Position numbers and translations under genes: made by a program
Notes under the pieces: generated by a model
The model's input: only the letters and a program-made list of their open reading frames with translations
Told to the model about the DNA's origin: nothing
Databases searched by the model: none
IMG/VR virus record: IMGVR_UViG_3300006928_000001
Span: 32,001 to 96,000 of that record
Strand: one strand, 5' to 3'
DNA from: a virus
Length of the DNA: 64,000 nt
In this document: positions 1 through 64,000 of the stretch, one piece after another
Position numbering within the stretch: the stretch's first letter is position 1
Layout of the letters: every line of letters begins with the position of its first letter

Positions 1-16
1 TAGTGAACCATGAGGT

Positions 17-577
17 TCAGTTCGTCTGGTCTCGAAATGAAGAGAGGATTGTCTTAGCCATCCAAGATGGATATCCCCTCATGTCTTGAGTGTACCAGTA
101 TGGTGAGATAGCCCCTAACCGACTTAGGTCACCACAGCAACGCATGAAACCACTTGCGATGGGACCTGCATGGGACATACCTGCTCCAGACTTCTTGTCT
201 GGAATACCACCATCACGTTCAACTTGACGCTTGAGAATACTCAATAGCGGCAACCAACAGTGCACCAACTTTCCACCGTTGGCGACAATACGTTCATCGA
301 TTTCACGCGCTTCGTTCATGGAGAGGTTAGACCCTCCTCGGAGAAGATTGGCGTATACGATCTCGCCAACGTGAAACCGATCGACTACTACTAGCGTACC
401 AGTTTCTGAAATCTCGATGAGATCGTCAAGCATGATGTCGTAGTGCAGATATGGCGGAATATCAGTTGGTGGTGGGCCGTTGTTGATTCGTACAACTGGA
501 CCGTCAAATTCTGCTTCAATAGCGTCAGCAAGGGTGGACTTACCGACGCCATCAGCTCCTTCCAGGAAGATCATCAC
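17..577 (-). CDS. dNMP (thymidylate-like) kinase
   Basis: P-loop IFLEGADGVGKST, plus VVVDRFHVGEIVYA matching the DR...(S/E)..Y motif of thymidylate kinases. Confidence 0.8.
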   Translation of the reverse strand: MMIFLEGADGVGKSTLADAIEAEFDGPVVRINNGPPPTDIPPYLHYDIMLDDLIEISETGTLVVVDRFHVGEIVYANLLRGGSNLSMNEAREIDERIVANGGKLVHCWLPLLSILKRQVERDGGIPDKKSGAGMSHAGPIASGFMRCCGDLSRLGAISPYWYTQDMRGYPSWMAKTILSSFRDQTN

Positions 578-582
578 TAGCT

Positions 583-750
583 TTAGCTCTCAAAAGAGAG
601 AGCAGAGACCATGCCGAGCACTGAAATTCCGGTAATAGTAACTACCGTGCTAGTATCACCGCCAAGTGATACTGCGTAAAACGCCCCACCAGAGATAACA
701 ACGATACCAAGTACCCCAAGGGCCATCAAAATGGTACTTTTATTCATCAT
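583..750 (-). CDS. 55-aa membrane protein with two hydrophobic segments (not in ORF track)
   Basis: Translated by hand: MMNKSTILMALGVLGIVVISGGAFYAVSLGGDTSTVVTITGISVLGMVSALSFES*; AGGAG SD upstream; fills the gap between neighbouring genes. Confidence 0.6.
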   Translation of the reverse strand: MMNKSTILMALGVLGIVVISGGAFYAVSLGGDTSTVVTITGISVLGMVSALSFES

Positions 751-753
751 CTT

Positions 754-972
754 TTACTCCTGCGCTTGTTCAACAGCAGTCTCAAGATAAGCCTTGGCTG
801 CGATGAACTCTTCACTACTGGTATGGGCGTCTAGGTACGTTGCGAGATTATCGTACAATTCTGGCTGTTCGTCACTATTAGTAATATGGTACTGCGTAAT
901 CATAGCCATCAACTTCGGTTTATTTTCCGTGTCAGCGAAGTGATCTACAATCGACTGCATCAACGGAGTCAT
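754..972 (-). CDS. hypothetical protein
   Basis: ATGA overlap with upstream gene; same strand as operon. Confidence 0.6.
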   Translation of the reverse strand: MTPLMQSIVDHFADTENKPKLMAMITQYHITNSDEQPELYDNLATYLDAHTSSEEFIAAKAYLETAVEQAQE

Positions 973-1907
973 CCTGCAATCTCCTTGGCGTCAGCTGGAA
1001 CACGAACCTTCCAGGCAATGTTGCGAGCCGCCTCGGGATGCATGGCACTGAACACACACGACAAAGTGTGTGGACTATGGTAGTTAGCCAGACGATTCCA
1101 GATTTCAATCTCCTTATCATCCATAGCACGAAAAAGATTACGAAGATTACTGAATGTCCCGTACTCTTCCATCACCTCACATCCGCGCTTTTCAAAAGCA
1201 CGACGTAGTTCAGACCGCTGCCATTCATAGATGTGGTTCTTGGCGATGAATCCGCCATTGACTGGCGTAGACAACAGAATCATCCCATCTGCACCATCCT
1301 CGCGCTCAGGCTTGCGGCGCGCATAACGAACCATTCCATCTAGGAATCGCTCGCCGTCAGGCTTGTCCATGTGCTCAAGTACTTCAAAGGAAATGACGAC
1401 GTCAAACGTCCAATCAGGAACTTTCTCCGGCTCGTCAACAGCATTCGTCTTACTGAGAATCTTGGTCTCAATGCCGGAAACGCGTGGACGGTACTTGATT
1501 TGATTCAGGTCTACGGCGCAATACTGCGAAGGCTTGTAGTGCTTAACGGCGCTATGGTCGCAGGTAAGCGTACGGAACAGAGGAATTTCTTTGCCACATC
1601 CCATTTCCATGATTCGAACGCCGGCTCCAAAGTGTTCCTTAACGACCTTCATCGGAAAACCATACCTGATTGCGTGAGCTAGGTAGTCACGTCCAATACG
1701 GTATGCCTTCTCAGGGGAAAGATGAGACTTATCGAACCGATTATCATCGGATCGTTCAGTTGGTGCAGCCCGGCTATGCGTCTTCTGTTCAAAGTACGGC
1801 TCAGCTTCCTTTACCGGCAGCCAATTATGCTCACCATCATCACCAGGCTCTGCCTCTCGGCGAAACTGACCGGTTCGAAGACAAACAAATCCTACGACGT
1901 CACTCAT
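969..1907 (-). CDS. class I SAM-dependent methyltransferase
   Basis: Motif I IMEMGCG, motif II YCAVD, FDVVISFEVLEHM, LLSTP, H.YEW. Confidence 0.8.
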   Translation of the reverse strand: MSDVVGFVCLRTGQFRREAEPGDDGEHNWLPVKEAEPYFEQKTHSRAAPTERSDDNRFDKSHLSPEKAYRIGRDYLAHAIRYGFPMKVVKEHFGAGVRIMEMGCGKEIPLFRTLTCDHSAVKHYKPSQYCAVDLNQIKYRPRVSGIETKILSKTNAVDEPEKVPDWTFDVVISFEVLEHMDKPDGERFLDGMVRYARRKPEREDGADGMILLSTPVNGGFIAKNHIYEWQRSELRRAFEKRGCEVMEEYGTFSNLRNLFRAMDDKEIEIWNRLANYHSPHTLSCVFSAMHPEAARNIAWKVRVPADAKEIAG

Positions 1908-1975
1908 AACGCTTTCCCCTCTCTGTGATTGTTACTGTGGTAAAGTACCACTAAGGTGAAGTGCTCACCACTTCG

Positions 1976-3766
1976 CTAGTTCGCTGGTGGGCGCTCTTGC
2001 GAAGATTCTTCGTCATCAGAATTCATCTGATCGATCTTACTGTTGACGGCGTCAAGGGCTTCTTGAGCCTGATTCTTGAATTCGCTGACATCAAAATCGT
2101 CTGGCAACTTAACGCTAAAGAGCTTCGCCATCATCTCTGGGTTCTCAGCATTCAGAATCGCTTCGACAACCATAAGTGGAACGTCACCCCACCAAAGATC
2201 AGTAGGCTTGTAGTCTCCACCAGTTGCGCTAGAGAACACGCGAGCAGCCTGATTGATGGACACACCGCCAAGCTGACCAGTAACACTGGTAATACCAGCA
2301 GCGGGTTCATTGTCTCCCCACTCTGGAGATTCGATTACGATCTTCCACTTAGTGATACCCATCTCGATAAGAACACGGTCTAGAAACGCCATACGTTCTT
2401 CGTGGTGCGGTCCAAACCTCAAGCGATTTACTACTGCCCATGCTGCTGATGCCGTGGCAAAATTGTACGAGTCAGACCGTCCAAGTAGAACAGCTGGAAT
2501 ACGTTCTGCTTCAGAGAACCTTGCGGCTAGACTATCCTGTAGTCCTGATTGGTCAAGAAGCTCCTTAGGTAGCTTGGTACTTAGCTCATGGAGCACAAGC
2601 TTGCCACGGTCATCACTGTTGTTACCAAATGGCAACTGACCATTCATATTTGCAGCAGAATCAGATGGCATCAGTGATAGAGTAATCAGTGATGCAAGCC
2701 CTTCACGGCCGCGACCAAGTGTATCGATCTTACTTACTGCAGAATTTGCTACAGCATCATCAAACGGGCGGTTAGCCGCGGCAAGGATTACACTGTGTAG
2801 ACCGGACTTGAGGTAGCTAAGCACGAGCTTAACATGCTCTTCAGCAGCAGTAGCCGCGTTCATTTCAGAATGCCACCCACTCCATCCGTACGGGTATGCT
2901 CCAGGAAACGACGTGCGCCAAGCCATAACTTCAGTCGCGGGTGTAGCACCCTTGGGTAGGGCTCCCGGCTTGTACTCTCCAGGTTGACCTGGCTTAAGAG
3001 ACGGTCGATGTCTATTACCGGTAGAGTATTTTCCGGTCTTAGCGTCCATTGCACGCCAATCACCGTATTCCTTGAACCAACGAGATCTACCACCGGACAG
3101 GGAGACCTTAAGCCGTCTAAAATGCCGTGGTTCTTCAATCCAGTAAATCGTACCGTCTTCAAGAGCTACTGGAACAGGAACCTTTGTTGCTGCTTGGTCT
3201 GGCTTGGACCATTCGGCATTAACAGCTTCAAACCTAGCGAATCCACGTGGCTTGGTAGGCATCGTCTGCTTAGCCTTACCCACGTAGGTTTCGCGGATGA
3301 CTACCACGCCACCCCAACCGAGGATTACGCGATCAAGCTCTTGTTCCTTGAAGCCAGCACGCAGTGACTTAGCACCACGTCCCAAGAAACCAGTTTGAAC
3401 AAGTACCTGAAGCCGGTTACGTTCTTCACGTACTTCCGGCTTCCAAGTCTTAGGCTTATCAAGATCGAATTTATCATCCTCCATCATGTTTACGTCAAAT
3501 CGCGGTTGTACCGAGTAGTGTGTTCCAGCACAACCTTCAGCGACGACGTGACAGACAGCCATCAGAGCACCGTTCTGCTTAACCGCATGCAGAACTAGCT
3601 TTGGATCAATTGGCTTACGAGTCATTGCTCCAGTAAACATCTGATTGATGTCGCCTGGCTCAGAACCGGGAAGTTCACCCGGCCGATACTGCAGATTGAT
3701 GCTCTGCGAGCCGAGAATTACCGCGGCTTCAGAGGCGACGTAATCAGGCATTGATCGATTCTCCAC
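1976..3766 (-). CDS. phage portal protein (PBSX/HK97-like)
   Basis: 596 aa; ELDRVILGWGGVVVIR, FKEYGD.R, and RIPAVLLGRSDSYNFATASAA, typical of the portal C-terminal P.LLG....N.ATA motif. Confidence 0.7.
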   Translation of the reverse strand: MENRSMPDYVASEAAVILGSQSINLQYRPGELPGSEPGDINQMFTGAMTRKPIDPKLVLHAVKQNGALMAVCHVVAEGCAGTHYSVQPRFDVNMMEDDKFDLDKPKTWKPEVREERNRLQVLVQTGFLGRGAKSLRAGFKEQELDRVILGWGGVVVIRETYVGKAKQTMPTKPRGFARFEAVNAEWSKPDQAATKVPVPVALEDGTIYWIEEPRHFRRLKVSLSGGRSRWFKEYGDWRAMDAKTGKYSTGNRHRPSLKPGQPGEYKPGALPKGATPATEVMAWRTSFPGAYPYGWSGWHSEMNAATAAEEHVKLVLSYLKSGLHSVILAAANRPFDDAVANSAVSKIDTLGRGREGLASLITLSLMPSDSAANMNGQLPFGNNSDDRGKLVLHELSTKLPKELLDQSGLQDSLAARFSEAERIPAVLLGRSDSYNFATASAAWAVVNRLRFGPHHEERMAFLDRVLIEMGITKWKIVIESPEWGDNEPAAGITSVTGQLGGVSINQAARVFSSATGGDYKPTDLWWGDVPLMVVEAILNAENPEMMAKLFSVKLPDDFDVSEFKNQAQEALDAVNSKIDQMNSDDEESSQERPPAN

Positions 3767-4991
3767 GACGGGCGGTAATCAGCTTCATCGCAGCGATGAT
3801 ATCACCGTTACCAATCCGTTCGGTATCAGCAAGGTTCAATGCCGCGGCAATAAGCCCTCGCAGATCGTCATAAGACCAGTTGCTAGAACTGCGGACGACA
3901 CTCTGTAGAGTTCCATCGTCAACGTCGTCTTCAACCAATTGACGCTTAAGGTACTTCATACGTAGGTCAGGGCCAGGAAGCGGGACTTCCAAAATCATAT
4001 CAAAGCGACGGCGCATCGGACCATTAAATGGTTCCGTGCTATTGGACGTGACTACGAAGATAAGTCCATCCGTACTACCCATTCCACTAAGCGCAGTTAG
4101 TAGAGTGTGTCCAGTAATTCCAGTTCTGTTTTCAGAAGCAAGAACCTTTTCGAAGTCATCTAGAATTACTACAGCCGGGCCCTTACGCTGTGCCCAACTA
4201 AGAAAGTTCTTGAATGTACGACCGTCAGCGTATCGATCAGTGAAGTCAAAAGACACTGGTGTAAGACCGAGTTCAGTTGCCATCCATCGTGCTAGAGACG
4301 TCTTGCCAGTCCCAGCTGGACCGTTGAACAAATACTTACGGGTCCATGGCAACCGACGCTTCTGAAAGGACTCCTTCTTATCGAGAAATCCCTTAACGTC
4401 GTTAACGATAGATGTTTTTACGTAGTCATCCATGATAATGTCGTTAAGGGTCATTGGACTGATACGCTCAGCCCCACCGTTATAGACTTCCATCATCATG
4501 TTGGCTTGACTGATGAATCTAGTTGCCGTGTCAGCAGCGTTGACGAGTCTCATCCATGGTTCGATAGCCGTTTTTGGAATCAGAGCAACGTGCTCATTCC
4601 ATTCTTCTCCAGTACGCATCATTTGATGCCTAACCGGAACGATATAACCTACTGGGCCTTCGTTAGCATTGTGCTGAGCGAACCTCAACTTCATCGCCGC
4701 GCCATCGACTACAGGATGTACCCCACGGAACGAAATTCCTGGAGACTCTAGATGGCTAACGGATACTGCACCACTCAGCTGAGTGAAGATCATCTTCGCT
4801 TCTTCAGGTGTACCAAGAAGCCCGCTAAGATCGCTAGAAGCGACCAGCCAGTATACAAGCTGATCAACTCCACCCTTAAAAACGATGTGACTAGAATCCA
4901 TAACGGCAGGAAGGCCGAGACTTTGAAGCATCTGCTGCAAAGACTCTCGATGCAACCAATTACGCTTTTGAGTTACAGACGGGTACATCAA
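3744..4991 (-). CDS. AAA+ ATPase
   Basis: Walker A GPAGTGKT, Walker B VVILDDFE, sensor-1 VVTSN, arginine finger MRRRFD. Confidence 0.85.
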   Translation of the reverse strand: MMYPSVTQKRNWLHRESLQQMLQSLGLPAVMDSSHIVFKGGVDQLVYWLVASSDLSGLLGTPEEAKMIFTQLSGAVSVSHLESPGISFRGVHPVVDGAAMKLRFAQHNANEGPVGYIVPVRHQMMRTGEEWNEHVALIPKTAIEPWMRLVNAADTATRFISQANMMMEVYNGGAERISPMTLNDIIMDDYVKTSIVNDVKGFLDKKESFQKRRLPWTRKYLFNGPAGTGKTSLARWMATELGLTPVSFDFTDRYADGRTFKNFLSWAQRKGPAVVILDDFEKVLASENRTGITGHTLLTALSGMGSTDGLIFVVTSNSTEPFNGPMRRRFDMILEVPLPGPDLRMKYLKRQLVEDDVDDGTLQSVVRSSSNWSYDDLRGLIAAALNLADTERIGNGDIIAAMKLITARRGESINA

Positions 4992-5046
4992 GAACCTCCT
5001 CGACTACTCTGTCAGGTTACCACATTCGAACTAGTTCGTCCAGCTC

Positions 5047-6006
5047 TCACGGCTTCGTACCATCTCGCTTGCACAAGCGATAAAACGGGCAACGCTCACA
5101 TACAGACGGGTCGTCAGTTGCTTCAAACTTATCACGGATAGGGATGTTTTGGTCTAGATCACCATCTTTCAAGCGATCGGCCAGATCTTCGGCAAAGAGA
5201 TCGATGATCATCCCAGTTTTTTCGATGTCTTCATCGGTGATGCGAAAATGATCTACTTGCACGTTTTCTTGACTGATGTATGGAATTACAGAATGGACGG
5301 ATGACCATCCAAGACCGTTAGCCCACATTCCGTACAGTTTAGCTTGTAGTTTGTCTTTCTTACGCTTGCGGCCAGTCTTCCAATCCACTACTATGACAGA
5401 GTTATCACTACCACGAATAACCAAGTCCATAGCTACCCAGACTCGTAACCCTGACCTTCGAAAAGACATCAAATCTTCGACCATAACTATTTGCCTGTAG
5501 TTATTGATCGCGTGTCGCAATATGTTCCTAGTCTCATTACCAGTATCGGCTTTGTACCAGGAGTTATCCTTCGCTAAAGAGTGTAATTTTTGCTGTATCC
5601 GCAGCCAGACATTCTCCCAATTTACCGGTTCGCCGTCAATAATTTCTGATAGCTGTAGCCTATGCTTCGGATTGCCAGAGTGTTGATTTAGAGCTTGGTC
5701 TTGCCCACGTGCGAACATACTTCGTGCGTGGGCAAGCATCACCGGTTCTATGTCACTAAACTTACGGCCTTGCCTAGCTTGATCGAGGATATGCTGTGCA
5801 GCCTTATGGATGATTTTTCCTGACCATGATGGTATCGTCTCAATAAACTTAGCCTCGTAGTTCTCCTCAGCTGTTCTGTCAGATGGAGGCTTATTACCAC
5901 GCCACCACCCACCCCATGAAGCATAAGTCCACCGATAGTATTTCAGTGGACACTCTGCAATCATCGTTGCTTTAGAGAATGAAAACGATGCTTCGTTCTT
6001 AAACAC
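5047..6006 (-). CDS. PD-(D/E)xK nuclease, RecB/Cas4-like exonuclease
   Basis: N-terminal SFS...CPLKY, G...H, D-LV...VVDWKTG, QAKLY, C-terminal CERCPFYRLC (Fe-S cysteines). Confidence 0.85.
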   Translation of the reverse strand: MFKNEASFSFSKATMIAECPLKYYRWTYASWGGWWRGNKPPSDRTAEENYEAKFIETIPSWSGKIIHKAAQHILDQARQGRKFSDIEPVMLAHARSMFARGQDQALNQHSGNPKHRLQLSEIIDGEPVNWENVWLRIQQKLHSLAKDNSWYKADTGNETRNILRHAINNYRQIVMVEDLMSFRRSGLRVWVAMDLVIRGSDNSVIVVDWKTGRKRKKDKLQAKLYGMWANGLGWSSVHSVIPYISQENVQVDHFRITDEDIEKTGMIIDLFAEDLADRLKDGDLDQNIPIRDKFEATDDPSVCERCPFYRLCKRDGTKP

Positions 6007-7295
6007 TATGCAGCCTCAGACTCGCTAAGTGGCATCTTGATATCGGGGTGCCGCTTAGCCCACCAGGCTTGACGCTCCTTTAGAGACATCTTAAGCGAGA
6101 GACGTTCTCCACGACTACGCCAGTCAATCGCCTGCATCCAAGAGTTACGGTGACTTGGCTCACCAGTTAAAGCCGGAACGGTTCGTACTCCTCGTCTAAT
6201 ACCATCTGCCAAGACTCTACCCAAAAATGCGGCATTATGCGTACACAGCCCGCGACCAATTTCGGCATACGCCTTAGACTTTGGTGAGAACTCGTAGTCA
6301 AGCGGAAACCCCATGATGGTTGCACACTCACGCGGCGTGAGATACCTGTCTTCTACTGGGTGGATGACGGTATGGCCGCCTAGAATATTCGGTGATGGTC
6401 GATCAAGGCGACCACGGGTGTGCGTGAATCCCGGCCTAGAAGAACCATTCCATTTTGCGCCACGAGGCCGATAATGCTTATGCATCAATTCATCTGCCAC
6501 TTCACGTAGATGTGATCCTGGAGGGCAGTACGGCATAATGGACCTGAACGCACCAAAGTAGGTATTCTTGTTGTTAGGAAGATCACCACCGTTTTTTACG
6601 AGCTCTAGTGCGTCTCCAAGAGTCTTGGAACCAAGATTGTCTGCAGATTCGTTATTGTAAACGCCACGCCAATCTAGATCGTATTTACTAGCTACGAAAT
6701 GGAACCTTCGTCGATCTTGGTATCCACCATGAATAGCGGATGTCGTTAGAAACGCATAACACCTGTATCCAAGGGATCTTGCTCTAAAGGCCATCGCGTC
6801 TAGAAAGCTACGTTCCTTGCTAAAGATTGCTGGAACTAGCTCCCAAGTCCAGATGTCTGGCTGAAGACGGAATGCTGCCTCGTACGCTACGTACCGTGTG
6901 TAGCACATTCTGTCATCACTAGATCCTTCGTGCTTCCCAGGCCCAGCATAGGCTACACACGGCGGATTCGCATAGAAAATACGAGGTACATTACCCGCAC
7001 TCTTTAGCTCATCAATGAATGACAACCAATCTTCTCCGTTAGTGGACCTGTTAAGATACCCGTCTTTGAGAGGGATATTAGCAACCGGCCAACGTTGGCG
7101 TGACACGTTGCTACCTAAGTCTAGATCAGGTAGCTCTAGATGACCAGCAACGTTAATTCCAGCCTGCTCCATACCAAGACTGAAAGCTCCAGCAAAAACG
7201 CATGCACCCAGAGCAGTGACTTCGTTACGCCCAGCTTCTAGTTCAGCATGAATTGCGTCCATTTGTTCGCGGTTAGACAATGGAAGATACGACAT
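6006..7295 (-). CDS. cytosine-C5 DNA methyltransferase-fold enzyme, paralogue 1 (atypical cofactor pocket)
   Basis: Motifs I CVFAGAFSLG, IV NPPCV, VI WELV, VIII QDRRR, IX RYLTPREC...GFP, X EIGRGL. Confidence 0.85.
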   Translation of the reverse strand: MSYLPLSNREQMDAIHAELEAGRNEVTALGACVFAGAFSLGMEQAGINVAGHLELPDLDLGSNVSRQRWPVANIPLKDGYLNRSTNGEDWLSFIDELKSAGNVPRIFYANPPCVAYAGPGKHEGSSDDRMCYTRYVAYEAAFRLQPDIWTWELVPAIFSKERSFLDAMAFRARSLGYRCYAFLTTSAIHGGYQDRRRFHFVASKYDLDWRGVYNNESADNLGSKTLGDALELVKNGGDLPNNKNTYFGAFRSIMPYCPPGSHLREVADELMHKHYRPRGAKWNGSSRPGFTHTRGRLDRPSPNILGGHTVIHPVEDRYLTPRECATIMGFPLDYEFSPKSKAYAEIGRGLCTHNAAFLGRVLADGIRRGVRTVPALTGEPSHRNSWMQAIDWRSRGERLSLKMSLKERQAWWAKRHPDIKMPLSESEAA

Positions 7296-8083
7296 TAGTA
7301 GCCATCCTTCTGACGCTTGAAGTTAATGTCGTTCTTATGCATGAACGCGTAGTATAGATGGTCAAGTTTAACGCCTGGAATAGCCTGTGCGCAGGCACAG
7401 ATTTCAGGCATCAGCGTAAAGTAAATGAACCCAGATCCGGGTGGAAACTTGTGAGGATTTACAGCACCATTACTAACAAGAATCTGTTGGCGAATAGCCG
7501 CTGCAGTATCAACAAGTAGCTGACGTAGATAGTTAATCCTGGCCGCTACCTTTTTCTCCCAATCCTCGCCATGTGCTCCGTCAGCATGACTGAACATACT
7601 ATAGATTGCAAGGTTCGGACCCTGTCCATTACGTTCAGCCAGAGCCCAAGCAAAGTCAAGACCAAACGCAGGTACCTGCACTTGCATGGCGCTAGCTGTA
7701 ACTTTTGCCACAAGCTCCCGCTCAGGTTGTCCGCCCATGAAAAGATATGCGTTGACGACGAAGTGCATCACGTCGACAAGCTCCATGAGCAACTCATCTT
7801 TGTCGGCTTGAACAGGGTTAGACTTATGGTGCTTCCATCCACCTTCCACCATGTCCCAAGCTTCACTAGCCTCTTGGACACCCATATCAAGATGGTGGAT
7901 AACCCTACGTGGAAGGCAGAACGTCTTCTTGCCGAAGTCTTTCAGCCTGGAATCGTATGACCCAACCAGAGTCTGAAAATCCATCTGTCGCTTAATGATT
8001 TTTGCCTGGTGATCAATCGACCAGTCAAGTTCATCAAATTCGGTGTCGATGGAGAATTCATCGGCACAGTTCTGCACTTTCAT
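7295..8083 (-). CDS. dimeric (all-alpha) dUTPase-like NTP pyrophosphatase
   Basis: QEASEA...WKHHK, ELLMELVDVMHF, C-terminal KNDINFKRQKDGY. Confidence 0.8.
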   Translation of the reverse strand: MKVQNCADEFSIDTEFDELDWSIDHQAKIIKRQMDFQTLVGSYDSRLKDFGKKTFCLPRRVIHHLDMGVQEASEAWDMVEGGWKHHKSNPVQADKDELLMELVDVMHFVVNAYLFMGGQPERELVAKVTASAMQVQVPAFGLDFAWALAERNGQGPNLAIYSMFSHADGAHGEDWEKKVAARINYLRQLLVDTAAAIRQQILVSNGAVNPHKFPPGSGFIYFTLMPEICACAQAIPGVKLDHLYYAFMHKNDINFKRQKDGY

Positions 8084-8086
8084 CGT

Positions 8087-8428
8087 TTACTTCCTATTCT
8101 TTCGCTTTGAAGCCTTCTTGGTCTTCCGCTTCTTCTTCTTAGCCTTTCTAGCCTTTCGTGACACTGGCTTGGATCGGTCGCTGTCGGGCAAGATCACTCG
8201 ATACTCGATTTCATCGGTATCTGCTTGTTCACTTGTCAACTCGGCGTCAGTGTGAGAAGCGGCCGTCAACTTCGTACTTGATGACACAGGAATACCGGAA
8301 ACTCCGAACCCGAAAAAGCCCGACCCACTACCATTTCCGGTAGTCCGTCGGACTTTTACAAGCTTGGCTTTCCTCACTGCGCCAGTTAAAGCTTGGCGCA
8401 GTGAGGAGACCAGCGGATCAGGCTTCAC
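8087..8428 (-). CDS. small protein with very basic C-terminus (true start probably downstream of the hairpin, about 8287)
   Basis: RKARKAKKKKRKTKKASKRKNRK tail; the annotated 5' part overlaps a terminator-like hairpin. Confidence 0.45.
   Translation of the reverse strand: MKPDPLVSSLRQALTGAVRKAKLVKVRRTTGNGSGSGFFGFGVSGIPVSSSTKLTAASHTDAELTSEQADTDEIEYRVILPDSDRSKPVSRKARKAKKKKRKTKKASKRKNRK
8313..8357 (-). terminator. intrinsic terminator after the 8425-9555 gene
   Basis: Minus strand AAAAGTCCGAC-GG-ACTACC-GGAAAT-GGTAGT-GG-GTCGGGC-TTTTT: interrupted stem plus U-tract. Confidence 0.65.
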
Positions 8429-9555
8429 TCAGCGTCGCTGTCCTTCTCGGAGTCACCCTTCTTGGAGTCACCCTTCTTAGAATCATCCTTCTTAGAATCA
8501 TCCTTCTTGGGCTTGGGCGTAGGCGCAGTAGTCTCAATCAGAGACTCATCATCGAACCGCTCGCGGATATCCTCAGGGATAGCCTCAAGCTTCTCCTCGT
8601 GGGAGCCGTCAGCACGGTTGTAGTACTTACGAGCTTCGATCTTAGCGACCACTCCGGCGATAGGCTTCTCCACGCCAGTACGGCCAGTCTCACCCTTGCC
8701 AGTGGGCTTGTAACCGTTCAGGTAATACGGAACGTGCTTAGTGGCCTTAGCCATGAACTTGGTAGCCTTATCACCGATACCAAGCTCAGTACAACGCTGG
8801 AAAACACGACCGGCAAAGGAACCGTCAGACTGCAGAGGACCAGGACCTCCATCCTTACCCTCGATGACGTCAACAACAGCCTGGCGAAGAGTCGGCCCAC
8901 GCTCACGCTTCTTGCCGCCACCACTACTCTTACGCTTGGAAGAACGGCGCTTCTTCTCAGGGACAACTTCCGTGTCACCGGAGACGATGTTGGGGCTGTC
9001 CTCAGGGTTTGGGACCAGAAGAGGCAGTCCATCAAAAGAGACGATGACGTGCGGGACGCCATCCTTCTCGATCTCAGCGATCACGTCAACCGGCGTACCA
9101 GCCGGAACGGTGACAGCCTCCTTACCAGAACCAACGGTAAGAGCATGACCAAGACGAGTGCACTCAGTGAGGTCCACACTCTCAAGCCAAGAGGCAAAAC
9201 CACCCCACGTCAGATCACCAGCCTCAGCAGCTGCAAACACCAGACTAGGCGGAGGAGTCTTGACAATTTCACGTCCGTCAAGACCAAAAGCGTAACCCTG
9301 GCTAAGGGCAGCTACGAGCTCAGCGTCAGTGTTCTCTCCGTCAGTTGGGACGGAGTCGTCGACATCGAAAGTACCGTTCTGCAGACCACGGTGGTAGCCA
9401 CAGGCAAACATCGTTTCCTTGGTAAGGAACTGATCCAGGTCAATGTTGTACTCAGCAAGCTTGTCTTCAAGCTGCTTGTTAGGGTCCTCACCCTCAACGG
9501 GGTCAACCCCAAGGAACACAAGGGCAAGAACAACTGCGGTGGCGGGAAGACTCAT
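8425..9555 (-). CDS. probably highly expressed hypothetical protein, acidic N-half and basic/low-complexity C-half (possible nucleic-acid-binding protein)
   Basis: Own promoter and terminator, strong codon bias, AGGAGAG SD before ATG at 9555, KKRRSSKRKSSGGGKKR patch. Confidence 0.7.
   Translation of the reverse strand: MSLPATAVVLALVFLGVDPVEGEDPNKQLEDKLAEYNIDLDQFLTKETMFACGYHRGLQNGTFDVDDSVPTDGENTDAELVAALSQGYAFGLDGREIVKTPPPSLVFAAAEAGDLTWGGFASWLESVDLTECTRLGHALTVGSGKEAVTVPAGTPVDVIAEIEKDGVPHVIVSFDGLPLLVPNPEDSPNIVSGDTEVVPEKKRRSSKRKSSGGGKKRERGPTLRQAVVDVIEGKDGGPGPLQSDGSFAGRVFQRCTELGIGDKATKFMAKATKHVPYYLNGYKPTGKGETGRTGVEKPIAGVVAKIEARKYYNRADGSHEEKLEAIPEDIRERFDDESLIETTAPTPKPKKDDSKKDDSKKGDSKKGDSEKDSDAE
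8449..8508. repeat. 4 x 15-bp coding tandem repeat (KKDDS/KKGDS)
   Basis: ggagtcacccttctt x2 followed by agaatcatccttctt x2. Confidence 0.9.
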
Positions 9556-9612
9556 CTTCTCTCTCCTGGTGGGAATTCGCAAGGGGTTAAGCCCCATGCT
9601 GTGTGCTCATGA

Positions 9613-9641
9613 AGTGTATCACTCCATGGTATCCATGCCAA
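9613..9641 (-). promoter_or_regulatory. sigma70-like promoter
   Basis: TTGGCA-N17-TACACT in an intergenic gap. Confidence 0.55.
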
Positions 9642-9675
9642 TGCATGGAAGACTTCGTAAGTTCGTTGTGATCCG

Positions 9676-12528
9676 CTAGAACCCCATGTCCATCTTCGTA
9701 GGCTTTGGAGGGTCTTTCTCCATTTCACGAAGAAGATTCATGAATTCTGACGTCCAAACCATAGCCGTGTTACGGCTATTTTCTTGATCGAAGAAAGCTG
9801 CTCCGTTACGTGCCATCTGTGTGATGAACATTCGGGCTTCATTCCCGTCAAGTCCTAGAACCATCCCGATGCTATTGGGATTGACTCGGCGTAGATCAAG
9901 TAGAGCTCTACACGTATTACCAACGTCACCAGGGTCTACATCGACGATAGCAGCAATTACTGCTTCTGTATCCAACTTCTGGCGTTTCTTGTACTCACTG
10001 AACTCTTTATAGCCCAGTTCACCGTCGTACGCACAACGCATAACCCGTTCAGCAAATTCTACGTGGCACCGACGGACGTAGATGATGTTAGGGTCATCGT
10101 CTTTTACCGAGAATGTCCGTGCAGCACTTGCTACAGCTAGGCGCGCTATTTTTAGGTCCTGTTCTGCGGGTTCTACCAATGGCATAGAGTGATCGTACTC
10201 TTTCGCCATAGCCGCACCACGTTTAGCCGCAAGGTTTTCAGCTCCATCTTCCCATTCGACGTGGGATTCAGTTCTTGACCAGGCAAACCTGACTAGAGCC
10301 CTTCGTAGTTCTACGAGCGCAGGGTAGGGTTGTTCGCCAAGCTCTTGGTCAGCGGCTTCTTTATCTAGACCCTGCTTAACGGCGCATGCAAAATCAAAAC
10401 GCGCTACGTCTTCTGGCGTTCCGATAAGATCCATGATCGCTTCAACTGGTGTTCCGTATGACGATAGCATTCTGCCCAAACCACGTGGGTTACCAGCCAT
10501 AATGATTCTAGTTCTAGCTGGTGTTGAAGCATTACGAATCTTAGTAATTTCTGCGATCCCACTAGACCGCATCCCAGACATCTTAGAGATATCGTCTACG
10601 CTTAGTGAACTAGCTTCGTCAATCGTGACGAGACCACGGTCATTAGTAGGAACAAGTCCCCAAGTAACGACCCATGACTTATCACCACTCCCTACCTGTT
10701 GAAGACCACCAACGATACCGGCGTACGTAGTATTAGCGGGGTCCATGACGTACTTTCCTAAACCAAAGTATTGAGTCATGGTGTTCATTGTTTCTGACTT
10801 ACCTGTACGTGTATCACCGATTACGCAAAGTGACAACCATCCACGAGCTGGAACTTTACCACGATACTTGAATCGGATCACGCTATGGTACGTTAGATCG
10901 ACTAGTCTGAGCAGATTATTACGTCCAAACACCCCTGTGACGTGTCGAGACAGGCTTTTTTCTTCGGCTATCATTACAGCGTCAATAGAATCTGCTGTCC
11001 ATTGACGTGGATTGAACGTTTCCTTGAGAGACTGGGTCATCTCTTCGTCAAGGGTAAATGAATCGATATCATCTTCAGCAGGTATTGCGTCTGAGCTAAC
11101 CAATGTCCATTCGTTCGTCAAAACGTCAGGTTCAATTTTTCCGTAAAAATGGTACAACTGATTAGATCTGATTGGTGGTGTTCTACCATCCGCCGGACAG
11201 ACGTACATGGCAGCTCGCATCGTACTATCACCACCATGGCGCTCAGACATTGGTGGGATCAACTTAAGGTGCTGAATTTGCCAGTGACCGTCCATCTTGA
11301 ACTTGACCATTGGACAACGTCCAGGGATTCCTGCCTTACGCCTAAACTCATTCTCTTGTTGCCTGGAGTTCATGACGGCCAAGTTCATGAGCATCTCTGA
11401 CTCAGCATCAATCTCGACGCGAAGTGATCCAGCTGTTCTCATGACGGGGCAAGCAGCACACTTCTTTTCGTCCCAGTTCATATGGCACTTGACTTCAGCC
11501 AGTTGTGGAACTAGAACAGGAATCATGTTTGTACCGAGTACGTGGGCTTTAACCGAGATGCTTTCCTTTGGAACGCCACCACCAAGCTTTACTGGTAGCG
11601 GGGGTGGTGCTTCTTCTTGGTCTTTTTTGCCTTCCCACTGGTCATTTGCTAGCTTCTTGAACCAAGAAACGCTACGCTTATCCTTAAGAATAGCGTCGCT
11701 GAAGTCTTTGAAGTTAGGGTCAGACAACGAGAAGTCTAGATGAAGAGCTTCAACATCATTGGTTACCAGTCGTGACCTAACGGTACGAGCCCCTCTTCTT
11801 CCAGGAGTATCGATGTCGTAGCATAGCACTACTTTCTTACCACGGACTATGTTAAGAACATCTGCTGTCCAGGTTCCAGCACCACCTGTGATCAGCAAGG
11901 TCGGAAGACCTTGCTGGGCCGCTAGAATTCCGTCTGGCTCACCTTCGAACATCCATACTTCATCCGCCTTTTCGATAGATTCGAAGCCAAACGGAATCCA
12001 TACAGCTTTACGGTTAAGCCCTTCATCATTGGCGTAATGAAACGACTTAACCGTTGATCTTTTGAACGGGTCGTACATACGCGCGTTGATAAGTTTACCA
12101 GACTGATCGCGAATCGGTATCCAAAGATGACTACCGTCCCAGCCGATCAAAAGCTTTTCAATCGTAGCCTTAGTCCATCCCCGCTTACGTTCTAGGTCTG
12201 TTACGACCTGAGGAGAGTCGACTAGGATACGATGGTATCGTGCAATCAAATCCTCAGACAGAGGGGGCAAGTCGCGTAGAGTTACAACTGTCCCAGCGGA
12301 CTGAGGAGACTTGACAAACACGTCAAGTGGCGGACCATCATCTCTCGATGATGCTCTGCACCGATGACACCGGTAGTATCCAGTGTCGATGTTTACACGC
12401 AGAGATGGCCGCTCATCTGGTCCACAAGCTGGACACTTAGCCGTCGCCCAACCATTGGACGAGGCTTTAGTTTGGTCCAGCCCAAGAGCCGTCAGAGCGG
12501 CGTTCAGCGCAGCTGCTGAGAGCTTCAC
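9676..12528 (-). CDS. Zn-finger/Toprim primase fused to MCM-family AAA+ helicase
   Basis: CPAC...CHRC; Toprim FEGEPDG and YDIDTPG; MCM-like GDTRTGKSE, T.AGIVGG, GLVTIDE, RTRIIMAGNP, ARFD. Confidence 0.85.
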   Translation of the reverse strand: MKLSAAALNAALTALGLDQTKASSNGWATAKCPACGPDERPSLRVNIDTGYYRCHRCRASSRDDGPPLDVFVKSPQSAGTVVTLRDLPPLSEDLIARYHRILVDSPQVVTDLERKRGWTKATIEKLLIGWDGSHLWIPIRDQSGKLINARMYDPFKRSTVKSFHYANDEGLNRKAVWIPFGFESIEKADEVWMFEGEPDGILAAQQGLPTLLITGGAGTWTADVLNIVRGKKVVLCYDIDTPGRRGARTVRSRLVTNDVEALHLDFSLSDPNFKDFSDAILKDKRSVSWFKKLANDQWEGKKDQEEAPPPLPVKLGGGVPKESISVKAHVLGTNMIPVLVPQLAEVKCHMNWDEKKCAACPVMRTAGSLRVEIDAESEMLMNLAVMNSRQQENEFRRKAGIPGRCPMVKFKMDGHWQIQHLKLIPPMSERHGGDSTMRAAMYVCPADGRTPPIRSNQLYHFYGKIEPDVLTNEWTLVSSDAIPAEDDIDSFTLDEEMTQSLKETFNPRQWTADSIDAVMIAEEKSLSRHVTGVFGRNNLLRLVDLTYHSVIRFKYRGKVPARGWLSLCVIGDTRTGKSETMNTMTQYFGLGKYVMDPANTTYAGIVGGLQQVGSGDKSWVVTWGLVPTNDRGLVTIDEASSLSVDDISKMSGMRSSGIAEITKIRNASTPARTRIIMAGNPRGLGRMLSSYGTPVEAIMDLIGTPEDVARFDFACAVKQGLDKEAADQELGEQPYPALVELRRALVRFAWSRTESHVEWEDGAENLAAKRGAAMAKEYDHSMPLVEPAEQDLKIARLAVASAARTFSVKDDDPNIIYVRRCHVEFAERVMRCAYDGELGYKEFSEYKKRQKLDTEAVIAAIVDVDPGDVGNTCRALLDLRRVNPNSIGMVLGLDGNEARMFITQMARNGAAFFDQENSRNTAMVWTSEFMNLLREMEKDPPKPTKMDMGF

Positions 12529-12555
12529 CGCTAACCGCCGCTCATGAGGGTTTTA

Positions 12556-13584
12556 CTAGAACGAATCTTCCGGAGCAGCCTCATCCTCGGAGGGAGGAGC
12601 GTCAATCACATCGCCAGACGCGGCCCCGGTCTCGCCGAGATCACCGCCGTCATTCATGTCAGGGACGTAGGACTTATCCTGCGTCGACTCGTAAAGTTCA
12701 CGAGCCTGATCAGTCAGGGCCTTAACTGCGTATCCAGTCTGAGCCACCGTAGCGACGTAGAAAATACCCTTATCGTTCTGAGTCTTCTTAGCAGCCAGGG
12801 TGAAGATCTTAGCCCATGCCGGTTCGCGCGCAGCCAGCTTAATCATCCCAGCCAAGGAACGTCCCGCGGCAAGGCTACTGCGACTGAAGCTGATGAATGC
12901 CGGAACAATCTCTGGAGGCATTCCGTTGAACGGAGGCAGAGCTACTAGGGCCAAGACGTCAATGCTAGCAGTACACCTGGGAGCCCGCTGTTCGTTCTCA
13001 AGTCGGATAGATTCTCCGTCCTGAACGATGATCTTAGGCAACCAAGAGTTGCCTCGGCCACTGGGGGTACGCCCTGCAGCAGAAGCCGCTGCGCCGGGAC
13101 CGTAAACACACTCTTCACAAGAGGAAGTAGGACGTCCACCAACCCACTCAAGGCTAGTAACAACACCCTTACTGTTAACTTCGAGCTTGAGCTTAGCCGC
13201 GGCCAGCCCTTCAGCATCCCGAGCCTGGTAATCGCCATAGGCTGCTTCACACTCGATGCCACCACCTTCAGTAAGAGGGGTCCATCGACGCTGAGCGTTG
13301 AAGATGCGAACAACAATAAACTTGAGACCATCTTCAGCAGACAAGCTAGCCGGTCGGTTGTATGGCGTGGTCCAGTACAGACCAGCCTTAGCACCTTCAA
13401 TCTCCTCCTGCACGGCCTTACTCATTGCCTGCAGCAGAGAAATCCGTGGTAGAACAATATCACCAGTCTGAATATCCTCAGACCCAGCTCCAGCATCACC
13501 CGCGTCAAACTGCTGGGTTTCAGCCGGCATCATAAGGTCTTCGACGCTCACAGCAAGTGCCGTCTCTTCTTTCTTCTTGGCCAT
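12556..13584 (-). CDS. putative phage single-stranded DNA-binding protein
   Basis: DIVLPRISLLQAMS N-terminal motif, Cys cluster, acidic tail ending EDSF; lies between the helicase and primase genes. Confidence 0.6.
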   Translation of the reverse strand: MAKKKEETALAVSVEDLMMPAETQQFDAGDAGAGSEDIQTGDIVLPRISLLQAMSKAVQEEIEGAKAGLYWTTPYNRPASLSAEDGLKFIVVRIFNAQRRWTPLTEGGGIECEAAYGDYQARDAEGLAAAKLKLEVNSKGVVTSLEWVGGRPTSSCEECVYGPGAAASAAGRTPSGRGNSWLPKIIVQDGESIRLENEQRAPRCTASIDVLALVALPPFNGMPPEIVPAFISFSRSSLAAGRSLAGMIKLAAREPAWAKIFTLAAKKTQNDKGIFYVATVAQTGYAVKALTDQARELYESTQDKSYVPDMNDGGDLGETGAASGDVIDAPPSEDEAAPEDSF

Positions 13585-13615
13585 TATGGCCTCCCTTTCG
13601 TCAGGTGGACACTGC

Positions 13616-13644
13616 AGTATACCTCAATGGTCTACGCATTGCCA
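13616..13644 (-). promoter_or_regulatory. sigma70-like promoter for SSB-primase/helicase
   Basis: TGGCAA-N17-TATACT. Confidence 0.6.
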
Positions 13645-13676
13645 TGGTTCAATAGTCGTGTGCCTTCGCCAGAGCA

Positions 13677-13991
13677 TTAAGCCGAAGCGATATTCTTGTT
13701 TTTGAAAACGGAATGGTCTTGCCATGATTCGATGTGTTCAACAATCTTCTTAGAATCACCATCAGATTCGACAAGGTCTAGCCCATACAAAGCGGCTGCA
13801 CCCCGTAGAATTTCAATTACATCTTCATCTTCACCAATGTGGTTTACGGATAGATACCCACCAGGCATCAGCGTAATTTCTACTCTTCCAATACACCCCT
13901 TCGGGATACTCGATACTACTGTGATCATCTTATCATCGTCAGCCAACAGACACACTCCTCTGTGGAGAAAGGTATACTCTACAGTAACCAT
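13677..13991 (-). CDS. hypothetical protein
   Basis: ORF fills the gap on the operon strand. Confidence 0.55.
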   Translation of the reverse strand: MVTVEYTFLHRGVCLLADDDKMITVVSSIPKGCIGRVEITLMPGGYLSVNHIGEDEDVIEILRGAAALYGLDLVESDGDSKKIVEHIESWQDHSVFKNKNIASA

Positions 13992-14031
13992 GAATGGTTC
14001 TGCGGAAAAATTACGCTACTGCGTAGAAGTC

Positions 14032-15696
14032 CTAGCCGTAAATCGTTTCAGCAAGCCAATTTAGTAACGACAGAGCTACGCTTCGTTGTTTTCTATGAGC
14101 GATGACTACGGCTTCATCTGGACCATTGTCAACTACCAAATCGTAGATGATAGCTTTGTGCTTCAAACCATGCCGGTGCACTCGATCTTCAGACTGTGAT
14201 CTTGCGATCGTTCCAAGTGGCTGTGAATAGTACACTGCCGATTTGCTATGCTGCCAGTTCAACCCAGCACCAGCCACACCCGGGTGTGCGATTACGGTAT
14301 GATATCTTCCTGCTCTCCAGTCCGATTGAATCATATCTCTTTGACGAGCGGGCGTAGGCCCATGAATAATCGCGACTCCTCTCTTCCCGAGTAGTTCAAC
14401 TACTCGTTGATATTCAACCCGTGAAAAGTCTGTTGTTCCGTCTTCTTTGAGAGGTCCATACACTTGACCCCCAACACGAAGGGCGGTGTCTGGTTCTTCC
14501 CCAGCCGCGACAAGCGCAGCGGCGATGACTTCTCTGGACCTCGAGGCCCAAATGTGACGTGGCGCACGGTCACCGTGGGCGTCTTTGATTTCTTCGATAA
14601 CATCTCGGAGGAGGGCAAGCTTTCCACTGTGGACAGGTCGCCCTTCAAGATATCCACCCGTAAGCTCAATGGTTCGAAGTCGTTCGATGAGAACATTCTC
14701 AGGGACGATTGCGTGCCCGTCGTCAAGAACGGCACGATCGTCTTCGATGAGATCGAGCATAAGCTTAGCAGCTGACGGCGGAAGATCAAAAGAGCGTTTG
14801 AAGTAAATTTTGTCAGGGAGGTCAAGACACTCGTCCTTACGCCTACGAACTGTGTATGGATGCATTGGGTCAAGTACTTCGTATTGAATGCGTTTTTGAT
14901 TTACGCCAACTACGAATGATCTAGACACACTGAACTGTTTACCCTTACTCTCCATCGGGTCATGTAGCTGACCGTATCTATACTTGAACGCATCAAACGA
15001 ACCTGGGGCACCGGCTGGAAATCTAGCTTTCCCGATTGTAATGATATCTGGTGGAAGTCTCTTCAAAACGTCTGGGCGTACAAGCTTCGTTAAACCCCAG
15101 AGTCTCATATGCTCCGGTCTACCAATTGGAGTAGCTGTGATACCAGCAGCTCCAATGCAGGCAGACGCAAAAGCTCTAGCTGCTACACCTTGCCCTGAAT
15201 GAGATAGTGCAACGCCTTGTGCTTCATCCACGACGATGGCTATACGCCTACCCCTTGCATGTATCATCATAGGATGATCAGCTTTTACGATGTTTTTGCG
15301 TCGGTACTTAGTCACCAATAGACTACGAAGGCCGGAGAACGTAGTTGCCATTACCGTAAGTTTGTGCTGTTCAGTTCTCAATCCCGACGTGATGACATCT
15401 TCAATCAAGTCGTTATCTGGTGGTCTACAGTCGATGAAGTTCACCAACCCTTCAGGCCACGTTCGCCCATCAAATGTTTCGCGCCAGTCTGGCATCGTCA
15501 TACTTGGTAGCACCAAGACAACTTCGTCAATGACACCTCTAAGCCAGAGGGTTTGAAGCCACCAAGCTGTTGTAGCAGTCTTACCAGTACCCAGTTCGTT
15601 CCAGATGTTAACCCTAGAAAATCGAGCTAGTCTTTGAACATCTTCAGCTTGATGTTTAAGCGGAGACCATTCCGCTGGTAGCAACTGGTACGTCAC
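14032..15696 (-). CDS. SNF2-like superfamily 2 helicase
   Basis: ELGTGKT, VVDEAQ, TATP, RRRKDECLDLPDK, GAGLN, QSEDRVHRHG. Confidence 0.9.
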   Translation of the reverse strand: MTYQLLPAEWSPLKHQAEDVQRLARFSRVNIWNELGTGKTATTAWWLQTLWLRGVIDEVVLVLPSMTMPDWRETFDGRTWPEGLVNFIDCRPPDNDLIEDVITSGLRTEQHKLTVMATTFSGLRSLLVTKYRRKNIVKADHPMMIHARGRRIAIVVDEAQGVALSHSGQGVAARAFASACIGAAGITATPIGRPEHMRLWGLTKLVRPDVLKRLPPDIITIGKARFPAGAPGSFDAFKYRYGQLHDPMESKGKQFSVSRSFVVGVNQKRIQYEVLDPMHPYTVRRRKDECLDLPDKIYFKRSFDLPPSAAKLMLDLIEDDRAVLDDGHAIVPENVLIERLRTIELTGGYLEGRPVHSGKLALLRDVIEEIKDAHGDRAPRHIWASRSREVIAAALVAAGEEPDTALRVGGQVYGPLKEDGTTDFSRVEYQRVVELLGKRGVAIIHGPTPARQRDMIQSDWRAGRYHTVIAHPGVAGAGLNWQHSKSAVYYSQPLGTIARSQSEDRVHRHGLKHKAIIYDLVVDNGPDEAVVIAHRKQRSVALSLLNWLAETIYG

Positions 15697-15881
15697 AGCT
15701 TAATCACGTTCCCGTGTTCGTCGGTGATGACTTCAACTGTTTCAGACGATTGAAACACAGATGCCATACTGACAACCCAGGTCCCCAAAGCTATCACGAG
15801 ACATAGTGTAGACGCTGCCTCGTGTGTGGGCGCCAAGTAACCAGTCAACACTACCAGTGATACAGGAAACAAGTGATGCAT
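15693..15881 (-). CDS. small membrane protein
   Basis: GGAGG SD before MHHLFPVSLVV; hydrophobic segments. Confidence 0.5.
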   Translation of the reverse strand: MHHLFPVSLVVLTGYLAPTHEAASTLCLVIALGTWVVSMASVFQSSETVEVITDEHGNVIKL

Positions 15882-15882
15882 T

Positions 15883-16137
15883 TTATCCTCCACAAACAAG
15901 AGCTTCACCAAGAGCGTCAGACACATCGGTGTCGACTGCACCCTGAAGCTCCATAATCGGAATCCAGCGCCAGTCATCTGGCGGAGTCCCTGTAGAGTGC
16001 TGAATGACACGAACCGTGTTATAATCGAATGACTCGATCACACTCGTGAACGACTCAACCTCTTCCACGGTAGGAATAGGGTCAGTAGTAGATGGCTTCG
16101 CCAGAACCTTCGTTCCACGAATTACGATGGCAAGCAT
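15883..16137 (-). CDS. hypothetical protein
   Basis: GGGAG SD; downstream of a promoter. Confidence 0.55.
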   Translation of the reverse strand: MLAIVIRGTKVLAKPSTTDPIPTVEEVESFTSVIESFDYNTVRVIQHSTGTPPDDWRWIPIMELQGAVDTDVSDALGEALVCGG

Positions 16138-16164
16138 TCTTGCTCCCTTAAGGTTTACAAGATA

Positions 16165-16193
16165 CTTATACCACTGCCCTTAAGTGAGGACCA
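16165..16193 (-). promoter_or_regulatory. sigma70-like promoter for the helicase operon
   Basis: TGGTCC-N17-TATAAG. Confidence 0.45.
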
Positions 16194-16217
16194 TTCCGCA
16201 GAATCGTTTGTCTGCGC

Positions 16218-16703
16218 TTAGCCCCACATCCACTCAGACGTAAAATCGTTTTGCGGACATTCGATTTCATCAATCTGCGGAAATGGTGACTGTCCGTGCT
16301 TCACACGTTGAACAGCGACTTCAAATGTATTTCGCCCAATTGGCTTAAACGTCAGGCCGCCACCAACTCTGGTTTCTGCAGCGCGTCGTTTGTCGCGACT
16401 AGTAGCCCATCCGGTCATCAACCCAATTTTCGTCTTTGGGGAGTGCTCACGAATAGCCTCTCCTAGACCAACACCAACAGGACCACCATTCAACCGTACG
16501 TCGATTATAACGATGTTAGGTTGCCACTGCTCTGCTGTGTCTAGGGCTTCTCTTTTTGAAGTTACGCCACGTACACTCGCACCCAATCCTCGCATATGAT
16601 TCATATACGATTTTAGTGCAATGACGTTATCTTCGACGATAAGAACTCTTAGCTCTTCATTTGGGTCTGGTGGGTCTGGCCAAATATTGGTTCCTGGCAT
16701 CAT
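16218..16703 (-). CDS. stand-alone response-regulator receiver (CheY-like) protein
   Basis: VLIVEDN acid pocket, IVIIDVRL phosphoacceptor Asp, LMTG, FKPI. Confidence 0.85.
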   Translation of the reverse strand: MMPGTNIWPDPPDPNEELRVLIVEDNVIALKSYMNHMRGLGASVRGVTSKREALDTAEQWQPNIVIIDVRLNGGPVGVGLGEAIREHSPKTKIGLMTGWATSRDKRRAAETRVGGGLTFKPIGRNTFEVAVQRVKHGQSPFPQIDEIECPQNDFTSEWMWG

Positions 16704-17404
16704 GGGATTCCTTTAACACGCGTCTTGAGCGTGTTAGCTGCGGAGCTGATTACCCATCGTGTAAAAGCCGCTCTAGACGAGCGCACAGCAGAATCTTCGC
16801 TATCAGGGTCTTCGTCGTCATCCTCATTTGGCATGACCATCGACGCAGGTGCTGCGTGATGAACTGCTAGGTACACTAGCTTTCTATCGTCTTCGGCTCT
16901 CCATAGCGTTTCGATAGATGCACTCAGAACGTCAGATACTTGCCACTGATCACGTAGCTGACCAGGATTGACCTCTGACAGATCAAGGATGATAGACTTC
17001 TCGTCTTTTTCGATGAGATGAGAAAGCACAGAAGCTCTGTACGAATCTGTTACTTCTCGTCTACTCCAGTGGTTCTTAATTGGTTCAACTGCCCTAAGCG
17101 TGGCTTCTGAGACAATCGTTATGAACAGGTTAGATTTCGCTTCTCGTAGTGCGCCACCACCATTAGTAACGACTACGATAAACGCTCTTAGAGCAGCAGT
17201 TTCATTTACGATTCGTTGAAGCTGATTCTGAATGGCGAGCATATCACCACCACTAGCTTCTGCGTTAAGCTCTTCCTGCTTATACTTACGCCACCGTGCC
17301 CATAGCTCTCTAATCAACTGTCCAAATGCTACAGACGCAGTTGAGATAGCCGCTGCCACTTCTTTAGGGTGTGACTGAATGATTGCGTCAAACCAAGCAA
17401 GCAT
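16700..17404 (-). CDS. membrane-anchored GAF-like domain protein, putative holin of T4 T-like architecture
   Basis: Weak N-terminal hydrophobic helix followed by WARWRKYK, then A.RAFIVVVTNGG...ITIVSE...I...W pattern resembling GAF folds. Confidence 0.45.
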   Translation of the reverse strand: MLAWFDAIIQSHPKEVAAAISTASVAFGQLIRELWARWRKYKQEELNAEASGGDMLAIQNQLQRIVNETAALRAFIVVVTNGGGALREAKSNLFITIVSEATLRAVEPIKNHWSRREVTDSYRASVLSHLIEKDEKSIILDLSEVNPGQLRDQWQVSDVLSASIETLWRAEDDRKLVYLAVHHAAPASMVMPNEDDDEDPDSEDSAVRSSRAAFTRWVISSAANTLKTRVKGIP

Positions 17405-18072
17405 TAGTCCATACCACCACGAATAAGTTCAAACGTCTTTTCACCACGATCAGACGCTTGAATGGAATTCATTTTGTGCTGAATCTCATTGAGAATCTGC
17501 TCACGGTCACTAGCCTTTTCTGACCAGAAGGCGCTAGCACGACCCTTAAGATTGAGGTCCGGCATCATCTCGGCTAGTGATTCTTCAACTGAGGTTAGTT
17601 CTCTACATGCATCGCGTAGAGCTGTAGAGAACTGCGTTTTTCCGCTTTCACACTTTTCTAGTTCCGTCATTACGTATGCCGAAAGAGCTTCCCAGCGTTC
17701 CATAACCATGCGAATCTTAGTAGAATGGAACTCGATACCAAGAATAGCCCACACCTGAGCTTCAGCTTCAAGCAAAGCATCTCGACGAATCGCTGACCGT
17801 TTGGACTGAAAGATGGCACGCTTCTCTCTCCACCGCTCAGCGCGAGACCGTCTGCGTAGTTCACCTGGAACTGTGTGCTGCTCCATCTCTTCGAATTGGT
17901 CTGAATACATGCGGACAAGCTGCTGCATAGTCAATGGCACAGGACTGCAGATGAAAGCATCACCTGGGTCCTGGAAGACCAAGCGCAGATCTTCAATTGA
18001 ACCATTGCCATTTTGAAGACGATTGATCAGTGAAGTCTGACTCTCGTCAAGTCCGTCGTTGTCGTCTCGCAT
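17404..18072 (-). CDS. putative terminase small subunit
   Basis: HTH-like TMQQLVRMY...GELRRRSRAERWREKR followed by coiled coil. Confidence 0.4.
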   Translation of the reverse strand: MRDDNDGLDESQTSLINRLQNGNGSIEDLRLVFQDPGDAFICSPVPLTMQQLVRMYSDQFEEMEQHTVPGELRRRSRAERWREKRAIFQSKRSAIRRDALLEAEAQVWAILGIEFHSTKIRMVMERWEALSAYVMTELEKCESGKTQFSTALRDACRELTSVEESLAEMMPDLNLKGRASAFWSEKASDREQILNEIQHKMNSIQASDRGEKTFELIRGGMD

Positions 18073-18091
18073 CTTACCAAGATACCCCGAC

Positions 18092-18574
18092 TTATCCTGT
18101 GATTCCAGACCTGTGAGCTCGACTGTTTTCGATGTGACGCCAAGATACGTACCGTGCTAACTTAGCATCTTGTGGTGCTACATTTATTTGATTCTCGACA
18201 AAGATTCGATACGCATCGATAACATATTGACTGTTACCATCAATCTCTGGAGGTCGTAGCCCCATGATCCATTGTCTAGACATTTCTACGATTTCTTTTG
18301 TACGCTTATGGTGAGACCCTAGAGGTCTGAGATACCGTGCCATCCGTCTGTGCGCGTCAGACGGCGCGAAGGCTACATTATGCGCTCGTGGCCAATCAAT
18401 GAGAAACTTCCATATAGCTTCGTCATTGAGTATCATGCTAGCCAGTACTACTCGCCAACTATGCTCGTCTTCATCTTCGCCACCTACCATTTCCTGCGGT
18501 AGTAGAAGTGGGCTTTCAGGGTACCCTCGGTTCTCAACTTGGAGGAGCAAGTATTCAAACTCGTAGTCAATCAC
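18092..18574 (-). CDS. MBD4-like HhH DNA glycosylase
   Basis: LPQE...SWRVVLASMILN, WKFL..WP, LRPLG...R, DAYRIF, PQDAKLARY; collinear with the MBD4 catalytic domain. Confidence 0.75.
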   Translation of the reverse strand: MIDYEFEYLLLQVENRGYPESPLLLPQEMVGGEDEDEHSWRVVLASMILNDEAIWKFLIDWPRAHNVAFAPSDAHRRMARYLRPLGSHHKRTKEIVEMSRQWIMGLRPPEIDGNSQYVIDAYRIFVENQINVAPQDAKLARYVSWRHIENSRAHRSGITG

Positions 18575-18690
18575 GTTTCTGACTCAGTACAGGAGTAGAT
18601 TCTAGTCGAGCGATTTCGTTGTTAATTTTACGCAGTTCCTCTTCAAGCTTACGTTTCTTTTGATGAAGAAGCATTAAACGTTGATTATGT

Positions 18691-20829
18691 TCATCCACCG
18701 ATGAGGAATGCATGGGCCTCTCCAATAATATCTTCGATAGCGATGTTCCCGACGAATGTATCACCAGTGGGGCTAGTACCACTAGTAGCATCTCGGTAGA
18801 ATCGAATCCACAACTTGTCTCCAGGCACGAACGATGAGATGTCGAGCTCGAACTCTGTACGCTGGAGCACGTCATCATCAGCGGGAACAATGGCTGTGAT
18901 CTCGGTGATCGTGTCGATGGCCACACCAGAACCATCGATTGTATCTCCGATTCGAGCTCGGCCATACTCGATGGACAGCGCAACGTTACCGGTGGCTGAC
19001 GCCCGGGGAAGCCAGTCGATCCGGAACCGAGCTTTAATTGCTGTGTTCACCCAATTTGGCATGATGACCTTGGCACCACGGGCGTCTACCTGACCATTGT
19101 TGTACGAGTTGTCGCCTGGAGAGAGCGATGTCGTCGAGCTATACGCGATGTTGTTGTTACCAGGGCTTGTCGATGTGTTGACTGTGTCGGCGAAACGGAT
19201 CAGAGTCCGCCACTGTTGGAGAAGCCCGTAGAGTTTGGCCCCCACCTGATCCGCGGCCAGACGGCTCGTGCCGATCTCGCATCGGCTGAACTCCATGGGA
19301 GTTGTGAACGTGGTGGCCGGTCGAACTGACAGCCAGTAGTACTCCTGACTGTTATGTGTATCAGCATCCCAGTCGTCAAAAGCCGTTGCATGGTGGTCTA
19401 GATGCTGTGCAACCCGCGTTGACGTATCGTCTTTGAATACATCGTTTCCGACTGGGTCGACGCCTCGAACCAGACTGGCGTCCATGACGTCGATCTCGTT
19501 CCAGCCGCTAGCACCGTCGGACAGTTCGATCACTACGTCTCCGGAACCTAGTGCCGTAGCCAGAGCGTACACCCAGTTCGTGAACTTGCCAAACTTGTAA
19601 CCAATGAGAATTCGGTCATTGGTGTCACCGGGATGCACTACGTTGGTACCATCACTGACGTTGGCTGTGACGTCGGTGTAGACACCAGAGCCTCCTCCAG
19701 CGCTGTCGTCGTACGAGAGGACCACCATGTTCTCGACGCCGGGTGCACCCTCGACAGCATAGAAGTTCTGCGGGTTTCTGGGTGCACCATGACTGAATCG
19801 ACCACCTGCGCGTGTAGTTGGCGGGTTTACCACACCTTCGTCGAAGTAGAATACCCGCAGATCGTCACCAAGACCGGACACGAACGAAGCTGGGACGTCG
19901 ATCTGCTCGCGCCGCATCTCCATGCTGGTGAGCGAAAGAATGGAGCCACTATACGCTGGGCCATCATCTGCTGTGAAGTCATTGGCCGTTCCGTGGAGAC
20001 GACCGCCGTTCATGACCATCGTGAATGGTCCGTCGCCGAAGTGAACCGCGTTGTTAATTCCACCACCACCATTCGGTGTGATGATTTTGACATCGACATA
20101 CGCTCCGGCAGAACCACTGTCGAACACAAAGACAGTGTCGGTGATCGTCATGGCAGGGCCACAGTCGATGGTACCTGGTCCTGTCACGTTTGCGTCTGTG
20201 TTGAGATTGATTCCCTTCGCCAAAGAGCCGTTGTTGAAGTTGATGCCTCCAGCGAGAACTCGCACGTTTCCGTCGTTCACCTCGATACCAGCCACAGCTG
20301 CCGAACCACTGTTGAACGACAATTGGTTGACAACCAAAGCATTGGTGTTCTCGGCTCTGACGCCTTCACCACCACCGGTGGGGACTTGGCAGACTACTCG
20401 AGTCAGAAACGAGTTCGCTCCCTGTGTTAGAATCGAAGGGGACGAACCGTCAGCACCACCATTGACACGAATGTCCTGGATGCTGCTGTTATTGTTCAGC
20501 GTGATTGTTGGGCCAGTACCATCACCTTCGATGACCGTGGCACTGATAAGTGTCGCGGCCATGATCTTGACACCAGCAGGTGTGTCGACACCAGACCCCA
20601 CGTTAAAAGTACTCGGCCCAAGTACGACCACGTCACCTGATGTTGCGTCTTGAAACGCTTCGGCAATCGTGTCGTAACTTTCCTGCGTAGTAGCCGTCAG
20701 AAGGTTTACACCAACAAACGAATTGATGTCGTCCAACGCGGCGTTGACTGCCGTGTACCATGCCCACTCAAGTTCTAGATGCTCAGCAACCAAATCAATG
20801 TCTGAATATGGACGTGCTGCGTCAATCAT
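18691..20829 (-). CDS. virion-like protein with parallel beta-helix (pectin-lyase-like) region, possible tailspike/fibre
   Basis: YDTIAEAFQDATSGDVVVLGPSTF cap motif followed by G/N/T/V-rich repeats; GAGG SD favours ATG at 20829. Confidence 0.6.
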   Translation of the reverse strand: MIDAARPYSDIDLVAEHLELEWAWYTAVNAALDDINSFVGVNLLTATTQESYDTIAEAFQDATSGDVVVLGPSTFNVGSGVDTPAGVKIMAATLISATVIEGDGTGPTITLNNNSSIQDIRVNGGADGSSPSILTQGANSFLTRVVCQVPTGGGEGVRAENTNALVVNQLSFNSGSAAVAGIEVNDGNVRVLAGGINFNNGSLAKGINLNTDANVTGPGTIDCGPAMTITDTVFVFDSGSAGAYVDVKIITPNGGGGINNAVHFGDGPFTMVMNGGRLHGTANDFTADDGPAYSGSILSLTSMEMRREQIDVPASFVSGLGDDLRVFYFDEGVVNPPTTRAGGRFSHGAPRNPQNFYAVEGAPGVENMVVLSYDDSAGGGSGVYTDVTANVSDGTNVVHPGDTNDRILIGYKFGKFTNWVYALATALGSGDVVIELSDGASGWNEIDVMDASLVRGVDPVGNDVFKDDTSTRVAQHLDHHATAFDDWDADTHNSQEYYWLSVRPATTFTTPMEFSRCEIGTSRLAADQVGAKLYGLLQQWRTLIRFADTVNTSTSPGNNNIAYSSTTSLSPGDNSYNNGQVDARGAKVIMPNWVNTAIKARFRIDWLPRASATGNVALSIEYGRARIGDTIDGSGVAIDTITEITAIVPADDDVLQRTEFELDISSFVPGDKLWIRFYRDATSGTSPTGDTFVGNIAIEDIIGEAHAFLIGG

Positions 20830-20874
20830 TGTAGTAGCCTCGTGTGTTATATTGAGGCTACTACAGTTGTTCAA
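20830..20874 (-). promoter_or_regulatory. promoter overlapped by a 12-bp hairpin that sequesters the RBS
   Basis: TTGAAC-N17-TATAAC; perfect inverted repeat TGTAGTAGCCTC/GAGGCTACTACA (20830-20841, 20854-20865). Confidence 0.7.
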
Positions 20875-20889
20875 TGAATACCAATCGAT

Positions 20890-21081
20890 TTAATCGTCTG
20901 TCACCGCAGCAGCCACAAGCATTACGAACGTGTGTAAGACCGCTACCATAACCAATACGACTGTTACAATCGTCATGACAATTGAGACTACTACCATTGC
21001 AGCTCGTATTATGAGGTCCATAGGATCAAACGTCCAAACGTCCAAGTCCGGTGGTTCGGAGTCATTCGAAGTCGTGGGCAT
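20890..21081 (-). CDS. small membrane protein
   Basis: Hydrophobic stretch of about 35 aa. Confidence 0.5.
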   Translation of the reverse strand: MPTTSNDSEPPDLDVWTFDPMDLIIRAAMVVVSIVMTIVTVVLVMVAVLHTFVMLVAAAVTDD

Positions 21082-21211
21082 GGCACCTTCGTGGCATCTA
21101 GGGTAGTTTACAATTGCCGAATTAGTTCGGGGCCCGAGCTTGGTGGGACGGGCCGTCGTGGGCTGTAGTAACTGGGTACCCCTTTCCCCGGCTGCTATGG
21201 CCCACGGCCGT

Positions 21212-21730
21212 CTACAGAGTGTTGTTCCTTAGTTCACGCCACATTCTAAGTACATGACGAGCATGCCGTAGAATTTGAACGTTGTCCAAATGAGCAATCC
21301 ACAATGACCAAGATTTATCGTACCTGACCGAGTGCTTGACAATTTCGTCTGGTGTCAAGTTCTTTGTACCAATTTGAGACATGACGTCTCGACCGCACAC
21401 GTGTGGGTTATTAGCGTATTGTGCCGTTGCCTTCATGACAGCTGCAACAGTAGCTTCAGACCCTTCCGGTGAAAGAAGTCTTTCTACCGCTTCGGTACGA
21501 ATCAGAATCTCACGCCTGAAATCTGCTTCGATCCGTGAAAGTTTGACGATCTGTTCTACATCTGGGAACTTGTCGCAGATATTTTCTGCTGCCTCTTGCC
21601 AGACCGCGTCTAGCCAATCTTCAAACTGACTTGGTGGCATGTCTCCACTGTACCTGTACCAAACCGCACGAAGCAGGTATGAGCAGCAGACTTCTTCTAC
21701 GTAATTTTCAAGTTGCTTGAGTGTGGACAT
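21212..21730 (-). CDS. hypothetical protein
   Basis: ORF on the operon strand. Confidence 0.55.
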   Translation of the reverse strand: MSTLKQLENYVEEVCCSYLLRAVWYRYSGDMPPSQFEDWLDAVWQEAAENICDKFPDVEQIVKLSRIEADFRREILIRTEAVERLLSPEGSEATVAAVMKATAQYANNPHVCGRDVMSQIGTKNLTPDEIVKHSVRYDKSWSLWIAHLDNVQILRHARHVLRMWRELRNNTL

Positions 21731-21732
21731 CG

Positions 21733-22593
21733 TTAACACCCCATCCGAATTTCAGCCATTCGCTCTGCGTGATGCGCCGCTTCATCCGCAGCCATTTCAT
21801 TACGCCAGGTGAGCCATGCGTCGTACATCGGCTTGTCATCTGGATGAATAGCTGACTCTACCACAGCGATGTCATGGCCACCACCATTACAGCTGTAGCA
21901 GCGAACGTCGAAAACACCACTGAAGTAGTTATCGCGAAAGCCGGGGTCTTCATCGAACTCGCGAGACGAGATACCGCCAGCATCTACACTGGGGTTTACG
22001 TGAGTGCCCTTACCACCGCACGTCTCGCATGGAACACGCTTGACTGGCAGTACCATCTTGCGGAAAGGCCTGTACTCTCTGTCTTCCATGTCAGGGTCAG
22101 GCTTCTCTTCGTCTAGACGTACGAGAACTGAGGACTTTCCGTCGATGCACCACGAATCGTTACACTTTTCCTTACGAAAATTTTCGGGGCTCGTTTCAAA
22201 CTCGCTTTGATAATTAGCCCACATCGGGTCGGTGGGGGTTCCATCTGCACGGAGTGTAACGCCTTGCCACTCTTTATGCCGATACATAACCCTGTGACCT
22301 TTACACTTCTGACAAGGCTTGTCGATTGGTTGACGTTCCATGGAGATTACTGGCCGACCTCCAGCCTCGAAGTCTTCGGGGTCATAACCTGCGTCAGCCA
22401 GCAGCTGGTAGTCTGCAGTTGGGACCCTGACTACCGCTTCAGTAGGTCCCTTCTCGTTATCGAGGCCGATGTACCAAGCTTCCTTGCCAAGGGCAAGTAC
22501 CCGGCGGTCATTGTGGTAATTGACGTTCTCGAGTGTACTATGCATTTGTAAGCTCCCAATCAGTGATTCTGATATCAGAACTACCACGGACAA
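21733..22593 (-). CDS. DnaJ-type zinc-finger (CxxCxGxG) protein
   Basis: CQKCKGH, CETCGGKG, CYSCNGGG; start uncertain (probably MHSTL). Confidence 0.6.
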   Translation of the reverse strand: MSVVVLISESLIGSLQMHSTLENVNYHNDRRVLALGKEAWYIGLDNEKGPTEAVVRVPTADYQLLADAGYDPEDFEAGGRPVISMERQPIDKPCQKCKGHRVMYRHKEWQGVTLRADGTPTDPMWANYQSEFETSPENFRKEKCNDSWCIDGKSSVLVRLDEEKPDPDMEDREYRPFRKMVLPVKRVPCETCGGKGTHVNPSVDAGGISSREFDEDPGFRDNYFSGVFDVRCYSCNGGGHDIAVVESAIHPDDKPMYDAWLTWRNEMAADEAAHHAERMAEIRMGC

Positions 22594-23055
22594 TCACACA
22601 ATCGTACAATCGTCCATTGATAGTCAGGTTTACGTTGAATTCTTCAATGAGTTTTGAGTCCTCGTCATAGGAACACCCCCAACTATCTTGAAAGAAGAAG
22701 TTCACTACTACATGAAGCTCTTCTTCCTGAATGCCTCTGTTGATGAGATGTTGAAGACGGGACAGGGCTGTGAGGTTATCCATTGATCTTCTCATCAACA
22801 TCTAGTTTGTCTGTGCGAAAACAGTTTTCACGAGTATATAGTTCAGGATTTTCAAGCCAATCGAGTACGTCATTTGACCAGTGCATCATCAGGTAAGTCG
22901 GATACCAAAGACGAGCATCTATTTCAGGGTGCTTCTCAAAAGCATCAAGCATGAGTGCTTGTGCTTGATGACCTCTAGTATCGATCTTGGCTTGTTCACA
23001 GTACTGCATGAATGTATGTACGATCTTCTTTAGCTGTTCTACAGTCATTGTAATC

Positions 23056-23472
23056 TCACTTCTGCTTTTCATCCTTAATCACGATGCCAGCAGCTCTAGC
23101 TGCAGCTTTTGCCATTGTTCGCATCGATTGTTCCATTTGAATTACACGGTTCTCCATTTTGTCGATGCCAATCTCTGGAGACCCGTCAAGATTGAAGTTT
23201 CTAACGTTGCGTTCTGCTTCAGACGCACAAATCCAATGACAAATTTCATGAAGCATGTCATCGGCATTCATCACAGGAAACTCATCTTCTCCACTATTAC
23301 GCCTATTAGGCTTCTTGATCATCCATTTACCAAATCCGTCGTAGTAGTAGTCATTACCGCCCCATTCAGACGTGACGTATTTGATGTTTTCTCGTTGGTA
23401 TGAAGGTTCCCATTCGATAGTGAAACCCATGGATACCCACAACTCCATGACGATCCAGCGGTACAGATTCAT
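23056..23472 (-). CDS. HExxH-containing hypothetical protein
   Basis: MLHEICHWI. Confidence 0.45.
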   Translation of the reverse strand: MNLYRWIVMELWVSMGFTIEWEPSYQRENIKYVTSEWGGNDYYYDGFGKWMIKKPNRRNSGEDEFPVMNADDMLHEICHWICASEAERNVRNFNLDGSPEIGIDKMENRVIQMEQSMRTMAKAAARAAGIVIKDEKQK

Positions 23473-24209
23473 TCCGGATACCCCACAGTAATGTAGTCAC
23501 GCAACTCAGTAAGCATATTAACCACAGTCTTATCATCCTCACTGGACTTATACGCCAGCTCAAGAGACTTGACTGCGTCAAGCAGATGAGACCTTGGATT
23601 CTCGGGTAGACCATCTTCAGGAATACCGGCTACAAATGCAAGTTCTTCGAAGGTTAGGTCAATTCCGTGGCTGCTGAAACTATCGTAGATGAAATCAGCC
23701 GGTGACCCTACACAGCAAATCATATCGGCGAGCTGGTACATGATCTCGTTATCTTTGAGACCAGTCCATCGATAGCCGATAGTCATGTCAATTGTATCGC
23801 CTCCACAGATACCAAGTGTATCAGCATGGATTTGAAGTCCAATCTCACAAAGCTCATTTGCCCGTTCTTCAGTGAGTTTAAACGGTCTGCCCTGTGGCAA
23901 GTCGTTGAACGCGCGTACCAAATCGATGATTGGTACGACACCGTTAATAGACATACGTCCCTCGATCTGAATCGTGTCGTCACCAGACACAATTGTAACA
24001 TTGGCTACAGACCGAGCGACTAGAATTGCGGACGGGTTGTTCGGGTCAGCAAAATCTAGTTCTTCAATGGTGATAGCCACAACATTTCCGTACTCAGCTT
24101 CCTCAAAGCTAAGCGTCAGACCAAACTCATCCATGAGGTCTGTAGCAGACATTCCGATGTAACGCGAGTGAAGGTTCATCGCGACAAAAGCATTGAGCAA
24201 AGGGTCCAT
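23469..24209 (-). CDS. hypothetical protein
   Basis: 246 aa; coupled start/stop with neighbours. Confidence 0.6.
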   Translation of the reverse strand: MDPLLNAFVAMNLHSRYIGMSATDLMDEFGLTLSFEEAEYGNVVAITIEELDFADPNNPSAILVARSVANVTIVSGDDTIQIEGRMSINGVVPIIDLVRAFNDLPQGRPFKLTEERANELCEIGLQIHADTLGICGGDTIDMTIGYRWTGLKDNEIMYQLADMICCVGSPADFIYDSFSSHGIDLTFEELAFVAGIPEDGLPENPRSHLLDAVKSLELAYKSSEDDKTVVNMLTELRDYITVGYPE

Positions 24210-24799
24210 TAGTCAATGTCCTCTTCAAAAATCACGAAATCGGCTGGGTAACCTGGAAACGATTCGTACACCGTAATTCGCGTACTAGATTGAAACGCGT
24301 TGAAATCGTTGCTGTGTAGTAGTTGGATAACCTCGTCGTTACATGCTGGTGCCTCAATCGCGATGTCTGGTCCATCTTCGAAGTGTGAATCAGCTGGGAC
24401 TTCGAAGACGTGCTGTGTAGTGAAGGTGTACTCAACTAGGAGCCTTGCAGGAGGTGCGTTTTTTTCAGGAACTTCAAGTGTGCACTTGTTGGGGTGACCG
24501 TCTACCACATTGATGTTGTACGTAGTTGACATGCGGTTAAACGTAACCTGCCAACAATAATCTGTGAATGGGCTAATGCTTAATGTAAGTTCTGCGGACG
24601 TTACCGGCTTGGCTGGATCATTCGTGAGTAACTGTAGATGCGCGCTTGGGAACAGGTAATTAACAACGGTCTTGAAATCTTCGTCTGTATGTTCAAGACT
24701 AACCCACCATTTGTGTAGTTTGGCTAGATGATCTTTATCATCTTGATTGATTAGGTCATCAAACATTTCGATTAGCTTGAGCTTGTCCATACTACTCAT
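24209..24799 (-). CDS. hypothetical protein
   Basis: 196 aa; TAATG coupling. Confidence 0.6.
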   Translation of the reverse strand: MSSMDKLKLIEMFDDLINQDDKDHLAKLHKWWVSLEHTDEDFKTVVNYLFPSAHLQLLTNDPAKPVTSAELTLSISPFTDYCWQVTFNRMSTTYNINVVDGHPNKCTLEVPEKNAPPARLLVEYTFTTQHVFEVPADSHFEDGPDIAIEAPACNDEVIQLLHSNDFNAFQSSTRITVYESFPGYPADFVIFEEDID

Positions 24800-25171
24800 T
24801 GAGTCACTTCCTTCTGTGAAGTCAAGAACTTCATGATGGCATCGTACTCAAGCTCTGAGATAACGCCATCATCGTAATTATTCATCGTCAATTCTTCGAG
24901 AAGAGTTAAGACGTCAATTTCCATACGTCACACCTTCCAAGAGGTTTCCGTCCTCATCATACTCTGCATCATCATTGACTGGTTCATCAAGGCTAGAGGT
25001 GAGTCGATGCTCAGCAAACGAAATCACGGCCAGTGCTGCTCCATACTCTTCGCTCGTCAAGTACCCGTTTTCTAGGTCAGAACCCAACGCTGACTGAAGT
25101 ACGAAGATTGCCTCAGCCCATGTCTTTCTGTTCTTCATGTTGGCCATCCTCAGCATGCACCTTATGCATGG

Positions 25172-25203
25172 ACACCCACTTGTCAGAATTGACGAGTGGG
25201 TGT
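25172..25203. terminator. 14-bp stem-loop downstream of the 25223 gene
   Basis: acacccacttgtca-gaat-tgacgagtgggtgt; U-tract is weak on the coding strand. Confidence 0.45.
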
Positions 25204-25222
25204 TTCGGCCTTTAAGTGAACT

Positions 25223-25840
25223 TCAGGCAGCTTCGCTCTTAGCCTCAACGATCTTCTTCGCAATCGTCTCAGGCTTCCAGCGGGTAGTGGCCTTGATGCC
25301 AAGTGCACCAGCCATTTCTACGAGGGTCTCATGGTCGTTACCCTCCACCAGGAGAGCAACGGTCAACTCAGGTGCATCCTTGGCCTCTTCCAAGTCTGCC
25401 TGGACCTCTTCCTTCTGACGAGTCTTACGCACCGCGTGCGGAATCGGCGGAAGGTCTTCACGAAGACCCTTCAGTCGACCGTGCCTGGCGTGGCTCATGT
25501 AGTGCTTACCATGTCGGTCACTGATGTTAGCGTTCGGGAACGCATTCGACAAAGCAGTAGTCAGGTTGCTGTCATTGAACGGGACCCCCTCGCCGATAGT
25601 GAGGTTGATAAGCACCGCAGCAAAGTGACCCTGGGTCGAGATACCCTGCATCCGGAGGTAAGCTTCCGCTCGATCCTCTTCCGTAGAGCCCTTAGTGACA
25701 GCAATGTTGGACTTCTCCAGCTCACTGTCGATGGTAGAGAGCTCCACAACGGACGTCATGACAGTGGCCGCTGCTCGGACGTCAAAGAAACGGGCGTTCT
25801 TGTTGTTGGTGTTAGCGTCAGACATGATGATTCCCCTCAT
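25223..25840 (-). CDS. probably highly expressed protein with C-terminal Rho-N/HeH-like helical domain
   Basis: Own promoter and 3' hairpin; C-terminal LVEMAGALGIKATTRWKPETIAKKI. Confidence 0.6.
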   Translation of the reverse strand: MRGIIMSDANTNNKNARFFDVRAAATVMTSVVELSTIDSELEKSNIAVTKGSTEEDRAEAYLRMQGISTQGHFAAVLINLTIGEGVPFNDSNLTTALSNAFPNANISDRHGKHYMSHARHGRLKGLREDLPPIPHAVRKTRQKEEVQADLEEAKDAPELTVALLVEGNDHETLVEMAGALGIKATTRWKPETIAKKIVEAKSEAA

Positions 25841-25892
25841 CGTGGCCCGGTGGATGATGGAGAAGGAGTGGGCCTTGCCCCTTCCCTAGATT

Positions 25893-25921
25893 AGTATACC
25901 TCTCTTTGTGGGAGAAGTACA
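25893..25921 (-). promoter_or_regulatory. sigma70-like promoter
   Basis: TGTACT-N17-TATACT. Confidence 0.55.
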
Positions 25922-27164
25922 TAGGAAAATGCATCTAAGATGCCGTTAGTTCCACCTCTCAGGAAGCTTCATGTTCCACAAGGCGTCAAGTCCGATCTCG
26001 ATCGCTTCCAGATGGTCATCAAGAGTACGCAAGTCATTAATATTGATCTCAACGCACTGACGTTCGAAGATGATTTCGCCACTGTGTACAGTAATGTCAC
26101 CAGTTCCACTATCGGGGAAGACGAGACCGCCACAGGCGCTGTGCGCATAGTGTGCCCAAGAAATTAAGTCATTTTCTTGACGCAAACTACTCCACTTTCC
26201 GTCAGCATAACTCTCAATACTAGGAAAGATGGCGTCGTAGTTGATATCTTCATCATCGGTTGGCACGTTGGTACTCCATAGCTTCTTCGTAAGCCTTAGT
26301 CATTTCTTCTTTAGACAGATCCGTTCTAAGCCAGAGGCCATCGCCAACATACATGTATTTGCTGTAATCGACGCGATCGTTGTTCATACCGAAGATATAC
26401 CAACCTCGAGGCTTATTATCTTCAGGATAATCTGTCTTGTCAGATACCAGTTCGGTATCAATTGGAGACATATACTCCAGTCCAGCTTCAACAAACAGTC
26501 TACATGCTTCTTTCTGCATGTCAGTCAAGTTGTCAGCCATGACGTCCCCATCAACTACTTTGCCGACCAGCAAGCCAGCTTCAGCCCATGTGATGTTGGT
26601 TTTCATAGTGATTGACTCACACGAAATTCAGGGTTAGCCTCGTCTCCAACGTTGTCTTCAGCTGGAATTTCCCATTCCACGGGATAGTGGATTTCATCCA
26701 GTGGGGGCTGATAGACGAGAATGAAGTAGGTACCCCATTTTGGGTCCTTAGACCTATCGAAGAGAACACAAGTCTCACCAAGTGGTGTGGTAGCATAAAA
26801 GATTGGGAAATCTTTCGTACCTTCGTACACCTCCATTGCATGGCGAGCGAAATCGTTGATCTCTCCTCTGGAGGGCTCGAATGTGATGGTGTTCATTCCG
26901 GCCTCTTAACATTCCAAACGCCAATAGCGAATGCGTACATGTCTGGAACATTGATGAGCATCTCGTAGAACCGTTCAACCAGTTCCTTCTCTTCAGGCTC
27001 GCAGTGGTCATACAGGCGACCAGCGTCGTAGCACAGTTCGACGATAGCTTCTTCGTCGTCAGGATCATCCATGAATGGGATACAGTCGGCAGCGATGTAT
27101 TGCCATGCTTTGTACATGATTCGATGCATGGTCCAAGCTTCACCGGGTGTTAGCTCAAGTACCA

Positions 27165-27533
27165 TTACTTCTTCGGCTCCAGCTTGATGACGTTGCCAGA
27201 CCTGGTGTTGTATGGCTTGTTAGGGATAAGATGGTCTTCGCTGTAGTTAAACGTCACGAAAGACTCCCAGGGAATCTTGACCCTGTACAGCTTGTCGAAG
27301 CTCACAAAAGCGTGAAAGTAGGTGTCATCGGTCTTAACTTCCATGCCCTGGTGGACGTTGTCGTTAGAGAAGTCGAATCGAAGACCAACAAGAGCACGTC
27401 GCTCACGGTGCGCTTTGACAACATTCTCCGGAAGTCCAGTTTCCGCGCTACTCAGAAAGGGAGAAACCAGGACAGTACAATCAGCATGTGCTTCGTACGC
27501 CCCATCAATCAGCACCTTGAAAAAGTTCACCAT
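27165..27533 (-). CDS. SspB-like (ClpXP specificity adaptor) protein
   Basis: GLP...LRFDFS...MEV.TDD...AFVSFD...VKIPWES pattern and C-terminal NVIKL..KK tail. Confidence 0.5.
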   Translation of the reverse strand: MVNFFKVLIDGAYEAHADCTVLVSPFLSSAETGLPENVVKAHRERRALVGLRFDFSNDNVHQGMEVKTDDTYFHAFVSFDKLYRVKIPWESFVTFNYSEDHLIPNKPYNTRSGNVIKLEPKK

Positions 27534-28030
27534 ACCGACACCTCCTCATCATCCAGATAGTCTGGTTCCAAACCGAAGACGCTTTGCATCGCTTCTTCTA
27601 GTTGAAACAATCCAGTAGCTCCTTCAATTTGTTCTTTATACTCAGCGATCATGTCATCAACAACACTGTCATCAACATCATCGCGGTTCTTGATTAATTC
27701 ACGTAGACTCAATTTCAACCCACCTACCAAAGCAGTTATTCTCGTTATGCCTGGACCCAGGCACATTCTTTTCGACGACCTTGCAGTCATCACACCGGCA
27801 TAGTACGTCAAGGTGGGCAGATTGATGCCGCCGAATACGAACGGAAGTACCATAAGCACCAATCTGACCACGAATGACGAAGTTTCGCATCGGGAAGTAT
27901 TCCCGACCGATTAGGTCTGCACACTTTGGGCAGTAGAACAGACCCGTGATACTATTCCAGCAACGTGGATCAGCGGAGTTGTGACAGGCTTCACGACCAC
28001 AACGAAGCCAGGCTTCATCACTTGGATTGC

Positions 28031-28528
28031 TCATTGTGGGTTCACCTCTATCGGAAAATAAACCGTTTTACGAGCTACACCTTCAGCACGGATTTTGCCA
28101 CTATTCTTCAGTGTCAACGCGAACTTTTGGAACCGCTTGGACTCCAGACCCATGATCTCACGATAAGTCTTGGGTGAGCAACCTGGATGTTCTCTTACGA
28201 GCCGAAGTAGTTGCTGTGTACGAGTCTCTTTCTTCGGTACAGACAGATTTCCGGAAAGCTCAGGCTCAAGAAACGCCAGTAGCACACCAGATTGACTAAA
28301 GTCGAGCCTCAGCTGGTACTTCGGATTGCCTTCGTTCATATCATGGAATCCAGCAGCCAGACCCTTGGAATCTGGGCGTGCCATGACATAGTTAGGTCGT
28401 GACGGTTCTGGTTCATACATCACTACCGTGACAATTTTGCGGTCAGCTTCCTCAGCAAGTTTCTCGATGACTTGACCGATAAGGAATGACTCATGGTTTT
28501 CAGAACCCTTAATGATGAGTTTGCTCAC
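28031..28528 (-). CDS. protein with C-terminal winged-helix DNA-binding domain
   Basis: LLRLVREHPG...IMGL...LKNSGKIRAEGVARKTVYF. Confidence 0.55.
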   Translation of the reverse strand: MSKLIIKGSENHESFLIGQVIEKLAEEADRKIVTVVMYEPEPSRPNYVMARPDSKGLAAGFHDMNEGNPKYQLRLDFSQSGVLLAFLEPELSGNLSVPKKETRTQQLLRLVREHPGCSPKTYREIMGLESKRFQKFALTLKNSGKIRAEGVARKTVYFPIEVNPQ

Positions 28529-29258
28529 AAGTCCTTCCCAGTCTTAGGATTCCAAAGCCAATCACACTCAGGCTTTACTTCAGCAGACTTCCACTGCTGA
28601 CGAGTGATGAGCTCACCAGCGTCGTTGAGCATACACCATTCATTACCATCGAATGATAGGTCAGCGTAATTAACAAACTTTTCGTTGTCAATCCAGGCAA
28701 GACAAACGTAAATTCCGCCACTGTTGTGATGAGCAATTTTCATATCAAAGAGCTCATTCCACTTAACGTCATGCCCGTATTCTTCCCAGTATTCCTTTAG
28801 GCCGTTTACATCTTCAACCTTACTCATGCTTCTACCCTCACTGGCTTGATTTTGTCTTTGTCTACAGTGTGTTGAGCGGCGTTCTTTCTGGCGTTGAACA
28901 GTGTGGCGTTGCACAAATTGTCTACGATACTGTAACGCACAAACTCACGGAGTTCTCCATACTGTCGTTTGGCGGTTCTGCGAACATTCAAGAATCCATC
29001 GTCGCGGATGATGACATAAGCTTTGTCATTCTTCATCTTTGTGCTCCTTAAGAAACTGTTCGAAGCAGTCTCCACACACTGGTGATGAAAACGGATTGGA
29101 GCTCACTTGATGCATATCATCGTCTGTTGTGACGTTGTCACACTCACAGCGCCAGTAACCAGGCTCAAGGCCTTCCCGCGCATCAAAATAAGCAGATTCT
29201 GCAGCGTCTTCCATTGAACTTAGCCAACACAGCATTGTTTTCCTCTTTTTGTTAAAAA

Positions 29259-29339
29259 CGGAGATAATGGGAATCGAACCCACCAGTCTTTCAGTGAGCT
29301 GCTCAAGTGACGGAAGCCGTCCGTTAGGCCTCTACCCCT
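29259..29339 (-). ncRNA. tRNA-like element lacking a canonical anticodon arm
   Basis: Acceptor GGGGTA/TATCTC, D-arm GGCC-TAACGGAC-GGCT, T-arm GTGGG-TTCGATT-CCCAT; intergenic. Confidence 0.5.
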
Positions 29340-29476
29340 TACGTCACGAGCACAAAGGTTGCAGGCACACAACCAGTTGGTGGAACACATCTTGACTATC
29401 CATGAGCCTACAAAGCTCGGCGGTCACCAGCTCCGCATGTATCTCCTGGATGCCTTAGTCGTCTCGACGCCAGCCA

Positions 29477-30280
29477 TTACGCTGACTCATCGAATTCCCT
29501 GTAGACTCGAGAAGGGATGCTCTTACCTCCAGGAGCTTCTGTGTCGTAGAAGTCTCCGTTGATGAGGTACGTAATGTTTTCTACGTAGCCCCATGGTCCA
29601 GATGATTCTGGTTCGATCTCGGCCTTAGAACGAATCAGCTTGTTATCAACAATGATAACATCACACCCATCCTTCTCGTGCCTAATGAGTTCACACTCAT
29701 GACTGTAGCCGTCACCAAGCTGGTTGCTCTCAGGATACCAATTGTAGTCATGACCTCGTTCAACCCAATAGACCACGATCCGTAGCTCTCCATGATGGTC
29801 GTAGGCGCCCTTTACATAACTGGCGAATGCCCACGGTACTGGGGCATCATAAGAGGCTCGGCCACCTAGTACAACTACATCACCAACTACGAATGGACAC
29901 TTGGCACTACGGGGCTGGTACTCACGGACTGGTGCTCCTCGACGAGCTACAGCAGCCATAGTCAAGTCTACAGTCATTCCCGTAAGGTCATCTTCCTCAC
30001 CGCTATAGCGAAGACGGTATCCCCACTTTTCATTACTGGTAACAGTAAACCATAGAGTTTGACCAACCAAGTCTTCGTCGATACACTCCTCCACAGTCAT
30101 GGATGCAACATCTTTCGTAAAAGACTGAAGCTTCAATTCGATGTGGAAGTACGGGGTACCAAGAGTGCACCGCTTCGGCAAGAACTCCTTCACACGAGTC
30201 TCATAATTGATCCTATCCCAGTCAGAATCAGGATGGAGGTAATGACAGACAACGCGTTCGTTCGTGTAGTTGTAGAACAT
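29477..30280 (-). CDS. hypothetical protein
   Basis: 267 aa, operon strand, coupled start. Confidence 0.6.
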   Translation of the reverse strand: MFYNYTNERVVCHYLHPDSDWDRINYETRVKEFLPKRCTLGTPYFHIELKLQSFTKDVASMTVEECIDEDLVGQTLWFTVTSNEKWGYRLRYSGEEDDLTGMTVDLTMAAVARRGAPVREYQPRSAKCPFVVGDVVVLGGRASYDAPVPWAFASYVKGAYDHHGELRIVVYWVERGHDYNWYPESNQLGDGYSHECELIRHEKDGCDVIIVDNKLIRSKAEIEPESSGPWGYVENITYLINGDFYDTEAPGGKSIPSRVYREFDESA

Positions 30281-30497
30281 CAGAAGCTCCTGGGGTATTC
30301 AACCTTGTAATGGCATTTGCCGTTGACAGAGACCGTTACCTTGCCTTCTTCGAAACCGATGGAGACATCAGCCATTCCGAGCTGGAGCTCGAGCTTGGCA
30401 TATGTTGGATCAACATTGTCATGGACAACAGTACAGTCTTCGCCATTTACAGTTGTCGTGATATTCCCGTTGTTCTCAGTCTTAAGCTCGGCGTACA

Positions 30498-31307
30498 TTA
30501 CTTCTTCTCCGTCGGTGGGGTAGAAAATCCAATGCCCTTCCAGTCACGCAAAGAGTCTTCCAGTCGCCTTCTAGTGTCCAAAGGCGATCCGTTAAGACAC
30601 ATAGCCTCACGGACGAGATCATCTCGTGACATGCTATTAACACTCCCGAATCCTTCTGAGATAGAGTCGATTACCATGTCACGACTCAACTCAGGCTCAA
30701 GCCAACAGTTGGCTACATACCAGGCGATGACACCATCTGAGTAGCCTTCCAGACAGTCTACTGCCCGAGGGTTAGGATCATCAGTAGACGTAGGCTTCCA
30801 TGTGAGAGTGCGCATGTCACACATCTCATTGATACTACGCGCGGACTTTTCTTTCACGTTGACGAAGTAAACGCCACTAATCGCCTCGTACCATCCATCC
30901 TTGGCTGGTTGGGGAGAAGCGCGGTCGACACGAATCTGCTGTGCAGAGTGCCAAAGCATCATGGCCATACGCTCCATCTCACTCGGTGTCATGGTGAAAC
31001 CAGCACGATTTCCGATGTTGAGTAGCGGCAACTGGCCGTCGATCTCGTCGGTTACTGTAACCGGCCCATGGACACTACCGATGTACATCGTGCCGATGTC
31101 TTCGACCTCACTGAACTCGTCGTACATGTCGAAGATAGCCATGATGAGTGGCGCAAGCGGGTCTGGTGAGTACTGGGTATTATCCTTGATTGATGGCTTC
31201 CCATACGTAGCGTAGTACCCAATTTCATCCTCGTGCACAGTGATACTACGGATTACTTTGTCCGGAAGTGTGACAGCCGCGGTGATATGCTTTTCTGGCT
31301 TAGGCAT
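30498..31307 (-). CDS. hypothetical protein
   Basis: GAGGTAAATC-ATG start. Confidence 0.6.
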   Translation of the reverse strand: MPKPEKHITAAVTLPDKVIRSITVHEDEIGYYATYGKPSIKDNTQYSPDPLAPLIMAIFDMYDEFSEVEDIGTMYIGSVHGPVTVTDEIDGQLPLLNIGNRAGFTMTPSEMERMAMMLWHSAQQIRVDRASPQPAKDGWYEAISGVYFVNVKEKSARSINEMCDMRTLTWKPTSTDDPNPRAVDCLEGYSDGVIAWYVANCWLEPELSRDMVIDSISEGFGSVNSMSRDDLVREAMCLNGSPLDTRRRLEDSLRDWKGIGFSTPPTEKK

Positions 31308-32540
31308 GATTTACCTCTCTTCTGCGTTATGAAAGTGAACTGTATCCCAGAGCAATTCTGGCATAGAACCTTCTGCTCTAGATCTAACGTTGTACCGTCG
31401 GCCGCCATGGTGGATACCAACTCCGTATGTTACGGTACCTTTATACGGGTATTTCCAGAGCATGATGTGCGCAATTTTCCCATTACACTTGCGAGAAAAT
31501 GTGTAGATCTGCATTTTATCGAGTGTACGCATGGCACCAATTTGCGGGAACCGGAGCAGAAAGCTTGTGCTAAGCGCTCGGCACTTCAATTTGAGAGTGC
31601 TTCCATCCGCTACGAGCTTGGCCTTTGTGACGTCTGCCATGATGACGTCATTAGCAAACTGTAGGATTTTCTTGCTCATCACTCTTCCACGAAGCAGACA
31701 TCGTCCAACGCCACCTCTGGGCCTGTTGTGTCCATAGACTCAACGTTCACCAGGTGGAGGTCTGTGATGTTGAGAAGAAGGCGTTCTTGGATTGCTTTCT
31801 TGGCCTTTTCGACAGCTTGGTCTTTTGTTGCACCGCGAGCATCAACAACGACACTCATCTCGACTGTGAGCGTGATTTCGTACAAGTCTTCCATTATGGG
31901 TTCTACCTCTTTGCGAGAAGACTACGAGCTTCTCGGTCATTTCTGATTTGAATCATTGCTACTGCTGAGCCGTTCAATGTCGCTCTAAGTAGCTTCATGA
32001 AAGTCTCATCATCTTCGATGAGTTCTTTTTGAGCTTTTCTCTCTTCTCGAGATAGTGGCGTTTTGCAGGTGTGTTCCTTGTCAGTTGAACCTGTAAACAC
32101 AACTTCTGCGCAGGCACCACACTCTGTATCTACTCCAACGTTGTTTAGACATTGAAGAACTTCGTCCATTGTTCGACTACACTCATGGGATATCCGTGAC
32201 AGAAATCTTGATACCAAAATCACCTGTATGGGAGATGATGTACCACTGTTGGTTAATGAGCATGACGTCAAGTTCCCGCTTGTGGCTGAACACAGAGTCC
32301 AACACGGTGTCACCTTCAGGCGTACCAGGAGTACCACCAACCACATAGATGGTTTGTATCATGACTCTATAAGCTTTTGAGGCATCTTCATCGAAGGACC
32401 ACCTCCAGGCTTCACCCTGGCAGTCTGACGTAATGTCTTTGACAAAAATGGCGTCAACTTTGAGGATGCAGTTTTCTTTCTCAGTGTCGATGTGGTAGCG
32501 TTGCATTGTGGTTCCTTTCTCTAAGACAGAGAGACATGGT

Positions 32541-32593
32541 CCACCCACAACCATCAGACCAGCGAGGTAAAATTACCGGGAGGTTGTGGGTGG
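32541..32593. promoter_or_regulatory. intergenic stem-loop with 12-bp perfect arms
   Basis: ccacccacaacc ... ggttgtgggtgg, extended by gagac/gtctc. Confidence 0.5.
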
Positions 32594-32944
32594 CCAGTCT
32601 CCAGAAGTGGGCCCAAGTTGGGGTGGTCGAATACCCCTAGTTTTGGGCTGAGTGGATTTCTAGGGCCTACGAAAGGGTTGGGCTGGTAGTTTCCTCAGGT
32701 CCAACTTTTGGAGTGGTTCGTAGGGGCTAGAGATTAGTCTAGTTTTTCACGAATAGTCTGCTCGATCAACACGTGGTCAACTAAACTAGACGAAGGTTCG
32801 TACACGAATGTGACAGTACACTTATCAGGATCGATGTGTACGTCAGACACGCTACTGGCAAGCTCGATCAAAGTTTTGTCGACTAGGTTGCCCGAAAGTT
32901 TCACAGAAGTCTTGTGCTCGACGATTGCGCTATTCTTCATTCAT

Positions 32945-33433
32945 TTACTCCATAGACTGGAAGTCAATATCCATTGCCCATCGACGAATCAACGCCCTCA
33001 AGATGCGCTGAGACTCATCTTTCACAGGACCCTTTCCACGCTTCTTAACATGGGCAACAGCCTCATCCAAGAAGTCATTCATACACACGTGCTTGACGTT
33101 GTGCATGAGTCGGCGGACCTCTTCTGTGCGCTCGGCAACAGTTTCGTCCATTCCGCGCTTGGTTCGAACGGTCTTGTACAGAGACCCATCATTCCAACCG
33201 TAGTCATGGGTAGACTTGACGCCAAACGACAGAGTCTTCTTAGCGATTTCGCACCAGAGGTACTCAGCCATGTAGAGAGCCATCCAGCCGGAGCCTTCAC
33301 TCTCTTGAGCGTCGAACTCTTCACCCTTGTACATGAGCTTTGAGTAGACGATACGAATCTTAACGTCGAATTCGATAGGCTCTGGGGTAGCGGTAAACCC
33401 AGCAGTGCTGAGTGCAGCTTTGAGTTGGTCCAT
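32945..33433 (-). CDS. hypothetical protein
   Basis: Operon strand, TAATG coupling. Confidence 0.6.
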   Translation of the reverse strand: MDQLKAALSTAGFTATPEPIEFDVKIRIVYSKLMYKGEEFDAQESEGSGWMALYMAEYLWCEIAKKTLSFGVKSTHDYGWNDGSLYKTVRTKRGMDETVAERTEEVRRLMHNVKHVCMNDFLDEAVAHVKKRGKGPVKDESQRILRALIRRWAMDIDFQSME

Positions 33434-34029
33434 TACTCATCCTCCTCAGACCAGCACCAGTTCTGGCTGAACAATTGCATTACTGTCACTACTTTGTTGT
33501 TCCACTCATGATTGAGTGTCTTACTTGGTACGAGTAGGTTGACGAAACAACAAACTTCCACAGAGAGGCTGTTGTGGTCTTTGATGATGAGGTCATCGTG
33601 AAACCATTCAAACTCGTAACTGGTTTCACCGAATTCCTTATCACTTTCGGTAACTTCGTCGATGATGGCCTGAACTTCCTTGCGTTCGAAATACGGGTTA
33701 GCCCAGCCGTTCCAACGCCGTTCAGACGGAACAACGTACCCTGGCTGGCTAAACATCGAACCTTCGCCATCGATGCTGAAACGATTGGGCTGTGCTCGGA
33801 ACAGTTTGCTAGTAAGGCCCAGGTCGTGCTCACGTGGATGCTTGAACTGAGTTACTAGCGTTTCCACTGTCCCATCATCGTCAACGGGACGAGTGACATG
33901 AAACAGACCGACCAAGTCTTTTGTGACGTTGTTGTAGAAGTCACGGTAGTGAGTACGCCTGGTACTAGCAGCCACGCGACTATTGTGCCAGATGGTGAGG
34001 TTGCGGTCTCGAAGTTCTGTACTAGTCAT
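33433..34029 (-). CDS. hypothetical protein (RRWNGWANPYF motif)
   Basis: Operon strand, coupled start/stop. Confidence 0.6.
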   Translation of the reverse strand: MTSTELRDRNLTIWHNSRVAASTRRTHYRDFYNNVTKDLVGLFHVTRPVDDDGTVETLVTQFKHPREHDLGLTSKLFRAQPNRFSIDGEGSMFSQPGYVVPSERRWNGWANPYFERKEVQAIIDEVTESDKEFGETSYEFEWFHDDLIIKDHNSLSVEVCCFVNLLVPSKTLNHEWNNKVVTVMQLFSQNWCWSEEDE

Positions 34030-34279
34030 TAGAACAGCTCCTTTTCGATTAGCTCGTCACTAACTTCTGTCCACCTGGCTGTAACAGTCTCGCTGATCTC
34101 AGTTCCAGAGTAGTCTCCGCCACTAGGAACCTTCATGACCAGTTTTGCATCATTTGGAATGCTAATTCCTAGATGCTGAAGCGCAGCAATCATGACTTCG
34201 TTTGGTACGGTTAGTTCTACGTTTTCGTGTGTCTTGACCTTTCGAGTGACCTTTAGTCCAAGGGGCTTATGTTGATTCA

Positions 34280-34921
34280 TCACGCATCTCCTGCTGTGTT
34301 GACCATCTGCAAAGAAGCTTGCATGGTAATCATTTTGTGAGCCTCTTCGTACATCTCAGCTACCTCTCCCGCCAGGGCCATGTACAGTTGTGCTTCACAG
34401 AATACCACCGCTTCTGGGTGCATAGTCTTTCGTACTAGATCTGCCTCGTCGATGGCTGATCCGTCTTTGAGCATGAACCTTGTGCAGTTGACTGTAACGT
34501 GTGGTGGTTGCTGCATGGTAAAGCCGGAGTAGATCGATGAACCCATCGGCTCAAAGACTTGAATGATGCTTTCGTACAAGCCGTGTGGGCATCCCTTCTC
34601 AAGTTGTTCGAGTGCAGGCTTTGTACAGGCTTGGTACGGCAGACATCCTAGCTGAGGAGTGTAGATTGCTAGTCCGACCTTGCCAGCTTCATTGATGCAC
34701 TGTTCTGTATCGAATGTGACAGGAAGCGCGTCATTAACACACTTGACCAAGACGTCTACGAGTAGCTGAGGGTTCTTGACTCCGTATCGGAGTACATCCG
34801 CGTTGGACCGAACCATGAATCTAACCGCCTCGAACATCTTAGCGTGCGTCTCACAGCAGATGTGGTCAGGGTTCATCTGGCCTGACTTTAGGAACCAACG
34901 AATGTCATTGGGGTCTAGCAT
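34280..34921 (-). CDS. hypothetical protein
   Basis: GAGGTAAAAC SD. Confidence 0.6.
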   Translation of the reverse strand: MLDPNDIRWFLKSGQMNPDHICCETHAKMFEAVRFMVRSNADVLRYGVKNPQLLVDVLVKCVNDALPVTFDTEQCINEAGKVGLAIYTPQLGCLPYQACTKPALEQLEKGCPHGLYESIIQVFEPMGSSIYSGFTMQQPPHVTVNCTRFMLKDGSAIDEADLVRKTMHPEAVVFCEAQLYMALAGEVAEMYEEAHKMITMQASLQMVNTAGDA

Positions 34922-35167
34922 TGTTTTACCTCTTTCAGAGTTGAGATTCTAGTCGTACTTGAACAGGAACAACTTCCCAGGTTTTGCCAAGAAAGAACCT
35001 GTCTTTCTTCGGTAGCTTTCTGTCAATCCACTTAGCAGCAGTCTTGGCTGCTGTTGGACTAGAGAATACACGAGCTGCACTGAACCGTGATACGTACATC
35101 CGATACCGTGACCCGCCAATGAAGAACTGCCTGTTGTCAGAGCAACGGAGTATCCAGCGTGTAGTGG

Positions 35168-36007
35168 TCACTTGTGCGTGACCTCAATCTCAATGATACC
35201 ATCGTCAGTGTCTCGCAGTTGACCCTTCAGACCCTTCTGGATTAGAGCGTTCTTTGCTGCATCATCTGTCATGCAGCCTAGTGGAGCGAATGAACCACGA
35301 CCAAACTTGCCGTACTGGTCATCGGGCAGGATTGGACCATAAAACACGGCCTTCTTGCCTTCCCAGCACCAGGACCAGTCAGGGTCGAGCCAGATGATCA
35401 TGAATGTAACAGGGACAACATCGTAGTCCTTAAACGCCCGGTAGTGTGTGAACCCCAGGTTGTACAGAAACTCATGGAATCCTGGGTGTTCAGATGGAAC
35501 CTCTGACGCATTACAGAGCTCGTAGTACATGTCGTACAAGGTCTTGTCGTTAGTCAACTCGCCATTGACAAGCAGACCTCCGCCGGAGCCTTCCATAGTG
35601 GTGTCATCAAACACCTTGGCGCCGTATGGGAAGTTCATCATGTAATTGTTCATTTCAAGTACTCCTCGTAAGCATCCAAGTCGACAAACTCGTGGAGAGT
35701 GTGCAGAACCCGGGCCGTAGTAGTCGAGTGTTGCTCCAGCTAGGCGTTCTTGCATCATCTGCAGAGTGGCTTTCTGGGCGTCCGTCAAGTTGAAATTCTT
35801 CTTGTCACTAACAAGCTCGCGGCACTTCGGACAGGTGATGGTAGAAAGTGGCCTGTCTTCGTTTAGCCAGGATGGTGCGACGAAGTCGTGACCTTCTGGT
35901 GAGGTAACGCCTTCATAATCAATACGAAGTGTCATGCCACAGTACGTATCAACAGTTGCTAGACTGACTTTGCAGTCATGCTTCTCAATGTGAATGACTC
36001 CGGTCAT
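35168..36007 (-). CDS. hypothetical protein with Cys/His motifs
   Basis: H...YCG...TCPKC; start MTGVIH overlaps the upstream stop. Confidence 0.55.
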   Translation of the reverse strand: MTGVIHIEKHDCKVSLATVDTYCGMTLRIDYEGVTSPEGHDFVAPSWLNEDRPLSTITCPKCRELVSDKKNFNLTDAQKATLQMMQERLAGATLDYYGPGSAHSPRVCRLGCLRGVLEMNNYMMNFPYGAKVFDDTTMEGSGGGLLVNGELTNDKTLYDMYYELCNASEVPSEHPGFHEFLYNLGFTHYRAFKDYDVVPVTFMIIWLDPDWSWCWEGKKAVFYGPILPDDQYGKFGRGSFAPLGCMTDDAAKNALIQKGLKGQLRDTDDGIIEIEVTHK

Positions 36008-37521
36008 TGTGCTTGCCTCTTTCTGATGTTGTCTGCCCAAATTGCACCTAGCGTGTCAAAGTCTTCTGAGAAGAACACGTTGAATCCATATCCGTGCTCT
36101 TCAAATTCGATGTTGAGCTCTATTGTTCCTTTGATGAAGTCTTGATACAGCTGGCCTAGAACACAGCGTGTACACGTTGTCATATCAAGCACGTCTAGGT
36201 CGATTTCATGGTGCCAACCAGGTCGCTTTGCGTCTAGTAGCGCGATGCCATTGCTAACACACAACTCTAGGTTTTTTCTATTCATGACTGTACCTCTTTC
36301 AAGTAGTTGAACGCGTCTTCGTTCCTCAAAATACCTAGGTTTTGTGTCTCGCATGACAGGTGGCCATGTTTACCGATAAACACACGGGTTTCGTGCATCT
36401 TGAAGTGTAAGGTGCCTTTCGCCGATTGCTTCGTAATGTCGCTGAATGCTAAACCGAGATCTTCCATCGTGTTGAGTTGTGGCTCAAGCACTTGGTAAGC
36501 GGTCTTTTCCTGAAGGAAGTGTGCCTTCAGCTCTTTGATGAGGTCACCTGGTGTAATCCAGGAGTGTCGTCCCCAGGTGACACGCCCAGTTGTACCAATA
36601 TAAATAGTCGTATGGACATCGTTGTGAGACGCTTTTAGGCACACAGTGCCGCGGGCTGTTTGCTCGATGAGCTTGAGCTTAACGCCGGGGATGGCTGTGT
36701 AGAGGGCATTCTGCATGTCCTCTTGACTAGCTGTGAGTGGCTTGTGGAGCATCAGTCATCCCAACCTGAGAGGTTTTCAATCCTGTGTACCGCTTCTACG
36801 TTACCTGATAGCATAGCGTGAGTCAGCATCAGGTGTGTTGCGTCCTTGTACTCTTCTGAGTAGACTACCGATGGTCTCTTGCCTTCTTGGCAGAACTCGA
36901 GCGGTAGTTTCTCTATGACAGATGGGTCGATGAAGTCAACGATTGACTCAGGCAGGTTCAGCATCGCCTCGACCTGCCAGTAGTCAGCGTCTGGACGGTT
37001 GGTGTTCCGCGCCTCTTCTTCGTCCTCTTCGATTTCTTCTGGAGTTCTGTCGCAGAAGTTGTCGTGGCGGGTGTATGACAGTTGACCACACCGTTTGCAT
37101 GGAACCATGCCGAGGGTGTCGGCGCGGATTTGACAGATGAAGATGTCTGGCATTTCTAGTTGTGCCACCTTTCATTGATGTAATCATACTTGATGACGCT
37201 GCCTTCGAAGAACAAGTAGCTTTCTGGTAACAGGTCAGGTGGAGGTTCACACTTCGCTTCTGCCAGGCGCTTGAGTTCGCCTGGCAGGTTGTTGAGGTAG
37301 CACTCGTTCCAGTTCTCGTCGTCTGGGTCGATGCAGATGGAGTCTCCGTTCGGAGATGGGTAGAGGTGGAACGTTGCTTGCATTTTCAACTCACAGTATA
37401 CATCAACCGGGTCACATACGCTCACCCAGATGATTCCCCACACAGCATGTACCAAGGCGTCCACCATGTCATTGCCCGTTTCTGGTTTTAGCGTGGAGCA
37501 CTTTGTCATTTACATGTCCTT

Positions 37522-38178
37522 TTAGTCTGTGACTACAAGTCTTCCTGTAACACTCTCATAAATAAGATCCATCATCGTAGAATCGTAGGGGGACTCATCT
37601 GGAGTCATGTTTTGCTCGATGAGCAGGAATCGTTGTGCTGCCAGATAGGCATCCTCAGGCGTACCATCGTCACAGACGTATTCACCGGCTGAGGGGTGGC
37701 CTTCCGGGCACTTGATGTGCCGAGACCTCCATGGTGCCTTCGCGTGAGCTGCCTCATGGACAGTTGCGACACTCAACTGCTCAGGAGATGAGTATCTTGG
37801 TGAGCGAAACACCACACGTCGGCCGGAGTAGTAGATGGCTGCTTTGTGTGTTGCGCCTGGGTCATACTCAGGTGAGACTTCAACTTCGTCGAACTCAACC
37901 AGGCTGTCACCGTAGTAGTCTTGGTCTGCTACCAGGAGCATGTGCCATGTAGTGAGGAGGGCGTTGATGTCGTCTTCGTACGCGTCGTATGGTTGATTGT
38001 GTGAATCAATCTGCAGGTTAGCATCTGCCGCGATGCTGTACGCGCAGTCTCCGGTTGGAGGGAGTGCTTCGAACGCGAGATGACGTTGATTTTCGCAAGA
38101 ATCAAGCGTGGCACTGATGTCCAACTGGTAGTCGCTGGAACAGGCTGCGAATACTAGCAAAGTTGTGATACTGCGCAT
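37522..38178 (-). CDS. lipoprotein with zincin HExxH motif
   Basis: Lipobox LVFAAC at Cys12; VHEAAH. Confidence 0.55.
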   Translation of the reverse strand: MRSITTLLVFAACSSDYQLDISATLDSCENQRHLAFEALPPTGDCAYSIAADANLQIDSHNQPYDAYEDDINALLTTWHMLLVADQDYYGDSLVEFDEVEVSPEYDPGATHKAAIYYSGRRVVFRSPRYSSPEQLSVATVHEAAHAKAPWRSRHIKCPEGHPSAGEYVCDDGTPEDAYLAAQRFLLIEQNMTPDESPYDSTMMDLIYESVTGRLVVTD

Positions 38179-38202
38179 GACATTTCCTTTCTGTTTAAAG
38201 AG

Positions 38203-38526
38203 TTATACCTTCTTTGCGAGCAGCCCGTCATCACCCCAAGACAGGACGAGACTAGCTTTTTCGAGCCTTCTGGAACTGAATGTATCCTTCTTGACATTTC
38301 TCAGTTGTCCGGGTAGGTGGTCTAGAAAGTCACACGCTTCTTCCAAGCTAAAGTGATGATAGTTTCTTAGGGCCGTAATTCCGTCAGCCCTATCGGCACA
38401 GTCGATGACTGTTACCGTGGACGCCATGTTGTTGGTGGTGATAAGCACGTCGGTCAGAGCTAGAGCAGAAGCCAGGACACGTCGTAGGTCCTTCAAAGCG
38501 AGCAGTGGGTCGTGCACTTCCATCAT
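38203..38526 (-). CDS. protein with ribosomal bL12 C-terminal-domain-like fold
   Basis: VTVIDCADRADGITALR...SLEEACDFLDHLPGQL.NVKKD...LEKASLV parallels bL12 CTD spacing; GGAG SD before MMEVH. Confidence 0.4.
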   Translation of the reverse strand: MMEVHDPLLALKDLRRVLASALALTDVLITTNNMASTVTVIDCADRADGITALRNYHHFSLEEACDFLDHLPGQLRNVKKDTFSSRRLEKASLVLSWGDDGLLAKKV

Positions 38527-38822
38527 TTCTCCAATTGGTGGTTGGTTGGGGTGTAGCCCAGGGGTCAGATTGGTCCATTGGTGGCCAGATTGGGGTGATC
38601 TGGCCATTTTAGGGGGTTGGGGTGGGGTAGGTTGGGGGTTGGAAGTTTCGCAGGGCTCAGAAATGGACTGGTAAAAAGCAGGAGGTTTGCTGAGTGTTTT
38701 TCTTAAGTAAAGCAAGAGGGTTTGCTGGGTGAGCTGTAAGAGAAGCACGGGCCGTAGGTTCGTCTGGCAAGTTGTCTGCTAACAGGTTGTCTGCTGTTCG
38801 ACTAATGGGTTGTTACCTGTAC

Positions 38823-39118
38823 CATACACACGCGGACGGCTAGACAGCCCCAGCAAGCTTTTTCTCTTTCTCTTGGTCTCTCTTATTTAATCACTCAGAG
38901 TATTTAAGTTAAATCTGATCAGATGTCTGATATAGAATACAGTAACAGTATTATGTAATTGACCTCGAGAACAGTATCAGAACAGGTATCAGATATATAA
39001 GGTTGAATACTGTTACAGAAGTCGTAGTCTGAAGTGATACTTTCTGACCTTGTCTCGAGAAAGAGCAAGAGAAAGAGAAAGAGCTGGTTGGGGCTGTCTA
39101 GCCGTCCGCGTGTGTATG
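38823..39118. repeat. 53-bp inverted repeat pair flanking an AT-rich core (candidate replication origin)
   Basis: 38823-38875 vs reverse complement of 39066-39118: 50/53 identical, first 30 nt perfect. Confidence 0.8.
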
Positions 39119-39214
39119 AGGTTGGCGCCACAGACGGCAGAGTTGTTAATATCAGCATTCTGGGCCAGTTTCGGCCGTGTGGAACACCTAAACCCCAACC
39201 CTTGCCGTTGTGGT

Positions 39215-39595
39215 TTAGAAATCACCCTCGATAATCCGGTGTCGGGCGATCTTTTTGGCATCATCAACATTGACGACGTCGTACTCGAAATCACCGTAGA
39301 AGTGCTGCCACTTCCATTCGTCGGTGTCGCGGTAGTGAATAACCACTACTCCACGGCGTTCGAAGTTGTCACTGAACGTCGCAGCCTCTCGGCCATCGCG
39401 TGGGCCTACCTTGATATGGACTCGGCTTATCGACTCTTCGAACGTGGAGACCAATTCGATATCATGGAGTGCCCTAGCGACAGCCTGGTGGACAGACTTT
39501 TCGTCGTCCGTAAGGGACTCTAGAGCAGCCTTTCGCTTGGCTTCGAGAGCCTTTTGAGTGGAGTCGATTTGGTTGGCGATGAATTCGTCGAACAT
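39215..39595 (-). CDS. hypothetical early protein
   Basis: GAGGTAAACC-ATG. Confidence 0.6.
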   Translation of the reverse strand: MFDEFIANQIDSTQKALEAKRKAALESLTDDEKSVHQAVARALHDIELVSTFEESISRVHIKVGPRDGREAATFSDNFERRGVVVIHYRDTDEWKWQHFYGDFEYDVVNVDDAKKIARHRIIEGDF

Positions 39596-40130
39596 GGTTT
39601 ACCTCTTTTGATTAGACTAATCAGTTTAATTATGCTATCTTGTGGACAAGTTTTGGCCTACGACTGGGTAGATTCGTTGGTATTCGTGAGTGGTCGAGTG
39701 GGGTCGATTGGTAGACTGGCTGGTCTTTTTATGAATTCGGATGGGCTTCGTGGACACTTTTTGGTCTACGAGGTGAGTTCTCGTTGTATTAAACCAGGCG
39801 GTCTATTAATGAGGTTCATAAGGTAGGCGCGCGGGCGATTTTGCGACTTGTCGTGCGGCCCTCGATCAACCATGCCCCAACCTCGCGCATCGTTTTTCGC
39901 ACTCTCCACAGTCCAATTTCGCACTCAACACAATTACGCCTTGCCTCGGCGCGCCCTCCGATTGTGCGGCGGACGCCAGGCCGGCACCTCTTCGGGCCAC
40001 CCCACCACGCACATCGCGAACATCAACGCGTCAGGCCTCAGCTGAGGATGCTTGAGCTTCGCACGGTACATGTGGAGCACCCGACGGCTCTGACTCTCGC
40101 GAGAAAGAGCGTCGGTGATGATGACATCAA

Positions 40131-40424
40131 TCACTGCGACACCACAAAGTGCACCGTGGTGGGCACCCCACAAACATCGACGTTACTGTGCAGGTTGCCA
40201 TGCGGAATAACCTTGGCGTATCGCTCGTGGTGACAGGACTCGAAGTCGAATGCCTCACCCACACCAGCCACGGCCAGAGCAAGGTTATGCTCGTCTCGCG
40301 GCCAGTGGACACGCATTCCGACAACGCGGCCCTTTTCGTCCTCAGCAAGATCGAACTCAACGGTCAGCTCGATGCAGTAGTAAAAACCGAGGGCGATGAA
40401 TGCGTTTTCAACTGGGTGAGTCAT
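40131..40424 (-). CDS. hypothetical early protein
   Basis: GGAGGTAAAC-ATG; TATACT promoter element at 40441-40446. Confidence 0.6.
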   Translation of the reverse strand: MTHPVENAFIALGFYYCIELTVEFDLAEDEKGRVVGMRVHWPRDEHNLALAVAGVGEAFDFESCHHERYAKVIPHGNLHSNVDVCGVPTTVHFVVSQ

Positions 40425-40484
40425 GTTTACCTCCTATGATAGTATAACCCGTACGAGCTACGCTACCAGAGTTTTTTCGAAAAT

Positions 40485-40727
40485 CTATTCGAATGAACCG
40501 TGCATCACGGTAATGTACCACACACCGTCACCGTGCTTGACAAATCGAACCACACCGTTTGGGATGGTGGCTTCGTACGTCGAACAGTCAGCACGAATGC
40601 GTTCGAGCTTTGTGTAGTAACACCGCTCAACATCAGCCTGAATGCCCGCAGCCTCTTCGGCTGAGAAGATCATCGTGAGACTGAGTTTGACACCGCGCTC
40701 AACAGACAGGATGGCTTGCCAGAACAT
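40485..40727 (-). CDS. hypothetical early protein
   Basis: AGGAGG SD before MFWQAI. Confidence 0.55.
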   Translation of the reverse strand: MFWQAILSVERGVKLSLTMIFSAEEAAGIQADVERCYYTKLERIRADCSTYEATIPNGVVRFVKHGDGVWYITVMHGSFE

Positions 40728-40752
40728 TGGTCTGTTCCTCCTTGAAAGAGTT

Positions 40753-41217
40753 CTACTTGCGCTCCCACGGCGGGCGGGTGTCACCACCAACCCAGTCGTG
40801 CTCGTACCGGTCCCGCATCCGAGCGATGGCCTCCACCGGCACACCGTGCGCGTTCCTGGCGGCCAGCTCTTCGTTGGACAGTCCACCGTCGAACATGTCG
40901 AGGACGTGCACCCGAGCACCGAGCTCTTCGGCGAGCTCCAGATAGGGCTGCATCTCCCAACGCTGGGTGAAGGTGTTCGAGACGATCGCCTTGCCATGAC
41001 TAACAAGCGCCTGACGGGTCTTACCAAGGCACCAGGCGTGCGCCTCGGGCAGCTTCTTCGGGTCGAAGTTGTACTCGCCAGTATCGCGGTCGACGAAGTA
41101 CATGTCGGCCTCGACCATTTCGTGACCGAGCATCCCGGCCACGGTCGTCTTACCGACGCCCGAGAGCCCGCGGACGAGAATCAAGACCTTCTTACCAGAA
41201 AACTCAGTGTTGTCCAT
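40753..41217 (-). CDS. P-loop kinase (AAA_33 / N4BP2-like polynucleotide-kinase family)
   Basis: LILVRGLSGVGKTT, EADMYF, AHAWC, VSNTF, RNAHGVP. Confidence 0.8.
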   Translation of the reverse strand: MDNTEFSGKKVLILVRGLSGVGKTTVAGMLGHEMVEADMYFVDRDTGEYNFDPKKLPEAHAWCLGKTRQALVSHGKAIVSNTFTQRWEMQPYLELAEELGARVHVLDMFDGGLSNEELAARNAHGVPVEAIARMRDRYEHDWVGGDTRPPWERK

Positions 41218-41280
41218 GTTTACCTCCTACGGTAGTGTAACACACTTTTCGAAGCTGTGTACAAACTTGTCGTGCTTTTT

Positions 41281-42099
41281 CTACAGAGGACGCACGTCCA
41301 CATCATCACCGGTGATGCACGACAGCCGTTCGCCATCATTTCCATGAAGCAAAACGTACATCTCCGTGTTGTACACATAGACCTCACGGTCTTCCTTCGT
41401 GTACCCACAGAGATCGAACACCCTCTTGCAGCCAGGGTCAGGATGGACCATGACTTCGGTGATGATCATCCGCTTGTTGCGGTGAATGACCACGTGGACC
41501 TCATCATCAATCCAGATCGGGTCGTCGTCCTCAAGGCACCCAGGGTCCACGAGCACCTTGGTCAGGTTACCCTGGTACACCTCGAGGAATTCTCGAAGCA
41601 TCTCCCACTCAGTTGAGCCTGGCCCTTCGATCGGGTCGTCGTCAGACTGGACGTCCTCGGCGGCCTTCAGGCAGGACAGGGCCTCGTCGACATGCTTGAG
41701 CGAGTGGATCGCGTAGTCCGCGTAGTCGAACTCCTTGATGCCAACGTGGAGACCATTCAGCTCAGGCACGAGCTCTCCACCCATCGGAGTGCCCGATCCA
41801 TCGCGTGGTCCCTCGGCTCTGTATCCGAGCGTCTCGTCACTGGTGTTGGAGATGAAACCATCATCCCACTCAACCTCAGCGACGTAGGAGACGAACGACT
41901 CATCATCGATGATGTCGACTTCGACACAGTCGATCAGCTTGCCAACCAGGTGTGGGTGCGATTCGCACTTCGTAACCCTCAGTTGGTACCAGGTAACACC
42001 CGCGGCGGTCGCTCCGTTCACTTCGACCTCCAGGCCGATCAGCCAGGAGCCGCGAACGTTGATGTCGGTCTTGTGATGAAATGCTCTGTTTTGTGTCAT
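41281..42099 (-). CDS. acidic hypothetical early protein
   Basis: GAGGTAAC SD; 272 aa. Confidence 0.6.
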   Translation of the reverse strand: MTQNRAFHHKTDINVRGSWLIGLEVEVNGATAAGVTWYQLRVTKCESHPHLVGKLIDCVEVDIIDDESFVSYVAEVEWDDGFISNTSDETLGYRAEGPRDGSGTPMGGELVPELNGLHVGIKEFDYADYAIHSLKHVDEALSCLKAAEDVQSDDDPIEGPGSTEWEMLREFLEVYQGNLTKVLVDPGCLEDDDPIWIDDEVHVVIHRNKRMIITEVMVHPDPGCKRVFDLCGYTKEDREVYVYNTEMYVLLHGNDGERLSCITGDDVDVRPL

Positions 42100-42415
42100 T
42101 TGAGTTACCTCTCTAGACTAGTTTAGAGACTAGACTTATTATCAATAGTAGGTTGCCACGAAGGTGTGGACGGACCCTCATGACCGGAATGGTCAGAGTG
42201 TTCCCAGTACGTCCCGTCCGGTTCGATCAAAGCGTTGTAACCTTGCTCTTCAGCCAGGTCGAGGGCAGCCGAGAAGGCCTCATCTTCGAAGTAGTCCGGG
42301 TAGCGGTCGACATCATCACCTCGAATCGGCGCGTCGTGCACTTCACCATCCGAGAGATGCAGGCGAACCGTGTCAGACTCGATTCGTTCGTACTTGACGA
42401 CATGAAGCAGCTTGC

Positions 42416-42571
42416 TCACTTGGACCCCCTGAACTGTCGCCAGGCCGAGACAAACAGGTTGATGAGCGCGAAGGTCACACTGACCATGCCAGCCAGGAGC
42501 ATCAGGCAGGCGACCATGAACTTGACGAGCAGAAGGCCGATGGTCAGAACATTTTTGATGGTGTCGATCAT
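42416..42571 (-). CDS. 51-aa membrane protein (not in ORF track)
   Basis: GAGGTAACCAAC-ATG; MIDTIKNVLTIGLLLVKFMVACLMLLAGMVSVTFALINLFVSAWRQFRGSK. Confidence 0.55.
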   Translation of the reverse strand: MIDTIKNVLTIGLLLVKFMVACLMLLAGMVSVTFALINLFVSAWRQFRGSK

Positions 42572-42586
42572 GTTGGTTACCTCAGA

Positions 42587-42862
42587 CTAGTTGTTGAAGA
42601 AGTTGGCCACATCGGCCGAGTGAGCTCCCACATTGACCTTCATCTTGCCATTGTGGTTGGGCTGGTCATCCGTGAGATCAGCCTTATCGATACCATACAG
42701 GCTGCACAGGTCATTGGCTGTTCTCTCGCGCTCATCATCATTGAGCTCACGAGCTCCCAGACTCAGGCCGAGCAGGAAGGCCTTGCGTTCAGCCTTGGTG
42801 TTCAGTCGCTCGAGGTTGTCCTCGGCGAGCTTTCGGAAGGTCAGTCGGTCGAGCTTGGTCAT
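42587..42862 (-). CDS. hypothetical early protein
   Basis: GAGGTAACCAA-ATG. Confidence 0.6.
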   Translation of the reverse strand: MTKLDRLTFRKLAEDNLERLNTKAERKAFLLGLSLGARELNDDERERTANDLCSLYGIDKADLTDDQPNHNGKMKVNVGAHSADVANFFNN

Positions 42863-43228
42863 TTGGTTACCTCTTCGGTTTGTTGGCTGGCTAGCCAGGT
42901 TTCTTTATCAATTTGGCCAATAATCCGTTTCTTATACCAGAAACGGATTATTTGGTTTTTCTTATCGAATTCCGTTGTTACCCCAGCTTTATTTGCTAAT
43001 TTAGCGGCGGGGTTGATTTGACGGATTTTGGCCCCTTTACGGTGCACCTTCCAAACGTCGGACGGGCCCCACCCTATAGAGGATGCGCCATTCTGGGCAT
43101 TTTCTAGACCCCTTTCGGGGTCATACTCGACGGTGGAAACCATAGGTACACACTTTATCACGGGTTGGTCGAAAACAGGGGCTATAAACGAAATAACCCC
43201 GGTAAATAGCCAAAGGGCTAATCCGGGG

Positions 43229-43558
43229 TTATTTCTTTTGGTTTTTAATCAGGTTTCGGTTTTGCTGACGTTGCCTTTCTGCTAGTCGTTTGTGCAAATC
43301 CGAATGTTTGGAAACTTGGAATTTACCAGCGTTTGGGGCTGGATATTTCCTTTTCCATTCGATATCAGTTAGCCATTTACGGTCGTTAGCATCCCATGTC
43401 CATTCTAGAGATATTCTAGATTCTTTAATTGGAATCCATACCGTTTGCCCACTAGGGGCTTTCCACGGGAACCGTTTACCAGTCTTTACCCGATAAGTTA
43501 GGGTTCTGGTTTGGCCGTGGAAAGCCCCTATATATTCTGGTTTAGGCAATTGAGGCAT
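43229..43558 (-). CDS. basic hypothetical early protein
   Basis: TAATG coupling; W/K-rich. Confidence 0.55.
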   Translation of the reverse strand: MPQLPKPEYIGAFHGQTRTLTYRVKTGKRFPWKAPSGQTVWIPIKESRISLEWTWDANDRKWLTDIEWKRKYPAPNAGKFQVSKHSDLHKRLAERQRQQNRNLIKNQKK

Positions 43559-43788
43559 TATGCCGCCAATTGGTCAAACCAAATTTTATCGAGTACGGCT
43601 GTTACCTCCATTTGGACGATATAGGTTAGCCAATCCTCCGGATGATACCAATCCTCCAAAAGTGGGGTTATATACTCCATTACAATCTCCCCATTATAGT
43701 ACGCAATAAGTACACGTTCGTTGGGGTCGATATGGTCAATTTGGGCGACACTCCACATATTTACCTCCAATTTGGGTTGGTTTAGAAA

Positions 43789-43838
43789 CCCAAATAGCCC
43801 TTGGATTAATCATATGACTAATCCAAGGGCTATTTGGG
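43789..43838. repeat. perfect 20-bp inverted repeat upstream of an early gene
   Basis: cccaaatagcccttggatta-N10-taatccaagggctatttggg. Confidence 0.85.
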
Positions 43839-43870
43839 GCCCTAAGGCCCCACCAGATAACCAATCTGGT

Positions 43871-44275
43871 TTACTTTCCGAAGAAACTAGAGATAGCGTC
43901 TGCCATCTTTCCGGTGGTAGGGATATCCAGGTTCATTCGGCCACCCCGTCCGGAGGTTACCGGGTAATGAGTAGAGTACTTCGGACGGTACTTATCCGGG
44001 TTACGGAATCGACACAGGTGGTGAGAAGCCGTCTTAGTAGACCCTTCCGGGTCGATGGTATCCAGGATAGACTGAATATCCTCGGTAGTACCCTTACCCA
44101 GCAGGATATCCCAGAATACTGCGACGGTGTGTTCCTTGGTTTCCAAGGTGGAAAGGATAATAGCCGTACCCGTTTCCAGGTTAGGGGCTTCCTTACCGTA
44201 CTTACGGTTAAGGTAATCGTTGATTCCAGCGAGAGTAAGCTTAGAAGCGACGGCCTTAACGATATCGGTGGACAT
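43871..44275 (-). CDS. hypothetical early protein
   Basis: GAGGTAAAT-ATG (MSTDIVK). Confidence 0.6.
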   Translation of the reverse strand: MSTDIVKAVASKLTLAGINDYLNRKYGKEAPNLETGTAIILSTLETKEHTVAVFWDILLGKGTTEDIQSILDTIDPEGSTKTASHHLCRFRNPDKYRPKYSTHYPVTSGRGGRMNLDIPTTGKMADAISSFFGK

Positions 44276-44300
44276 ATTTACCTCATTCTCTATTGGGGTT

Positions 44301-44357
44301 GGATTACCCCTATCAGTACCTAACCGTTTGGTGGTTAGGTACTGATACCGGTAATCC
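44301..44357. repeat. 8+15-bp inverted repeat upstream of an early gene
   Basis: ggattacc-cc-tatcagtacctaacc-N7-ggttaggtactgata-cc-ggtaatcc. Confidence 0.85.
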
Positions 44358-44659
44358 ATCCGGTAGCTATCTACTAGGTTAGTTCCAATAAATAGCGTTA
44401 GCTGCGTATACCCTATCGGTATACTCACGTTGCTTACGGGTTAGGTGCCTAGTATGGTGATAGCTATTGGTTAGATTAAAGAACCAACCAATAAGTCTAA
44501 AGGAAGTGGAAGCTAGAAGGCTAGCCAAGGTGACTAGCCCAATAGCAGTAACGGTGATAAGGAAGCCTCTCACCTTACCAACCTACCCAATACCGGGTAG
44601 ACCGGTAAGAGAGATAGAGACCGACCAACAGGACCAACATGGACATAAGACACAACATC

Positions 44660-45040
44660 TTCTTTACCTCCATTAGAACCATCGGTTAGCTAACCGTCCG
44701 ATACAAGAGGACGGTTCGGTTAGTAACCGATAGCTCTAAGGGAGGGGCCACCCTAAAGGTGGCCAATGCCCAATACATATAGAGCTTTCAAAGAAGATGA
44801 CCGCCGGGGCGTCCATCGCTCGGATACCCCCTCTGGGGCCTCACCCATGCTACCCAAAAAATATTTTCATGATGTTTTCCAAACTGGTTTTCTAATTAAT
44901 TAAAAAGAAAAAAATCTATTTCAAACTCACTTTTCCATTTCGGACCATCGACCCTCTCAATCCTCGTGCCGTCACACCGCACCCCAACGAACCTACGAAC
45001 ACCCTCCGCCTAAGCTATGAGGGTTACTATCCTTCCATCA
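44660..45040. other. divergent transcription junction, candidate genome terminus/packaging region
   Basis: Strand switch; hairpins; GC patch followed by A/T tracts (aaaaaatatttt, ttaattaaaaagaaaaaaa). Confidence 0.45.
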
Positions 45041-45528
45041 TGCAAGGAGTGCATAATATGGCCAGAGGACAAGTCATCAGAGGAACGATGGACGGCGGTA
45101 GCATGTCTGACGACACGGTGCCAGCATACGTCACGGTCTACTCAACTGACGACCAGGTGGGTAACATTCCTCTTGGTTCTGAAGTTGTCGTGATGCAGCT
45201 CAAAGACGTCGAGAACCTGTTGTCACTAGAGCTGCTTAAGCACACCGCTGCTGCGTCTTTCCTGGAGGAAATCATCAATGGATGACAAGCGAGTCTACAT
45301 GTTTGACACAGCAATCGAAGACAACGACCTTCGCAAAGACCTTGAGATGAAGGCCCAAGCAACCGGTCGAGAAGCCGTTTTTGGAACCCCTCCGTCGGAT
45401 GCCCGACGATTCGATTCTCCTGACGAGCTCCAACAGGCGCTCCTTGCAGAGCTGGAACGTCGGCCTGGTGAAAACAGGAAGCAGCATAGGAAGCGTCTTC
45501 GTGACATGCGAAGTAAGAGGAACCGCAA

Positions 45529-46053
45529 ATGAGTACTTACACCATTCGCTGCAGCCGTTGTCAAGCTAGTACTCGAATTTCGAGAAACCACGTCGGTGAC
45601 GTACATTGTTCTAGCTGTGGACATCAGTTCTCGGTAGAGAACGATAATTTCAGCGAAATGTCTACGGAAGATTTGACACAGCTATTCAATGACCTTGAGC
45701 CAGCAGCAGCAGACTTTGTTCCTGGTACTGGTATGAGCATGGCTTCGGTTCTTCGCAGGAACGCGATTCTTGAAGAGCTACTTAAGCGGGCTAAGCAGGA
45801 AGTGCCATCTATCGGTGCTAAGATTCAAGTTCTCAGTAAGGACCATGACGCTGGAGCATTCGAGTTGCAGGGCATGGAAGGCCGGTCAATTCCATGCAAC
45901 ATCAGGGCGTACCGTGATATTGATGCGTCCGTCGAAGTCATGCTAACAATGGAAGTCAACAAGGGCGCAGACGTAATGTGGCGGCTAACCGCTGTCGGCG
46001 CACACCAGTTGATTACTGAATTGCAGTCTATCCTTGTGGAGATTACAGCGTAA
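45529..46053 (+). CDS. zinc-ribbon protein
   Basis: CSRC...CSSC. Confidence 0.55.
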   Translation: MSTYTIRCSRCQASTRISRNHVGDVHCSSCGHQFSVENDNFSEMSTEDLTQLFNDLEPAAADFVPGTGMSMASVLRRNAILEELLKRAKQEVPSIGAKIQVLSKDHDAGAFELQGMEGRSIPCNIRAYRDIDASVEVMLTMEVNKGADVMWRLTAVGAHQLITELQSILVEITA

Positions 46054-46128
46054 CTGAAAAAATCCCCGACGCCGCACGGCGAAGGAACCTCCATCCACCA
46101 ATAGAGGAAATCAAAAAGGAGAGGAGTA

Positions 46129-46479
46129 ATGTCTCGCACCAGAAGTCTTGAGGATCCGTTCACAGTAATGATGCCGCGGTTTCTCACTGTAGGCGAAGCA
46201 GTTTGGCTAGAGCGGCCGTGGCACTTCGAGCTTATCAAGGAAAAGCGTAACCAAGCGTTTGGACTGCATCTAACTGGCTCTGCGCTGTGGGAACAGCAAA
46301 AAGTCACCATCCCGGGTGGTACGTTGCTTGTGGTTAAGCGGGTGTACATTCGTGCAGGAGCCCAAGCAGACTTTAACAGTGTGACGTTTCAGGTGAATCC
46401 AGGTCTGAAGAACACCAAGTTGAAGGGTCGCTTTTTCGTACGCCTTGATGACGTACACAACATGAGATTTTACCAGTAG
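46129..46479 (+). CDS. hypothetical protein
   Basis: Strong GGAGAGGAG SD. Confidence 0.6.
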   Translation: MSRTRSLEDPFTVMMPRFLTVGEAVWLERPWHFELIKEKRNQAFGLHLTGSALWEQQKVTIPGGTLLVVKRVYIRAGAQADFNSVTFQVNPGLKNTKLKGRFFVRLDDVHNMRFYQ

Positions 46480-46710
46480 GAGGAGTAGTGCAGTCAGTTA
46501 CAATACAATTTGAATACGAGACACGTATCCTCACTGCCGAAGGCATCCAGGAAATGGAAAACGAGTCAGGATGGTCACTTGTGTCAGCCAGTGTGCTTGA
46601 CCCAGATAAACATGAGCAATTCATCAAATGGGTTTGTCTTGTAAGACGTCCCATTGTACGTAACACTTTGACGCTTGACGCAATTCGTGAAATGAAGAGG
46701 AGTCACTCCG

Positions 46711-48513
46711 ATGAACAGTCGTAACTTGAAGCCCAGCGACCAGCTGGAGATGATCGCGGATAACATCCGTACCGGCAATAAGGCCGGTGAAATCACAGCC
46801 CTTGGAGCCTGCGTGTTCGCTGGTGGGTTTAGCTTCGGCTTGGAAGAAGCTGGGTTGAAGGTGTGCGGGCATTTTGAGCTCACTGACCTTGAGCTAGGTG
46901 CAGAGACTTCGGCAGCGAAGTGGCCTGTTCTAGTGGCTCCGCTGGAGAAGGGGTACGAGCCGAATAGTGCGTTTCCTACTGACCCCACGACCTGGCAGAG
47001 TGCTATTACGTACCTGAAGGATAACGACGCCATCCCTCGGGTGATGTTCTGCAATCCCCCATGTGCTGCTTTCGCCAAGAATGGTGCTCGTGGTGGCATG
47101 GATGATAACGACAACATGTGTTACAGTCGTTACGTCACCTACCAGCTATGTATGAAGATTCAGCCGGAAGTGTGGATGTGGGAGCTCGTGCCTGGCATCT
47201 TCGAGGATACCAAGGATGGTGGCCGTGACTTCCTCGACAAGATGGCTGAGGAGGCTCAGGCCAACGGCTATGAGGTTCACTACTTCCTGACCTCCGCTGC
47301 TCACCACGGTGGGTACCAGAATCGTCCTCGGTTCCACTTTGTGGCCTCCAAGGTAGGTCTGGACTGGGCTGGTACCTACAAGGAGGATGGAGATGAGCAT
47401 AAGGGGTGGAAAACGCTAGGAGAATGCCTTGATAAGCTCGAGCAATACATCGCAGAGAACGGCCCAGTGCCGAATCATGAAGGTGAACGCATCTCTGGAG
47501 GGGCACTCCTGGACATTATCCCGTTTTGCCCGCCCGGTGGCTACCTCCGGGACGTCAAAGACGAACTCATGGAGAAGCATTATCGGCCCCGTGGACAGCC
47601 GTGGAATGGTCAGAGTCGTGCCGGTGTGACACAGTTGCGCGGTCGTCGAGACCGTACTAGTCCAGTCATCATCGGTGGTCACACAGTTATTCATCCTGAG
47701 AAGAACCGTTTCCTTACGATCCGTGAATCCGCAGCTGTTATGGGTTTCCCGTACGACTACCAGTTCAGTCACGGTAGCAAGGGCTACGCAGAAGTCGGCA
47801 AGGGACTCTGTACGCACAACGCTAGGTTCCTTGGTCTGACGGTGAAGACTGGCATCGAGCTTCAGGAAGCTGGTAACGGCATTACGGTCGACACGACCAA
47901 GGTGCACGTCGTTGACTGGCGTGGCCAGGTCAAGGTTCCTAGTCAGTCCTCTACTGACGAGGAGCGAATCGAGTGGTTCAAGAAGCGTCACCCTGAGTTG
48001 GACCCGCAGCTTGGTTTGGCTCGGCCTAAGCGTGGGCCTGGTCGCCCGAAGGGTGGTAGTTCGCGACGTGGTCGTCGTGGCCGCGGAGGTCCTAAGACTG
48101 TTCTCATTATCGGTGACAACGAAGAGCTCCAGGAAACCTTGGAGAAGATGGAGTTTAACGTCGAGATGGATGACCTCGACAACATCGAGATGGACGACCT
48201 TCCTGAGGTTCTCGGTAAGGCGGGGCGCTCTCACTGCATTGTCGTGAGGGGGCCTTCCTGGGATACACAGGAGTTTATGGTTCTCGGTGCGTGTCTGGCT
48301 CAAGGGACGCGACTGGTTCTGTACAACTTTGCAGGACTTCCGGAAGGAGTCCCGGATCATGCGTCTATTACCGTGTCTGGTAAGAACAAGACGACGGCTG
48401 TGGCACCAATTATCGCGCAGGCTCTTGGTATGAGTGCCGAGGATGTGCTTAGCAAGATGATGGAAGGGCAGGATGCTGCATCTCTCCTGGCGAAGCTGTT
48501 GGAGGCGTCGTAA
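46711..48513 (+). CDS. cytosine-C5 DNA methyltransferase-fold enzyme, paralogue 2, with AT-hook/RG linker and C-terminal alpha/beta domain
   Basis: CVFAGGFSFG, NPPCA, WELV, QNRPR, RFLTIRES...GFP, EVGKGL; then KRGPGRPKGG..RRGRRGRGG. Confidence 0.85.
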   Translation: MNSRNLKPSDQLEMIADNIRTGNKAGEITALGACVFAGGFSFGLEEAGLKVCGHFELTDLELGAETSAAKWPVLVAPLEKGYEPNSAFPTDPTTWQSAITYLKDNDAIPRVMFCNPPCAAFAKNGARGGMDDNDNMCYSRYVTYQLCMKIQPEVWMWELVPGIFEDTKDGGRDFLDKMAEEAQANGYEVHYFLTSAAHHGGYQNRPRFHFVASKVGLDWAGTYKEDGDEHKGWKTLGECLDKLEQYIAENGPVPNHEGERISGGALLDIIPFCPPGGYLRDVKDELMEKHYRPRGQPWNGQSRAGVTQLRGRRDRTSPVIIGGHTVIHPEKNRFLTIRESAAVMGFPYDYQFSHGSKGYAEVGKGLCTHNARFLGLTVKTGIELQEAGNGITVDTTKVHVVDWRGQVKVPSQSSTDEERIEWFKKRHPELDPQLGLARPKRGPGRPKGGSSRRGRRGRGGPKTVLIIGDNEELQETLEKMEFNVEMDDLDNIEMDDLPEVLGKAGRSHCIVVRGPSWDTQEFMVLGACLAQGTRLVLYNFAGLPEGVPDHASITVSGKNKTTAVAPIIAQALGMSAEDVLSKMMEGQDAASLLAKLLEAS

Positions 48514-48959
48514 TGGCTGACTTTTGTCATGACTTCGACCCTGGTGGTCTCGGTGGGTATCACCCGTTAGGCGATTTTTCTTGGGCTCTTGAAAAGTGGG
48601 GATCGAAGCTAAAGGTGGACGAATTTGTTAGACTTGGTCTTTGCGAAGGTCATGGATGCGGGGTTGCCCTAGAGAGGCACGAAGATGGTTTAACATTAGT
48701 CCACTACGAGTTTTCCGACTTCCCTCTTACAGATGGTGAAGAAGTTCCTCCACCAAAGAAGATTCCTGAGTCGTTTACAGTGACTCCTGAAGTCATACTA
48801 GAGGTTGAAATACAGAATTTTACTCAGCAGATGCTAGTTCAGCAAATTAGTGAGGGGCACTTCGACGAAAATCTTGATCACGTACTAAAGGTGGCGGATA
48901 AGTTCGAGCGGTATGAAGTTGTTGAGGCTGTTCATTCGCGTCAGGAGAAAATTCAATGA
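48513..48959 (+). CDS. hypothetical protein
   Basis: TAATG-coupled to the MTase; DFC...LCEGHGC. Confidence 0.6.
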   Translation: MADFCHDFDPGGLGGYHPLGDFSWALEKWGSKLKVDEFVRLGLCEGHGCGVALERHEDGLTLVHYEFSDFPLTDGEEVPPPKKIPESFTVTPEVILEVEIQNFTQQMLVQQISEGHFDENLDHVLKVADKFERYEVVEAVHSRQEKIQ

Positions 48960-49258
48960 GTTCTGAAGAAGAAACCAAGACCACTGAAATTCAGCTCGAC
49001 CCTGAACGAGTTCAGTATCTTGCTACTAAGGTCATGGAACTGCTGGAAGAAGAAGGCGCTAAGAACGAAGAACTGATGGTCGTCCTGCCGATTGTCGCGT
49101 CTTCTGTCATTCTCAACTTTACTGCGGACTATCAGTGCGCCGTTGGTTCTGCTGCTAGTACGTTCATGCAAAAAGTGGACCATTTTGTCATGGTTTCCAT
49201 CCAGGATGCACTTGAGAAGGGCACTGCTGACCTTGTGGAACCTAAGTCTGATGGTTAA
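48956..49258 (+). CDS. hypothetical protein
   Basis: ATGA coupling. Confidence 0.55.
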   Translation: MSSEEETKTTEIQLDPERVQYLATKVMELLEEEGAKNEELMVVLPIVASSVILNFTADYQCAVGSAASTFMQKVDHFVMVSIQDALEKGTADLVEPKSDG

Positions 49259-49500
49259 GGTACCAGGATTTGATATTGCAGCAGCCACTCTCTGGGCGTT
49301 CCATGAGAGTGGCTGCTGGATGGCTCTACGTTGTAATATCGCGTGCAACGGGTGGGAAAGTTCGCTAGGTCAATTCTTCGAGCCTGGTTCTATGCTCGGT
49401 GATGGATGGACCTTCATTCCGGGCCGGTCTGAGGACCAACTACCAATCAAACCTGAAAGACGCATCCAAGTACAGCAGATTAAATGGGAGAACATGACGC

Positions 49501-49929
49501 ATGTCTACGGAAATTTCACGACAGGAATTCATCAAGTCGATCGCACCTACTTCGCGCGTATGTCTAGTCGGGAGTACCCGGTATTTGGCCGACTTCATTA
49601 AGTGGAATGCTGAGCTGACGAAGGTTGGTAGTATCGTACTGTCCATTTCGTGTGTTTTGCATGACAAAGATGCTAACGAATTCATGGCTGACAGGCTGGA
49701 TGATGTACACAAGAGGAAAATTGACATTAGCCACTGCGTTCTGGTGATGGACCCGTTGCCAGACGTGTATACAGGGAAGTCTACGGCTAGCGAGCTTGAG
49801 TACGCTGAATCTAGGCAGAAAGAAGTGTTCCGGTTGTCGAAGTGGGGTGTGCACGAAGTAAATCTAGAGGACGAGCTTCGAAGGCAGCTGTGTATCACTC
49901 CGAAGATGAGGTTTGACCGTGGGAAGTAA
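49501..49929 (+). CDS. nucleoside 2-deoxyribosyltransferase-like (flavodoxin-fold) protein
   Basis: VCLVGSTRY, LDDVHKRKID, YTGKSTASELEYA with the family Glu. Confidence 0.65.
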   Translation: MSTEISRQEFIKSIAPTSRVCLVGSTRYLADFIKWNAELTKVGSIVLSISCVLHDKDANEFMADRLDDVHKRKIDISHCVLVMDPLPDVYTGKSTASELEYAESRQKEVFRLSKWGVHEVNLEDELRRQLCITPKMRFDRGK

Positions 49930-50383
49930 GCAGGCGTACACCTTGGGATTTGGTATCGGCCCTTTTCAAGACGATATTCAAACCATCATGGTGCGGAAGC
50001 GAGCATCTAGTGAAGTTCCTGCCTCCGTTAGAGGGATGCTCAATGCCCCTGGTGGTCATGTTGAACCGAACGAGATGCCTGTTGAAGGGATGATCCGTGA
50101 GTATGAGGAGGAGACTGGGCTCTATGTAGCAGTCCAGAGATGGCATCAGTTTGCCACTGTTTTCGGCAATAATTACAGGCTTCACTGTTTCAGGGCAGTA
50201 ATCTCCCCGATTGAGTTTGGAGCGGCGCTGATGCATACTGGTACTAGTGAGCCTACTGAGGCTGTTTCAATTCCTCTGATGGGTCAAATGAATGATTTGG
50301 CACTCCACGTGGTTTGGCTAGCACCAATGGCCTGTGATATGACCATTAAGGGCTGTGCTAACATTCATCTGGAGGGCGCGTGA
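49913..50383 (+). CDS. Nudix hydrolase
   Basis: Nudix box GGHVEPNEMPVEGMIREYEEETGL. Confidence 0.85.
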   Translation: MTVGSKQAYTLGFGIGPFQDDIQTIMVRKRASSEVPASVRGMLNAPGGHVEPNEMPVEGMIREYEEETGLYVAVQRWHQFATVFGNNYRLHCFRAVISPIEFGAALMHTGTSEPTEAVSIPLMGQMNDLALHVVWLAPMACDMTIKGCANIHLEGA

Positions 50384-51168
50384 ATATCTATCCTACTAGT
50401 TTGGACCCTGAAAAGGCCGCTAGGGCATGTTGTGACGTCCATACTAGCAAAATGATGCTCGAAACAGCTCAGATGCTCAATACTGCGGCTCTAGCCCTTG
50501 GATACGATGATCCAGTTTACGGAAAGATGTCGCCAGGCGACAAGTGTACCGTGTGGGTTGGTAAGTCTCGTGAAAATTGGGACTGGATGGTTGAGCACGG
50601 CATGGCTTACTTTGACGAATTTCAAAAGAGAAAGAAAAAGGGCCATAAGGCGTTTATCGGGCTACTTTGGGCTAAGCAGCTCAACCCAGAGAAGGATAGG
50701 TTCCCATTCGAGGGCCTAACCCCCTTCCCGATGAAGGTTTGGCCGCGCGTAGAACTTGTTCCACAGCACCCTCAGGAGTGCGTGCCCGTGTACAAGAGGT
50801 ACTACGGACGCAAAGAAGAGGCTTGGATGATCGTGGCGAAGGCTGAGGCACTTATCCGTCTAGCGGCTGGACATCGCCTCAGTAAAGGCTCTAGGCCCAT
50901 TATGGAATGGACTGAGCCTGGTTTTCGACCAGATTGGATGCCGGAAAGGCCTGAAAGTTGGTCGTGGATTCCAAATGATCAGTTTATCTCTGAAGCGATT
51001 CAGTACGCGGACAGCAATCCTGACATGTTTGATAGATCACAAATGGGGTTTGCTGCCTTTAAGCGGGTAGCTGTTAACCACCGGCAGTGGTTTGTCAATC
51101 TCGCGTCGCAGGACTTCGAAAACGTTGATGTGGAAGTCGCCAAAGAACTGATTAGACTCGCCTCTTAG
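50380..51168 (+). CDS. pyrimidine-dimer DNA glycosylase / endonuclease V-like protein
   Basis: MNIY...DP..AA...CD.H..KM.LETAQML.TA, CTVW...S.EN..W, EF..R...H. Confidence 0.7.
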   Translation: MNIYPTSLDPEKAARACCDVHTSKMMLETAQMLNTAALALGYDDPVYGKMSPGDKCTVWVGKSRENWDWMVEHGMAYFDEFQKRKKKGHKAFIGLLWAKQLNPEKDRFPFEGLTPFPMKVWPRVELVPQHPQECVPVYKRYYGRKEEAWMIVAKAEALIRLAAGHRLSKGSRPIMEWTEPGFRPDWMPERPESWSWIPNDQFISEAIQYADSNPDMFDRSQMGFAAFKRVAVNHRQWFVNLASQDFENVDVEVAKELIRLAS

Positions 51169-51177
51169 GAGGCAGTA

Positions 51178-51726
51178 ATGCGTATTCTGCTCTACGATAA
51201 TACTCAGGGCTTTATGTCGTGGATTTGGTGGCTTGGGTCTTTCCTGTCTTCGTGGGACCACAAGGCAGGCGTAGCTTCTTGGGATGAAGCTATCACTGAA
51301 GCCGCTAAGTGTAGAGCGCCAGTACGAGAAATCCAGTTTTGGGGACATGGTGTCGCCGGGTCCCCACTCATTAACGGTTTCTCTGTTTCGTCAGAGATGT
51401 TGTATGGGCTAGCAGAAGCGGCTAGATTTCGACGGGTAGCTAACCCGTTTATTTGGTTCCGCTGCTGCGAAGTTTTTTCGCGGTCCAGTGGTGAGCGATT
51501 CGCTATCGCAGCTGTTCGTGCAACAAACGCCACGATTATTGCTCATACAAGAGTAATCGGCATTTTTCAGTCCGGTGGTTACGCACTTCGACCCGGAGAG
51601 TGTGTTTGGTGGGACTCGTACGAGGGCATTGATAATAATACGGGTAGAACAACTAGATCACAGCCGTGGTATAAGAATACCATTTTCGCTTTTCGAATGA
51701 GTGTTCCGCATTCCTGGTGGAGATAA
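51178..51726 (+). CDS. DUF4347/caspase-like fold protein (His-Gly...Cys)
   Basis: EIQFWGHG...IWFRCC...GERFA. Confidence 0.45.
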   Translation: MRILLYDNTQGFMSWIWWLGSFLSSWDHKAGVASWDEAITEAAKCRAPVREIQFWGHGVAGSPLINGFSVSSEMLYGLAEAARFRRVANPFIWFRCCEVFSRSSGERFAIAAVRATNATIIAHTRVIGIFQSGGYALRPGECVWWDSYEGIDNNTGRTTRSQPWYKNTIFAFRMSVPHSWWR

Positions 51727-51728
51727 AC

Positions 51729-52403
51729 ATGCTTACGTACTTTCTACTGGTCTTCTTTCTGATCGTGGTCGGTGTACCAGTGGTGAATTTTTTCATCAAT
51801 TTCATCGACCAAAAGAAGCTCGGTTTGGTGGTTTTTGGTGCAGTTACCACAGTTGTTGTTGGTTCCATTTTCTACGGTGTTTTTCTTGTAGAACCTGTTG
51901 TACCTAAGGTTAGGTACTCGAAAGACGCCATTCCAGTTCGTCTATGTGGTTCTATGCTAGACCAGATGATGATTTTGGAATCTATTCGTGAAGATACTGT
52001 TCCTCAGTGCGAGATTGAGTGGCTTTACGCTGAAGGTGCCTGCGGTTGTCAGCCCGCGGGCAAGCATGATGTTCCTTACCACTTTGTAGAGTGGGTTGAG
52101 AGCCCTACAGACGAAAATAGAGGCTTTACACCACGAGTTGCTGGATCACAGAAGTGGATTGACGAAGACGGTAAAGAAGTTACCGTTGGTGAGCTTAAGG
52201 GTGGTTGTACGCGTAGTACTCAGAACCTTAAGAGCATGCGACATGAACTCGTTCACATTTGTGGATACCATCACGCAATTGGTAATGCCGTTACAAAAAA
52301 TGTGCGTGGTCACGTGATGAGTCGAGACACTGATTCGATTGGGGACGATACACGTGGTCTGGACGTCGACCATGATGCCCTGTACACTCCATTTATCGAG
52401 TAG
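51729..52403 (+). CDS. membrane-anchored metzincin-like protease
   Basis: Two N-terminal TM segments; HELVHICGYHH and a downstream HVM Met-turn. Confidence 0.6.
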   Translation: MLTYFLLVFFLIVVGVPVVNFFINFIDQKKLGLVVFGAVTTVVVGSIFYGVFLVEPVVPKVRYSKDAIPVRLCGSMLDQMMILESIREDTVPQCEIEWLYAEGACGCQPAGKHDVPYHFVEWVESPTDENRGFTPRVAGSQKWIDEDGKEVTVGELKGGCTRSTQNLKSMRHELVHICGYHHAIGNAVTKNVRGHVMSRDTDSIGDDTRGLDVDHDALYTPFIE

Positions 52404-52412
52404 GAGTCAGTC

Positions 52413-52739
52413 TTGGCCGCGACCCCGATTGCTGTTGATGGCACTACCACTAAAATCACGTTGCCATTGAACACTGCTGGTAAGCAGTTGATTCCGATGA
52501 AGGGTGCTGATTTTGAGGACAAGGTCATTTTGTTCCATTGGCCTGTTGCCAGTGAGGACGTTGCCAACGTGGTTTACGTCCTCATGGGCGCCGAAGATGC
52601 AGCAGACGACTCTTCTGCTCTTCTTGCTGTGCCTCTAAGGCCCGATTCCGAATGGAAGGCAGTTTGGCCCATCACGTCTGACGCTAACCTAGTGGTGTAT
52701 GGCTCTTCTGATTTTGACATTCTCACCACGGTGCTCTGA
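52413..52739 (+). CDS. small virion-like protein
   Basis: AGGAG SD; coupled to the fibre gene. Confidence 0.5.
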   Translation: MAATPIAVDGTTTKITLPLNTAGKQLIPMKGADFEDKVILFHWPVASEDVANVVYVLMGAEDAADDSSALLAVPLRPDSEWKAVWPITSDANLVVYGSSDFDILTTVL

Positions 52740-54526
52740 TGCGTAGAGGTTCCAACGTCTGGAACACACTCGCTAGACTGGGTGGAGGCGTCAACCTAGG
52801 TCTGTACGCCGTTATTGCGGCACTTTCCAGTAGCGGCAGTGGCGGAGCTGCTGTTACGTACGCTGTCGCCGATCAAGGCGGCCAGAGCGCGGGCGACCGC
52901 TACGGATCCTGGCCCACGCTCACGGTGGGCGCCGACGACATTGTGCTCGACCCCTACACCGGCGAGTATGCGGCGGTCGATGCCGGATACGAGGTCGGCG
53001 ACGAGGTGGGTGAAGGCCAGGCGTACGTGGGCGGCGTCGGGAAGGGTGACGGCACCTTCGCCATCTATGGTGAGCCTGCGAGCCAGCGGCGGCAAGGCTT
53101 CGACCAGATGGATTTCACCAACAATGTTGGCGTGACGCTGGCCGGCGACGCCCATACCTTCATCGGTCGAGCAGCTCTCGGCCCTGGGTCTTCGACAGGA
53201 GAGAACCCATTTTTCGGCATCGACGCGTCCGACCATCGGTGGGGGATTCAGTTCGTCAGCGCCAACGAGTTGAATGCGCGCCTGTTCGACAACTCCACGG
53301 TGCGGGCAACGGCTACGATCACGAGTGGCTCTGCGTTTGCCGCTGGCGAGACCGTCGTTGTTGCGGGCACGCAGGACAGTGAAGCCACGGCGACGACGCA
53401 GCTGATCGCCTGGCAGGACGATGGAAACGAGATCGACCGAGCGTCCGCGACATGGGGTGGCGGCGTCACCTCGCTTGCTGGCGAGTACCGAATCGGCCGA
53501 GGTCGTGGAGGCGGGGACTTCGTCAACGGCACCGTCCAGGTCTTGGGGGGAGTCGATGGATCGGCGCTCACCTTCGCACAGATGGAAGCGCTAGAACTAC
53601 TGGTCAACGCGTCCCAGGATGCTGACGAGTTGACGCTGCTGGCCCCCATCGCGTGGGTCGACGGCGAGATCCGCGGCCTCTACTCCCGCGCGGCCGATGA
53701 GATCCTACCCGAGCTGTCCGGCGCTGGGGATCTGCCCCTCGTCGTGGTGCCCGAGGAGGCCGGGCCGACGTACACGCAGCCGTCCGAGGTGGCGGGGCTC
53801 GTCGCCGACTTCGATGCCTACCGAGGCGCGACCTACTCGGGAACGACGCTGACGGGGTGCCGCGACTTCGGACCGAATCGCTGGGACCTAACACACGCAT
53901 CCACCGTGGGTCAGCGAACCGTCGACATGATCGGTCGCAGCGTCTTCCTGCCAGGGACCGGTGGTGGCACCTACCTGGAGCGGGCGATCACCACGACGGT
54001 GGAGGATTTCACCCTCATCTGTTCCATTCCGATCTCGTCGTACAGCTCGACAGGACGGAAGTATTTTTCCTGGAACGTCGCCGCAATCGCCACGTGGGGT
54101 CTGGAAATCGGCCAGGCCAGCTCGACCACGATGTCGGTGCTGGACCACACCGGCGCAGTCGTTGGCTCTCCCATCGTGCACGGGTCTCGGACGTCGGGCA
54201 ACGGCGCACAGGCCCATGCAGTGCTCGTCGTGCGTCGGACCGTTGGTGGTAACGTCCTGATCGACGCCTGGTACGACCAGGACACGGGTGCCGGGGTCGT
54301 GCGCTCTACGCAGGTGGTCGCGGCCGACAGCTTCGCCGCGGCGATCGCCGTCACGGGCGTGTCGCTCGGTGGCCGGTACGGCTCCAGCCCGGGCAGCTGG
54401 AACGCGTTCAGTGGCGTCCATCGGGTCACCTGGCACGACAGCGCCCTCGATGATGACGACGTGGTAGCATTGGTGAAGGCCGCTATGGCACGTACCGGAA
54501 ATGATCCTGACTCCGTGACTATTTAA
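52739..54526 (+). CDS. fibre/adhesin-like virion protein with two ConA/LamG-like beta-sandwich domains
   Basis: G/T/A/V-rich; IGRG..DFVNGTV...ALT and LVADFDA...WHDSALDDDDV end motifs; high GC. Confidence 0.55.
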   Translation: MRRGSNVWNTLARLGGGVNLGLYAVIAALSSSGSGGAAVTYAVADQGGQSAGDRYGSWPTLTVGADDIVLDPYTGEYAAVDAGYEVGDEVGEGQAYVGGVGKGDGTFAIYGEPASQRRQGFDQMDFTNNVGVTLAGDAHTFIGRAALGPGSSTGENPFFGIDASDHRWGIQFVSANELNARLFDNSTVRATATITSGSAFAAGETVVVAGTQDSEATATTQLIAWQDDGNEIDRASATWGGGVTSLAGEYRIGRGRGGGDFVNGTVQVLGGVDGSALTFAQMEALELLVNASQDADELTLLAPIAWVDGEIRGLYSRAADEILPELSGAGDLPLVVVPEEAGPTYTQPSEVAGLVADFDAYRGATYSGTTLTGCRDFGPNRWDLTHASTVGQRTVDMIGRSVFLPGTGGGTYLERAITTTVEDFTLICSIPISSYSSTGRKYFSWNVAAIATWGLEIGQASSTTMSVLDHTGAVVGSPIVHGSRTSGNGAQAHAVLVVRRTVGGNVLIDAWYDQDTGAGVVRSTQVVAADSFAAAIAVTGVSLGGRYGSSPGSWNAFSGVHRVTWHDSALDDDDVVALVKAAMARTGNDPDSVTI

Positions 54527-54765
54527 ACGGGACTTAAGATGTTCATTATGTTTACTGCTAACGGCTTTGGTGCTGTTCAACTAGACGGAGCTATTGGTGA
54601 TCTTTCTTGGGAACCCAACCAAGACTTTGATGATGACGACAAGAACGGGCGTAAACCTCGTGGTGACGCTATTCAGTACGGCTCTGATTCTGGCGAGAGT
54701 CGTCGTCGGAAGCGTAATCAGCGGCGTAACAACCGTATGCTTGGGCGAGGAATGGTTCTAGTCTG

Positions 54766-55176
54766 ATGGTGTACCGTGCTATTGAAAAGCCTAAGCCTCC
54801 TGAGAATCCAAAAGTTCGATTGAGTAGGTTTAAGCGTGATCATGTTAGAATTATCGAGGTTCTTAGATGGTTGCGCCGCCATAATGGAATGGCACATATC
54901 GATACCAACGATTTTTTTAGGCACATGGCCTTTCGCGGCATGGTTGACCCATTTGAAGGGATGATTGGAGGCATTGAACGCCCACTCAGCTCTACGAATA
55001 AGACTAGAGCGGTGTTCAACAGAGTCAAGACTCTTATGCTAGATTTGGGTCTAGCAGAAAAAGCCCCATCTAAGAAGGCAGATCGTATCAATCACAAGTT
55101 GATCATGACTCATGACGGTGCCGATACCCTCAGGGACTGGGAGAACGAAGATGCTAGAGGCATCTACGTGCCATGA
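54766..55176 (+). CDS. basic protein, possible winged-helix regulator
   Basis: FNRVKTLMLDLGLAEK...LIMTHDG. Confidence 0.4.
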   Translation: MVYRAIEKPKPPENPKVRLSRFKRDHVRIIEVLRWLRRHNGMAHIDTNDFFRHMAFRGMVDPFEGMIGGIERPLSSTNKTRAVFNRVKTLMLDLGLAEKAPSKKADRINHKLIMTHDGADTLRDWENEDARGIYVP

Positions 55177-55215
55177 AGTTCGAACTGTAGCGAACTTCGC
55201 AGTACCCTTTCGGTA

Positions 55216-55244
55216 TGGACGCAACCATCATCAAGAGGTAAACT
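55216..55244 (+). promoter_or_regulatory. promoter for the head operon
   Basis: TGGACG-N17-TAAACT, preceded by an 8-bp hairpin at 55175-55198. Confidence 0.55.
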
Positions 55245-55272
55245 GTCTAGGTACGAAGTCGGAGCGCTGGTC

Positions 55273-56196
55273 TTGAGTACTGAAGCTGCCACTCAGATTG
55301 CCATTCAGATCGCCATGAAGGCAGACCTACTTAGGTCTGATCTTCGTGAGGGTCTTGTGTGGTTTGTCAACTACGCAGCGCTTGATCCGACTTCCATCAA
55401 GGTCGATGACCTGGACCTTCATGGTGCAGGAATGCTTCCTGAAGACGTCGAAAAGTTCGCTCATCGTTGGCTTGGGTACAGTCGTTCTATCGACATCAAT
55501 CATGATGGAGTCGGTCGACCTATCCATGTTATCGAGTCCTTCTTTAACTCCGAAGATGTTAAGGCTGCATCATGGCCTATCAACTCCCATGCAGTTCGGT
55601 TTAACATCTCTCAAAGTCAGGAAGCCATGGACGGAATGCGTAATGGAACACTCAACAGTGTTTCTCTAGACGCATTGACCTTTAACAAGGTTGTAAGGCT
55701 TCCTGCCGCAGAAGCTAAGGCGTTCGCTCCAAATCAGGAGCCATTCGTCCCGCCCACTACGGTTAAGAAGTGGGCGGAAGAGCTTGCGCAAGATGGATAT
55801 CCTGGTATTACCGGGGTTAAGCAAGTTGGTGACGGGATGTTTATTGCACAGCGATCGTGCGGACTTCCCGTTGCTATCACCATAAAGAACGGTGGCCTTG
55901 AAGCCAGTGCGGCATCTGGACCTTGGGCTCACATCGGAATGGCTCTCTGTACGTCTCCTTCTTTGACCAGGAACGCTATTCGACTTCCTGATGGCCCACA
56001 AGGTCAGCAGACCACCTTGATTGACTCTTCTGTAGTTGACAAGATGCTTGCAGAACAGGGACTTTCCACCCCGGAACAGCGTGTTTCGGCGCTAGAAGCC
56101 TATATCGAATCTATCTCTGGCGGAATTGCTGGAGCTGCAGGCGGCGACCCTGATCCCATTCCTGGACTTCTCGAAGACGGGATGGAGATTACATGA
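55273..56196 (+). CDS. XkdF-like prohead protease
   Basis: LVW...Y...DLHG..M.PEDVEKFAH.W...IDINH...VIESF...GTLNSVS. Confidence 0.7.
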   Translation: MSTEAATQIAIQIAMKADLLRSDLREGLVWFVNYAALDPTSIKVDDLDLHGAGMLPEDVEKFAHRWLGYSRSIDINHDGVGRPIHVIESFFNSEDVKAASWPINSHAVRFNISQSQEAMDGMRNGTLNSVSLDALTFNKVVRLPAAEAKAFAPNQEPFVPPTTVKKWAEELAQDGYPGITGVKQVGDGMFIAQRSCGLPVAITIKNGGLEASAASGPWAHIGMALCTSPSLTRNAIRLPDGPQGQQTTLIDSSVVDKMLAEQGLSTPEQRVSALEAYIESISGGIAGAAGGDPDPIPGLLEDGMEIT

Positions 56197-57545
56197 CTAC
56201 TAGGCGCAAGCTCGAAATCGGTCCTGATGGGATGGCTGATGTCATGATTCTCACTGAGCCTATTCCTAGGCATCTATCAGTGGTGAATTGGGGTGCTAAT
56301 AACCGCCCCGCTGAGTCTTGGAAAAGCGCAGAGATGACAGAAACCTCTAAGAGTACTCTACGAGAATTTCCTGCAGAAGTACTTCGCATGGACGGTTTCA
56401 ATATGGAACGTGTTCAAGGGTTCCTTAGCGAGACTCTCGACGCGTTTTCCACAGTCGCTGCAGATATTCTCAGCAAGCCTTTGACTGCTGCTGAACGTTC
56501 TGCTCAAATTCGCGCAATTGCAAGTCAGGCTGGAGCCCGAGTCGCAGCATTCGCTTTTGCGGCTGGTCCAGCTGTTAAGGCTATCGCTAAGACTTACAAG
56601 ACTGTCGGTCTTAAGCCCCCTGCACCTCAGGAAAATTCGACGCTTCAGGCTGAGCTTGATCGTCGTCAATTCATGTCTGCCGTTGAGCAGTACAACGCGT
56701 CTATTACTGACGAAGTTCTTTCCGTCATTCGCGACGCATCCACTCCGTCTTCTGCTACCGAGTCCATTCTGTCACTATTCGGTGATATGGGCAGTCTTTT
56801 CTCTAAGTGGGCAGCAGCCCTTCCTGATGGTGTTGTCGGCGTTAAGCAGACTGCTCCTGAAGAGACTAAGAACGCTGGAGCCCGTCACAGTAAGGGTGAT
56901 AAGGCTAAGCTGAAGGCGGCGCTAGACGCCATTTCTGCTCTCCTCGACGGGGACGACGAAAATCAACCGACTTCTACGGAGAATTCCGCCATGAACATCA
57001 GCATTAAGGACCTTCAGGCTCTCGCTGAAGAGAACCCCGTCGGTCTGGTCCACGCGATCAAGACCGCTTTCGAGCAGGCTGCTAAGATGGCTCCTGAAAC
57101 GACCAAGAAGTTCTCTTGGGGCGATACTGGAGTTGAGCAGCACGATCCTTCGGCTATCATCAACGAGCTTATCGGCTTCCAGGGTGGCGAAGCCATTGGT
57201 CGTGTCATTGCTGGTGCTGTCGCTGGTATCGACGTTGGCTCGATGGCAGAGCGTGATAACGTCCAGGTCGCTTCTACTATGCGCTCCGGTATTGTCGCTC
57301 ACTGCGCAGCCGAGATTAAGGCTAACCCTAAGGGTGAGCTCGCTGAAGCACTCAAGACGGCTATGGCTGAGGATATCGGCGAGGCTGTTGAGGCTTCCCT
57401 CAAGGCTCTGCTTGAAGGCATGACGCCTGATGATGGCGGTACTGATTCCGCGCCTGGTGCGTTTGGTCTCGGTGGCCTTCGCCCCGCTCCGACTGAGAAG
57501 TCGGAATCTGATCCTTTCAAGGTTGTGTACCCCGGTCAGGGCTGA
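56193..57545 (+). CDS. capsid scaffold-like protein with an N-terminal protease-type SxV..GAN motif
   Basis: RHLSVVNWGANNRP followed by an Ala-rich helical region; directly upstream of the capsid gene. Confidence 0.55.
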   Translation: MTTRRKLEIGPDGMADVMILTEPIPRHLSVVNWGANNRPAESWKSAEMTETSKSTLREFPAEVLRMDGFNMERVQGFLSETLDAFSTVAADILSKPLTAAERSAQIRAIASQAGARVAAFAFAAGPAVKAIAKTYKTVGLKPPAPQENSTLQAELDRRQFMSAVEQYNASITDEVLSVIRDASTPSSATESILSLFGDMGSLFSKWAAALPDGVVGVKQTAPEETKNAGARHSKGDKAKLKAALDAISALLDGDDENQPTSTENSAMNISIKDLQALAEENPVGLVHAIKTAFEQAAKMAPETTKKFSWGDTGVEQHDPSAIINELIGFQGGEAIGRVIAGAVAGIDVGSMAERDNVQVASTMRSGIVAHCAAEIKANPKGELAEALKTAMAEDIGEAVEASLKALLEGMTPDDGGTDSAPGAFGLGGLRPAPTEKSESDPFKVVYPGQG

Positions 57546-57589
57546 TACTTTAACCACGATTCCTTCCTCTTCGATCCAGGAGACTCACG

Positions 57590-59008
57590 ATGGGCGACGC
57601 CATCAAGAACCAGGCCCTTGCGGCCGTTCAGAACCTCATCGGTGGCGGCATGCCGGTTCGCACCGAGAACAACGCGAGCCCTGTGACCCCACAAGGTAGC
57701 CAGAATCCCGGGGAAGCTCCTGTAGCTACTTTCCGCGGTACAGGCTATCTGGGTGTCGACGACGAGCCTGCTGGCTCGGCTTTGAACCCTCAGGCACAGC
57801 TCGGACTTTTCAGCAAGATTCGTAGTGAGAGTCAGTGGCTTCGGTACACGACTTTCCGGCCGGTCGACGCTTCTCAGGGCTTTATTGACCTGTGGGATGA
57901 TCGTGGCTTTCGGATGAAGCCTACTGCGAAGGAAGGCCCGCGTCCGAATATTCCTCTGCACAAGCCCGATGTGTCGCAGACTCAGTTCAGTACGAACACT
58001 CTTTCCGGTGCTTTTGGACTTCGTTTGCCGTCTATTCGTGCAGCAGCCAAGGCTGGTCAGAACGTCAACGCACTCGTTCAGCGTGGTGTGTCTGCGGGGA
58101 TTGCTAATGTCCTCGCTGATATTGGTGTGAACGGCAACTCTGGTCTTCCTTCTGATACTGATGAGAACGCTCAGCGTTCTACTTGTGACGGTTGGTATCA
58201 GAAGATGCGGGATAACAGCCCGAACTATCAGGGTCAGGCGAACGGTTTTGGGTACCACAATGGTCTGTGGGCTGGTATGCTGCATCAGATTGATAAGGCA
58301 TACCGTAACCATCCTGGTCTTGCGTGGGGTCTTACCGACACTCTGTCCAGCCGGTGGCTGACTGAGCTCTCTGCTACTGGTTCTAACCCCAGTAACGCTC
58401 ATCCGAGTATCGTTAACAACCTCGGTAGCAACCTGCTTAACGCTGTTGGTACCCAGGCGAATCCACTCGGTAAGTTTGGTGTCATCATGCCGCAGCTTGA
58501 TGACCAGATGTGGAGCTCTGATGAGGGTTACGACGGTATCGCTCCTACGTCTATCACGGACAATGGTGATGGCACTCTGACGATTAACGTCAACTCGCTT
58601 GCTGATAGCGGTACTGACCGCTCCAGCACTGGTGACGACGGTCAGCGTTACATGGTCATTGGTTGCGCCGATACTGGCGTTGAAGAGATCGTTGAAGTCG
58701 ATTACTCTGCGCCAAACAACACGGTGGATACTACCTCTCTGCTTGGTCAGAACACGGCTAGCACGACCGCTAGTGACTACTACATCCGTTGGGCTGATTG
58801 TCAGTCTCTCTTCCTTGGGCCCTGGCAGTACCTTGCTCTGGTCGCTCAGCACGGAATGCGCATCTACACGGTGTTCTACCCGCACGATGAGACCATCGAG
58901 GTTATCATCCACGCTGATATTGACTACGTCGTTATTGATTACGAGGCGACTAGCCTTGTTGACGACCTCATCTCCCCGCAGTTCGACATTCTCCCCGTCA
59001 CCGTCTGA
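57590..59008 (+). CDS. major capsid protein (HK97 fold, P2 GpN-like)
   Basis: ALNPQ...F, IANVLADIGVNGN...DGWYQK, IDKAYR; strong codon bias; AGGAG SD; position after protease and scaffold. Confidence 0.75.
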   Translation: MGDAIKNQALAAVQNLIGGGMPVRTENNASPVTPQGSQNPGEAPVATFRGTGYLGVDDEPAGSALNPQAQLGLFSKIRSESQWLRYTTFRPVDASQGFIDLWDDRGFRMKPTAKEGPRPNIPLHKPDVSQTQFSTNTLSGAFGLRLPSIRAAAKAGQNVNALVQRGVSAGIANVLADIGVNGNSGLPSDTDENAQRSTCDGWYQKMRDNSPNYQGQANGFGYHNGLWAGMLHQIDKAYRNHPGLAWGLTDTLSSRWLTELSATGSNPSNAHPSIVNNLGSNLLNAVGTQANPLGKFGVIMPQLDDQMWSSDEGYDGIAPTSITDNGDGTLTINVNSLADSGTDRSSTGDDGQRYMVIGCADTGVEEIVEVDYSAPNNTVDTTSLLGQNTASTTASDYYIRWADCQSLFLGPWQYLALVAQHGMRIYTVFYPHDETIEVIIHADIDYVVIDYEATSLVDDLISPQFDILPVTV

Positions 59009-59076
59009 GGTTAATCGTTCTTGAGTTCACTGTCATAACTGCCAAAGCTCAACATCCGTTTCATTCTTGTCGTAGA

Positions 59077-59322
59077 GTGAAACGGGGTTATACGGTGGTT
59101 CTGGAACCAAACAAATACCCAAAACATGCTAAAGCGGTTGAAAAGCTGCGAGCTGACTCGGGTAGATGGAAAGAGACAGAAAAGACTGAACTCAAGAAGC
59201 CTGAGCCTGAGTCAGAGGCGGAACCCACCTCAGAGGTCCTCCTCCCGCATCAAGCTAGGGCGATCGAAGAGATTAGACGAAACCGAGAAAACTTCACTCA
59301 CTCTACGGAGACGACAAAATGA
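59077..59322 (+). CDS. small hypothetical head-associated protein
   Basis: Lies between capsid and decoration genes. Confidence 0.4.
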   Translation: MKRGYTVVLEPNKYPKHAKAVEKLRADSGRWKETEKTELKKPEPESEAEPTSEVLLPHQARAIEEIRRNRENFTHSTETTK

Positions 59323-60278
59323 GTCTCGATGTTTACAACGCGTCGATGGTTGCGGGTGGCGAAAGCAGCCTGTCCATGCCCCCGCTTGAGGTTCGCGGCC
59401 TGGAGGTTATCCCGGCTGTTGAGACCCTTTCCTCTCAGCTGACTGGTGATACCGACTCGGTTCTCACTATCGCATACAAGAAGGGCGCTGTCCGTATGTT
59501 CGGATACGTCAAGGAGTTTCAGCAGACTGAACTGACGCTGATCAGTACTTCTGGTGAAGCTCATATGACTGCTGGCCAGGCACAGTGGTACACCTTGTGT
59601 GCAGTTCAGCATCGTAATGCCGGAGCAATTTCTGTGATTGCTGTTGCCGGTACGATTGCTGCATTCGCTTCTGTCGCGAAGCTCACCTTTGCCGAGATTC
59701 TTGCAGCTCTCGGTAAGGGAGATGCTGACGCCAACGTGGTGATTCTTGGTGATGCGCGCTTCTACCGCAGTGCTGACACCGTGATGGAAGTTGCTGTTGA
59801 CGGTGATCGCCGAGGTTGGTTCGTCGATGAAGCTGATAAGACCATGTTGGGTGTTAAGACGACTGCTGATGTCTCGACTCTCAACGAGGTTTACGGCGGT
59901 TTCATGGACTTTCCGGTTGATCTGACCACTCTGTCCGGTGTTACCCCTGGTAACCTTGCAGTTGATGGTGCTGATCTGCCTAAGTGGCCGTTCGGTGGAA
60001 CCATTCAGGGTCTTGAGTACATTGGTACTGTTGACGGCGCTAACTCCGGTGCAGACATCACCCTCAAGGCGCAGATTGATGGTACCGCGGTGACCGATTC
60101 CGATCTGAATCTGACGCTGGCCAACACGGCTGTTCCGTCTACTGTTGACGGTAGTACTCCTAGTGCTAACGACAGTTGGGCCCCTGGTGATGGGTTTGAC
60201 ATTGAGGTTGACGCTGTTGATACGGCGTTCACTGCTGGTTCTGGAATCGTGCGCGTCCATCTTGGCCGCTACGAGTGA
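59319..60278 (+). CDS. structural protein (head decoration-like)
   Basis: Capsid-like codon bias; beta-rich C-terminal domain. Confidence 0.55.
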   Translation: MSLDVYNASMVAGGESSLSMPPLEVRGLEVIPAVETLSSQLTGDTDSVLTIAYKKGAVRMFGYVKEFQQTELTLISTSGEAHMTAGQAQWYTLCAVQHRNAGAISVIAVAGTIAAFASVAKLTFAEILAALGKGDADANVVILGDARFYRSADTVMEVAVDGDRRGWFVDEADKTMLGVKTTADVSTLNEVYGGFMDFPVDLTTLSGVTPGNLAVDGADLPKWPFGGTIQGLEYIGTVDGANSGADITLKAQIDGTAVTDSDLNLTLANTAVPSTVDGSTPSANDSWAPGDGFDIEVDAVDTAFTAGSGIVRVHLGRYE

Positions 60279-60304
60279 TCATCTCCGGCCGGTAGGAGGC
60301 CGGT

Positions 60305-61330
60305 ATGCGTCACGAAGTTCAGCAGCGGGATAAGATCCGCGTTTACATGCAGGTCATCTCGTCGGGGGCAGGCCAAACTGGTCTGTCCCCTGTCGCGCTT
60401 TTGAAGCGCGTTTCTGACGGACAATACTGGAGTGGGTCAGCTTGGCAAGCTTCTGCTACAACTTTCACGTTGGCAGAAGTTGATGCCACAGACCAACCAG
60501 GTTTGTACCTTAACGAAGTAAGTGCCGACTCAGACTTTTTTGACGCCCTACTCGGCGCAGAAGGGTATGAAGCCGTAGTTTCTGAAGCGACGACTCCTTT
60601 GGAGGAGCACGTTCGTATCGAGGTGATACCTGAGGTGCGAGCTGGTGCTGTGTTGGCATTTGACGTAGATGTTGACGTAGTTTCTCAAACTGAAGCGGTC
60701 ATGGTGAGTGAAACTCGTCGGATTCCACTAACACTTGTCACTTCGCCTCCCCAGTACGGGCATGCTGGCGCGTTCGACTTGGCACACGCTCTACTAACTG
60801 TTTCCGGCACTACTGATGATCTCATCGCTGATGCCGTGGCAGTTAGCGAGTTTGTCGAGTCTGGAGCCCCTGTTGCTACTACTGCTGCTGCTGTTAGTAG
60901 TACACCAGCATTTTCGGCTGGTGGAGGCCCTAATTCAGAAGATGTCTATGACATCACAGTTGATGACTCCGGTGTGTTTTCTGTAGGCCAATTTGTGCGT
61001 GCGGTAGATAAGGATGCTGGTGAAGGTCTCATCCATGAGATTCTTGAACTACCGGACGGAACCTCCATTCTGGTTCATGCTATTTCTGGCAAGATCGATA
61101 TTGTAGACGGCGATATACTTGAGCGCGTCATCCCTACGGGGGTGTACACTGGGTACATTGATATTCCAATTAGCGATTATCTATCGTTTACCAATAGTAC
61201 TGGTACACTCATTATGGTAGGAGAACCTGTAATCACCGGTGATGGGCCGGTGTTTAGCACCGACTTCAAGGTGACTTGGATTCGTGAGCTGCGGGTTGAT
61301 CCGACAGGGAGTGGATTCCGTGCAGGCTGA
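60305..61330 (+). CDS. virion structural protein
   Basis: AGGAGG SD; YWSGSAW...LAEVDATDQPGLY motif of Ig-like virion domains. Confidence 0.55.
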   Translation: MRHEVQQRDKIRVYMQVISSGAGQTGLSPVALLKRVSDGQYWSGSAWQASATTFTLAEVDATDQPGLYLNEVSADSDFFDALLGAEGYEAVVSEATTPLEEHVRIEVIPEVRAGAVLAFDVDVDVVSQTEAVMVSETRRIPLTLVTSPPQYGHAGAFDLAHALLTVSGTTDDLIADAVAVSEFVESGAPVATTAAAVSSTPAFSAGGGPNSEDVYDITVDDSGVFSVGQFVRAVDKDAGEGLIHEILELPDGTSILVHAISGKIDIVDGDILERVIPTGVYTGYIDIPISDYLSFTNSTGTLIMVGEPVITGDGPVFSTDFKVTWIRELRVDPTGSGFRAG

Positions 61331-62639
61331 TGTAGTTGCTACTAGGCAAGAAGCATTCGACCTTACGTATGCGACTAGTCCCGCTCGTACTGGTTCTACG
61401 GTACAGATTGAAACCATTTACGGTATTGATGGTGTAGATACTGGTGTAGACAGTAGCGGCGACGATTTGGTATTCCCTTTGTCTATGACTGAGGGCGGAA
61501 CTGGTGTCTATTCCGTTGAAGTTAGGTTGGATAGCTCTGGACCGTATTGGGTTCGTATCAGCATCGATGGTACTGTTGAAGACGTTCTGTTGGTTAGAGT
61601 TCATGCCAATGACGTTGCCGATGACGCTCAAGTAGATGTAGCAACGACTATTGGACTAGTGGCGTCGACATCTCCAACATCTGTACAGCTCACCATTACC
61701 GATTCGGCCGGGTCAGGTGCCGGTGCTGATGATAATGGAGACGATATTTCTTGGCCTGAAGCTATGATTCAGGTTCCAGGATACACCGATAGTTGGTACT
61801 ACGAAGATGTAACCTTCTCTGAAGGCGGCACATACCAGGTAGTTATCGCCCCTACTCCTGGGTCGATTCGTACTGATGCTTTTACGGTATATGAATCTCC
61901 AGCTTCAGTCGCACTGGCACACTATAACGGCTGGGAGCCTACTACACTTCTTGAGTCTAACCAGTGGCTAACCCTATCGTATATTCGTCGTTGGACTGGA
62001 TGGGATGTTAATGCTATTGGGAATGAAAATCTGCGTGAACTTCGTAGAATGGCTATCGATACGTTCATCGGCGAAACTAACATTTGGGCTCCAGCATGGG
62101 TAGGCACCTGGTACGGTCTAAAGGGCCAAGGTTCTCGTCTAGATTTGCCAGTTTCTCTCCTTCTACCTAGTGATGGAGGTTCAGTACCAAGCGTAAGTTA
62201 TTACGAGCCGTACGGCGATCAAACGGTTGTTGATAACATCGATAACGGTGATCTCATTTGGCGTGTACGCGGAAGGCATATTAAGCAACCGTACATTGAG
62301 CGAGTGCACGGTAGCTGGTGGAACAGTGCGTACGATGTAAAAATCACTGGAACATTTGGTCTGGTTGACCACGATCGAAAGCTTCCTACAGACATTCGTC
62401 AAGCGGTCGTTGGTCTCATCAGATGGCATAGTTTGTCGTTTGGTGTAGATGCAGACGAGGCACGTGACCAAGCTACCTTGAACCGTATTGCCCGTGAATC
62501 TTCACGAGACATGGGCGTTATGTACTCAGAATCAGCAATTGGCCGAGGTATTACCGGTGACGTAACAGTTGATCGCATCATCAATAAATACAGAGTGTCT
62601 GCTGGCTCGTGGGTAAGGAAGTGCGGTGATGCGGGATAG
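61320..62639 (+). CDS. head-tail adaptor-like protein with N-terminal Ig-like domains
   Basis: C-terminal VKITGTFG...PTDIRQAV...TGDVTVDRIINKYR; GTG start at 61320 is in frame with the listed ORF. Confidence 0.55.
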   Translation: MQADVVATRQEAFDLTYATSPARTGSTVQIETIYGIDGVDTGVDSSGDDLVFPLSMTEGGTGVYSVEVRLDSSGPYWVRISIDGTVEDVLLVRVHANDVADDAQVDVATTIGLVASTSPTSVQLTITDSAGSGAGADDNGDDISWPEAMIQVPGYTDSWYYEDVTFSEGGTYQVVIAPTPGSIRTDAFTVYESPASVALAHYNGWEPTTLLESNQWLTLSYIRRWTGWDVNAIGNENLRELRRMAIDTFIGETNIWAPAWVGTWYGLKGQGSRLDLPVSLLLPSDGGSVPSVSYYEPYGDQTVVDNIDNGDLIWRVRGRHIKQPYIERVHGSWWNSAYDVKITGTFGLVDHDRKLPTDIRQAVVGLIRWHSLSFGVDADEARDQATLNRIARESSRDMGVMYSESAIGRGITGDVTVDRIINKYRVSAGSWVRKCGDAG

Positions 62640-63060
62640 AACACGACGACCGCAGATGATCACGATCCGACCGCTGGAAGAACCTACTACGGACGTGTTT
62701 GGTGACGTATCAATTATGTCTCAAACACACCGTGCAGCGTCCTTTCGGATGAAAGGACAAGTGACTCATACTGGTGGACTCTTGTTTGACGACGGTCGTC
62801 CTGGTCGAAGTATCTCATACGCCGCGACTGTGATGCTACGTAAACGAGATGTACCGGCAGCTGCTCCAGTTGATTGGTCACCAAGTTCTAACGATCTATT
62901 TGACCTAGCTGATGGCAGAAAATTGTTCGTTGTAGACGTCCAACCAGCGTACCCGAAAAAGATCTCTATCCGAAACCCAAATGGTGGTTTTGCCGGATGG
63001 CGCGTCACACTGAGTGACAGACAGCCTACCCTGTCGGCTGCGGATCAGTACGAATCATGA
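62626..63060 (+). CDS. putative head-closure/stopper protein
   Basis: Size, position, TDVFGD motif. Confidence 0.45.
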   Translation: MMRDRTRRPQMITIRPLEEPTTDVFGDVSIMSQTHRAASFRMKGQVTHTGGLLFDDGRPGRSISYAATVMLRKRDVPAAAPVDWSPSSNDLFDLADGRKLFVVDVQPAYPKKISIRNPNGGFAGWRVTLSDRQPTLSAADQYES

Positions 63061-63120
63061 GCCGTGGACTCATCGAAAGTCTCGGGGTACACTACAGGTC
63101 TGAAGCATGGTTGACGGTTA

Positions 63121-63906
63121 ATGGGTACCGAATTTGTCGACAGCGACATGCTGGGAATCATGGGCCAAGTGTCCAAACCTTCTCAGTCACGCCAGAGTAA
63201 GGCAGCAGCCAAGCTCGCGGGTGTTGGTGTATCGGCAGTTTCTGGTTCGAAGAATGACTTCATCATTCTGCAAAATCTCATTAGCCCGATTCAGAAGTTT
63301 TACGGTCAGTTGGCGGCACTCAGTAACCGTCTTCGAAACAAGCCACCTGAGGTTCAGAACAAAGTTGCGTACGCTATTGCTCAGGTGTATCGAAACCGAC
63401 TTCGTAGAGGTGTTGGCCAAAAGTTGAGCCCGTTGACTAAGGTCTTGACAGATGACCATAAACCTCTGTCTACGCTAGCTGACCATGTTGTCGTACGCCA
63501 GGCTCAAGGGTATCGTCCAGCAGTTGTTACGTTCGAAAATAGTGGTGGAAAGAGCTGGGCTCGTATTGCTTGGATGCTAGAAAATGGGTATTGGATTGAT
63601 GTTAAGGCACGACCTGACATCAAAGCCCGTCTTTTCTGGATTGCTCAACAGCGTGCAGGCACTACTGATCTTCTGCGTATTCTTGATGACCCAGGGAGCG
63701 GGCGTCAATACTGGGAGGTTCCACCACGACCACACCAGCATTTTCTACGTGATAAGAAGCTAGATGCTATTTTACGAGAATTTAGTATGTATGTCTTCTT
63801 CGGCCAACCGATGTCGCCACAGGCGACTTGGATGCTAAAGAACACCACACCTGCTAAGCGCACTCAGTTCAAGATTATCGAGAAGGAACAATTCGTTGAG
63901 CGTTGA
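63121..63906 (+). CDS. putative neck/tail-completion protein
   Basis: LSPLT, IAWMLENG, VPPRPH motifs seen in virion morphogenesis proteins. Confidence 0.45.
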   Translation: MGTEFVDSDMLGIMGQVSKPSQSRQSKAAAKLAGVGVSAVSGSKNDFIILQNLISPIQKFYGQLAALSNRLRNKPPEVQNKVAYAIAQVYRNRLRRGVGQKLSPLTKVLTDDHKPLSTLADHVVVRQAQGYRPAVVTFENSGGKSWARIAWMLENGYWIDVKARPDIKARLFWIAQQRAGTTDLLRILDDPGSGRQYWEVPPRPHQHFLRDKKLDAILREFSMYVFFGQPMSPQATWMLKNTTPAKRTQFKIIEKEQFVER

Positions 63907-64000
63907 TGTCATGGCCCTTGATGCACGCTATGCCACTGCTAGTGGCGATGTATACGTGCATCTCGGTATTGCCAGGCTAAACCTCAACAAGTCCGCTGAA

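Follow-up and report, generated by a model that had tools for sequence, protein, structure and literature searches.

A 600-amino-acid open reading frame on the plus strand, at positions 46711 to 48513 of the window (the whole 64,000-nucleotide stretch of phage DNA analyzed here), encodes the long-form paralogue of a rewired C5-methyltransferase-like family in a phage from a marine setting. The initial annotation had closed this gene at 47940 and spanned only its first 410 residues; the reading frame in fact continues to 48513 (Table 1). PF00145 matches the long form with 70 bits and the short form with 66 (cut-off, 22), the AF2 model of the 600-residue protein has a mean pLDDT of 92.2, and the best Foldseek matches to that model are C5-methyltransferases, among them HaeIII, DNMT1/MET1, and 8yf3. 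The start of the gene shares a 14-nt overlap with a preceding 78-amino-acid open reading frame, and scanning its surroundings for promoters and terminators gave no signal exceeding shuffled expectation. Phage sequence is contained in 24 sequencing runs, all of them marine DNA metagenomes from 2017, with no RNA run among them.

The long form retains the catalytic set of a C5-methyltransferase, as alignments to HaeIII and SpCmoX show for Cys118, Glu158, and Q203-R205-R207. It shares with M.HaeIII (1DCT), M.HhaI, and the YongM methyltransferase the fold, the catalytic Cys, the motif VI Glu, QxRxR, and motif IX. However, the long form departs from all four signatures of these three enzymes (PCQ, ENV, GN, and FxGxGG): CVFAGG replaces FxGxGG, and Ala119, Leu159, and Lys364 stand in place of the Gln of PC-Gln, the ENV Asn, and the GN Asn. 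The Pro-Cys-Ala that had been reported is present, within NPPCAAF, and so is the Lys reported at the motif X Asn site (codon AAG). Three independent alignments, to "iGNav" of HaeIII, to R350 of SpCmoX, and to "VGNAVPP" of Nostoc phage YongM, place Lys364 on the canonical Asn. Expressed in M.HhaI residues, Gln82 corresponds to Ala119 and Asn304 to Lys364. Because these four canonical pocket features are altered, the protein is a structural member of PF00145 for which a methyl-transfer function should not be assumed.

Table 1. Features of the long-form gene and related genes of the phage (window coordinates unless stated otherwise)
Feature	Position	Strand	Basis
Whole open reading frame, long form	46711..48513	+	ORF list, PF00145, AF2, Foldseek
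Shine-Dalgarno-like AAGAGGAG, 8 nt upstream of ATG	46695..46702	+	Sequence reading
Motif I region, residues 32-43 (GACVFAGGFSFG); C-V-F-A-G-G for canonical F-x-G-x-G-G	46804..46839	+	Ungapped alignments to SpCmoX and YongM methyltransferase
Motif IV, residues 113-122 (FCNPPCAAFA); Cys118 codon 47062-47064, followed by Ala (canonical, Gln)	47047..47076	+	
Motif VI, residues 156-163 (MWELVPGI); Glu158 retained, Leu159 in place of ENV Asn	47176..47199	+	
Motif VIII, residues 199-211 (HGGYQNRPRFHFV); QxRxR intact	47305..47343	+	Alignments
Variable (target-recognition) region, residues 212-334	47344..47712	+	Paralogue alignment, conservation
Motif IX, residues 335-347 (LTIRESAAVMGFP)	47713..47751	+	Alignment
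Motif X, residues 359-371 (YAEVGKGLCTHNA); Lys364 (codon 47800-47802) at canonical Asn site	47785..47823	+	
Basic linker, residues 432-462	48004..48096	+	11 Lys/Arg in 31 residues
C-terminal alpha/beta domain, residues 463-600, flavodoxin-like	48097..48510	+	AF2, ESM Atlas neighbours, conservation count
Short form, 429 aa, motif X Arg, opposite arm	6006..7295	-	ORF list, PF00145, BLASTP
dUTPase_2-type all-alpha NTP pyrophosphatase, directly upstream of short paralogue	7295..8083	-	
Class I SAM methyltransferase (Methyltransf_23, Hen1-like EVxEH motif)	969..1907	-	
ThyA(Asp) homologue of this phage	30605..31981 (record coordinates)		

The paralogy of the two genes, first proposed from shared strings, is borne out: BLASTP aligns 46711-48513 and 6006-7295 with 47% identity over 435 amino acids (E 3e-139), and every string that had been quoted (TALGACVFAG, NPPC, WELVP, and the others) falls within that alignment. 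The segments close to the target-recognition domain do differ between the paralogues, as had been noted, and these differences are conserved inside each paralogue clade; in the long form, the target-recognition region combines the family-invariant CPPG, HYRPRG..W.G, and GG..xIHP with the clade-specific segment AGVTQLRGRRDRTSPVII. It is plausible that the paralogues serve two sequence specificities or two time windows. The further suggestion of a heterodimer found no support; a complex prediction with the methyltransferase domains of the long and short forms scored 0.00, a result that weighs on neither side of the binding question. The short form is derived relative to the ancestral long form. 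All catalytic residues are preserved in 21 of 22 long forms, 46711-48513 among them; a long form from a related genome of 100.7 kb, arranged in tandem with a short form that is intact, has Tyr for the catalytic Cys. Gene context among the relatives of about 100 kb was read in the present genome, the 91.8-kb record, and this 100.7-kb contig. The data support the view that the paralogues are old copies and that the second copy is intact with a rewired cofactor pocket.

The long form is also extended at its C terminus by about 170 amino acids that the short paralogue lacks. Its basic linker contains an AT-hook-like G-R-P-x-G core, kept in 16 to 18 of 22 long forms, and has low pLDDT at residues 452-459; it would probably serve as a DNA tether for the enzyme. 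The domain that follows is modeled by AF2 with a pLDDT of about 90 as alternating strands and helices and resembles TIR, receiver, and nucleoside-deoxyribosyltransferase-like folds (ESM Atlas structural neighbours, TM 0.59-0.68). Asp588 is its only conserved polar residue by conservation count.

The core family comprises about 50 members, and in all 48 that were aligned the motif X site holds Lys or Arg, never Asn. The catalytic Cys is retained in 47 of the 48, and Glu158, Arg205, Arg207, Glu56, and Phe36 are invariant, as are G38 and F40, which lie with Phe36 in the motif I region. Lys is ancestral at motif X, and at least nine switches between Lys and Arg are spread over both paralogue clades; that Asn never appears in spite of these switches suggests that a cationic side chain is selected for there. 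Lys is therefore not a mark of the second copy: Lys and Arg are natural, interchangeable solutions at motif X, and the Lys of the long form is a family trait.

Beyond the core, the family profile matches at least 305 clusters (50% identity) at E ≤ 1e-30. Among the 138 best-matching of these clusters, each inspected through a representative, NPPC is present in 131 and Ala follows the Cys in 114, the ENV Asn is missing in 135, and motif X holds Arg in 58, Lys in 44, Gln in 28, and Asn in 2; the canonical motif X Asn, or any residue there, is missing in 135 of these 138. The same alignment includes two canonical members, and these have PCQ/ENV/GN. The lineage pattern is NPPC-Ala, E-[S/L/C]-V, and G-[R/K/Q], and the long form carries all three substitutions, as NPPCA, ELV, and GK. 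Gln makes up 20% of the motif X residues in the wider lineage; it makes a salt bridge impossible there and counts against the main reading given below. In cultured phages, tblastn with the long form and one lineage representative returned canonical methyltransferases only, such as YongM (PCQ/ENV/GN). A scan of metagenome contigs for lineage loci yielded three short loci only, and a scan of genome contigs yielded one, on a contig of phage origin that had been binned in a "Myxococcales" MAG, which is weak evidence for a host.

Natural DNA carboxymethylation, by CmoX, was reported only in December 2025 (Yang et al., Nat Commun 2025, PMC12783734). SpCmoX of Synechococcus phage S-B43 (PDB 8YF3) is a DNA cytosine C5-carboxymethyltransferase and a monomer; its R350 contacts the carboxylate of Cx-SAM, and the wild type takes Cx-SAM only, not SAM (PMC12783734). 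Like the long form, it is phage encoded, has the C5-methyltransferase fold, replaces the Gln after PPC by a small residue, and has a cationic residue at motif X, Arg350 there and Lys364 here. A comparison with hhalign matches the two with a probability of 97.3% (E 2e-11, 307 columns), placing NPPCAAFA on SPPCSAFS. However, SpCmoX is only about 22% identical to the long form, no closer than HaeIII or HhaI; 8yf3 matches the short paralogue with a phmmer E-value of 0.44 and ranks 17th in the Foldseek list for the long form. The SPPC that defines CmoX is NPPC in the long form and in 131 of the 138 lineage representatives, and the defining Arg at the R350 position is literally a Lys, although a cationic one that is interchangeable with Arg in the family. 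SpCmoX keeps motif I and ENV, whereas both are changed in the long form, so that the cofactor site differs from that of CmoX too. Relative to CmoX, then, the cofactor pocket is more deeply rebuilt in the lineage and the catalytic core is intact. The present phage differs further in having two paralogues, one of them bearing an added C-terminal module.

The helper genes of CmoX, CmoA and CmoY, are missing here, and the lineage is instead embedded in a dCMP-modification module. CmoA (TIGR00740) had no match in this complete genome, in a related 91.8-kb record, or in 49 lineage records, 17 of which are at least 90% complete. Sequence searches with SpCmoA (blastp, phmmer, and tblastn) and SpCmoY were likewise negative, and as a positive control the same TIGR00740 search recovered SpCmoA from S-B43 (E 2.5e-34). 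The Asn-synthase-type ligase (PF00733) is absent from this complete genome and rose above the cut-off in 0 of 50 related viral records. In the CmoX census, ligases were found for part of the set only (2,251 ligases versus 5,615 CmoX; PMC12783734). The carboxy-SAM reading suggested by the initial annotation lost ground when the expected partners, CmoA and a CmoY-type ligase, were found neither in the genome nor in the 49 and 50 relatives, respectively. The long form lies outside the CmoA/CmoX/CmoY system and belongs to a separate lineage.

As had been proposed, Lys364 falls where the engineered M.MpeI N374K has its Lys, and also on SpCmoX R350, in the HaeIII and SpCmoX alignments. The engineered carboxymethyltransferases M.MpeI N374K and M.MedI N377K have the identical residue at the identical motif X position, but they are otherwise canonical (PCQ, ENV, FxGxG) and have CG targets (PMC12015181); in the phage family, unlike in these variants, the Lys is natural and ancestral and further pocket positions are changed. 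M.MedI N377K gives >99% protection with SAM, i.e., it retains full methylation (PMC12015181). Since engineered Asn-to-Lys enzymes still methylate with SAM, the Lys alone is no predictor of carboxymethylation. In M.HhaI, Gln82 and Asn304 adjoin the transferable group (Lukinavicius et al., NAR 2012, PMC3526304); Q82A lowers methylation about 16-fold, and N304A gives the strongest gain in extended-group transfer (PMC3526304). The identical two positions are replaced in the long form, and in M.HhaI the replacements lessen methyl transfer and open the pocket for larger groups. The M.HhaI variants have Ala at both sites and were used with synthetic cofactors, whereas the phage enzyme has Ala and Lys.

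The lineage is wired into a nucleotide-level cytosine-replacement module. A ThyA homologue lies within 10 kb of the transferase in 59 of 84 lineage loci, and in 57 of these 59 its residue at the site of E. coli Asn177 is the dCMP-type Asp; its best cultured relatives are found in Stenotrophomonas and Pseudoxanthomonas phages, which we take to be kin of the 5mC phage XP-12. An NTP pyrophosphatase gene is the immediate same-strand neighbour in about 45 wider-lineage loci. The dUTPase_2-type gene of the present phage is the counterpart of this PRA-PH/MazG gene, and the long paralogue lies apart from it, in the opposite arm. A dNMP kinase and a dCMP deaminase are also present in both genome and lineage, and with these four enzymes at hand, the C5 of cytosine may already be occupied at DNA synthesis. 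There is no TET in this genome and no glycosyltransferase among the part of its open reading frames scanned by Pfam or PHROGs.

The Hen1/CmoM-like class I methyltransferase at 969-1907 appears to be co-inherited. Among PDB sequences it is most closely related to Hen1 2'-O-methyltransferases, and Foldseek gives a near-tie of class I methyltransferases with CmoM first. Its kin lie on contigs size-matched to core-family contigs and are elsewhere adjacent to the wider lineage or fused to the transferase. As a CmoA analogue, the gene was rejected (hhalign probability to SpCmoA, 0.3%), as was the 596-amino-acid neighbour at 1976-3766 as a ligase or synthase; the latter resembles a portal protein.

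We tentatively favor, at slightly less than an even chance, the reading that the long form may be a DNA cytosine-C5 transferase moving a group bigger than methyl and more polar or anionic. A group of this kind is suggested because both residues that line the group in M.HhaI, the ENV Asn, and motif I are changed. The target cytosine in phage DNA would be flipped out and held by Glu158 and Arg205/Arg207; Cys118 would most likely attack C6 by the covalent mechanism of the family, and the group would pass to C5 from a sulfonium (SAM-derived) cofactor. To our knowledge, carboxymethyl from carboxy-SAM is the sole natural candidate for such a group. As the phage has no CmoA, either the host would have to supply the cofactor or the cofactor would be one that awaits description. 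More speculatively, and with clearly lower confidence, the product could be a cytosine modification not yet described, arising from a SAM-derived cofactor still to be discovered or from rebuilding of a 5-substituted cytosine delivered by ThyA(Asp). The paralogues would then cover different sequence contexts, and the Hen1/CmoM-like methyltransferase might O-methylate the new group, by analogy with the conversion of cmo5U to mcmo5U in tRNA.

The long form could also be an ordinary SAM-dependent 5mC methyltransferase with an odd pocket, a post-replicative back-up for cytosines missed by ThyA(Asp) replacement. We regard this as rather unlikely: four changed pocket positions held over hundreds of clusters are hard to square with selection for methyl transfer, Q82A by itself costs M.HhaI about 16-fold in methylation (PMC3526304), and SpCmoX, with Arg at the motif X site, does not use SAM (PMC12783734). 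It draws support nonetheless from the activity of the Asn-to-Lys variant M.MedI N377K with SAM (PMC12015181), from the invariance of the ribose-binding Glu56, from the lack of an encoded special cofactor synthase, and from the Stenotrophomonas and Pseudoxanthomonas phages in which the ThyA homologue has its best cultured relatives.

Less probable again is a post-replicative hypermodification enzyme that exchanges or extends the C5 substituent on 5hmC, 5hoC, or similar bases supplied by the ThyA(Asp)/NTP-pyrophosphatase/kinase module, with covalent activation of C6 by the Cys and Lys364 binding an anionic co-substrate or leaving group. The frequent proximity of ThyA and its Asp, the adjacent same-strand pyrophosphatase, and a genome with no CmoA, TET, or Asn-synthase-type ligase and no glycosyltransferase among the frames scanned are consistent with it, and work from the Klimasauskas laboratory reportedly has C5-methyltransferases adding and removing aldehydes and coupling thiols at 5hmC in vitro. 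However, we know of no natural precedent for a C5-methyltransferase acting in this way, and the conservation of the ribose-binding Glu and much of motif I suggests that a nucleoside cofactor is still bound. The ThyA association may in part reflect common descent within a single phage group whose members share a replication module (PolA, SNF2, AEP primase, Pam3 gp32-34-like). A DNMT3L-like role, in which the long form would mainly partner the short form as a DNA binder or regulator without catalysis of its own, is very improbable. The Tyr-bearing tandem copy in the 100.7-kb genome and the additional DNA-tethering and globular modules speak for it; against it, the catalytic residues are preserved here and in 21 of 22 long forms, the long form is the ancestral one of the two, and SpCmoX is monomeric (PMC12783734).

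The CmoX census demanded SPPC and Arg and would have left this lineage out. Whichever chemistry holds, the lineage points to a layer of phage DNA modification that is as yet uncharacterised, and it could supply natural enzymes for DNA labelling and for 5mC sequencing chemistry.

Judged from its sequence, the long paralogue keeps the covalent catalytic parts of a cytosine C5-methyltransferase and is altered in the residues that face the cofactor. The protein matches PF00145 (70 bits); the residues of the covalent mechanism (Cys118, Glu158, Gln203, Arg205, and Arg207) and the cofactor ribose-binding Glu56 of motif II are intact, with little or no variation in the family. Motif I reads C-V-F-A-G-G versus F-x-G-x-G-G in the family, Ala119 takes the place of Gln in Pro-Cys-Gln, Leu159 that of Asn in ENV, and Lys364 (codon AAG at 47800 to 47802) that of Asn in motif X. 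The canonical motif X Asn aligns with Lys364 in three alignments: with M.HaeIII, with SpCmoX (the Cx-SAM-dependent DNA cytosine C5-carboxymethyltransferase of Synechococcus phage S-B43), and with the canonical methyltransferase of Nostoc phage YongM. An AlphaFold2 model built with 48 relatives as input is confident (mean pLDDT of 92.2), and the solved structures that match it best are C5-methyltransferases (HaeIII, DNMT1/MET1, 3g7u, and 8yf3). The initial annotation had described a paralogue of the short form with Pro-Cys-Ala and a motif X Lys, and this core observation stands: the two proteins are 47% identical over 435 amino acids (E value of 3e-139), all of the shared strings it listed lie in the alignment, and Cys118 lies within NPPCAAF. 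Its carboxy-SAM inference and its emphasis on the Lys are not supported by the evidence.

The gene had also been taken to end at 47940, which missed the last 190 residues. Its stop codon overlaps the next start as TAATG, which suggests translational coupling with the following 148-amino-acid ORF; a counterpart of that ORF is not conserved downstream of the long form in L009 (a related phage genome of 100.7 kb, assigned by binning to a 'Myxococcales' MAG). Beyond residue 431 follows a basic linker (11 Lys/Arg in 31 residues), with a G-R-P-x-G core conserved in 16 to 18 of 22 long forms, and then a well-modelled alpha/beta domain (residues 463 to 600) that in structure comes closest to TIR, receiver, and nucleoside-deoxyribosyltransferase-like folds (TM scores of 0.59 to 0.68). 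Conserved polar residues are almost absent from this domain, and hence we assign it no catalytic role. The source record is a complete viral genome of 107,823 bp with 123-bp terminal repeats, of which the window covers bases 32001 to 96000; its DNA is found in marine metagenomes.

Features discussed in the text (window coordinates unless another sequence is named)
Feature	Coordinates	Strand	Remarks
Long paralogue ORF	46711-48513	+	600 aa; sole ORF of the region (ORF listing)
Shine-Dalgarno AAGAGGAG	8 nt ahead of the long-paralogue ATG	+	Good match (sequence reading)
148-aa ORF	48513-48959	+	No family match; starts within the long-paralogue stop codon (TAATG)
Short paralogue ORF	6006-7295	-	429 aa
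Long form in L009	L009:11284-13134		NPPY: Tyr instead of catalytic Cys
Short form in L009	L009: about 10001-11215		In tandem with the long form
Class I SAM methyltransferase	969-1907	-	Methyltransf_23; Hen1-like
596-aa protein	1976-3766	-	No Pfam or PHROG match; flanked by the class I methyltransferase and an AAA ATPase, replication/nucleotide arm
ThyA homologue	Genome 30605-31981 (viral locus L002:12605-13981)	-	458 aa; Asp at the E. coli Asn177 position

What would such an enzyme transfer? In M.HhaI, bench work placed Gln82 and Asn304 beside the transferable group, with Q82A lowering methylation about 16-fold and N304A giving the greatest gain in transfer of larger groups (PMC3526304); exactly these two positions are altered in the phage enzyme. 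The putative activity that we rate most likely, if tentatively, is transfer from a sulfonium cofactor of a group that exceeds methyl in size and polarity. Lys by itself is not diagnostic, because enzymes engineered from Asn to Lys retain SAM-dependent methylation (M.MedI N377K, >99% protection; PMC12015181). SpCmoX forms 5-carboxymethylcytosine from Cx-SAM made by a phage CmoA, binds the carboxylate through Arg350 at the HhaI Asn304 position, and does not use SAM as the wild type; CmoY then ligates glycine, and SPPC plus Arg350 served as criteria for a CmoX census (Yang et al., PMC12783734). A profile of the core family, the close relatives of both paralogues, aligned with SpCmoX over 307 columns (probability of 97.3%), pairing Lys364 with Arg350 and NPPCAAFA with SPPCSAFS; however, identity is only ~22%, and the family is no closer to SpCmoX than to HaeIII or HhaI.

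The gene context argues against membership in the CmoX system. CmoA model TIGR00740 had no match in the complete genome or in a related 91.8-kb record, SpCmoA and SpCmoY queries had none by blastp or phmmer, and neither an Asn-synthase-type ligase nor TET/JBP was found in this genome. Among 49 whole records of the wider lineage (the similarly altered transferases beyond the core family), including 17 with a completeness of 90% or more, none had CmoA in a search that detects SpCmoA in S-B43 at an E value of 2.5e-34; the ligase was above cut-off in none of 50 related records.

Lys at motif X is, from the alignments, the norm of the family and not a peculiarity of the long paralogue. A search of 5.8 billion proteins returned 48 close relatives (E < 1e-80), all uncultured sequences, which fall into long (~545 to 740 amino acids) and short (~395 to 465 amino acids) forms, all 48 with Lys or Arg at motif X. 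In a quick FastTree estimate rooted on more distant relatives, Lys is ancestral, with at least nine Lys/Arg switches, and the short forms are a single clade (support of 0.87) nested within the long forms (0.72 to 0.99). The two copies thus go back to an old duplication, followed by loss of the C-terminal module from the short form. The segment ahead of motif IX differs between the two clades and is conserved within each, compatible with different targets of the paralogues. L009 carries both forms, and only a short copy was seen in a related 85%-complete record.

The class I methyltransferase of this genome has close homologues (53 to 80% identity) on contigs that, from their matching recorded lengths, may be core-family carriers. 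In the 834-amino-acid protein P0058 a homologue is fused to a lineage member (31% identity over 250 amino acids), and in four further loci, including viral locus L041/L042 (11210 to 11872), one adjoins or neighbours lineage members. In the PDB, the class I enzyme finds its best sequence matches among Hen1 2'-O-methyltransferases and keeps their E-V-x-E-H motif, invariant, along with a later His; its Foldseek matches score almost equally, with CmoM at the top. Comparison with CmoA showed no likeness, and a CmoA-like role was rejected. A putative second-step O-methylation is an attractive idea. The adjacent 596-amino-acid protein resembles phage portal proteins, both in its language-model features (0.97) and in its predicted structure (TM score of 0.65).

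When 1.84 billion representatives were searched with the family profile, 17 core clusters came out first, separated by a gap from a large outer lineage (in total, 305 clusters match at E ≤ 1e-30). Among 138 representatives outside the core, NPPC occurs in 131 and Ala after the Cys in 114, the Asn of ENV is missing in 135, and motif X carries Arg (58), Lys (44), Gln (28), or Asn (2); the columns are valid since canonical sequences in the same alignment give PCQ/ENV/GN. Viral locus L022 of the wider lineage has two copies of the altered transferase in opposite orientation, at 2302 to 3330 (+) and 5407 to 6435 (-), both with Gln at motif X. For context, 80 IMG/VR loci of the lineage were retrieved. 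Of 84 lineage loci, 59 have a ThyA homologue, which in 57 of the 59 bears Asp where the E. coli enzyme has Asn177; 54 have a PRA-PH/MazG NTP pyrophosphatase (directly adjoining on the same strand in ~45), 53 a dNMP kinase, 52 PolA, 51 an SNF2-type helicase, and 39 a dCMP deaminase. This genome has the same neighbour set; here the pyrophosphatase is of the dUTPase_2 type and directly adjoins the short paralogue.

The ThyA homologue, whose best relatives among cultured phages occur in Stenotrophomonas phage AXL3 and Pseudoxanthomonas phage PW916, carries the Asp that marks dCMP-specific enzymes (PMC8670742), and such homologues can produce 5-methyl-, 5-hydroxymethyl-, or 5-hydroxy-dCMP (PMC13326640). 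Cytosine C5 may therefore already be occupied in the phage DNA, which, on this sequence evidence, is the main conflict with any simple C5-alkylation reading. Plain methylation as a back-up activity, which could support a nucleotide-level 5-methylcytosine pathway, is rather unlikely, and action on pre-modified cytosine is, in our estimate, quite unlikely. A non-catalytic partner role of the long form, a state that the Tyr of its L009 counterpart might evoke, is very improbable for a protein with Cys118 in place. In the reading that we favor, the long paralogue would move its larger, polar group onto DNA of a phage for which host-supplied Cx-SAM would be the only known candidate cofactor.
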